Source: Pavona decussata
Taxonomy: Eukaryota
Reading direction: 5' to 3'
NCBI GenBank assembly: GCA_977016875.1
Contig: CDRNST010000006.1
Span: 4,278,001-4,342,000 of the forward strand
Length of the DNA: 64,000 nucleotides
Shown here in pieces: positions 1-64,000 of the stretch; the first letter of the stretch is position 1, and each line of letters begins with the position of its first letter. The notes beneath the pieces were generated by a model, which was given only the letters and a program-made list of their open reading frames with translations, searched no databases and had not been told where the DNA came from. Made by a program: the position numbers and the translations under genes.

Positions 1-2870
1 GACGTCCTCCAAGATAGGACAAGGTGTCAAAAAATTCCACGACGTCCTCCCTATATTCGTGACGCGGATCATAATAGAATTCTACGACATCTTGAACATA
101 TTTATAAAATATGTGTTCCTTTGATATTTTCCCCCTTCGAATCAGTTCATTTAGCCTGACGCAAATGGGGTCAACATTTTCTAGTCCGATTGCAATCAGA
201 CGCCATTCCTTGTCAATACAAATGAAATCTGATGAAGAGTCAGACTCGCAAAACTCGGCATTGTCGTCGCTATCTTCAGATGATAGCTCCATACTGTTGT
301 CACTATCGTACACTGAATTGCTTTCTGTGTCCGAACTGAAAAAAATGCACAATAAATTGTTTCAAATGTCATTTTACTATTTTTGACAACAAGTTTCATT
401 TACAGAACGAGACGATTATTTTAGAACTTGGCAAAGAGCGTTCTATTAATTCACATCTGCATGAGACACTCGAACTTACTACGCTCTCGTGTCCTCTGTG
501 TGGGAGATGTCCACATCTGAATCTACACTGCAAGCACTTTTCTCGTTTGATCAGGTTCCCTCTTCGGATAGCTTTGGCCTATTGCTCAGCATTGATACCA
601 GAGTTTGTGGCGCTTTCTTTTTTGATTGACATGATTTAAAATGATCTAAGAGAGAAGTAGAGATTTTTAAACACCATCTCGGCAATCCAGAATGCAAAAT
701 CGTTAAACAGCAGTGCGCAGCTTAGTTTACTATCTCTTTACATCCAGCTACTGACTAGTTTTTGCTCAGCTATCCCTCTCAAAACAAGCGCAGAGTGTTC
801 ACATAGAAATGCGCTATGCCATACGCTACACGATTCGGCGGGGTCTCATCCATTCTTGCTGCAAAAACTTTCCTTTCGAATCAAATTCCAAACGTTTGCC
901 AGACAAATCTAAGCTAACACAGATAGGATCCTTCAGGCGTGATGCGGACAAATGACTAAGAAGAGGAGCGAAAAGGGTTTAACGTAAAGAGAGCAATCAC
1001 TTACAAGATTGAACGTAAGACACTCTTCCCTTCAGACCGGCATCAAGTCGTAGCTGAACTTCATTCAGGCAGATACCCCATTTCACTCTCCAGGCCCAGA
1101 GTACAGTCTTCTTACCAAGCTTAACATCAGCCTTCTCTCTGTACACCAACTCACGTTTACCCAGCTTTTTCAACTCTAAAAGGCAATCATGGTCATCAAT
1201 ATTTGAACCAGCTGGAAGTTTTAAATTAATACGATGCTATTGAAAGCCAACTTGGATCGATGAACTACTTTCAAATAAAGTCGTATAACAAGAAAGGGAA
1301 ATATCGCCTTAAAGAACCGAGATTCGGAAATTCCGGTGACAAAATGTACAAAATAAATTATAATATTATCCTCGTAAAAGCTGGAAATAGCCGATCAAAA
1401 ACAAACCATTGACGTTTTAAACGGCCCTATCACGCGGCTGTCATGACCCCTATGGCGATCTGTGATCTTTTTTCGTGAACCTTGGCCGTAACAAGATATC
1501 TAGTTTCACAACGGGACTCTTTTGACCCTCTTATCCTTTGTTGATCTTTGTTACTTGATGACCTCAACTCAAGTGGCACGTTTATGAATCAGTACGCGCG
1601 AGATTCGAGCTGACTCTTGAACACCAGTAGTTCTAGGTCTTCTTGTAGTTTTGGAGAAATTAAATCATTAAACGCGCCGTCGGTTAAGACGGTTAACATA
1701 GACAGCGATGTCGGTTAACACAGACGATGATGATCCCGACGTCCAAGATGTTATAAATTGAGTGGCTCTCTATTACGAAGAGGGTAAGAGCGGAAGTTCC
1801 TTTTTACGAAAGGAGAAATTTCGGGCGCAACTTCCACAGAAGGTGAAGTCATTAAAGACCGTCAAGGAAACAGTTAGGTAAGTTCTGTTTCGACTGTTTT
1901 TTCTAGCTACCATTTTAGAACCTTTTTATTCTGGACTCATTTCATCGCTAATGTCGTCATCAACGTGACAACAAAGCTAAACTGATCGCACAAACGAAAG
2001 ACATACATTGTAACGAGTCACGTTGCACTCTTAAAGTATTCGCGTAATTTCGTCTATAGTTTGGTAAATCTCAGGCTTGTCGTGACCTTGGGGCGCCTTT
2101 GTTCGAAACGTCAATGTGGACGCGGAATTATGAACAACTAACACTGACAAACCACACTTTCTTTATTGTTTGTCATTAGCCGCTTTGGAGGTGTACATGA
2201 TGTTGCTAAAAACTTTGGCCTTGGAAATCACATAGAGGTGAAACTTGGAAGGGTAGACAAGTCCGAACAAATGAAAGGACCGCAGTGTTTCGCTATAAAC
2301 ACTGATTCCCAAGTTTTACTCGAAATGCCGTCTACAAGGACTGGTGCAAACACCCTTCAACGTAAGTGAAATATTAGTACAATTTCTCTTCCTTTGTGGG
2401 CCTTTATTTGCTCACTCACTTTAGTGCAATACAGGGCGAGGCAGTGGTACACGGTGGTTTAACACTTCCCATTTTTGGATTAAATCTCAGTTACCATATA
2501 TCCAATTGAAATGGCCTTTTCTACTAATACACCGAGAATTGTGGTGAAAGTTCTTGCTAAAGATGGTGGTCAATCGAATGCAGAGGTGGTTGGGCAAGTG
2601 AGCAACCCAGGCCTTAAGGAACGGAGTTTAAATTCTACAGAGAGGGAAAAGATCGAAAAAGGTACTTAAATTGTGTTGTAATGATCATGGCTCTTAATGA
2701 TTCTCAGCTTTCATAATCCCGGTTGTCATGCGTAAACTGGTTAAATATCCCGTGTCCCGTTCATATCTACAATCCCAAATCTTGCTCCCTTTTTAACCCA
2801 AATCCCGAATCCCGGCCTTAAAATAAGCCAAATCCTGGATCCCGAAAAACCTATTGGGGACCCTCTTCTA

Positions 2871-3568
2871 TCAGCGAGAGGCATTTTTCCGGATTGTCAC
2901 AACAAGCCAATTTTGCTGCCTTCGGCGACTCTGCTGTTGCTGTTGGAAGCAAAACCAGCACGTCGAATGCCATTTCCCAAAGTAAAAAATGTCAGAGGCC
3001 ACACTTTGGGTGCCTCTGCCATAAACAATTTTGGGAGTGATGTGCCGGCATCGCTTCCAGTAAGCTGTTTGGCCAGATGCAGACAAAGACATAACTTGCT
3101 TTGAGTCTCCAATAAACCATGATTTGCCAAAGTCAATGATCACCGGGTTGTAGTAATCTTTCTGTTTCTCCAGCACAACGTTATTGGATTTTAGGTCATT
3201 GTGCGAGATACCACGTGGATGTATCTGCCGAAGACCTTTTGCGGTTTCTTTCAGAATTCTCGGCCAGCTGGGTTTGGTGAGAACTGGATGACTAGACGAA
3301 AGGGCTTGCTTTGTGTGATAATTCCAAACAATAGTGGCAGACATGGATGATCGCCTTACTGACTGATCATGGTTGCCTTGTGGCAAACTTCTTTCTTTAC
3401 GTTGTCCAAGGACGTCTTTTCTCTAACCTTGAACTCCTTGATGGTAACAATGTATCCTCTGTAGTGAGCAAGGCGGCATGACCCAAAAGTTCCGAAGCGG
3501 AAGATCTTTTTAGAGTGTATGATTTCCGCAAGGCGAATTTCGTTTATCACTGGGCTGGCACATCTCAT
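2871..3568 (-). pseudogene. Intronless protein kinase domain pseudogene, copy 1
   Basis: Fragments give GTFGSC (Gly loop), IVTIKEF (VAxK equivalent), HNDLKSNNVVL (catalytic loop), IIDFGKS and SDIFYFG. It is broken by an in-frame stop (ISQ*GDH) and a frameshifting deletion. Confidence 0.8.
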
Positions 3569-6318
3569 GTGCGATGGACCCTTTTTACCTGTTTCTTTGG
3601 TCTCAGCCTGCCTTTCTCACAATACCACGACTTTTGGGGTGTTCCTTTCACTTCCCTCATGCGATGGGGGCTCAAAGAAGCAAAGGTTTCGTTGACAATT
3701 ATAGATGAAACATTCTCGTTCAGACCATACCATTGTGATATGCTTGTAACCAGCCAAAAAGAACTTTTGTTTTTCTGTACAGAACATTCGGAGAGAATTG
3801 TCCTCGCACTACTTTGTTTTCGCTATGTTATAAAATAATTTCTTAAATTTTCCTGCTCTGGTAAAAACATAAATGTTAAGAGAATACTAAAACTAAGAGC
3901 AAATTTATATATATAAATATAAATTTATATATTTCTGAGCTGATTTTCCAGAAGGTGGCTACAGAAATTGACGTTTTTGTTACCTTTTCTTAAGATATTT
4001 ATTTATTTATTTATTTACTTTTTAATTTTTTTTTAGCGTTTCTTAATGAATTTCACATCACTAACTTAATAGATTACAATGGTCATTAGCAAATATTTCT
4101 AAAACCAAAATATTTTTCTCTTACTCCCCCCCCTCCCTCCCTGATTTGCAAACCTAGCCCCACTCCCTCTCAAATGTCTTCTAACCGCGCAACGATTTGG
4201 CTTTGAATTCGGCGCGCGCTCTGAGATCAGAACTAAGTCATTAGACCTAGCGTTTCGTTTGGTTTGTCTGAAGCAAAGTTTTCCTGAGGACATCATTAAG
4301 TCTAGTGAGGGAAGAAGTCTTACGAGTGGAGTTTCTGCCTCGTCTAATATGCTTGCTACCAGTAGTCCTCTTTTAAGCTAAACGGGTAATTTTCAGTTAC
4401 TCGGACTTGGACTATTAAGAGCCAATGTCGGAAAATATCGAGAATCTCAAATCAGTTCTAAAAATTCGAATTTTGGCTGATACCACCCAAACATCCCTGT
4501 GGGTGAACTATTTCAAGAAATGATATTAAGAAATCCCCAAGCGCTTTACATTTTGAGAATTTTAGAAAAGTTCGAAAATTCGCTAAAAATACATTTTTTT
4601 ATTCGGGAAATGGGTGCAAATTTCAACAATTTTCATCGACATAGCACAAGCGCGCAAGAGCTCCTATTGACTTGATATTACTCATGTATTTAGCAGACAT
4701 ACAAAGCTTTAAGACCTCATAAAAAGGTTTTGCAAAATAACTATTGTAATATAGTTTCTGGCTTTTATTGTGTGCACCCTGATTGTGTGTTGTTTTGGCA
4801 GTCAAAATAACGCCCAACTTCAACCGTCAAAAGTCGATCCTGGTATGTCACAGATTGGAAAAAATACTATACTGAACAGAAGAACAGTTATTTTATTAAT
4901 TATACCTGAAGTTTCAGCTCTGCAAATTAAAATGCTTGCGAGTAATAAAATTTTAACTTGAGCCCCCAAGTCGCCGTGCGCGACAAGAACGTGGAATGTA
5001 AACAAAGGAAAACATATGCAAATCAAGGAGAAAATCACACGGAAGTTATAACTAGCCCGTCAAAGCGCAAAGAATTGGTGGAAATTCTGTTATCTAAACA
5101 GGTATTGCTATCTGAGAGACTGATAAAGCGAAATTATCCGTACAATAATAATAAAAAAGGTATTTTAGGGCTAGAGGGCCAAGGGTCATGAAATCGGGTC
5201 GGATGAACTCGCGCGGATGGTTCCGAGGTAAAAAAAATCAATCATTTTAAGTCCAAACGCTCTTAAAGAAGCTTTCAAAATGGACCATGGAGCAAACAAA
5301 CAATGTCAGTAAAAGTAGATATTTTGAGGTATGATAGAAATGAACCATAAAATGTAAGTTTATTTTTAGAAATATAAAGAAATGACAGAGGCCACTACGG
5401 GCCATCGACGATTCCGTTTTAAATGGTCCGTCCCTTGGTTATACTAGGCCATATTAAATCCAAAAAGTAACAAGATACAACAAAATAAATCAGAGTTTAA
5501 AATAATCTTAGAAAAGTATAATACTCACTTGGGGATTAGATTTCCCGCATCGCAAATTTCTAATTATATACATTTTAGGATTGTTTACTCACTGACCTTG
5601 TGTCGTGTTCCGTGTTCCAAGTTTGCACAGTTCTCACTAGAGTAAAACCCTCCGTCTTGTTTAAACATTTCATAAAAAAAGACTAACTTATTTGTTCATT
5701 AGAACTATTTATAGATAGGTAGTAAATAATCCTCGCATAAACACAGAAAACGAAGAAGCCACTTCATCTTGTTTATTTTGGTGTTGTGTTACCTGTCACG
5801 TTTTTCAAGTCACGTGTTGCTGTACAAAGTATTGTGAAAATGAAATATAACATTTTCTTTAGTTATTTCTTTTAGGGTAGTAAAATAAAGGGGACTAAAT
5901 AAAGGAGGACTGTGCAATCAGAACTAAAAGAATCTCCTAGTGCACCTACGCCATCTCCGTTTATATCTTCATAAGCAAAATACTACTTCTCTCCAGAAAT
6001 GAATAGGGGTGCCAATCGCACCCATGCCGGAGCCCTTAAGCCCCTTTCCAGGGTCATTCTTCTTCTAATCCCTGGAGTTAAAGAGACAGAAAGGGAAGTA
6101 AGAAGAAGAGACTCCAAGAGTCATGAGAGCTTTGGCGGTACCTTTCAATGACTTTAAGTCCATTGATCCGTTAAAAAATGAGAAATGCTTGTCATTTGTT
6201 TCCTCATTTCTGTTGGACACCACTTGAAGAGGGCACATGTAGAGTACCTCTTCCAGTGTTTCGTAAATTTTCTGCCACGGGCTGCGCAAGTTTTATAGGG
6301 AAATATCCCCCGGCTTTA

Positions 6319-6527
6319 GGGACAGACGATTAGAAAGGTTCTGGGGTGGGGACGAAGTACAAAATAAAAATATTTTCGCCAAGGGAAAATCTTATGAAAA
6401 AAAAATTCATGCACGCCGAGTAGCCTTAAAAATACTCCCTCATTGGCCTATAGGGGAAATGTTAGCGAAAACATTTATGCCGCTCTTAAATTCCCCACCC
6501 CCCATAACTTTCGTTATGGTCCGTCCC
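6319..6527. mobile_element. Tourist/PIF-Harbinger-like MITE nested in the Sola3 element
   Basis: Imperfect ~30-bp TIRs (GGGACAGACGATT.. / ..ATGGTCCGTCCC) flanked by TTA on both sides. Confidence 0.65.
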
Positions 6528-6799
6528 TTACAACTGAAGTAGATTTTCGTAGGCTCAATTACCAGAAGCTGTTTAGGAAATGAGCCCGCGCTCCTCCCCT
6601 TCTCGGGGAAGGACAAGATCGAACACGAGAGAACGGCGAAAACTGAGGCTTAGATCTCCACTTATTTTTCTTTACTTACATTAAATATTAGTTAAAGAAA
6701 TGACAGACGGATTGGTGGAAGTAAAAAACTGAAAGGAGGTCTCCTTCTCGATGTTAAGGAACAGGACTTGCTAGAGTCACCTCTTCAGTAGTCAATTTC

Positions 6800-8660
6800 T
6801 TGGCTTTGGTAACTGCAATCACTAATGGCTTCTTTAAGCAACTTCAGGTATGGAGCTTTGCAGCGAATTGGTAGATTAGGGATGTCGAGATTGAGGCCTT
6901 GGCAATCACCTGAAGCAACAAAACCTTCAACCCCTCAATGTGTCTTTTTCTGCCATGGCATAGATGTTGTATCGGTCAAACATTATTGGATGCTGGAGGG
7001 TGACAGTCGCCATCACTTCGTCTCTGGCCGTAGAAAAGTTTATTTCTTCTTCAATAGCTGCAAGGTCGACTTCATGGGTCTGCTGGGGAGTTGTCGCAGA
7101 AAGGCGGGAGAAATATGAAGATATCTGCTGAGAGGTCAGAAACTCCGCCAGTTGATTTAAAAAGCCGTTCGCCATTCGAACTATGGGCACTTCTCATATC
7201 ACGTGCTACAAGACTTGCGTCGACTTTCCGTCTAGTGGACTGACCAATGTTGAATTTATCAGTGAGGTAGGCCTTCTGATTTTCACTAAAACGATACGCC
7301 TTCTTAGCTGGTCGCAACCCCCATCCCTCTGTTAAACGTCCCCTGGATTGTTTGCTTGCAACACCGCTGGTTCTTAAGGTTGGTACAACACCGACGCCCT
7401 GTTCTAAAACCTGCTGATAGCCAAGCTTGGCAAGATCCATAAGAGTGTGTTTTTCCAGGGACCGTATGCATTTCTCAGAGGATAGATGTTTCGTCAATGC
7501 CGAATATCTCTGGAAAACCTTTGTACATCCACTCTCTAGGCAAGTGTATACACCATGCTTGGTCTAACTCTCCTGAATGTCACTGGAACTCTCTTCTGTT
7601 TTGGGAGACTCGTCGTCGTTAACATGCTTTTTGTCTTTATGGCCGAGAGACTTGAATTACCCCGGAGAAAATGCAGATTCTAACCACCTGTTTTCGGATT
7701 CTGTAATTAGGCAAATTTATAAGTGTCAAAACGATGGGTAAACGAATACATTCAGTGTATTATGTTCTAGTTTTAAAAGAGCTTTGTATATTGCTAAATT
7801 TTGTTATTATTTTTTCTGTTGCTCTTATTAGTTTTGAGTCCATCTTTCCGCTTGATATTTTTAATGAAAATTTAAAATAGTCGAGGGTCCCAAATGCAAA
7901 CAACAACAACAAAAAAGACTGAACGTTACGTTTTGTCAAGGTATCGGCCTTGATTTCTTTTCCTCTGTAAATGTTATATGCCCTCCATGCTTTGATACCA
8001 CCTTCTGTAAACTCAAAGTTGTTGAGTTTACTGACATTTTGGATCTCCGCTGTGTCGCTGATTGGTGATGCCGTTGTGATTACATCCAGACACACTACCA
8101 GAGCCGTTCTATCGATCTCTCATGAGAACTTCACTAAAAATTACAAGACATTACGTAAAAATTACTTACGCGATCCAACAGCAATTAGCTGGCCTGTTTC
8201 ATTCAAAATAAGTGAAGATAGTCGACTGTTTATTCTGCGTGTTCCTTTCACTTTTGCTGGCTTATGTGCAATCTTTGGACTTGGAACCGAACAAATAGTT
8301 TTCCCTGTTCTCCATCTTATACCATATTCCACCCGATGACGGAGACATAAAGTTATGAGTTCATGAGACACATCCGGCGAAAAAAATCCTGATAAAAAAA
8401 AACCTTTCGTTATAGTACTGTCACGCAATAATCACACAACAAGATTAAAAACAAAGTAAAAATTAAACCAAATGTCGTTTACCTGCACCAGCTAGTAGCA
8501 GTTTCATTTCACTTTCCAACGATGGATCTTCACTAAGGCCATACATTTCCAGATGTCTCGTTCACATTTAAGAAGAGGTATACATTCGTATTGACCAGGA
8601 TATTCCTGGCTAACATCGCACTTAGAATTTCCATCAACAAGAGTCGAAAAACTGCACAAT
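6800..8660 (-). pseudogene. Spliced Sola3-like transposase remnant (N-terminal Cys/His region, C-terminal zinc finger and HTH-like tail)
   Basis: Exon-like pieces with GT/AG borders: LCLRHRVEYGIRWR..C..P..H; SKLNNFEF..WRAYNI; CLESGCTKVFQRYSALTKH; GWGLRPAKKAYRFSENQKAYL..QQISSYFSRL. No catalytic core is visible. Confidence 0.6.
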
Positions 8661-10775
8661 ATTTTTTTTTTCCACACACAGCGTTATAAACGCTGTAGAT
8701 TATACCATGTGTCGCTTATGCAATGTAGTTTGTTTGGATTTCGAAATACTGTACGGAATTAGGTGGGGCTGCAGGGTAATTTATTCAAATCACTGACCAT
8801 ACATGTAACTTGACACCAAATTAAAGAACCTGAACATTTGGCGCCGAAACCTTTGTACGGCCTGATATGTTCAATTTCAGTTACTCGTTAGTTTTTAATT
8901 CATTTTACTCAGGTAAGCTACAGACGCCTTACATCACGAGAAAGATGATGAAAACTTGCTAAGACTGTGACTGGGTGTAGGGTATTAGTTTCTAAAAATC
9001 CTGGACGAACATCGAAAACCAATTCTTTCAGTTGTAAGAGTAAGCTTATCTCAAAGCTTGGAGGAGATGGACGTCTGTAGAAGATCCTGCCTGGAAGGTG
9101 TGTTCATCATTATTGTAAATGTTTGCTTTGATATACTTACATCTTGATGCTTTTTGGCTTTGAGCACAAACAATTATTGTTTATTTTATTTGAGATACAA
9201 TTATTACGGTCCGTTTTGTTTGTGGTCTTCATAGCCGCTGTCATTCCATTTTGTTGAGAGGTCATTTACGATAATTTTGACTTTCATTTCGTAGTTCATT
9301 TTTATCTAAGTAAATTTATTATCTGTTGGCGAAGCTAATAAAATAAAAAAAATAAACATAGTTTGCCGATGGGGTTCTGAAGTTGAAATGATTGATAGAC
9401 CGAACGCCTGTTACTTCAGAACCGGGAATTCACCCGACCAGATTTCGTGACCGTGCAAAGCCAATCACTGTTTTTTTATAACTTTGTTTTAGGATATTGC
9501 CTTGTTTAAGATTATTCGACGAACAAGTGCGCTTTATTGGCTTCCCAGGTAGCAATACTTGTTTAGATAACATAATTTCCATCAATTCTTTGCGCTTTGA
9601 TGGGCTAGTTATAACTTCCGTGTGATTTTCTCCTTGATTTGCATATGTTTTCCTTTGTTTACATTCCACGTTCTTGTCGCGCACGGCGACTTGGGGGCTC
9701 AAGTTAAAATTTTATTACTCGCAAGCATTTTAATTTGCAGAGCTGAAACTTCAGGTATAATTAATAAAATAACTGTTCTTCTGTTCAGTATAGTATTTTT
9801 TCCAATCTGTGACATACCAGGATCGACTTTTGACGGTTGAAGTTGGGCGTTATTTTGACTGCCAAAACAACACACAATCAGGGTGCACACAATAAAAGCC
9901 AGAAACTATATTACAATAGTTATTTTGCAAAACCTTTTTATGAGGTCTTAAAGCTTTGTATGTCTGCTAAATACATGAGTAATATCAGGTCAATAGGAGC
10001 CCTTGCGCGCTTGTGCTGTGTCGATGAAAATTGTTGAAATTTGCACCCATTTCCCGAATAAAAAAATGTATTTTTAGCGAATTTTCGAACTTTTCTAAAA
10101 TTCTCAAAATGTGAAGCGCTTGGGGATTTCTTAATATCATTTCTTGAAATAGTTCACCCACAGGGATGTTTGGGTGGTATCAGCCAAAATTCGAATTTTT
10201 AGAACTGATTTGAGATTCTCGATATTTTCCGACATTGGCTCTTAAAGGCTTGTATATTGTGGGCTTTGCTTGAGGAGGTGACAGTCTTTGGCTTTAAAAA
10301 GTAGGTCTTAGGGAATAAGTTCTATTCGGGCAACGTGAAATTTTCGCGAATTTTTCACCCAGCCAAAGACTTAGTATATTTTTGTGGTGGAAAAGGGCGC
10401 TAACCCTTCCCTTTTCAAATGTTGATTTCAACATCCGGTACTTAAGCTGATATGGAAAACACTAGCAAGAATGGGCAAGGATTTTCTCTTCAAGAAGCGT
10501 GATTTTGAAAAGCTATTCTATTATTTTTCGCCGTTATAACTGTAGCGTTGTTAGGCTAGTCATGGATTAGTCGAGAAGTGCGATTTTGGTCGGATTTCCG
10601 GACTCAATGTCATAAATAATTTCCAGATGTTCGTTCGGCGTGATTCTCATTACGTCTTGAACTTATAATTAACACGGAAAATCAATTTAAAATGCTGTCT
10701 TGCCCCGATTAAGCCGATTCTTTTGTGGAAGGCTAGTCTTGAGCGCTTAAAGACTGGGTTTTGGTTGAGATTTAA

Positions 10776-13700
10776 GAGCGCCTGTCTGTAAAAATCAGAC
10801 AAATTTTAAATTTCGTGGCAAGGGTGGAAAATTCGATTTCTTTCATATTTTAATGTCAGATAGGCTAGGATATAACTAAAATCACTGTATAGTTTTTTCG
10901 GTGAAATATCCTTTTGTTTCAAAGAAAAATGCAAATAACGAAAATCCGTTAAAATCGTCATTTCAGGCGCTAAATTGTTACACGGGTTTGAGAGCCTCGC
11001 GTGCGAGAACAAATCATTCTACCGCTTTTAAAACACTAAAATCTTTTCTTGCTATCTTTAAATATCTGTTGGAATGATTTTGGGAAATATTGCGTCGTTC
11101 TGTGTATGCGAAATAATTTAATTTCGAAGGCATACAATTCACTGCAGTAAAAGTACTTCGTGAATAAAATTAATTTTCACCATGTGCGAAACCTTCAAAT
11201 CGATTTAGCTTCTGGTGGTTGAATGTTAGAAGGATGGTCTATACATTGTTGTAAAAGTTTCTTTGGGCAAATGATGAAGAGCGACGTGAGAGCTTTTCAA
11301 AGTCGGTACAAAATGCAAATATTTGCCCCCCCTGCGGTAAACTTTGAAGTCGTGGGTCAGACATAATTTTTAGTCCGTGTTCATGTCTTGACCCATATTA
11401 GGTTAAAATAAGCACATAGAAAAACATTTCGAAATGTTCTAACCTTATAATATGGTAAAAGACAGGTCCAAATGCCATTTTAGCACGATTCTCTGGTCGT
11501 TCGTCGCATAAGCTTGAGCCGGCTGTTTGTATTAAACGTCCAACGAGTCACCACGCAAACTGGTCGAATACGAATCTTTGATCAACTTTCGGCGCATTTC
11601 ATCAAGATTGCATCTTCTTCGACGGCTAAGTCATTTGTGAGTATTGCTTGGTTTACAGTGCACGAAAACATTACATTTGATCGCTGCTAGAATGACAAAA
11701 ATATGTCGGCATTCAGTCTATCTTTATCTATCTTGTATTGCAGGGAGGTGTTGTTCGTTACGCAATACAATGTCCTGGATATTTTAGGGGGGGGGGGGTG
11801 GAGGAGGGTGAAAATGCGAAATGCTTGATAACTGAACATGAACATGCTCAAGGCAACAACAACAACAACAATTTAAAAAGTGATACCTGTCGTTATGTTA
11901 TTTTTCCCTTGCTAAAATCCAGATAATTTATGTATCCGCAAACTCATTTGCGCGCGCAGTCATGGTTGTTGGGAGCGTTGCCGTTGCGGGGGAGGGGATA
12001 AGATTTTACTAAACAGTATCAGTACTTACTGATGAAGATCACTACACATCCTTTAGTTAGTTCTTTCCATCTTAAAATGCAATAGATCCTAGTATGAAAC
12101 CAAAAATATCCCTCATTGCAGGCATCTGTTTGTCATACTATGTTATGGGCATGGGCATGGGCTAAAATGCTTGAAAGGTGCACTCGGTACTAGTCCTGGC
12201 ATTAGTACATACTCTAGCTTTGAAACACAAAACTGCAAAATTTAAAAAAAAAAAAAGATTTATTTAAGGAATTTCGTCTTTCCTTGCTTGCTTCATCTTT
12301 GATAAGCCCCAAAATTAATTTATCACCGGTTGCAGGCTAGCACTATTCTTAGACAGTGTTAGACATGATAACAGCTTTTCGGGCCTTTATTTTTCTTACT
12401 CCTCTTAGTTATGCTAGTCCGTTCACCAAAACTTGAAAAAAAATTACCTCAACTAAACAGCTTGCGCAAGGCTATAACAGCTTGTAAGTGGTAGGTTAAT
12501 CGACTGGACATAACTCTGATCGCTGCAGGTAAGTGTGCTATCCTTGACAGGTAGATAGGGCTAGTAACAGGTTGCGGTCTGTTGACGTAACTGAAGGGAG
12601 GAGCAGAATCGACTCCTATATATTAACTAATGAATGCAGTCTGAAATGTGAAAGAGCGTCTGTTTCCAACCTGATGGGCGACACTTGGGGCCTAGATAAT
12701 GCCTTATTACTTACGGACCAGAGGAGGGGTGGGGTGGGCAAGGGCGTAAGAGGAGATTGGTATAAAACCAGCCTGTAATAACTAATCTCCCTTCGAGTTA
12801 CTGTTATACCTTCATTTTCCTAGCCTAATTCATAAACCAATCATCATGCCACATGATGATTTCGACCTCAAATTTGATACCCTCTTCGCTCCTCCAAAAA
12901 AAATTAACTTGTGCCCCCTCAAACGGCGCCAAGTAACTAGCACGACCAGAATTTGTTTACCTAGTAACTATTTGGCGATTCTTTCTCACGCCGAATGGCC
13001 ATAGCCATAGCCATAAATTCGACAGAAATCTTTAAGCGATTTTATTTTTAAATTTAGAAAGATCTTCATATTGTTTAATTTAGACATCATAAATTTGATA
13101 GTATTTGAAAAACAACACACCTAACGAAGTAACACGCAGATGAATGAACACCCGAAGCTGCAGCGGACCCAGACTTATTTACGGAAGAATGAAAAAATAG
13201 CTCAAGAAAACAAACGAAACGGCAATATTTTTCGCAGGGGTGCGTTCTTTCATTGCTATTTATCAACTATTTATATGGGAAATGCGCTATTTGGGGTCAT
13301 CTGCGTGAAGAAAAAAAAGACCTTTCTCTTCGCTTTTTTAGTTTCATACTAGGATCTATTGTATCCAAAAATTTGTAGTTATCTCCATCAGTAAGTACTG
13401 ATACTATTTTCGTAAAATGTAATATCCACCCTCCCCCCCCCCCCCCTCAAACGCTCCTAACAAGCCAGCCCGCGCGCGCAAACGAATTCGCGAATGAATA
13501 AATTATCTGGATTTTAGCAAGGAAAAAAGAATGAACTAAAGGTATCACTATCTTAATCGTTGTTGTTGCCTTGGGTATACCTGTTCCAGTAATCAAGCAT
13601 TTTCGCCTTTTCACCCTCCTCCACCCCCCTAAAGTGGCCATGGGTGGTATTGCGTGACGAACAAACGGCTCCCTGCAATGCAAGATAGGCTGAACATCCT

Positions 13701-14631
13701 GAAAGCGCCGACATTTTTTGTCATTCTAGCAGCGATCATATGTTATGTTTTCGTGCACTGTAAACCAAGCAACACTCTCAAATGACTTAGCCGCCGAAGA
13801 AGATGCAGTCGTGATGAAATGCGCCGAAAGTTGATAAAAGATTTGTAATCGACCAGTTTGCGTGGTGACTCATCGGACGTTTAATGTAAACAACCGGCTC
13901 AAACTTATGCGACGAACGACCAGAGAATCGTGCTAAAATGGCATTTGGACCTGACTTCTACCATATTATAAGGTTAGAACATCTCGAAATGTTTTTCTAT
14001 GTGCTTATTTTAACCTAATATGGGTCAAGACATGAACACGGACTAAAAATTATGTCTGACCCACGACTTCAAAGTTTACCGCGGGGGGGGCAAATATTTG
14101 CATTTTGTACCGACTTTGAAAAGCTCTCACGTCGCTCTTCATCATTTGCCCAAAGAAACTTTTACAACAATGTATAGACCATCCTTCTAACATTCAACCA
14201 CCAGAAGCTAAATCGATTTGAAGGTTTCGCACATGGTGAAAATTAATTTTATTCACGAAGTACTTTTACTGCAGTGAATTGTATGCCTTCGAAATTAAAT
14301 TATTTCGCATACACAGAACAACGCAATATTTCCCAAAATCATTCCAACATATATTTAAAGAAAGTAAGAAAAGATTTTAGTGTTTTAAAAGCGGTAGAAT
14401 GATTTGTTCTCGCACGCGAGGCTCTCAAACCCGTGTAACAATTAAGCGCCTGAAATGACGATTTTAACGGATTTTCGTTATTTGCATTTTTCTTTGAAAT
14501 AAAAGGATATTTCACCGAAAAAACTATACAGTGATTTTAGTTATATCCTAGCCTATCTGACATTAAAATATGAAAGAAATCGAATTTTCCACCCTTGCCA
14601 CGATATGTTTGATTTTTACGGACAGGCGCTC
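10776..14631. mobile_element. Non-autonomous Sola3-type element with ~1.25-kb TIRs
   Basis: TTAA TSD (10772-10775, 14632-14635), GAGCGCCTGTC...GACAGGCGCTC termini and inverted repeat ~10776-12040 / 13381-14631. The interior appears non-coding. Confidence 0.8.
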
Positions 14632-14904
14632 TTAAGATGCGTTGGCGCCGTTAATAATTACCAACTGTCACACTTGTTTAGTCGGATCACAGGTCATGTC
14701 TCATTTCACTCAGGTGTCAATGTCACGTCTAATCCCAAAGAAAAGCCCCTCTTTTCTCTATCATAGTATTTCCTGACCTTACTCTCTTGTGATGAACTGT
14801 AACTGGAGTATTGGTAATGACTAGCATATTCCTTCAGCTTAGAAAGTCTCAAAATGTGCTCAATTTCTGTAGCCACCTTTTTGAAAATCAGCTCAGATAT
14901 AAAC

Positions 14905-14948
14905 ATGTATATATATATATGTATATGTATATACATGCATACATACAT
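14905..14948. repeat. (TA)n/(TACA)n microsatellite
   Basis: atgtatatatatatatgtatatgtatatacatgcatacatacat. Confidence 0.8.
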
Positions 14949-15485
14949 TCAGGGAAGGTTTACTTTGTTTAAGCATTAGGGTTACCGTTAAGGAATCGGG
15001 GTATCTTCCGAGAGATCCTTTATGTGTGCGTTTTTTTATAGAACCACGGACAACTATAAATCATTTTTAAGCTAATAAAATGTAGAATCCGAAAATAAAA
15101 CTAGTTCATTTTTATTGTTTCAATAAGCGCGCACGAGCCTTCAAACACAAACCTGGCGATGTTCACTTGACTGAATTATGAGCCTTTGCATTAATGTGAA
15201 CATCCAGAAAAACTGGATTTTATCAATCACAATATGATAAACTACAAAAGGGTGTGAGGCCTTTTCGATATTCTTATTGGTTCCCGAGAAAAGCAATTGT
15301 AAAGTTGGCCAAAAGAAAATTTACATATGCTGGGCACGCGCTAGGGCGTCACGATAAAAATATTTTGAATTTCGCAAAACCCTGACACGCTTTTGTAGCT
15401 AAATGTCTGACCAACATGCTGGCCAAATTTCACCAAAATCCATCATATCTTCATACCCTATTAATTCATTTAAAGAAAGGTAATT

Positions 15486-15549
15486 CTTGAATTCCCGGCA
15501 CCCAAAAAACTGACAACCAGAAATGCGGTGCGGGATAAGCAGACAATTC
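15486..15549 (-). repeat. Split direct repeat B2 (64 bp; matches B1 at 15982-16045)
   Basis: cttgaattccc(g/c)gcacccaaaaaactgacaaccagaaatgcggtgcgggataagcagacaattc occurs twice with one mismatch. Confidence 0.95.
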
Positions 15550-15763
15550 TTAGCCCATTTATTGAACTAACCAACTAATCACAAGAAAAAAACAACTGTT
15601 TAGACACCAAAAAATTAAACAAACTCTATATGTTCGATGCGGCCAAAGTAAATTGAATAAACAAAACCACTTATAATGACTGTCAATCATCAGGAAAGCA
15701 CAACTAAAAATCGTTACGAGGAAATGGATTACAGGATTCCAACCAAAAAATAAAAAAGAACAA

Positions 15764-16045
15764 AATTTAACTGTCCACTTGTAAAAATCTACAATGAAAC
15801 TTGTTTACTGTTCAGTGAATATATACTTGCTAGTTTACATATCAGACTTTTTTCCCATAATCTCACGCCGGCACTTAAAACACACTGCCGACAAATGCAC
15901 TTGTGCTTGGGAATTCAAGAAACCATTTATCTTTTGTTTCATTACGCTTCGCTACATTCAGGCAAAGATAAATGAACAATTCTTGAATTCCCCGCACCCA
16001 AAAAACTGACAACCAGAAATGCGGTGCGGGATAAGCAGACAATTC
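15764..16045 (-). repeat. Internal A2+B1 repeat junction
   Basis: The 218-bp A2 (near-identical to 27678-27895) directly abuts the 64-bp B1. Confidence 0.95.
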
Positions 16046-16310
16046 ACAATCAGTGGCAAAAGCATATAAGGATACAATATAAGGCAATGTTCATTAAGCA
16101 AACATATTTACAGTATAATAGACAGCTAATCGGTTGGATACCGTAAGGGTACTGTCCAAAAATTGTTAAGCATATCCACCTGCGGCAAGGATTCTGTGTC
16201 ATCGAGCAACGTTAAGCCATCAGAATTAATTGGGCAAATGTAAATCCCTCCATACTGCAACAAACAACACAACTCGCGCAATGTTTATCAAGCAAATCAC
16301 ATACTGAAAA

Positions 16311-17315
16311 TTAAAGAGCCAAATTTCTAGATACCACAAGGGTATTTTCCAAAGATTCATCGACATAACCATCTGCGGCTTGGATACTGCGCCAACCACC
16401 ATGTCTACGCCATACTCTCCGAGAAACTCCGCTGCGTGCTGCTTGGGAAGCACCACCTGAACGAAGGCTATGTAAACCAAATTCGTTCGAGTCCAAACCA
16501 AGTTCGGAAATCATTTGACGAAACTGTTCCCGTGCCCGAGAATATGACAGAGCAGCTTGTCGCAGCTTGTACCCGGCACACAATTTCTGGCAGAGACAAA
16601 ATAAAGACTGGGATGGTTGATGCTCTCCGCGCCCAAGGAATAACTCTAACAGTTTCACTGGACAAGAGCTGGAAGGTAAACGAGCAACTTTAACCACAGA
16701 TCCCTGACGGAATTGATCGTTCTTACGCCTGTCTAGGAAAATAGACATGTGGGTGGCGCAAAACCTTAAGTCACAGGCACGTAAGTCACGCAGCTCTGAC
16801 CAACGTAGGAAAGCACAAAAACCAAGCGCAACCAGCGACACCATTTGTAGGTTCGGTAGAGAAGCACGAGGGTGACCATAGGAACGAATCAGCGCCCTGA
16901 TGTGATGAGATTCAATAGGCTGCTTTTTCTTAGATGGACCAGCCAGGAGGCGTTTTAAGCCAGCCAAGGTCTGAGAAACGAGCGGATCGTTGACAGGATT
17001 AGGACATCCAAGCTGCTTATGTAGCCATGCAATGCCATAAGCTGCTCCAAGGATTGACGAGCGAGATAAGCCTCGGTCAGAAAGACTTGTTAAGTAGAGA
17101 GCAACTGCGGTTGGGTTAGACTGTAAAGGAGGAAACGTGTAACACTTGCACCAGTCAATCCATCGATTGGCTGCCCCTGCATACGAAGACACGGTTGAAA
17201 CGGCACAGTCATTAAGTATGACAGTCTTTAACAGTTCTACAAGCCTCTGAATCTCCGCGTTGTTCCGTTGGTAAGGCGACAAGCCTAAAGTGAAAATCAA
17301 CAATGTCCAAAACAT
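16311..17315 (-). CDS. Tyrosine recombinase (phage-integrase family) of the PAT-like element
   Basis: Open 334-aa ORF with FLRWSEL (R), RKNDQ (K), HSLRSGG (HxxR), HGGW and GYV (Y). The true 5' end may be spliced. Confidence 0.92.
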   Translation of the reverse strand: MFWTLLIFTLGLSPYQRNNAEIQRLVELLKTVILNDCAVSTVSSYAGAANRWIDWCKCYTFPPLQSNPTAVALYLTSLSDRGLSRSSILGAAYGIAWLHKQLGCPNPVNDPLVSQTLAGLKRLLAGPSKKKQPIESHHIRALIRSYGHPRASLPNLQMVSLVALGFCAFLRWSELRDLRACDLRFCATHMSIFLDRRKNDQFRQGSVVKVARLPSSSCPVKLLELFLGRGEHQPSQSLFCLCQKLCAGYKLRQAALSYSRAREQFRQMISELGLDSNEFGLHSLRSGGASQAARSGVSRRVWRRHGGWRSIQAADGYVDESLENTLVVSRNLAL

Positions 17316-17728
17316 GGCACTTTAAAGACAGGAACAACATCCAATTGCTACAGAACACTAAACGCGCAAGAAACACATCGTCTGCAACGAGAAACTGCGC
17401 ACATGGCAAGTTAACACAGCACCAGCACACACTCCAGCACAAGGAGGCTTGGCCCACTCGGCGTCAACTGGTAAGCAAATCCACACAAAGGATAGAGGAG
17501 TCCACTTGACTCTAAAAACGAACGCACTACTGTGTCGACAGTGCCCTCTCGGCTAGCTTCAGCTGCACAACTCGTGCGTACTAGTACAGTTCCAAGTCCA
17601 CTGACTTGCAAAGAGCAAAGGCCCACACCTAGGCCAAAGAGACTCAGATAGAACAAAAACAAATAATTAGGATGAACAACTCGTTCAAGGTACTCATCTA
17701 ATACCCGAAAAAACGTTCTACAGCAAAA

Positions 17729-19705
17729 CTAAGGAAACACAATTCTCAAAGCAAATACTCTACACGAGGGAATACCATGCCGGAAAAGATCCGCGGCTGC
17801 GGAACCAGGGAGAAAAGTAGATTCATGTAAAGGAATCTCCCGCCAGTCAAGAACAAAAGGGTGGAAAACCCCGGGGCTTGGAGACACCAACGGCCACCAA
17901 TGAGCAGACTGCCGAAAGGGGATAATGAGAGTGCCGTGCTCTCTACCCAGCTTCATGTGATTGATAACCCTGGGAATAAGGAACACTGGGGGGACCAACC
18001 AATTGTTTTCCCCTCCCCAGCTGACGGTAAAAGCATCAACAGTTTCGGTCCCAGGATACCACCACTGAGAACAAAACCTGGGCAACTGGAAAGAATTATG
18101 ACTCGCAAAATGATCTACAGTGTGGGGTCCCCACAGAATATCCAACTGGCGAAAATGGACAGGGTTGAGCATCCAATCATCAGTGTCGACAACTTTCGAC
18201 CAATAATCAGCTTTGAAATTAAAGTAGCGAGGTATCCACTCCGCAGAAAAGCGAATACCGGCTTCATGGCACAAATTGTAAATGGCAACCGCTTCTTTTT
18301 GCAAATGAGGCTTACTACTGCCGACGGACAAAATACTGCAGACGCTCTGATTGTCAGATCTATGCTTGCACTCCTTACCCGCCAAAAGACCGGAAAACGA
18401 CTGAAGAACAAATCTAATTGCACCAATCTCGCGGAAAGAAGAGCTGCATAGGGCCTCGGAACCCAACCAGTTCCCTCTAGCGATGTGCGTACCAAATTGA
18501 ACAATAAATCCCGCCCAACGCACATTGCTGGCATCCGAATAAGACAAAAGCTCTATCTTCGGGGAGGGCCTCCAGATTGGTTTGCCGCACAAACGAAAGA
18601 AATTATCTCTCCAAAAATTGAGTTCCTCTACGGCTTCACGCGTTAAAGCCACCTTGCAGCTAAGGCAATGAACTCTATTAAGGACTGCGTACAAGGCTCG
18701 GGTGCGCAAACGCACAATTGGACCTAAAGCGAGCTCCATGGAAATAAGGGTACCCGTAATACGAGACACATCCCTAGCCGTGGGTGAAACATCGTCAAGA
18801 AGCAGTGAAATCAGATTAAACAGGTGATCAATTTTGCCTGGTGGGATACTAAATTCTCCTTTGGTAAGGTCCAAAATAAAGCCTAAGTGCTCCCCTTTTT
18901 GGCGCGGTTCAAAATTGCTCTTCTCCTCATTCACTAGCAGGCCAAGGCGATCAAGATCGCCTCGCACAAGTTGAGCTTCCTGAGAACACGAATCTTTACT
19001 TGAATTGGTGCCGATACCGTCGTCCAAATAGACAGAAATCCTAATGCCTGTTGACCGCCAGTGTGAAACAACTGGTCTTAACAATTTGGTGAAAATGTAA
19101 GGAGACGTACTTAAACCAAAAGGAAGCAAACAAAACAAAAAATAGCGTGGCTTACCATCGAAAGTAAACGAAAAAGCCAAATACTTCCAATGCTCTTGAA
19201 AAATGTCAACATGATGGTAGCCATTACGAAGATCGAAAGTAAAAAACCAATCACCTGGCTGAAGAATTTCCGCCACGACTCGAAGGTCTTTAAACTTAAA
19301 CTTACGCTTGGCTAGGTGCTTGTTAAGAAAGCGAAGGTCGAGAATCAGTCGAAGTTTGCCATTCTTTTTAGGAACTACACCTAAGGGACTGCAAACATGA
19401 ACTTGGTCACGCTTGACTTCCACCGCGCTACCCGCCAACAACAATTGCTCGATAGCTTCACAAACAAAAGCTCTATTATCAACAGCGCTTTTATGATTAC
19501 TTAAGAAATACCTCAATGGAATTGAAACAAATGGTAACTTATAACCGCTTTCAATAACACTAAGAACAAAAGAAGAGGCCCCAACAGAACGCCAAACATG
19601 CAAAAACTTGCGCAAGCGGCCTCGAATCCAAAATACTGAGGAAACGCCCGTGTCAAGTTCAGCCTCGCCGCGATCCGAAAATTCGTCAAAATCAGAGTCA
19701 GCTAG
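17729..19705 (-). CDS. pol: Reverse transcriptase - RNase H - methyltransferase-like Pol of the PAT-like element
   Basis: Motifs LRLILDLR, FDLRNGYHH, LPFGL and YLDD; RNase H YSDAS/REI/SDNQ/ADYWSK; C-terminal DHFAS..DAFTVSW..LVPP. The frame is open from 19705, immediately after the gag TGA. Confidence 0.93.
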   Translation of the reverse strand, partial: LADSDFDEFSDRGEAELDTGVSSVFWIRGRLRKFLHVWRSVGASSFVLSVIESGYKLPFVSIPLRYFLSNHKSAVDNRAFVCEAIEQLLLAGSAVEVKRDQVHVCSPLGVVPKKNGKLRLILDLRFLNKHLAKRKFKFKDLRVVAEILQPGDWFFTFDLRNGYHHVDIFQEHWKYLAFSFTFDGKPRYFLFCLLPFGLSTSPYIFTKLLRPVVSHWRSTGIRISVYLDDGIGTNSSKDSCSQEAQLVRGDLDRLGLLVNEEKSNFEPRQKGEHLGFILDLTKGEFSIPPGKIDHLFNLISLLLDDVSPTARDVSRITGTLISMELALGPIVRLRTRALYAVLNRVHCLSCKVALTREAVEELNFWRDNFFRLCGKPIWRPSPKIELLSYSDASNVRWAGFIVQFGTHIARGNWLGSEALCSSSFREIGAIRFVLQSFSGLLAGKECKHRSDNQSVCSILSVGSSKPHLQKEAVAIYNLCHEAGIRFSAEWIPRYFNFKADYWSKVVDTDDWMLNPVHFRQLDILWGPHTVDHFASHNSFQLPRFCSQWWYPGTETVDAFTVSWGGENNWLVPPVFLIPRVINHMKLGREHGTLIIPFRQSAHWWPLVSPSPGVFHPFVLDWREIPLHESTFLPGSAAADLFRHGIPSCRVFALRIVFP

Positions 19706-19803
19706 TCACTTAGCGGAAGAGGAAACTTTACAATCCTTGATAAAATGGCCTGCTTTGCCACAACCAAAGCAGCGATACACAGAAGTTTTTTCTCCGGTAC
19801 GGG
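19706..19803 (-). pseudogene. gag: 3' end of PAT-like gag with CCHC zinc knuckle
   Basis: Manual translation gives RTGEKTSVYRCFGCGKAGHFIKDCKVSSSAK* (CX2CX4HX4C). It is not in the ORF track. Confidence 0.85.
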
Positions 19804-20174
19804 TGTATAAGCTCCAATTAGCTTATTGAACAGAAGATTTAATCTTTTACTGATGAGATACACACGAGTTTTATAAACATACACAAGCGCGCGGTTCTAA
19901 AATAAAAACAAAAATAGCGGTAACTAGAGTGATACCGAAACGAAATGAAGCTAAATAGACGAAATAAATGCAAATAAACAAAAATACAAGTTGTTTACCT
20001 CATACAGTAAGAGAATCCCGGTAAAAGAAGCAAAATGCACTGATAAATATAACCTCTGATATAAACTTTCCTATAGAGCACATGGCAAGTAAAAAAAAAA
20101 AAAAACAAAGGCGCTACTGAAGAATCATGGGAAAGCAGGCCCGCAATACTTGCAAAGTACGAATAGATCCTACA
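19804..20174 (-). repeat. BEL 3' LTR (371 bp)
   Basis: By eye it differs from the 5' LTR by 3 substitutions and a 2-nt poly-A length change. It is preceded on the minus strand by GGGGCCGG at the PPT position. Confidence 0.95.
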
Positions 20175-20437
20175 CCGGCCCCGAAAGACCAACTAGATAA
20201 GCTAGTGGCCTTTAAATACACAAGGATCTATGTTCATCTGTCCACCGCAGACTTAGTCAATGTAAATAACAATCCATATCACTCTTTTGGCCCGCATGCC
20301 AAGTAAAAAAATAATCACCAAAGGGCGAGTTCAGTGGTGACTAAACCTACGACAAATTCGACTATCCATTTTGTTTGTTCGTTTTGGACACATCCGATCA
20401 CAGTTAACTTGAAACACAGTTTCTTGGTCAATCACTC

Positions 20438-23400
20438 TTAAATGGGTTCAGGACGCAACAGGTCTCCTTCCAGGAGGCAGAGTTTCCTGACATCACGCCG
20501 AAAGCGCTTTGCACTAGCTGTACGTACAACAACTTGTCTGACATTTCCCTTTGAATCTGGAAAGACTTCCTCAACCAAACCTAGTGGCCAACGGCCTCGT
20601 GGTGACCCTTCGTCTACAATTAAGACAAGGTCTCCTACTGCTAAATTCCGTTTGGGGTAAAGCCACTTCTGCCTCTCTTGAAGCGTGGGAATGTATTCTT
20701 TGATCCACCTTGCCCAAAACATGTCCGCTATAGTTTGAGCTTGTTTCCACCTCTCACTGGGCTTAGGGTTGTGCACCACTGGTACATCACCTGCAGGGCC
20801 ACATGGGTTCCTATAGCATAGAAGCAAAGTGTTAGGCGTTAGAGCGGAGGGGTCTCGATGGTCATCACACTGACGGGTGAGAGGGCGATCGTTCACTATT
20901 TTCTCCGTCTCGCAACTAACAGTGAGTAAAGTCTCATCTTCAACCAAACGATTCCCAATAAGAGCATTCAAGTGCTTTCTGACAGATCTGATCATGCGTT
21001 CCCACACACCACCTGTGTGACTGGCGCTTGGGGGAGAGAAGTGCCAATCGATGCCTTTAGCCCTCATTTGATCTCTGATTCTCTCTTGGTTCCAAGCTTG
21101 CAAGGCTTGTTTGACTTCAACTTCAGCACCCTTGAAGTTTGTACCATTATCACTAGATAGTTCTCTTGGGGGGCCCCGTCTGCTTAGAAATCGGCACACT
21201 GCTTGAATGAACGAATCCGTTGAAAGGTCCTAGGAGATCTCAATGTGCATTGCCCTGATGGCTAGGCAAGTGAATATGCAGCCATAGCGCTTTGCAGTGC
21301 CTCGTCTCCATTTCACCTTCAAGGGACCAAAATAATCTATGCCAACAGATGAGAATGGTGGCATTCCTGGAGTCACCCGAGCCGCAGGAAGTGGAGCCAT
21401 GATCTGGGTTCCAGGGTTTTGGTTCCGACGACGGCATGGTATGCATCCACTGACAATCCGCTTTACTGTGCTTGGCCCTTTGATGATCCAATACTGTTGG
21501 CGGACAGCAGCCAAGGTTTGATTAGTTCCAGAATGACCGCTTGATTCATGCAGATGACGTACAATAAGCCTTGTTACGTGATGGTCTGATGGCAGAATTG
21601 CAGGGTTCTTCACCTCGCCGCTCAATGGTGTGTTTTCCAGGCGACCACCAACCCTAACAACGCCCCTTTCCACAAATGGATTCAGCTTGGCCAACTGGTT
21701 TGCACTCCTTTTAGTGAATGGATCAAGCATACAACAATCCCTTTGGACCAACCTAACAATTTCTTCCGATGCATCAACGATTTCTTTGACCTCCAACGGC
21801 CCCCTGCTCAACGAAGTTTGACGATGAGAGGACTTCCTCGACTGAAACAGCAAATACTTCTTGAACCTCAACAACCACGCTACCGACTTCTGCAACTTGT
21901 ACCAACATGAGGGTTGGTTGATAAGACGACTAAGAGTTTCCGGGAGTTTCCCATCAGAGACAACTATGGCACCAACCCGAGCAGTTCCTTTCTTTACCTC
22001 TGCGTCTGTTTCTTCAACCTCAGGTAAATCGGATGGTTGTTCTGGCCACTTACGTTCTTCTTCCCATAGAAACTGAGGTCCTCTGAACCAGAAGCGCATC
22101 TGTTGCCGGCCCCGATTGGTCCCTAATTCATGGATGCCTCTGGATGCCAGATCAGCAGGATTCAGGTGCGTTGGTACATGCCTCCACTGGGACGGTGTTG
22201 TGGAATCATGAATCAGCTGCAATCTATTGGCTACAAAGGTCTGGAACCTCCTTGTAGTATTCCTCAAGTATCGTAGCACAACTGTGGAATCCGTCCACAG
22301 CACAACATCGTTGAGGGGTAACTGCAATTCTTCGCGAAGTTGTTTGTCAACCTTTACAGCCAAAGTGGCTGCAGTCAGTTCCAGCCTTGGTACAGTGACT
22401 GTTTTCAGTGGGGCCACCCTGGACTTCCCCATGACCAAGCTACAGTGGATACGATCCTCAACGTCTGTGAATCGTAAATATGATGCAGTCCCATATCCAC
22501 TCACAGAGGCGTCCGCAAAGTGGTGAAGCTCGATGCTCTTAATACCTTTGAATTCTACTGGTTTGTAACACCTGGGTATCTTGACAGAAGGCAACACATG
22601 AAAGCTACTCTCCCAAGCTTTCCATGGTTTTAACACTTGTTCTGGGAGTTCCTCATCCCAGCCATGACCAAGACGACAAAGTTCTTGAAGAATAAGTTTA
22701 GCTGGTAATGCCATAGGTGCAGCCAAGCCAAGGGGGTCATAGACTGAAGCAACATATGATAAGATCCCCCTCCTGGTCTCTGCTTTAACCGTGCCACCTC
22801 CAAATCCAAAACTGTCTTCCTCCACATTCCACTCAACTCCTAGGGCTCTTTCTGTTGGTAGCCTTTCCAAGTTTAGGTCCACTGTGGATGCTCGTTCACT
22901 GGTAGGTACATGATGCATGACGCTCTTCTCATTAGAGACCCACTTAGTCAGTCGAAAGCCACCACGAGCCAATAACACAGGGAGCTCATCAACAAGTTTG
23001 ACCGCTTCCTCCTTCGTGGCAAGAGACTTAAGACAATCATCCACATAAAAATTGTTGCGGACAGTCTCCATAGTGTTCTTGCTGAAGTCCCCTAGGTTGT
23101 CTTCAGCCGTCTTTCTAAGAGCATATGAGCAACAACTCGGAGATGATGTTGCTCCAAAGAGATGAACAACCATTTGGTGGTCGACTGGCTCCTGGTCGAT
23201 GTCCCCTGCTGGCCACCACAGGAACCGTAAGGCTTCGCAATCCTCAGGTTTAACTTTAACCTGGTGAAACATTTTCTCGACGTCCGCCATCAGGGCAACT
23301 CTTTCTTCCCGGAACCTTAGCAGTACTCCGACGAGTGAGTTTGTGAAGTCTGGGCCCTGTAGGAGCTGATCATTTAAAGATGTGTTCTGAAACTTCGCCG

Positions 23401-34548: not shown

Positions 34549-36537
34549 ATGGCTGCTTCACATGCGCTCACAGAAGACGATACTCCTGGAGCTTCTCTTC
34601 GAGGTCGATCACCTGCCACGCTAAAAAATGAAGAACTTTGTTTCTGGCTAAAATGTAAGGCGATAAATTGAAAGGGCTGAAAACAAAAGCACAATCAGTG
34701 AAAAGGGAGGATGCTCGTGCTTCGACCAGTTCGCGGCGATTTCGCGCCTCGCTTGCCTTGATTGCGGTAACCAAAGTTTAAAAACGATCTTATCTTCTGT
34801 TCTGTTTAGGGTTGAGGAATATATCAAAGAAGGTCGAGATCAAAATATAGTAGATGCGGATCCTGACTCCTTATATACAAAGCGCAAGGAACGCTTCGAT
34901 AAAAACAAAGATAAGAACTCCGGCATTTCCGCAACTCAGCATCCCTTGAGTTTCCCATCAGATGGCTGGTCTGCAGATATACGGCGGATGCCCTTTTTTA
35001 CCGGCGCCGAAATGAATGACCATATTTCACAGTCTGGAAAGAGAATTGATCCGAAAGCGACAACTTTCCTGAATGACGAATATTTAAAGGGCATCTCCGC
35101 AGCAAGCGGTCTCACTGCTATCACAGCTTTCGGAAGAATGATGCTCCACACAACTTAAAAAAAGTTGCATTGTGTATTTTTAGTATGGAAGGGAAACATG
35201 CTTCATTCTCCTGCGTTGCTTGGAAGGTTGGTTTTTGTAACCATATATTAGCACTCTTGATGAAGATTTGCAAATTCTCATTATATGAATGTAAAACCGT
35301 TCATGAACTTAAAAACGAAGAAGACATGCAGCCAAAGGAAGCATGTACTTCCTCTCTACAGAAGTGGCATAGGAAGGGAAGAGGAGACTCTATAAATCCA
35401 CAACCAGCAATGGAAGTGCTTGTAGCAAAAACCTACCTGGAGCAGACCAGATCATCAGCTCCAGAACCTGGTGTCAGATGTACACTTTATGAGGCAAGGA
35501 ATAATATCCGGGGACAAAAGGCAGATGAAGAGAAACTATTGGCAACCTTGAAAGAATTGAACCCAAATATGGCTCTAGCACAGATTATGACCCCAAGGTC
35601 TGATTCTATTCCCTTAGTGGAAACCTAGTTTGGCAGAAGTCCACAAGGCTCGTATGCTAGCTATCAACTTGCAGTGACCAAAGATAATTGTAAAGTGTTT
35701 TGTGACATCACGCCTATCCCAAGAGGAAACCCTGCCAACCACGGTGAGCACATTGTGACATATTTGAGATTTCCCCTATCAAGTCAGTCTAATGAACAGT
35801 TTCAGATACCTGCTGATCTTTCAGAAGCAGAAAAATCACTGTTAAAGAGTCTGCAAGTTGATGAAGATAAACTGAATGACATTGAAATTAAAACACGCAG
35901 CCAATCAGAGTGTCCTGAATGGAAGTTGGAAAGGAAATTCCGATTTACTGCCTCCAATTTTGGTCTTATAAGGGACAGAAAAAGAAACCATGAATCTTTA
36001 GTAAAAAATCTTATAAATCCAAAGCCTTTTTCATCATAATATACAAATCATGGACTTCAATATGAGCCAATTACCTTTGAACAATACCAGAATAATATGT
36101 CCTCTATTAACAAGCTAGTGAAGGTTTTTAAGTCAAGACTTGTAATAAGCATGGATGCCCCATCCTTGTGTGCATCGCTAGATGGCAAGGTTATTGATCC
36201 TGGATGCTCTGATCAATTTGGTCATTCTGAGGTCAAGTGTCCAGAAACCAAGTACTTAGTCACCCCCCTGGATGCGTGCTCCGATAGTAGCTTTTTCATG
36301 GAAGAAGTCGATGGAAAGCCTTAACTTAAACGCACCCATAAATACTATGTCCAAGTGCAGGGGCTGATAGGTGTGAACGGGGCAAAGTGGTGCGATTTCA
36401 TTGTGTACACCAGTAAGGGAATGAGCATCGAGCGAATTTGATTTGACGCTCAAATTTGGAACAGTTTAAAGGACACATTGAAACTGTATTATTTTAAACA
36501 CTTTCTAGCTATAGCAGCTAGAGAACCAAGAGCATAA
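34549..36537 (+). pseudogene. SAP-like + SWIM + YqaJ exonuclease-like protein, decayed
   Basis: LKNEELCFWLKC; SCVAWKVGFCNH; TRSQSECPEWKLERKFRFTASNFG; LCASLDG; EVKCP; YYVQVQG..WCDFIVYT. Confidence 0.85.
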
Positions 36538-36843
36538 GGCAAAATCACTGGTATAATATGCATGTTTACTACACAAACACTGCACAAATGCGAAACCTTT
36601 TTGGTTAACAGAACATTAAGTGTTATAATAAGCCCTACCATCAAGTCAATTTTACTGTTGTAGTTCATAATTATTTTTGGTTTTGAATTTTTCAAACCAT
36701 TTTGATTTATGATTTTGTATGTTTGTAAATATCATGTTTTAAACACAAAAAGTGACAAAAACAAAACTGGTTTGAAAAATAGTTAAACTAAAGATAAATG
36801 TAAACAACAACATTTACTTAGTAAAATAATAAACATAAGCAGA

Positions 36844-38402
36844 TCATGTGATATTAGATATGAGTGGATCCTGAGTGTTGCACAGGAAAGCACAAACAGA
36901 CCACATTTGGTTTACAAAATTAAATAAATTCAGAGGAACAACTCCATTCCAAATTCGGAAGTTCTTGATCTTGTTAAAGGCCCTTTCAACGTGTATCCGC
37001 AGACTGGTAATCTGCTGTGTCCTAACAACATCTTCGGCAGACATTTGAGCATCACTGCCTAAAAAGGGTGGGATATTCAGACCCTCACCAAGGGGCAGGA
37101 TGTCTTGTATCTGAAATCCCTTGTCTGCCATTGCAGCATCACCATCATCAAAGGATTGGGACAAAAATCCACTCCGCAAAACAATTTCACGGTCAGAAAT
37201 GCTGCCGGTATAAAGCTGACTGCAAAATGTAATCCCCCACTTGGTGCAATTCTGACAAGTCCTTTCAATGTCACATGGTTTTTGTACGAGCTGAAAAGTT
37301 CAGAGTTCAAAAGGAAACTACTCGGCATTTCGCAAAAGACTTCTGTGCAGTCAATGATGACTCGCATTGATGGAAATTTTTCTTTAAAATCTGCAGGCAT
37401 AGTTGCCTGAACAACTGACTTAGAAGGCCAAATGCACATCTGGCCAAATTTCAGATACATGAAATTAATCCATGGCACAAAAAGCCTGCTTATGGTGGAC
37501 CTTGCAACACCACAGAAGTGAGCTAAATGGCGCTCGGAAAAGGCTCTTCTCAAGCGGCATAACACAATAAAAAACTCTTCAACTGGTTTGAGCTTTCGTG
37601 GGCGTCCTTTCTTTGCAGGTGTAATGTTTTCTTCATCATCATCAGAGTCCACATCATAAAAATCCTCTGGTACATCTTTTAAGGTGCTTCCTTGACGAAT
37701 GTTTTCTCCATTTTCACCAGGATTCAAAAAGTTACGTAAGGCGAGGAAAGTAGCATAATTTGCAAGGCCGGTATAAAAGTTGATGTCAGCGTCTGATGGA
37801 AAGCGTTCCAGAGAAAATAATCGGGCCGAGATAGCCTCGTTCTGTTTCTCTAACTCGTCCAATTTCTTTTTGAGCTCAGTGTTTTGTTGTCGAAGTTTTA
37901 ACTTCTCCTCTTCCAGTTTTCTCGATCTTTTTCGGCGCAGTATCGTTTGGCTCAGTATTTTGATTATTTTCACTATCAGAGGCAGATGCCGTCAACTCAG
38001 GAAGTGATTCCGCCGTGATATCTGTTTCGCTCAACTCGGTGTGAGAAGATGTGGATGTTGTTGCAAACAATTTCTTCTTCTGAGGCAGAGGCTGTCTTTC
38101 CAGAGGAGCTTTTTTTTTTTCCTCTGAGAAGGCACGGACCAAGAAAATCTGGTTGGAACGCTTCCGGCAACCACATAAGCCCGTCCATTGAATGATTTTC
38201 TTAAATCTTCTTGTCTAAAATGCAGGGAACAAACTTTTGTTCCATCGACAATCTTAAACTCCTTTCCTTCTTCACGGCGAATTGCGTGAATCCACTGTTT
38301 TCTCCTCGTAGGAGTGCGTGGGAATTCAAAGAAAGAAACTTTCTCTCCTGTCGGCATCTTTCCTTTCTGATTGCATTCAGGGACACAACAACTCATAACC
38401 AT
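36844..38402 (-). pseudogene. THAP + DDE transposase of ISL2EU #2, frameshifted
   Basis: CCVPEC..FPR..W..VCSLHF..SVPT (THAP), followed by IIDCTE, MADKGF and RIHVER in successive frames. Confidence 0.9.
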
Positions 38403-38915
38403 ATCGAAAAAGCGTAAAACATAACGACTACAAAACACCACTCGATGGACTTGAAAGACGCGTTGTCAAAACAAATACGAGGCCTCACCAGCCTCGCTTC
38501 CATGCAACTGGACCCGGGCCGCCCGAGAGGTCGGCCATATTTGCATTCGGTGTATAGAGAAGATTTTGTGTTTCTTCTTTCTGATCATAAATGTATACAG
38601 AGGTAAAACAACAGGCACTTTTCATCCATGTGGCAATTTGAAAAATGGCTGATGTTTACATTTATGTCGGTGCACGATTATTTCAGTTTTTTCTATGGTG
38701 GAGTTTACTCGTAATATTTTAGGCTAATTCTGTTTTAGGTCACTTAAAAAGGGAGCATTTCGTTTTCTAGCTTAAAAATAACGGTAGTTTGGAAGTGTAG
38801 CATGATATGAGAGAGAGGGTATTAATTTCACTGATTTCAAGTTATTTCCCCTGGAACGGCTCTTTCATCTCACTTGAACGGCTCAAATATAACCTCGAAA
38901 ATTTCACCTGAAAAG

Positions 38916-40038
38916 GGGTTTCGACAAAACGCTGACCCCCGGGACAGCTTACCCCCTAACTGACGCCCTCAAAAAATCACAGCGGAAAACAAAAAAAAAA
39001 TTAAATTAAAGTTATAAAGTTAACCTGCAAGATGAAACAGCGTAAATGAAGAGTGAGTTACCACTCAATTTAACGTTTGACTGTTGACTGTTTTCACGAA
39101 ACAACATCTGGAGACAATTCCCACGGTAAAATACAGCAGAAATAGATTCCAGGTCCCGCTCTGGTTCGTTATTCCCATGCTGACGGATTCCCTCGCTGGC
39201 GATGTTGGGTGAGTAGTTTATTTTGATTGATTTATTTATTTTTCAAAATTTCTCCGTAAATTTTTTACAGCCCTCATTTTCCTACTCTTTTAGGGAAGTT
39301 GTCTCACTGCTGCGAATGAAAATCAAGAGAGAGCCCTGAGCATACAAGGCTGCTGTTAACCGTTTCTTACTTTGCCTTTTCCTGTTATTTAGCGTTCACG
39401 TATACACATTTGTGGTCAAATGACGTACAAACTAAAAGTATTAGAAATGGCTTATAACGAAAAACCTTACAAAATTACCCGACGCATTTTCCTGAAATCA
39501 TGTGTTACAGCTAGTCTATAACCCCTTTCCCAAAACGACGGATTGTTTGACCTTGTTGTACTTTTGTCCGAATGCCACAGTTCGCCTGGCCTCCTTGTAA
39601 TGCAATTAAGAAACGAAAACAATTTGCTCCTGTCAGAGAATTGACTTTCGAACATGTTTCGATCATCGGCTTTTGAAGCTTACTGAAGTTTTTTTAAAAG
39701 TTACCTAGTGGAACTGGGATTTTTTTTTCGAACAGACGCTCGATTCTTTGTTTTATAAATTCGAAAATCTTCTGTCTAGCGGTGCCTTTGGCAACTTGAA
39801 TGGTTGTGAACTTCATGATGATAAAGCCCTTTCAAACTATTTTGGTCACAACGAGAACTGCGTGCACCGGAACGTTGGTTTATGGGGAGAAACAGGCGTA
39901 TCCGTTCCTCATGATTTGTGTTGCATTCCGTCATCTTGGAAATTTCAGGTTGGTTTATAACTTTAATTTAACATTTTTTGTGTTTCCCTGAGAGTTTTTG
40001 AGGGGGTCAGTTAGGGGGTCGGCGTTTTGTCGAAACCC
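38916..40038. mobile_element. Mutator-like non-autonomous element
   Basis: 9-bp TSD CCTGAAAAG (38907-38915, 40039-40047) and TIR GGGTTTCGACAAAACGC.GACCCC. Confidence 0.75.
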
Positions 40039-41974
40039 CCTGAAAAGAATCATTTGATAACTTAATGCTAATATGGGGAGCACTCAAGTTTAAAGCTAGT
40101 TATTTACGTGTATAAAAGCATGAAATGAAACCAGCGACCTTGGCTTTTATCTAAAAGCTTCTGTGAACTGTATTGACACGTTGCAAAGTAACAGGAGGAA
40201 CATGAAGTACTGAAATGGCGAATTGTGTCAAAATGCATTCCACACATCTTGACCTAGGGTGCTCACTTTTCACGGGCCAAACTAAATATTTTAACATGAT
40301 AAATAAGAAAAATTGCCCGTTCAAAAAAGTTATTTCATTACCAGTGTATTCGTATACCCTCGATGATATTGTAATTTGAAATATTTGTATTCTTTACATG
40401 GACAACTTCAGATGAAAGAATGTTCAGGTCGAGATAAGATATAGTTTGGAAGCAAGCACAAGGGATGTAAAAACGATTGTGAAAGTATCAACTCGAGAAA
40501 ACGTTGCTTTCTCATGCACGAGAGTTTTGAAAATATACTAATTTGCATAATTTCAATCGGGCCATTAGGCACGTTGAGGCCGATTTTGATCTTTCCCAAT
40601 TTTTGCTAAAATAAAAATTCGCTGGAATTTTTAAATATTATTTTTGAAAATGGTTTACCAAAAGGGTCTTTTGTGGCAAATAAAAAGAAATTCGAATTTT
40701 TGCTTCTGTCGCCGGATTCTTGAAAGTTACTGACAACGGCCCTTAAGCTTCAATTTGGGAAAAAATGCCATACTGGTTTTGTATTGTAGTGCTTTGTAGA
40801 ATAATCGTTGCTCAGATTCCTCTGAAAAATGCTTGGTTACCCAATTTTCTTTCAGGATTCCAGTAGCCCTTGCTAAGATCTCCTTTTCCTGCTTAGTCAT
40901 AAACCGCACAAAAATATATCTGTATTAGTAGGCACTGTCCTTTAAAGCCGTCCAGTGAGTTGAGAATATCCAAATGGTGCTGCTCACTGACAACAGCTAT
41001 GTTACCGGGCAAAGAACAAATATCTGTTCACAAGAACCGCACTGTGACTGTATACACGGTTGCGTGACTGTATACACGGTTGCTTTCCTGGTTTGGTCTA
41101 CCTTGTACTGACGGTTTGCCACAAATGACTCTCAGTTCCCACTGGATAGGATGCACCCCAATCATCCTTGGTTATTGTTTGTACGATCTCTGCCCCCTGA
41201 CCTGTAACTTGTATTAGTAGTCTTCCCCAGGATCTCCTGACGCTATTGCCACTATGGAACCTTCTCCAGTCCAATTCTTTAAAATTCCTCAGAACCTCTA
41301 AAGGCTCAATATGTCCCCCCAAAATGGGGATTTTATGAAAGCTGTGCTCACACCCTCCATACATTTAACTGTAATTTGATCCTGGTAGGGATGGAGAAAT
41401 AAATTTGGGAATTCATGTCAGCATAGATACATACCATACTTTCTGATAAAATCTTTGAAATGTTATTCCACTTAAAATGAAATTGAAAATAAATTGCAGT
41501 AACTAAGTTCATTTAGAGGATACGAACATCAATTCTGTTGGATCCTATCCTTGATAGAGAAAAATGAGTTTTAAATTGTAGTAACAACTTGTGCATGTAG
41601 TTAGAGGATGAGAACATTGATTGTTTCTCTTTGATCCTATTCTGGGTCAAGAAAAGTGAGTTTATATTATTCATAAATGAGAGGTGTTGTAGAATTGGTA
41701 TTAAAAAAGGCTTTTAACAGCATCATGATCTTAAACAAACAAATGATAGAAATCTCTTAAGCACGTTACAGAAATGGAAGAACGGCTTGTAGCTTGAATG
41801 AGACTATCTGCACCTCCTTTCCCCTTCCTGCATTGGCATCTGCTATCAAAACTGGTATTTGTACATTAGAGTGAGTGAGCCCTGAGACCAACCAATGGAA
41901 AATTTCTGCGTTAAGAACGTGGATGATAGTTATTTCCTTGTAACCAGTAAGTCCCCCCCGCACACGCAGACACA

Positions 41975-44900
41975 TAGTACAGCTGTTATTGTCCAAAAAA
42001 TAGCGGAATTGTTCACTTTTGTGATAAAAGCATGAAACTTTGCATGATTACTACTAACCATGAAACAAACAATTTCTGATATGGATCCAAGTTAAGCTCT
42101 AGACTGGAGATCTGCGCATGTCATGAAATTTCCAACATGAAAACGAGGCTGACATCAAATTACCTTAAAACGAGCCTCAGAGTACGAAAATAAACATGGA
42201 ACTGATATATTAGTAACATATGTGGTAATCTGTGCTAGAAAAAAATTAAGATGTGATCACGTGACCTACTATTATTTTACGACTTTTTCGCTCGGGTGCC
42301 CTGTTGTGGAATGTCAAAGATGGAGGCATGGCGCTTTAACTAACACAAATGAAATCCCAGTTATGGTTCTAATATTTTAATGACAAGGCATAGCTTTTTA
42401 CATGTTTCTAACCGTGAAAAGACCTAAAACCTACGCGTGCATTATTAATAAATCATCTCACATTGCATTTTAGAGTCTAGGTGGCGGTCAATAGCAGCCG
42501 CAGCTGTTGAAACAGCTGTCGTCTACGGTTGTATTTTGATTCTCGGTTGAGTCTCTTATCATGTCGCTGTTGTGTTACTAGTTTTCTACGCTGTCAAATC
42601 AGCCTTGTAGCTATTTAAGTTACTTGTGTTTATTTTTGGCTGATTAGATCTTTTACAGTTCCTGCGTATACTTGCGGCATTTCCGTTCGCGGGTCCTTTG
42701 CAGTTTATTCTGTTATTATCATCAAAATGATTTTTCACGAAAAACGCCTTGAACCTTTGTGATGGGTTTGCTGCATTTTTGATACGCCTGGTTCTCGATC
42801 CTTACTTATTGTTTACCCTTTATGCCTTTATTCAACTTTAAAACTGAAAAAAAGCTGGGGACTAGTTCTCATGCTTCTAGCGGTTTCCAAGATGGCAGCT
42901 GTGATGTTTGGATACTTACAGTCATTACAGGTAAGACATCTTTTCTCGTCATTGCTAGCTTAACAGGATAAGTTCATGTTATAGTTCAAAAACGAATGAA
43001 TGCTTTTGAGATATTTTTGACATAATTGCAGTTATCTTAGTAAATGAGAAAACACAAAACTCAAAAACACAATGATGAACAGATGACAAAACCGTTTGTT
43101 CCAAATATAAGACTTTTATCTCGTGTTGATCATATTCAAGACGTTAACAGATATTGTCAAACATGTTTCTGTAACAAGTATTCTGTTGAGATTGAGTCGC
43201 CCTGGATTGGAAACTGTACATTATTTGTCAAACCAAGACTGGAGAACCCTTGCAATGTCCTGCAATTTCAAAAAGGAAAGACGTCGGAGCAAGCTATTCG
43301 TTATTTGCTAGAAACTTAGAAGACTTTCAGAAGATTGGCTCCGTTCCTGCAATTGCAAATTTCAATGTTGAAGAGCTAAGTGGTGGTCCGGGAACAGAGC
43401 AGACCCTCACAGAGAGAAAGGCGTCATGGCACAAGATATGTAGAAACAGTTTAGCAATGCAAATTTAGAGCGTGCAAAGAAATGGAAATATGATAGTGAG
43501 AACAAAGAGGAAAACAACCTCCTTGTAACAGAAAGTTCTGCCAGCCCCGTCAAAGCCAGGCGTTCCAGCCTTCCAAGCAACCAGTTCAGCAATCACTGCT
43601 TTTTTTGTGATTCAAGTGATATCCAAGCAAATCTACATGCTGCTTCCACCCTTGAGGTTGATAGAAGAGTTAGAGAATGTGCATCTCTTTTGAATGATAA
43701 CAGGCTGATTGGCAAGCTGGCATCGGGGGACATGGTAGCAACAGAGGGAAAGTACCATACGAAATCCTTAGTTGGGCTGTACAATCAAGCTAGGAAACTG
43801 AAATTGTCGGTTAACTCTGAAAACACTCCATCATATAAGCCTATAGATATAGAGGAGCTTGCATTTCCAGAACTTGTTGCCTTTATCGATGAGAGTCTTG
43901 AGGTTTAGGAGCCAGCTGTGTTAAAGCTATCAGACCGTGTGAAGTTCTATTCTTCAAAGTTGAGCGAACTCGGCGGAGAACAACCTGATAGGATCAATGC
44001 CACAAGATTGAAGACCCGTGTGCTGACAGCCTTTGCTGATCTTACAGCACATGCCCAAGGAAGAGGTGTTCTTTTGATCCTTAGCCAAGAAATCGGCGAT
44101 GTCTTACTCGAGGCCAAGAATAGGGACTCAGAGGCATTTTGCTTGGCAAAAGCAGCAATGATTGCAAGGAGGGAAATTCTGCAGGTGAAAAACTTTTTCA
44201 ATGGAACATTTGTAACCGAATCCCAGACAGATGCGGTTCCAGCCTTGCTTAAAACATTGTTAGATATGATAATGAGAGGACCAACGACCAAAAGGGATTC
44301 CGCGGAGAGCCAGGCGTGCCTTACTGTTGCTCAATTGATGGGTTTTAACACCATATCTCGATTTCGAGACAAATCAGGCAATGCTACTGGTACCATTCAC
44401 CACACTCACCATGTCAGAAACAGGGAGTGCCCATTGCCCATATATGCAGCGCTTAAGATCCATGGAGCAACCAGAGAAAAATCACTGATTGATACCTTCT
44501 ACAAGCTTGGGATGTGCATATCATACGACAGGCTCCTATCTATCTCTACCGACATAACTAACAGCGTTATTGATAGATATGATAAGGACGGTGTAGTATG
44601 CCCTTCCAAGCTACGTGATGGTATATGTACAACCGCAGTCATAGACAACATTGACCATAATCCAAGTTCTACCAGCTCACATGACTCCTTTCATGGCATT
44701 GCAATCTTCCTGGTCAAGCATCCAACCGCCGAAAAGCCAGGAACACACAGAGCCACTAATGTGTTCGATCCTGATAAGAGCTTGACGTCAAAGAAAATTG
44801 CCTTGCTGCCGTCTTACTACACTGACGTACCACCTTTAACTCTTCCTTCTACAAACATTGTTGTTCCCGACACTAGTGTTCGATTGGATTCTATACCAGA

Positions 44901-47900
44901 TCGTGATGCGACCTCATACGACAGTCATCCAGAAGTAGATTGGTTGGAAAACACCAGGCAAGTTGTTACTGAGAAAGAGCTAACAAAAGAAGACATCGTG
45001 TCCTGGGCAGCGTACCGGGCTTCAAAGTTATCACTATCATCTCACCAGCCAGCATTAATATTGTTGCTGTCGATGTTTACTGAGAACGCCCACTCTCTCG
45101 CCATGATTGCACATGCCATCGATGTCATCAGTTCAGCCGTTAAGCACCTGAATCCCTCCCAAATACCCGTTGTTGCAGTTGATCAGCTGTTGTTTGCTTT
45201 AACGAAGCAAATTCAGTGGACAGTTGGTGGTGCGTACGAGGAGAGTCATGTAGTTGTCATGCTTGGTGAATTGCACATTGAGATGGCTGCTTTTAAAGCT
45301 CTGGGGAAGTGGGTTCTTGGAAGCGGATGGCCAGAGGCGCTGACAAATGCGTCAGTGGCATCACCAGGTGTTGCTGATTCCTTGCTAACAGCAAGTCATA
45401 TAACGTGAACAAGACGATCTCATCAAGTGACAGCAGCTACTCTCCATATGCTGATGAAGAAAGCATTTGAAGAGTACATATCTGAAGAGAGTGATGGGCC
45501 GGCCAGACCATTTGAAGAATGGAGAGACAAGAAGATGAAGAAGTGCGCGCAGTTTCTCTACTGGGCCAGTGTGCTAGATTTGGAACTTGTCTGTCTCCAG
45601 CTTGTGAGAGCGATCCGCGAGACTGATTTTTCATTGTATCTCAAAGCTATATGAGAGTTACTTCCATGGATGTTTGCTCTGGACAGTCATAACTATGCAA
45701 GGTGGCTATCTGTGCATTACCTCGACATGTGCAACCTTCCTGCTAAGTATCCAGGTGTATGTGCAGAGTTCCGTAACAGCTCTTTCGTAGTACACAAGAC
45801 AAAGAGTTTATTCTCATTAATCGCCCTAGACCACGCCCATGAGCAAGTCAATGCCATTGTGAGAGGTGAAAGAGGTGCTGGTCGGACTGACCAAAAATCC
45901 TGTTTCACCTAAGAAGGTGGACGGTCGCTGGTCCAGAGCTTGCAAGAATGGTTAAGAAATTTGAGGGAGTAATCTCCGCTAATGAAAGCCAAAACCATCA
46001 TGAGAACAAACCAGCCGTCCAAAGTGCCTTTGCTAAAGATGTTGTCAACCTGGTGTCCTCTTTCGAAGAGCTTGGCAGTCCGTTCAAGGAGGTTGGAGAG
46101 GATCTTACAGCCCTTCTCTTCACACAAAAGACATCATGAATGAAGAGGTTGTGCGGACCGTTAGAACCGCAAGACAGCTAGGAGAGCAACAATTTGAAGC
46201 GTTCCTTAAAGAGAGGCTTGAAGACAAAACAAAGCTTTTAACAGACGCCCTCAAGAAGAATAATCTTCCTACATTTAACGCCCGAGAGAGGAAAGTCGTG
46301 TCGAAAGATAAGGCTAAAATAACGGTGCTGAAGAAAGACTGTGCCCTGTTCTCAAGACGCTACATTGCCTGTCAAAACCGTGACGGAAACCATGAAGACT
46401 TCTTCAAGTTCAAAAATCAACCATGGCCGCCTTCACTGTCGCAGATGGAAGAACTCAGAGGAGGAACCAAAGCGGACCTCGTAAAGTGCTTGTTGGATGC
46501 CTCCAGCCAGACAGAAGCTGAATGAAGCTGTTGCAGTCCAGATGCTCCAACGAACAGCTGTGAGCACCTTTGAATAGTACTTCAACTCCATATTTGTGCC
46601 TTACATCCTGAGGCAGCTAGAATATGTGAAGAGGCTGGACATTGTGTGGGACATCTACAAAGATGTCTCCCTAAACAAAGCGGCAAAGGAGAAGCGAGGA
46701 TCAGGTCACAGGAGAAACGTTTTGCTGTCTACCCGAATACCGTCTGACTGGAAGGGATTCTTAAGAGTTGATGACAACGAAGATGAGCTCTTCAAACTGC
46801 TAACAATCAAGGTGAGTGTGTAAAACCAATGAGCAAACCATGTTATTCATTTTGTTAGCAAAACACTAAGTTTTATATTTACTTTCTAGGTGGTTTCACT
46901 ACAGCTTCCAGTGGGAAAGACAGTCTTTGCAACACATGGTGAAAATGTGCTTACGTCTGAGGACAGGGCAGATATGAGTGCTCTTGCGCCATGTAATCAC
47001 GAAGAAGCTGATTCAAGAATGATGATTCATGCACTCGACGCCAGCCTGCATGGCCATCGATGACTGAAGATACGAAGCAATGATACCGATGTTGTTGTGC
47101 TTGCCATTTCCATTGTTCCAACTCTCCCATAAGATGAGCTGTAGATCTCCTACGGTTCTTCCAAACAGGTCCGTAACCTTCCAGCGTGCGCCATAGCTAC
47201 ATCCCTGGGTCGAGAGAAAGCAGGTGTGTTACCAATGTTTCACGCATTAACAGGGTGCGACACAGTTTCCTTTTTCAGTGGGAGAGGAAAGAAGACGGCG
47301 TGGGATGTGTGGAACGTGTTCCCACAGCTTACTCCTGTTCTTAAAGAACTGCTGATGTTGCCAGAGGATATTGATGATACGTGCATGTATGTCATTGAGA
47401 GATTTGTGATACTCTTATATGACTGCACGAGCAGCCTCAGTAAAGTCAATGAAGTCAGGCAAGAGCTTTTCTCAAGAAAGACAAGATCCCTTGACAACAT
47501 CCGTCCCACTCAAGCATCCCTACTGCAACATGTCAAGAGAGCTGTCTTCCAAGGTGGATTTGTATGGGGTCAGACCCTGTGAAAGCAGCCTGTACTACAA
47601 TGTCCATCTAGATGGGGATGGCAGCTTGAAAGTAATCGCTGGGTGCCTTATTGGACGACACTCTCCCAAACCAAGGACTCCTGCTATGAGCTCATTCGGT
47701 GTGATTATAAAGCTGGGTGTCGAGGATGCTGGAAATGCTTGAAAGCCAATCTGAGCTGCACTGGTTTGTGCAACTGTGGAGGCAACTGCAACTAACTGTT
47801 CATGCTCACAATGTGTAACCTATAGAAAAACGTTAACGTTGACTCTTGTTCCATATTTCTCACCGAGAGCATTGCCGTAGTTAACGAGTTTTGACCAGCT

Positions 47901-48516
47901 ATCTCAACAGCTGCCGCCGCTATCAACCGCCACCTAGAGCATCCGATCAACCCTCGCGATTAAGAAAAGCCATGTGAAGCTATACAGAATTACTGTGTTT
48001 CCTAAGCAGTTACGTAATTACACGAGTCTAAAATGCAATGTGAGATGATGTATTAATAATGCACGTGTAGGTTTTAGGTCTTTTCAGGGTTGGAAACATA
48101 TAAAAAGCTATGCCTTGTCATTAAAATATTAAAACCATGACTGGGATTTCATTTGTGTTAGTTAAAGCGCCATGCCTCCATCTTTGACATTCCACAACAG
48201 GGCACCCGAGCGAAAAAGTCGTAAAATAATAGTAGGTCACGTGATCACATCTTAATTTTTTTCTAGCACAGATTACCACATATGTTACTAATATATCAGT
48301 TCCATGTTTATTTTCGTACTCTGAGGCTCGTTTTAAGGTAATTTGATGTTAGCCTCGTTTTCATGTTGGAAATTTCATGACATGCGCAGATCTCGAGTCT
48401 AGAGCTTAACTTGGATCCATATCAGAAATTGTTTGTTTCATGGTTAGTAGTAATCATGCAAAGTTTCATGCTTTTATCACAAAAGTGAACAATTTTGGAC
48501 GATAGCAGCTAGACTA
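41975..48516 (+). mobile_element. AcademX DNA transposon, full length, decayed
   Basis: TAG...CTA termini, ACA 3-bp TSD and ~500-bp TIRs (~41975-42475 / 48027-48516). Confidence 0.88.
42892..47795 (+). pseudogene. Academ transposase fused to an XPG/FEN1-like nuclease and a C-terminal Cys-rich domain
   Basis: Transposase: DNIDH..SFHG, VAVDQLLF, GELHIEM, NYARWL, LDHAHEQ. Nuclease: DIVWD, HEEADSRM, NDTDV, HALTGCDTVS..GKKTAW. Ends in CRGCWKC..CTGLCNCGGNC. Intron at 46812-46889; many stops. Confidence 0.85.
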
Positions 48517-49349
48517 ACACTCCACTGAGAGGAATAGCTTGTGGATATTTTGGACATCAGCCTTCCATGAATTTTTTCTAGTCTCAGCAGCAGCTGTTAC
48601 TGTTTCCTGCAATAATTTTGACTGTCATCATGTTACTGTATATTACCAGTGGCTAAAGAATAAAACACCATTTACATGACTCCAAAACAATTTGTGCAAG
48701 TTAGGCCAAGGACCAATTGAATCGGTCCATGGCTTTATCTTAACTGTAAGCTAAGACTGCAGATAACACTTTGAGCCCCATCGAGGTGTCAATTTTAAAT
48801 ATTTGTAGTACCGCGTCATCCCACTTGTTGATTTCCAAAGTGCATGCATATAGAAACATAGAAACTCTGACCCTGGCATTCTTGAACATAAAAAAGATTA
48901 TTTGAGTGGCTGTTCGCGCGAGGACAGTCTATCATGTCTGACTTCCCAGGATTCCCGCCAATTATGCAAGTAGAAACAAAACTAAAGCCTCGCATAATTT
49001 ACTGGATAACAATATATTGTTCAAAATGCTAAAACTGACATCTTAACAGCATTTACTAAAAAATTGCATGTACATAACCAAAACGGAAATAAAATTGACT
49101 CCACAGTAACAATACGGCCTTATAACCGCAATCCCTCATGAAAACACAAGATCTTTCCTCAGGAAAGGAAGCGAGTGCGCAATTACAAGAAGCCCAAAAT
49201 CTCCACTCTCTATCCATAATGAGAACTTAAAGGCCAATAATGCAATGTGGTGTGAAAATATACAGTACTTCAAAAATATGCATACACATAATATAGGTTA
49301 TATACATGAAGAACAAAATATTCAGTTTAGCAAAATGTTCTGTTGGTGT

Positions 49350-50076
49350 AGTCCATTTTTTAAAGTGGCACATAGTTCTATCAGCGAGAGGCATTTTTCC
49401 GGATTGTCACAACAAGCCAATTTTGCTGCCTTCAGCGACTCTGCTGTTGCTGTTGGAAGCAAAACCAGCACGTCCAATGCCATTTCCCAAAGTAAAAAAT
49501 GTCAGAGGCCACACTTTGGGTGCCTCTGCCACAAACAATTTTGGGAGTGATGTGCCGGGATTGCTTCCAGCAAGCTGTTTGGCCAGATGCAGACAGACAT
49601 AACTTGCTTTGCGTCTGCAATAAACCGTGATTTGCCAAAGTCAATGATCACCGGGTTGTAGTGATCTTTCTGTTTCTCCAGCACAACGTTATTGGCTTTT
49701 AGGTCATTGTGCGAGATACCACGTCGATGTATCTGCCAAAGACCTTTTGCGGTTTCTTTTAGAATTCTCAGCCAGCTGGGTTTGGTGAGAACTGGATGAC
49801 TAGACGAAAGGGCTCGCTTTGTGTGATGATTCCAAACAACAGTGGCAGACATGGATGATCGCCTTACTGACTGATCATGGTTGCCTTGTGGCGAACTTCT
49901 ATCCTTGCGTTGTCCAAAGACGTCTTTTCTCTAACCTTGTACTCCTTGATGGTAACGATGTATCCTCTATAGTGAGCAAGGCGGCATGACCCAAAAGTTC
50001 CGGAGCGAAAGAACTTTTCAGAGTGTATGATTTCCGCAAGACGAATTTCGTTTATCACTGGGCTGGCACATCTCAT
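49350..50076 (-). pseudogene. Protein kinase pseudogene, copy 2
   Basis: 49376-50412 is a direct repeat of 2866-3904, with SGTFGSC, HNDLKANN and IDFGKS. Confidence 0.8.
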
Positions 50077-50439
50077 GTGCGATGGACCCTTTTTACCTGT
50101 TTCTTTGGTCTCAGCCTGCCTTTCTCACAATGCCACGACTTTTGCGGTGTTCCTTTCACTTCCCTCATGCGATGGGGGCTCCAAGAAGCAAAGTTTTCGT
50201 TGACAATTATAGATGAAACATTCTCGTTCAGACCACAAGATTGTGACATACTTGTAACCAGCCAAAAAGAACTTGTGTTTTTCTGTACAGAAAATTCGGA
50301 GAGAATTGTCCTCGCACTACTTTGTTTTCGCTATGTTATAAAATAATTTCTTAAATTTTCCTGCTCTGGTAAAGACATAAATGTTAAGAGAATTCCAAAA
50401 CTAAGAGCAAATATATAGTTAAATAGACGGGAAAAAAAC

Positions 50440-52260
50440 GTATAGGCCAACCTCTGACTGGTCCAGATGGGTTTAATAAAAACGACGTTTCGGTCGTTCA
50501 GCCTTCTTCAAGTTAAAAATGGTTATTTACATTTAAGAGGGCTAGTAGAAGCTGCATATATACAAGAGTAGTATTTCCGAGATAACACATGTAAGTCCGA
50601 TTACGTAAGACAACAAAGCCTAATAACTAACTTAAGAAAAAGGTGACTATTAACACAAAAGTTAGCAAGGCTAGGGTTGCGTAATCGCAACTAAAATAAT
50701 GAAGGTAGACAATAGAAAAGGGTAAATATTAACTAACTAACAAGAATCATGATAATTAACAGTAGCTGTAATAGTCCAAACGTACATGCCATGGTGAATC
50801 AGTTGCTATAGTGGATTCTTTTGTTGGATTTAAATTCACGCCTTTTGTTTAGGCCATGCGGATACAAGGTGAAAAGCTGTCCCGTCGAATAAGCCTCCCT
50901 GGTGAGGGAGCATCTTATTCAAGCATCTTATTCAAGCATCTTATTCTCGTATTCTTCCCTACTAAGGATGACAAACCGGGAACCCTTATCTTAAATTCTA
51001 ATAACATTGTCATTGGACCTTAAATTACGAGTAGCTAACCTCTCCTCCTTAGTAAGAGTGTCTCTTGATTTCTGAATATTCTTGGGATCAAGGATCTCTT
51101 GTTTAACATTGTTGATGAAAAGTTCCACTGCGGGATAGATGGATTTCGAAGGCATCCAATTGCTTGTGGAAGGTGCCGGTGGAAGATTTGTATTGGCACT
51201 ATGAGTAACAGCTGCGTCTCCTTTAAAGTTACGGAGTTTACCGTTTACCAATTACATTAATTCACTGTATCCCACGATCAAGTTTGAATTAGTTTACTCC
51301 GAGAAAAGTTTGAACGTCCTTGACCTCACGCTACACCTTGAGGGAGGGTACATTTCCACGGATATTTACGCCAAACCCACTGATTGCCATCTTTACTTGC
51401 CCTTTTCTAGCTCCCACCCTGATCACTGTAAAAGAGCTATTCTCTTTGGGGTTGCCCTTAGAATTAAGCGAAATTGTTCCAAGGAAGAAATGCTTAATAA
51501 AAGATGCATTGAATACAAGGGTTATCTGAAACATCAAAATTACAACACAGAACTAGTTGACAGGCAATTTGAAAGGGCCCTTGAAATTGAGAGGTCGGAA
51601 ATTCTTAAGAAAAAGGAGAAGACTAACAAAAAAGTCTTCCCTTTGGTATTAGATTTCAATCCCTTGCTTCCAGATGCTGGCAAAATCATTAGGAAACATT
51701 TGCATATTCTCAAATCTTCGCCCCACCTCAGGGAGATATTTACACCTAAGTCTATTTTTCCCGCTTTCCGCCGCACTAAAAATTTGAAAGAGCTTCTTGC
51801 ACCTTCAAAGTGTAAACCAGTTAATTATTCCAACAGCGACAAGTCAGAAAATGGCTGTTTCAAATGTGGAAAGAAATGCGATCTTTGCAAAAACTTTCTT
51901 ATTGAGGCTCCTAAATTTAAGAGTTTCGCCACGGCACGGGAATACCATTTAACCCAGAAAGTAGGTTGCTCCTCCGAAAATGTGATTTATTTGGCCTCTT
52001 GTAACAAGTGCAATCTCCAACATGTCAGCTCCACATCTACTGCTTTTAAAATAAGATGCCGTAACCACAAATCAGCTATGCTTACCAATACGAAAACCTG
52101 TGAGCTTGCCATGCATTTCAATCATACCGAGCATAGTATTTCCGATATTAAGTTTATTGTTATTGATAAGATCAGTAATTTCAGAAGCCTGTTACATTTA
52201 GAACAATTGCTGCTCACCAGGGAAGCTTATTGGACGGCACAGCTTTTCACCTTGTATCAC
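50440..52260. mobile_element. Rearranged Penelope-like retroelement (RT + GIY-YIG)
   Basis: Plus strand 51253-52260: LDL..DIYAKPTD.HLYL..SSHP and VIYLASCNKC..REAYW. Minus strand 50940-51200: N-terminal part (LTKEER.A..L..DKGS). Minus strand 50805-50910: GIY-YIG C-terminus (LYPHGLNKR), followed by a 3' UTR with a hammerhead-like motif. Confidence 0.85.
51310..52260 (+). pseudogene. Penelope RT C-terminus + GIY-YIG endonuclease, truncated
   Basis: 328-aa ORF in which the YIG motif has decayed to HVS. It lacks the RT active site and runs into flanking DNA. Confidence 0.85.
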
Positions 52261-52264
52261 CGCA

Positions 52265-53412
52265 TAATTGGGATTTCCACATTATGTCGGCGTTAGCCAT
52301 TTTTTACCTGATGTCGTTAAACACTTTTTAACATATCGTCTGTTCTTTTTCTGATTTTGTAAATTTCCTTTCGTGAACTTACTCCTTAATGTGGTATCTA
52401 ACGAACGAGTGAAAAAAAAGAAATTTTGGAAAATCCAACAACTTTTAGTTTACAGTTCCCTTAAGGAGGCCATTTACATTAACAAAAAAAAACCTTTTCT
52501 GAATAGGGATGAGTGACTGGACTTCCCCGACAATTATAACTATCTCCTGTACTGGGACTATGTGAACAAAATCACATGATCTCACCTGATTATTCACATG
52601 CAAGTGATGAAGTTCAAGTGATTCAAACGAAATATTCTAATCTTAAGAAATATTTTAACGTTTTAACGTTAATCCCCAAATTACAGTTGTTCTTTTTTGG
52701 CCTGCAGTTAGGGTCATGTAAATTCATAGAAAGTCAAGTGTGTTATGGCATTAAGGACGGTGCCTCCTTTTGCTACTGCACATCTTGGAATGATCCAAGA
52801 AAGTAGGGTTTCTTAATGGCAGTGCAGGTTAAAATGGAGATATTTTTTGTGCAATTTCTAACTATGCCGGAAAAAAATTGGTGGTAACCGAGCATTTTTC
52901 CGAGATAGTTAAGCTTCAATTTGGGAAAAAATGCCATACTTGGTTTTGTATTGTACTGCTTTGTAGAATAATCTTTGCTCAGATACCTCTGAAAAATGCT
53001 TGGTTACCCCAATTTTCTTTCAGGATTCCAGTAGCCCTTGCTAAGATCTCCTTTTCCTGCTTAGTGATAAACCGCACAAAAATATATCCGTATTAGAAGG
53101 CACTGTCCTTTAAGGCCGTCCAGTGAGTTGAGAATATCCAAATGTTCCTGCTTACTGACAACAGCTATGTTACCGGGTAAAGAACAAATATCTGTTCACA
53201 AGAACCGCACTGTGGCTGTATACACGATTGCTTTCCTGGTTTGGTCTACCTTGCACTGACGGCTTGCCACAAATGACTTTCAGTTCCCACTGGATAGGAT
53301 GCACCCCAATCATCCTTGGTTATTGTTTGTACGATCTCTGCCCCCTGACCTGTAACTTGTAGTAGTAGTAATCTTCCCCAGGATCTCCTGACGCCATTGC
53401 CACTATGGAACC
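52265..53412 (+). repeat. Insertion-free paralog of 28005-41260
   Basis: Colinear with 28005-28236, 33320-33350, 33834-34208 and 40747-41260. Confidence 0.92.
52755..53109. mobile_element. Kolobok-like short non-autonomous element, uninterrupted copy
   Basis: TTAA|GGACGGTGCCT...AGGCACTGTCCT|TTAA. Confidence 0.65.
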
Positions 53413-55750
53413 CTTGGTGACAAGATCCTTCACGAAGGATCGCTGCTCTCCTGTCGCCCCTTGTTACTCTTGTTGCTGAAAATCCCTCTGATTCAAGTTG
53501 GTCGTCTTCCCCAGGCTGTATCCAGCCCTGATTCAAACAGTCCTCATAATCGTTCCTCATAATGCAGTTGCAGTAGCAGGATAGTAACAGACTCTTGATT
53601 TTCAAACCATTTTGGTCGTCAGTGGCCATAGTGCTGTGTATATGTGGACTCCCTTTAATCTGCTTAAACCTTCAGCCGTGCCTATTTCTTTGATACTGTT
53701 CTATATAGGAAAAGATCCTCCTTTTAATCCCACACTTTGTGACCTGTAGCCGGTGGAGCTGGGCTTGGTCAAGTATTGTTTCGCGTTATTGAATAGATTG
53801 TACGCATTCTGGATAACAACTTGTTGCTTAATTAGGGACTTTACGCAAACACGACGCCGACGGCAACGAAAACGTCAATAAAGAAAAGGCTTAATGAGCT
53901 AAACAATGCTGTGCACGTGCATTTTAAATTTTGGTACATTTCTTTGCTGTCCTCTGCAAAACAACAACGTGAAATGCCCAAATTCAACGTTTTTTAGAGA
54001 GCGTGAGCACATGACAGTAAATTTTCATTCTCTGTGCTGACTTGAAGACTGTTCCCGCCAGTTTTGTTACTGGATAGTTCGACCACATTGTAGAAGTTGA
54101 ACGAATTGGAATAAGCGCAAAGTAGTGCAAGTAACAGGAACTTGTATTTTCAAGTGCCTTTTTCGTTGGCGTTGCCGTCCTGGTTACATAAAGTCCCCAT
54201 TATGGCCAGCTTTGCTTTGTGCTTCAGGTTAGTGCCTGCTCCATCCTGTGGACCTTTTGCATGTGACATTTCAAAAAATTTAGGGAGAGTCAAGAAACCA
54301 AATCAGCGACTAAATAACTCACATCTCTCATACAGTGACAGCTCTTATACTTAGAAGCACATCCATCTGTCCATTCATGCATAACCACGATAGGATAGTT
54401 TATATTTTTGAGGTAGTCGGCCACAATTGCTCTGCATCCATGAACTGAGTCATGGTCATGCTTTATATCTGGAGAAATAACAAACAAATGTTCAGTTATA
54501 ATCTCCGTGGTTTGCTTGGTGCTCTCAATTCCATCCATTTCTTCGATTGCACGATGGTGATGGATAGTAACGTGGATAGAAGCCTGAGCTTGTGAAAAAT
54601 AAAGCGACTGAATCTGGTCCTGGTATTGACAGCTGTAATTTTCGGGGTAGTCTTGAACGCTGCAAACGTGCTGGAAGACTGTCTACAGTTTTTTTCATTT
54701 GTTCCAGCTGCCATTTTGCTTGGAACTGATGTCCAGGAAAAGAATTGAGAAGAATTTTAAAGTAGGCAAACATCTCTTCTGCTGTTGTTTTCTTTGTTAC
54801 TATCTTTAGTCACCGTTTTCTCCTGTAGTTGTAAGAGCAAGGTATTCAAACGGCTCCCAATTCACTTTAGAGGCCGAGATGCTTTTGTCTTGTTCCTCTG
54901 ACATGAGTTTCAGATCTCCAGTTCCACATTCTTCACACTGGCGATCGATGCAAGATAAATGGTGATATGAGGCATCTCCTTATTCGCACATTGTCTTCAA
55001 CTAGATCAGTCAGATGTTCGTTTATTGGAAATTTCTCTGAAACCCATACACGCCTTGAATAGCATCTGAATCTCAACATGGACATGGCAGCAGCAACATT
55101 CTTGTCTTACCACTATGACATAAAATGGTTTGGGATTCTCAAAGGCTCTCTGTCCCATACCGACGTTGGGGTACATTTCTTTGAAGTCTTTCTACACCTC
55201 TGTCTGGGTTTTCTCTAAGACGTGTTTTTCATGGGAAACATACTGGCTTGCCCTGATGCGCTTCCTTTTCATGTCTTTCTTCTTGCCTGTTGTGCGTGAT
55301 ATACCTGGTCTACTCCAAAATTCTTGAGCAAGCTTTTTGTGCTCATCAGGTATTGCATCACAACGTGTACATCCCATAAGGCAGCTTTATCACAAAGAAC
55401 ACGATTTTCTTGCTGTACACTCATTGCCACACAACGGTTGATGTTTAAGGCATCAGCTAATCTTCTACGCATGTTTCCTTGAACAATGCTGGTACCACAT
55501 GGCATCGAAAGACCAACATGCGTAGTGGTGCGATCTCCACCACATTGCTTGTGTTGTGTACTATCTAAAGCTGTTGATATGTCATTGATCACCGCCTTTG
55601 GGAGTCATACTTGTTCTTGTTGTTCAAGCGTGTTAAAGGTGATTGACTGTGACAGAGATTTCCAGGTGTTTAGACCATTCAGTAATGCCCTGAGAACTTC
55701 GCTGGATTTTTGAGGTGATTGCAGTAAAGCCTTTTTCGCGTTAGCGATCG
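53250..55750 (-). pseudogene. Sola2-like DDD transposase pseudogene
   Basis: Fragments QDYPENYSCQYQDQIQSLYF, VISPDIKHD, WTDGCASKYKS and FEMSHAKGPQDGAG, upstream CCCCHVH, and C-terminal CYCNC. The family assignment rests on recalled motifs. Termini were not found. Confidence 0.6.
53833..54199. mobile_element. MITE inserted in the Sola2-like ORF
   Basis: GGGACTTTA.G.AA.. / ..TTACATAAAGTCCC inverted ends. The host frame (AKLA-IIKQQVVIQNA) resumes across it. Confidence 0.7.
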
Positions 55751-55959
55751 CCCATTTTTTGCCATTCATGATGGGAATGAGGTATCTGGTTCCGCTGGTT
55801 CATCATTTGAGTCGCTTTTGTCATCTGCCACTGGAATTATGAGTTATTGGATTTTTTGCTGTTTTGAGATGTTTTCTTTGTTTTTTTCATAGTGCAATTT
55901 TGAGCTCTCTCGACTGGATTGTTTTTTCCTTTTCTGGCCACTGCTTCATGAGCTCTGCC

Positions 55960-56900
55960 TTAGATGCATCCAAACATAGATACAGGAATGACTGAGTGAA
56001 ATATTCGAAATCTATGGACCTTACAGATCGCCCTCTCCACATGTAGGCAATGCCTTGCAATTGTTTGAGTTTTGACATCATCTTCAAATCCAACTTTATC
56101 TTTTAAAAAGGAGGGAATGTTCAAATATAAGTGAAGTTTTTTTAATTCATCGTGGATATCAAAACCTTCGTCAGCCATTAAAGAATCCCCCTTCTTTATT
56201 TCACTAACTGTTAGTTTCAAACCAGATCTCTCTCCAGATCTCACTGATGGATCCCTCATAAAGCTGAGATATAAACATGATTACACTTTTGGAATCAACA
56301 CCAAGACGGCATTTCAATGTTGTGTGAGATTTTTATGTACTGTAACTTTCACTGTGCTTCTGAGGTGTTCTCGGAACTTCAATCTTAAGTTCAGTTGCAT
56401 CAATAATGCAAATGTTGTTCAGGTACTTTTCCAAGAGTTCCACAGGTGTGTTTTGCAAAATAATATCTCTGTGTGGTCATATTTTGAGGCTTCCAGGTAT
56501 CACATAAACATAGTTAATCCAGGTAAGAAATGTATTATTAACCATACTTTCACTGATACCAAATCTTTCTCCTAGATCAACGATACTGAAACCCATTCAA
56601 AGTCTCATTAAAACAAGAAGGTCCTCCTCTACTACCAGTTTATGTGCTGTATGGCACGTGAAAGTAGACTCATTGTGTTCTTCTTGATCGTTAATGTCGT
56701 CTGGGTGATCAAAATCACCATCAAACAATCTTTCTGTATCAATGACGCTGTTTTTTCTAGCTTCACTATCCCAGTAGATTAACAGTTTTCTATCTAGGTT
56801 TGGTAGTACAAACTGTAGCATGTTCATAAACTCACCATGAGAAAACTGAATCCAGTAAAGTGAGTAAACAATTTTTCCTCTATTTAGGTGCGGTGCGCTT
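55960..56900 (-). pseudogene. Third ISL2EU/Harbinger-type transposase remnant
   Basis: LLVLMRL, GDSLMADEGFDI, LNIPSFL and CLHVERAI..FRIF. Confidence 0.75.
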
Positions 56901-58921
56901 TGAAAGCAAATGAGCTGCAGAAAACTTATGCGAGCAGGGAATTCGCTCAGAGTCATCAGAGGTAGTGCACACGTCATTCTCAAACGGCTGTGTTTTCCTG
57001 GAAACTAAAATTATGTCACTGTTTGTGTTTGTGACGTCTCCTCCTTCATCGTTGAAATTTGTACATTAAGGTCAATACCAAAGATGTTAGAAAAAAATAC
57101 AAGCAAAAGAGCTCCAATTTAAATTCGTGCTTCATGAACAGGATAAGTCTACATATCTCAGTGTTAGACCTGCACTCGCTATTCCCTTTTATTACCCAAC
57201 TCATAGTACTACCAATAATGCGCGAAACAAATAAAATTTGCTGCCATAATGGCACAGATAAAGGAGGAGAAATCAGGTATCCCATGAGTCTCCGCGAAAA
57301 ATTATCGACTAGAAGGTGTCAAGTATCGATGCGAAGGCGAGCACGCAGTCCGAAATCGACTGAATTTCAAGTGGCTATTTTTCCTTATTCAGGATCTGAG
57401 AATGTAAGTTAAATCGTTTTGTGTATTGCTTTGGCAATAAAGTTCAAGCTTGCACTACAATTTCGCAGCTAATTTGCCTAAGAATAAAGAAAAACATACA
57501 ATTGTTTGGAGTGGTATGCATGATCGACTCGCTTTGTTTGTTCGCGGCTCTCAAATGCTTGACCCAAATTTGACCCTAGCGAGTTCAATCCTGGGTACAT
57601 TAGCGTGAAATCTTGCTTGTTGTTGCTCGAATAGTATCTCCTTTGAATTTTATTCAAGGTCCCCTAAAGTCCCCATGTTTTGAAGGAATTTGTGTTCGTT
57701 GAAGTTTGCCTAAATTGGCGCCAAGCATGTAAACAACTGAATAATGCTGCCTTTGAACGATCACTCGTTTTCCGGGTTTAAATGAACAGTACTTTAAGCC
57801 TATTCTGTTCGGTTCTATTTGTGTAAGGACATCAAGTGGTGACGTAAATGCTTCCTTTTAAGACGATATTCAAGCAAACGGTAAATGCATGGAAGAAGTC
57901 GAAGAGGAGTTGAGTGGCAAGCGGCCGTTCAATGTTTCTGATCGCACTAACAAGCAAAGAAGCCACTCTCGCAAGTCTTTTGGAAAACTAACGTGTCCCA
58001 TGACCATTAGAAACCGACAACAGGCTAAGTTTGACGAATTGACATAACTCTGACTGTCTAAATCTAAGCAATTCACGTAAAGCAATGGTGACGGAGAGGG
58101 CAGATCAGCGTTCACTCCGAGAAGCCCCATCGCAAATGTGAGATCGCGTATCAACATCGAGTTGATAATATAGTTGGAAGCGAGGCATTGTGGGATACCT
58201 GAATTTTCCTCCTTTGGCACAGATAGTTATTTGCAGAGCAAGAGCACTGGTTTGGAGGCTATTCGTACAGTAGAAAACAGATTTGCTAGCATGTGTGCGC
58301 TCATTACATCATAATTTTCTTGCCATTTGTTAGAAAAGATTAAGTTGCATCACAAATATCTTGTTTTGTTTTGGAACGTAGTATCACTGTATGTTTTTAT
58401 AGGTTGTATTCTATGTTGACTTTTCCTGTGAGTTCGTTGAAATTTGCCAGTTTATACCCATGCTTACAGTAACTCATTAAGATAATTCATTTTTACCCAC
58501 ATATTACTGAACAATTTTTGTTCTTAACTGTTGTAGTGTTCACCTCCATAAGCTTTACGAGACGGATTAATTAAGAGTTTAAAAGGATCTTCAATACTTC
58601 TGTTTAACTTACTTAGTGCACACAGCTGTGTGCGAACAATGGATATGCAGTATACAAAAGCGCTTTTACTTACAAAACTTTACTTTAGCAAAATGTAAAA
58701 AATAAAACATGTTTTATAAAACTGGCAGGAAATAAGCCAATAGCAAGAAAGCGTTATTTCACTACAACTGCCACAATTCAATTCTTTTTTTTACTTTTTT
58801 ACTAAAATTTTGCAATCCAGGAGCGGAGCACATAGCAAGAACAAAAGCAAGAACAAGTAAAATATCTGATGGATTCCGGTGCTGTGGAAAGATGATGTTA
58901 TCGCGCAAACAGCCTACTTAC

Positions 58922-59720
58922 CTTGACCATTGTGCAAATGCCGGCCTGGCCTTTAAGCCATATACACTTCTCCCCTTAAGCTCTTCGGGGGCAAAGAGAA
59001 TTCTCATCAGGGAACAACAAAACCTCCCCTTGGTTTTTGACTTCGAAGCCACTCTGATCAGTTCTCCTTTTGTTAGCTAACCTTTGGGGAGGAGATAAAG
59101 GTATAGGGCGAGGGCTGGTGAGGGCAAGTGCCCTTTTGCTGGGATCCTGCTCTTCCTCAGGTGATTACCGGTAGAGTTGGTTGTGCAGTTTGCTGCAGCC
59201 ATTGTCTTTCAACTTGATTGGGTAGGTGTGGTATTTGATAAGGCATTTGGTACTTGGGGTCGCAGAATAACTGATGTTGTGGGTGGCATAGCAGTTGAAT
59301 GGGTGGGTGGCAAGACAAGTGGCATTGTGAGTAGTATGGTAGCTGGCTGGGTGGATGGGAGGGAAGTTGGTGGGATGGCTGGTAGAGGGCAGCGTGCTAG
59401 TTGGCTGAGTTGTGGCAGGTTGAACCGAAGGTAGGGAAGCTGGCAGGGTGGGTGGTAATATTGGTGGAACTAGAGGAGGTAAGCAGAAGGGTAGAGAAGG
59501 TGGTAGGGTAAAGGGCAGGTTGGGTGGTAAAGTGGATGGTAGAGGGGTAGGGAATAAACCCAATTTTTTGGTACAAACCCCTGGAGGAGACAGTATTTGC
59601 TGGAGGAGTTGATTAGTTTAAACAGAATTCGTTATTAGGGCAGATAATTTCGAAGAATCAGTAGCAGCTGTAGGAGTAAAAGCTGGAGGACTTGGGATCT
59701 ACCTCATCAGTTCCTTGATG
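58922..59720 (-). pseudogene. Pro/Thr-rich ORF remnant followed by a BEN-domain-like segment
   Basis: An (LPPT)-like repeat ORF, then at 59076-58922 LTKGELIRVASKSKTKGRFCCSLMRILFAPEELKGRSVYGLKARPAF, ending at a GTAAGT donor. Confidence 0.5.
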
Positions 59721-62134
59721 TTTTCACTAATAACATCTTACTCGTCTTCTTGGCCAATGGTGGGCTCAAAAGAAGTACAGGCGCTCTCTGGCTCGCTATC
59801 TGCTATCGGGGTCTCAATCTGTGGGAACTGTTTTTCTGGCGAGTCAGAAGCGGGGATTGCCTGCTGGCTTCCTCCCTCTCAAGATTTGAAACATGTGCTG
59901 CATCATCTGTATCACATTAAAAGCATATTTAAGTTAAACGTAATGGATTTTTTTTCTTTGACACACGCGATTAAGTAAAATCGCTGGTTAGGCTGCTTGG
60001 CTATCGTACGCGTCAGGTGACTTGTGAAATCCAGGCGGGCATTTCATCTTTTTATTCCAGTTTTAGAAATGTCACACTAACGTGAATCGTGCTACTGGGG
60101 GAGGCATTTTTTAGAGTAACAATACTCGAGGGCTGTTTTCAGTGTATTAGCTATAATGTTAGGAACACGTACCAGTCAACCGTAATATTTTGGTAGGGAC
60201 AACAGTGTTGGTGTCCCACTGGAGTTCAACGTCTTCTCCTTCTTTAATTGTTCCTCTAAGTATTTTTGTTGTTGGGGCGCTCCCCACCTTGTGCTATTCG
60301 GGAAACAAAAAAATTCCATATTTCATTTTTTTCGTGATCTCTCTTAGACTCATCTGGCAAAAACAAAGACAACGATAAGTGTTGAATTATAACTGGATAT
60401 TTATTCTTAATCGCAACTATTTTTCAGAATAAGGTAAAGATTGGCAGTTCAAGAAGACCCAGAGTGAAAAGGTTGCGGGAGAACAGGCTTGGAGCCCTAA
60501 CCCTGGCTCGCTTTCCTAGATCCCCCACTAAAACTTATTTTGTAACTTCGTTTCTGCAAACGACCTGTACAGACTAATTAATCCACAAAAAATTTTGAAG
60601 GCCATTTTCTTTTGTCGCCGGGAGTGTAGACACTAAGACGGAATGTTTTGAAAATGAACATGTTATCACGAGAATGTGCACATGTATTAAACTTTAGTTT
60701 TATGTTAATGAATTAGTGTGGATAGGACGTAATCTTCTTGTAAAGTAATCCCCATATCGCCTAAGCTCGCCCTAGCCCAAGGTAATTTCCTACAAATTAA
60801 GACTCTGACTAATTAAAAAGAGGCTCTGTTGGTTTTGCCAAGACTGATTTCTTGAAGGGTGCCTTATAGCATGGATCAGGCTGTGCATTTCTTGGGTTAA
60901 GCTCAATGTCTTTACTGCCTTTTCAATTTAGAATTTATGGCACATTTAAACTAGCCTGCAACATTTCTAGAAAAATTTAATAAATTCAGATCAATGCTTA
61001 TTGGATTGGTGTGAAAGCAATGCAACCATATATGTAGGACTTTTCTTTTTCCTCAAAATAACGGGCACCTGAATTAATGTTTGGCAGTTCTAAATGCGAC
61101 CTCTCACAGCAACTTGTAATTTTAGATTGGCCAGTTGCAAAGGAAGCCATCAGAAAGTTATCGCAAAGTAGTAAACAAACTTTATCCAAGTTGCAACTGT
61201 TCAACGTGCAGCTCTGTAACATGCTGTTCTCGTAAGCATGGTTGTGGTCTTGGAGAGATCATGACATGCCCCAGTGATACATGTATGATGTCATCCACAA
61301 TAAGAGCATAAGACATGATGTGTCAGGGACAATAATAATTAATCACAATTTTCACTTCCCCGAATATTGACAACTAAATGAACATTATTACACGTGCCTT
61401 GGTAAAGAATTCGATTTGAAGCTCACCAGCCTCGTAAGACCTGTGACTTTCTTTTTAAGAATTTTTCCAATTAATGAACTTTTAAGAATGTCCTTGAAAT
61501 CTCAGAAACTGTAGGAAAGGGCAATTTTATATGTCTGCACTAAACCATGTATTATTAATAATATTTATTTAAAAATACGCTGTATTTGTTGACCTGCTTA
61601 AGGAAGATTTTTAAACTACTGAAATTATATGTAATATACAGGGAATCATTAAATAAACATTAATGGCAAAGAAGAATACCTGAGAGAGAGAGAGGCCACA
61701 CGTATATTCTGCCTGTCTGCTGCTCTTTGCTGCCCTTTTCGTTCCTTTGCAGTAACTTGAGAAACTCCCTGACAGTTTTCTGGCCCATAGTCAGACATTA
61801 CATCATTCAACTTGTCAAGGCTTCCTACACAATATGCAAACAAACCCAGAGAGCCCAACAGCTCTTCACAATTTCGCATTTCACAATGCAAATTAACAAG
61901 CTTGTACAGTCAACTCTCCTTAAGACAAGCAGCACTGTACACTTGGCAACATGGACATAGTTAGCTACTCCCTAACCGGTCAAATCTGACTTGTTTTTCT
62001 GTGATAGATAGAGGAATAGGACAGAAAGCCACAGCTGTTCCCAAGGATGTGCAGCTTAGAAATAATTTACTGTAGCTCTAATCTTAGCATTATAAAGTTC
62101 AATCAGTTTATTGCCACAGCCACAGTCAGCCACT

Positions 62135-62352
62135 GCCGTGTGCTGAATTATACGCCTCCTGGTGTGGGATTTCTGGATTGGCATATGGAGTTACGAGGAA
62201 TGGGGAGCATGCATATCCGCTGCCTCCTAGAATGATGCCATCATCAAGAGAGTTATGGTTCTCTTCCAGAAACTGACATATATTAGTTGACCGAAAAATG
62301 TGGCTGTCATGGCAGCTTCCAGGTCATCTTGCAACAATATTTGTAAACTGCC
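62135..62352 (-). pseudogene. Harbinger (HARBI1-like) transposase exon fragment
   Basis: Manual translation gives QFTNIVAR*PGSCHDSHIF..GIILGGSGYACSPFLVTPY..QEAYNSAH, preceded by an AG acceptor. The catalytic Asp of GDSGY is lost. Confidence 0.8.
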
Positions 62353-62629
62353 CTGTTAAATTAACAGAAAATAAAGTTGTACCTTAGAGGGAAGCAGAAA
62401 TATTTTCTACTATTACAAAATTTATAAGTAACACCTGCAAAATAATAAAATTACCAGTAAACGTACAAAAGAACTATTTTGGTTTATCGACTGAGCTGAT
62501 AAAGAATTCAAGCAATTTATAGAGGTAAGGTTGCAGACTGTTGTTATCCCTAAGTATGATTATATGACTTTCTTGAAGCATGCAATTTCAAGTCAAGCTT
62601 ATCATAATTATATACTTAAAAACAGAGGA

Positions 62630-62775
62630 CTCGTTGGCCAGCAAAGTTCATTTTTGTGGGTTAGACTTGTGAACCGCATCACTGTGTTGGATGGCTGTGG
62701 GTTTGAATCCCATCTGGGGCTCAGATTTTTACTGTGCCCTCTTATGGTTGATTCTTTACATCTCCCTTTATTTCC
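62630..62775 (+). mobile_element. Degenerate tRNA-derived SINE head
   Basis: B-box-like GGTTTGAATCCC followed by ATCTGGGGCTCAGATTTTT. The A-box is poor and there is no cloverleaf. Confidence 0.4.
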
Positions 62776-63790
62776 TTTATAATATATTATACTCCATGAC
62801 ATTGGTTGGAGGCTCCTTCCTGGGTGAGACAATTCTTGCTACTGATGTGACTGCGATGCAGTTAAGCCTTAATGTGTTGCTTGTGATGGACTGTGTGATA
62901 TGGCTTGCAAGTCCAACCACAAAAATGACCCTTGCCCCTCAGGTAATTTTTCTTTTTCTTTTGTTTCAACTTTATTAGCATGCATTAACATATTAAAAAG
63001 ACCAAAAAACATTACCTGAGATGAAAAATTAACAACAACATGTGCCCCAGAAGCACTGGGGAAGTGCTTAGCCTATAGTGAAATATGTAATACCTGTAAA
63101 AGTGCAAAGTCTTTGACTATGTTAAAGATTAAAGCAAGTGTTTTATCATTACACATTACATTTGTTAGATTGAAATAGATTTCTTGTCTCTCAATTAGTA
63201 TTTTGCCCTTGGCTTGGATTTGTAGCTACATTTGTTAAATTTATCTGTCGTCCCCACTCTAAAAAAACTGACCAACATTTTCACTTCTTCCTGTACTTGC
63301 CCCCCCCCCCCCCCCCACCCCTTGCCCCTCTGGGTTTACATTGTGCATTGATGTAGGTTCATGACTAAAAACACTTTATAACGTTTTTTTTCTGCTGCGG
63401 AACAAAATGTAATTTTGCCAGTAAAGGTAAGAGAAAATGAACTCACTCAAATACACATTATTACTGGTAGAATTGAAAAAAAAAAATGCTCAGTCTGCCA
63501 GTTGTTCTCATGGTTTCGTCGGTTTGCAGTTGTTCATCTAAACTTAATTTCATGCAAGCAACCAGCAGTCGATTACTAGTATCTAAAGGCTCCTGAACCA
63601 ACGATCATATGGTTTGTATGAAATATTGAGTCAAACTGGGTGTGTGAGATGGGCTGTGCAGAAATTGTACTCACTTTTCCATACATGTTTCTGTTTCAGA
63701 TCTTTGTCCAAACAATTTTTAGAATAACCAAAAGGACGTAAAAGCAGCAATTTTGTAACAATCGTGATGAAGAGAACAAGACTTAAATTT

Positions 63791-63831
63791 AAAAGACATG
63801 TTTCGGCAACCCCTGTGCCATCGTCAGTTTA
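63791..63831 (-). ncRNA. Minimal type I hammerhead ribozyme motif (Penelope-type)
   Basis: The minus strand reads AAA-CUGACGA-u-GGCA caggggu UGCC-GAAA-CAU-GUC-UUU: intact core, stem II, palindromic ACAUGU stem III and a GUC site. Confidence 0.6.
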
Positions 63832-64000
63832 CGGATGGAATAACATTGATGAACAATATATAGCGGAAAATTAGAATAACAGTAGTATGATACAACAACT
63901 AATTACAAAGAAAGATTAAGATTTGCATGAAACAATTGTTGATTTAGGGAGGATTTCTCCCAGTGAATATGCACTGCCTCCTTGATTTTTAATTGTGTCC

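Follow-up and report, generated by a model that had tools for sequence, protein, structure and literature searches.

In-frame UGA-CUA(G) gag-pol junctions point to probable stop-codon readthrough in PAT-like retrotransposons of corals

In a PAT-like retrotransposon of the coral Pavona decussata, Pol is probably produced by programmed readthrough of a UGA stop codon in the context UGA-CUA(G), as part of a Gag-Pol fusion; we give this reading a probability of about three in four. It appears most likely because the UGA-CU(AG) signal has been kept across ten diverged lineages. The element lies on the minus strand of a 64,000-nucleotide stretch of contig CDRNST010000006.1, hereafter the window. As in type II readthrough signals, the UGA is directly followed by CUA(G), pol is open in the same frame as gag and has no start of its own, and a conserved context is accompanied by a coding signature; in addition, the RNA that bears the stop is unspliced. 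From these features we infer ribosomal readthrough, together with whatever efficiency and inserted amino acid it would have. Readthrough had been proposed in an initial annotation of this DNA, along with outcomes that would speak against it (a sense codon at the site in relatives, loss of the frame or context, access to pol by splicing). Each of these was looked for and none was found, which supports the proposal.

The host element is a PAT-like tyrosine-recombinase retrotransposon of the order DIRS. It combines a reverse transcriptase (RT) with a tyrosine recombinase, not a DDE integrase; the recombinase is encoded by an ATG-initiated ORF of 334 aa at 16311-17315 on the minus strand (Pfam Phage_integrase, E = 5e-10). 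Its ends are split direct repeats of the form A1...B1-A2...B2 and not inverted terminal repeats. The 5' repeat A1 (27678-27895, minus strand), from which other copies also begin to match, is 98% identical to the direct repeat at 15764-15981, and the 3' repeats (15482-16045, minus strand) consist of B1 (16045-15978), A2 (15981-15764) and B2 (15549-15482). The same A1...B1A2...B2 layout, without inverted repeats, was observed in L081, a natural full-length relative. Every lineage has a CCHC knuckle in gag, as do Pat1-like forms. Each half of the window element was analysed on its own, and the protein sequences before and after the stop were used as independent search queries.

On the minus strand of the window, one frame runs from the CCHC zinc knuckle through TCC GCT AAG TGA into CTA GCT GAC, exactly as first annotated. 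The 3' end of gag (19709-19803) contains the knuckle pattern CX2CX4HX4C at 19771-19730, just upstream of the stop, and its last sense codon is AAG (19711-19709); Pfam recognized both zf-CCHC and zf-CCHC_2 in the 31 codons preceding TGA. The proposed readthrough site is the in-frame UGA at 19706-19708, and the adjoining CUAG (19702-19705) is the 3' context of the type II or mammalian UGA-CUAG readthrough motif. The pol ORF, with the RT and downstream domains, occupies 17729-19705 (658 codons, then a stop at 17731-17729). RVT_1 was identified at aa 111-277 (E = 1e-19) and was the sole Pfam match of this pol at E ≤ 0.01; as regards the methyltransferase-like domain that PAT-like elements have after RT/RNase H, several relatives have precomputed PF05869 (Dam) matches. 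Directly after the UGA comes an acidic linker of 30 sense codons without AUG (19705-19616), and the TTG at 19615 that follows it is a start assigned mechanically by the ORF lister; both the linker length and the TTG had been given correctly. The YLDD motif is codon 226 of pol, and the earliest in-frame Met, codon 323, follows 97 codons later, close to the roughly 100 estimated before. A single TGA separates the two in-frame genes, after which 322 codons pass with neither another stop nor an AUG.

In the Pavona genome, the in-frame TGA-CT was found in each of 13 copies from three diverged families, and other coral assemblies, that of Oculina patagonica among them, yielded seven related loci that also have it. 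The four copies of the window family (family A), which are 97-98% identical, all read TGA CTAG, and in L003 and L004 an intact gag of 294 aa ends at the TGA. The motif persists with increasing divergence of Pol: a relative from another assembly with 81% identity (L084) reads AAA TGA CTA TCG, L082 and L085 (64-69%) read AAG TGA CTA GAA, and L081 (66%) reads AGA TGA CTA GAG after an intact gag of 422 aa and before an open pol of 674 aa. Families B and C, from the same genome and at 42-48% RT identity, have TGA-CTT and TGA-CTG, respectively, while CTA is found in the Oculina patagonica relative of B and in the relatives of C (L086, L087 and L088). Thus, TGA-CT was present in 10 out of 10 in-frame lineages and in none of the 10 in which gag and pol overlap or form separate ORFs, a pattern beyond chance; the next codon was CTA in eight of the in-frame lineages, and the context was CTAG in five (the window and four others). 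CTA is the rarest Leu codon of these pol ORFs (6.8%), and its occurrence in eight out of ten corresponds to P of about 2e-8 with shared ancestry ignored; because the lineages are phylogenetically related, binomial and Fisher P values of this simple kind treat them as more independent than they are. With regard to the concern that relatives might carry a sense codon here, every one of them has TGA-CT, in most cases as TGA-CTA(G), and both the frame and the context have been kept while flanking codons reach synonymous saturation.

Gag-pol layouts were scored in a census of about 50 of the 138 scored RT loci of the Pavona genome. This genome also contains families with +1 or -1 overlaps, a separate pol ATG or fused ORFs. 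In the RT tree, the in-frame lineages fall into at least two separated groups with at least three state changes. A single origin of these lineages was considered, and the RT trees do not give one clade; since the rooting is also uncertain, the ancestral state is not claimed. We nevertheless lean, by a small degree, towards UGA-CUA(G) readthrough being a long-maintained and possibly ancestral Gag-Pol strategy of many cnidarian PAT-like retrotransposons.

The codons immediately past the stop show a coding signature in the gag frame. In family A, the zero-frame pN/pS over the 45 codons following TGA, the 30-codon linker included, was 0.30 (p = 1.6e-4), and the control frames of the same codons gave about 1.0 and 2.9. 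In family B the corresponding zero-frame value was 0.48 (p = 5.5e-4), and in family C the signal was significant in two of three pairs and weak in the third. The linker is fast-evolving; the RT is under purifying selection, with a dN/dS of 0.09 between the window pol and the 81% relative. In the related family L053, gag-pol is one ORF, and zf-CCHC is combined with RVT_1 in database proteins about 950 aa long; therefore, a Gag-Pol fusion is workable in this group.

The position of the first Met in pol bears on whether Pol might be made separately from Gag, either by internal or non-AUG initiation, by termination and reinitiation at the UGA or from a shorter RNA with an internal promoter, with the in-frame layout being incidental. 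In eight of nine lineages, the first pol Met lies beyond the conserved (K/R)G(R/K)L N-terminal motif, and in seven of them it is codon 170 or later; the tenth lineage (A3), whose pol is cut at 139 codons, has no pol Met. The initial view that Pol has no usable AUG holds for eight out of ten lineages, in which no AUG could yield a complete RT; the pol of family C in the Pavona genome has a Met at codon 13, a possible start, and L087 has Met61. Other families do use a pol ATG (L041-L050, L091 and the Branchiostoma locus L089). Moreover, the report on the Candida albicans element Tca2 describes a minor promoter within the gag-pol junction and no readthrough by the junction alone in yeast (PMC2194720). 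However, separate production of Pol leaves unexplained the constant TGA-CT and the rare CTA in eight out of ten lineages, as well as the frame shared by gag and pol and the coding constraint that begins with the first codons after the stop. RNA contigs that run unbroken from the 5' repeat across gag into pol also argue against it, and we regard it as unlikely.

Transcripts provided evidence on a further possibility, that Pol would come from a spliced mRNA, a small intron or alternative splicing having either taken out the UGA or linked the gag start to pol. Splicing had been suspected elsewhere in the element; there is a weak 5' splice-like sequence (AA|GTGACT) at the window stop, and AAAG|GTAAGT occurs 20 nt downstream of the stop in family C. 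In addition, the NCBI gene model in Oculina seems to be spliced over the stop, because it does not translate colinearly. On the other hand, this model is the output of a predictor and not transcript evidence, the stop-site GT is not conserved (AGA TGA in L081), and the linker directly past the stop is coding-constrained in the gag frame. In polyA RNA-seq contigs from four runs of two studies (one being 4631 nt in length), gag, junction and RT are colinear, and the TGA is unchanged and crossed without a joint; these contigs end at the repeat edges. It should be noted that rare isoforms are dropped in assembly and that an RNA library can contain DNA. Splicing as a route to pol, which the initial annotation had named as a possible objection, thus appears quite improbable.

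The window copy itself is inactive and merely preserves the signal. Its gag is broken because a 7.1-kb BEL/Pao LTR retrotransposon (19804-26945, minus strand) has inserted into it, which is no part of the recoding signal; 19803, the upper bound of the feature as first annotated, is the point of this insertion. The inserted element has TG..CA ends and a 5-bp target site duplication, CCCGT, read directly. Its LTRs (19804-20178 and 26577-26949) are 99% identical to each other, its Pfam matches are Peptidase_A17, DUF1759, Integrase_H2C2 and DUF5641, and its LTR ends have about 30 matches across the genome. The severed 5' part of gag (26946-27649, minus strand, with ATG at 27649-27647) matches L002-L004 at 97-98%; relative to L003 and L004, in which gag is an intact 294 aa, it has one nonsense codon and a 29-codon in-frame deletion. 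Furthermore, a G is absent between 19786 and 19785, which produces a frameshift just upstream of the knuckle in the window copy only (in comparison with L002-L004). The other gag lesions suspected at the outset are thus real and larger than stated. Such heavy damage would suit the idea that the TGA is itself a functionless nonsense lesion of degraded copies, but this reading is refuted by retention of the TGA at the same position in all 13 copies of three families and the seven loci elsewhere, several of which have intact gag and pol ORFs (for example, L081), and by the strong purifying selection on pol (dN/dS of 0.09) in TGA-bearing lineages; we consider it very improbable.

No common fold was observed downstream of the stop in minimum free energy (MFE) predictions for six lineages at 60, 100 and 140 nt (dinucleotide-shuffle z from -1.7 to +1.7), and a conserved stem-loop of the alphavirus type, starting about 9-16 nt past the stop, was not found in the same analysis. 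Synonymous divergence past the stop is not lowered. With no conserved structure detected within 60-140 nt 3' of the stop, readthrough efficiency would depend on the short context alone. Selenocysteine insertion, for which nothing speaks except that UGA is the Sec codon, is extremely improbable, as neither a SECIS nor any other Rfam family reached the gathering score in L081 (full-length) or L003 and CUA(G) is a termination-weakening motif, not a Sec signal.

Gag-Pol readthrough would then operate as follows. The element transcript would be a single unspliced polyadenylated RNA of roughly 5 kb, on which most ribosomes would terminate at the UGA and release Gag, of 294 aa in intact copies. The 3' CUA(G) context is proposed to weaken termination, so that a near-cognate tRNA may decode the UGA on a minority of ribosomes; in-frame continuation would yield a Gag-Pol fusion of about 950 aa that includes the RT and downstream domains. 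A high Gag:Pol ratio would be set by readthrough, as in gammaretroviruses, through a UGA-CUA(G) signal that consists of context only.

Searches of the open-access literature on DIRS, PAT and Ngaro elements and on recoding found no mention of readthrough or a stop-codon signal in tyrosine-recombinase retrotransposons, which is consistent with the initial impression that it had not been described for DIRS/PAT elements. If correct, our reading would assign the first recoding signal to the order DIRS, and would mean that the short UGA-CUAG motif of vertebrate genes and alphaviruses is functional already in animals outside the Bilateria. Extension of a validated motif from vertebrates and arboviruses to cnidarians would suggest that it acts through a feature of the termination complex common to all eukaryotes. 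Pol expression in this order is largely unstudied, the open papers naming no mechanism, and a conserved signal of seven nucleotides offers, for one large group, an answer that can be put to direct test. Recognition of the signal would also improve transposon annotation in coral genomes, in which gene predictors break such elements at the stop or 'splice' them over it, as apparently happened in the Oculina model. Finally, a single genome provides natural comparison sets for interconversion among in-frame stops, +1/-1 overlaps, separate ATGs and fused ORFs.

The coral elements can be compared with several known systems. They resemble gammaretroviruses of the MuLV type in that gag and pol share a frame interrupted by just one stop, with minority readthrough proposed to set the Gag:Pol ratio. 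In MuLV, the stop is UAG followed by G, with a pseudoknot 8 nt downstream. Unlike MuLV, the coral element has UGA, a CUA(G) context and no detected downstream structure, and unlike gammaretroviruses it is a tyrosine-recombinase retrotransposon that lacks both LTRs and an integrase. The MuLV signal has been classed as a type III readthrough motif (PMC13517186); instead of the UAG-G and downstream pseudoknot of this type, the coral junction has UGA followed by C and no significant structure in MFE folding.

Type II provides a closer match. The UGA-CUA(G) context of the coral elements is shared with alphavirus nsP3/nsP4 and with the vertebrate genes OPRL1, OPRK1, AQP4, MAPK10 and MDH1; the window and four other lineages have exactly the heptanucleotide UGA CUA G, and the stop is always UGA. 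SINV and ONNV use UGA CUA (PMC13517186). UGA-CUAG is an experimentally validated readthrough motif, and in human cells UGA-CUA alone gave 1.5% readthrough and native contexts 3.5-31%; a short context suffices in the vertebrate readthrough genes (PMC4132726). Alphaviruses add an extended 3' stem-loop (PMC13517186), whereas none was found in the coral lineages. These type II examples belong to RNA viruses, or to host genes in which the C-terminal extension is short, whereas the coral case is a retrotransposon gag-pol.

Among retrotransposons, Tca2 of Candida albicans (Ty1/copia) is similar in that gag and pol are in frame across a UGA and Pol comes from full-length RNA, and different in having, as far as reported, no CUAG motif (PMC2194720). 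Its flanking sequence gave no readthrough in yeast, and that study leaves the mechanism of stop bypass unresolved, so by analogy Tca2 serves as a caution that an in-frame gag-UGA-pol junction need not be a self-sufficient readthrough signal. With DIRS1-like and PAT-like elements, the latter reported in Nematostella (PMC3266345, PMC4157794), the coral elements have in common a Gag with a CCHC knuckle, a pol that encodes RT, a tyrosine recombinase and A1...B1A2...B2 split direct repeats. DIRS/PAT elements as described in the open-access papers have separate or overlapping ORFs, whereas the coral lineages described here join gag and pol in frame across a UGA.

Gag and pol of the PAT-like element would best be read as joined by programmed readthrough of a UGA made leaky by the directly adjoining 3' CUA(G) (probability about 0.75), which would give mainly Gag and a minority of Gag-Pol. 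In the window copy, a CX2CX4HX4C zinc knuckle lies at 19771-19730 (minus strand) and its frame closes with TCC GCT AAG TGA, the stop codon being located at 19708-19706. The next in-frame codons are CTA GCT GAC, and 30 sense codons separate TGA from the TTG at 19615 that a mechanical ORF lister gave as the start of pol; these features had been described in the initial annotation and were all correct on re-reading. The pol frame after TGA is open for 658 codons. Pfam matches were zf-CCHC within the 31 codons preceding TGA, RVT_1 in the pol ORF (E 1e-19) and Phage_integrase in the ORF next after pol (16311-17315). Pol has its first in-frame Met at codon 323, 97 codons past the YLDD motif of reverse transcriptase (RT), confirming the earlier estimate of ~100 residues.

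The window copy itself is dead. Position 19803, the upper bound of the feature first noted, is the breakpoint of an inserted 7,142-bp BEL/Pao LTR retrotransposon (19804-26945, minus strand), recognized by its LTRs (19804-20178 and 26577-26949, 99% identical, with TG..CA ends), 5-bp CCCGT target duplication and Pfam domains (Peptidase_A17, DUF1759, Integrase_H2C2 and DUF5641). It contains a 1786-aa gag-PR-RT-RH-IN ORF at 21230-26590 (minus strand) and, one frame change after it, the integrase C-terminus and DUF5641 at 20438-21199 (minus strand). About 30 further matches to its LTR ends were found in the genome, many paired ~6.8 kb apart, which suggests an active family; the insertion is young. 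Beyond it, the host element continues from 26946 to 27895; the sequences flanking the insertion, like those flanking the stop codon, were analysed as separate pieces. Its split direct repeats, all on the minus strand, are A1 (27895-27678), B1 (16045-15978), A2 (15981-15764) and B2 (15549-15482). The same A1...B1 A2...B2 layout, with no inverted repeats, was found in L081, a natural full-length relative of 5.7 kb; therefore, the host element (~5.3 kb minus the insertion) belongs to the PAT-like elements of the DIRS order. Its gag is broken not only by the insertion: it also carries a nonsense codon, lacks 29 codons and has lost 1 nt between 19786 and 19785, in line with the lesions mentioned before. 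In the sister copies L003 and L004, gag is intact (294 aa) and ends at the same TGA.

That TGA is a copy-specific lesion was ruled out, as it is retained by sister copies, other families and relatives in other assemblies, and no relative checked had a sense codon there. Family A (the window copy and L002-L004, refetched as L032-L034; copies 97-98% identical) reads GCT AAG TGA CTA GCT. Its relatives read AAA TGA CTA TCG (L084, a Logan contig; 81% Pol/RT identity to A), AGA TGA CTA GAG (lineage A2, represented by L081 from another assembly; 66%) and AAG TGA CTA GAA (lineage A3, L082 and L085 from two further assemblies; 64-69%). L081 has an intact 422-aa gag before TGA and a pol open for 674 codons. 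Families B and C of the same genome (42-48% identity to A) read AAA TGA CTT TAT and TCA TGA CTG TGC, respectively. L090 from Oculina patagonica, near B on the RT tree, has AAG TGA CTA ATT, and relatives of C in other assemblies (52-71% identity to C) have TGA CTA GTG (L086), TGA CTA TCT (L087) and TGA CTA GCC (L088). Within this genome, families A, B and C together have 13 copies, and every one of them keeps TGA-CT. All 10 in-frame lineages use TGA followed by CT; CTA occurs in eight and CTAG in five. The initial annotation had proposed testing relatives for in-frame TGA-CTA(G).

DIRS/PAT-like families of the same genome (L035-L039, L041-L050, L051, L053, L058, L065 and L067) showed at least four other gag-pol layouts: +1 overlap, -1 overlap, a separate pol ATG and a fused ORF. 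None of 10 such lineages, among them one from Branchiostoma and two from other assemblies, had CT after the gag stop; T, G, A or CA stood there instead (P 1e-5 versus in-frame lineages, or 0.006 counting three clades only; shared ancestry ignored). CTA is the rarest Leu codon in these pol ORFs (6.8% of Leu codons and 0.74% of all codons), and its enrichment among Leu codons after TGA had P ~2e-8 in a simple test ignoring shared ancestry. The junction census covered ~50 of 138 scored RT loci; on RT trees, whose root is uncertain, the in-frame lineages fell into two or more separate groups, which requires no fewer than three state changes. Passive retention of the TGA-CTAG heptamer would be unlikely because synonymous sites are near saturation between the compared lineages (pS 0.5-0.8). 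Among the overlapping families, pol overlaps gag in the +1 frame in five and in the -1 frame in one, and three (two +1, one -1) share the context TGA TGC; the +1 families might use programmed +1 frameshifts. The related amphioxus element (Branchiostoma, L089, GCA_019207075.1) differs from the coral elements in organization: its pol ORF starts from a separate ATG at 2501, ~1 kb after the gag stop (TGA CAC, at 1446), and an annotated spliced gene model (433 aa, 771-6090) has a weak Phage_integrase match.

The acidic, fast-evolving linker after TGA appears to be translated in frame with gag right from its start. Over the first 45 codons, pN/pS was 0.30 in family A (p = 1.6e-4), against about 1.0 and 2.9 in the two other frames. 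Family B gave 0.48 (p = 5.5e-4), and three family C pairs ranged over 0.47-0.80, two of them reaching significance. The view that Pol has no ATG of its own held for the window and most lineages, but not for family C of this genome (Met13). In the other eight of nine lineages having an in-frame Met, the first one falls downstream of a (K/R)G(R/K)L motif conserved at the N-terminus: at codon 61 in L087 and no earlier than codon 170 in the seven others; an A3 copy, with pol cut at 139 codons, has none. Strong purifying selection on RT in TGA-bearing lineages (dN/dS 0.09) argues that Pol is expressed from these elements. Gag-pol forms a single ORF in the L053 family and in many ~950-aa database proteins with zf-CCHC and RVT_1; thus, a Gag-Pol fusion is workable in this group.

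Splicing into pol was also considered. Of the sampled junction-RT words, 60-66% were present in eight polyA RNA-seq runs with the label coral metagenome. Contigs from four of these runs, in two studies (one contig of 4631 nt), were colinear with an uninterrupted sister copy from the 5' repeat end through gag and the junction into RT, with no joint or base change at TGA-CTAG; thus, full-length unspliced RNA bearing the stop codon is present. The contigs are compatible with rare spliced forms or DNA carry-over, and they lack the 1-nt insertion of the genomic sister copy used as reference. Relatives do not all share the weak GT found at the stop in the window, L081 having AGA TGA. L003 has a 226-nt insertion in RT (2609-2834) and a 1-nt insertion at 1813, both missing from the contigs; therefore, the transcribed copy or copies are not L003 and are intact at both places. 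For L090 (GCA_052425735.1, 2501-4996), the NCBI model ACROYT_G021206 (754 aa) runs from the gag ATG into pol without colinear translation; an intron seems to have been predicted across the in-frame TGA CTA, likely a systematic annotation artefact for such elements. In L081, a 78-nt unit is repeated in tandem 4-5 times (67-99% identity) at 5065-5550, between the pol end and the start of the tyrosine recombinase (YR) ORF. This array overlaps a small predicted ORF and the opening codons of YR, and may be relevant to YR expression, for which splicing had been suggested.

With regard to readthrough signals, folding of the downstream sequence, as proposed earlier, gave no significant or shared structure in the first 60, 100 or 140 nt 3' of the stop in six lineages (z -1.7 to +1.7). 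No Rfam family, and hence no SECIS, reached its gathering score in L081 or L003. The UGA-CUA(G) context is experimentally established, as the initial annotation held: in human cells, UGA-CUAG genes show 3.5-31% readthrough and UGA-CUA alone 1.5%; the motif works best with UGA as the stop, and 12 nt of 3' sequence are enough (PMC4132726). Among viruses, UGA CUA is used by Sindbis and O'nyong-nyong (PMC13517186). That cnidarian ribosomes respond in the same way is an inference, as are the efficiency and the residue inserted. Our confidence in readthrough is not higher mainly because of Tca2, a Candida albicans Ty1/copia retrotransposon which shows that an in-frame gag-UGA-pol is no guarantee of context-driven readthrough (PMC2194720).

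Open papers on DIRS, PAT and Ngaro elements describe gag-pol only as separate or overlapping ORFs, and no mention of readthrough in these elements was found in the open full-text literature, which fits the earlier impression of novelty. The classic gag-pol readthrough of gammaretroviruses uses UAG and a pseudoknot, whereas the coral element has UGA with CUA(G), a context that is likewise classic in alphaviruses and some vertebrate genes. Therefore, the mechanism and its gag-pol purpose are both of known kinds; what appears to be new is its use by tyrosine-recombinase retrotransposons and the evidence for the motif in Cnidaria.
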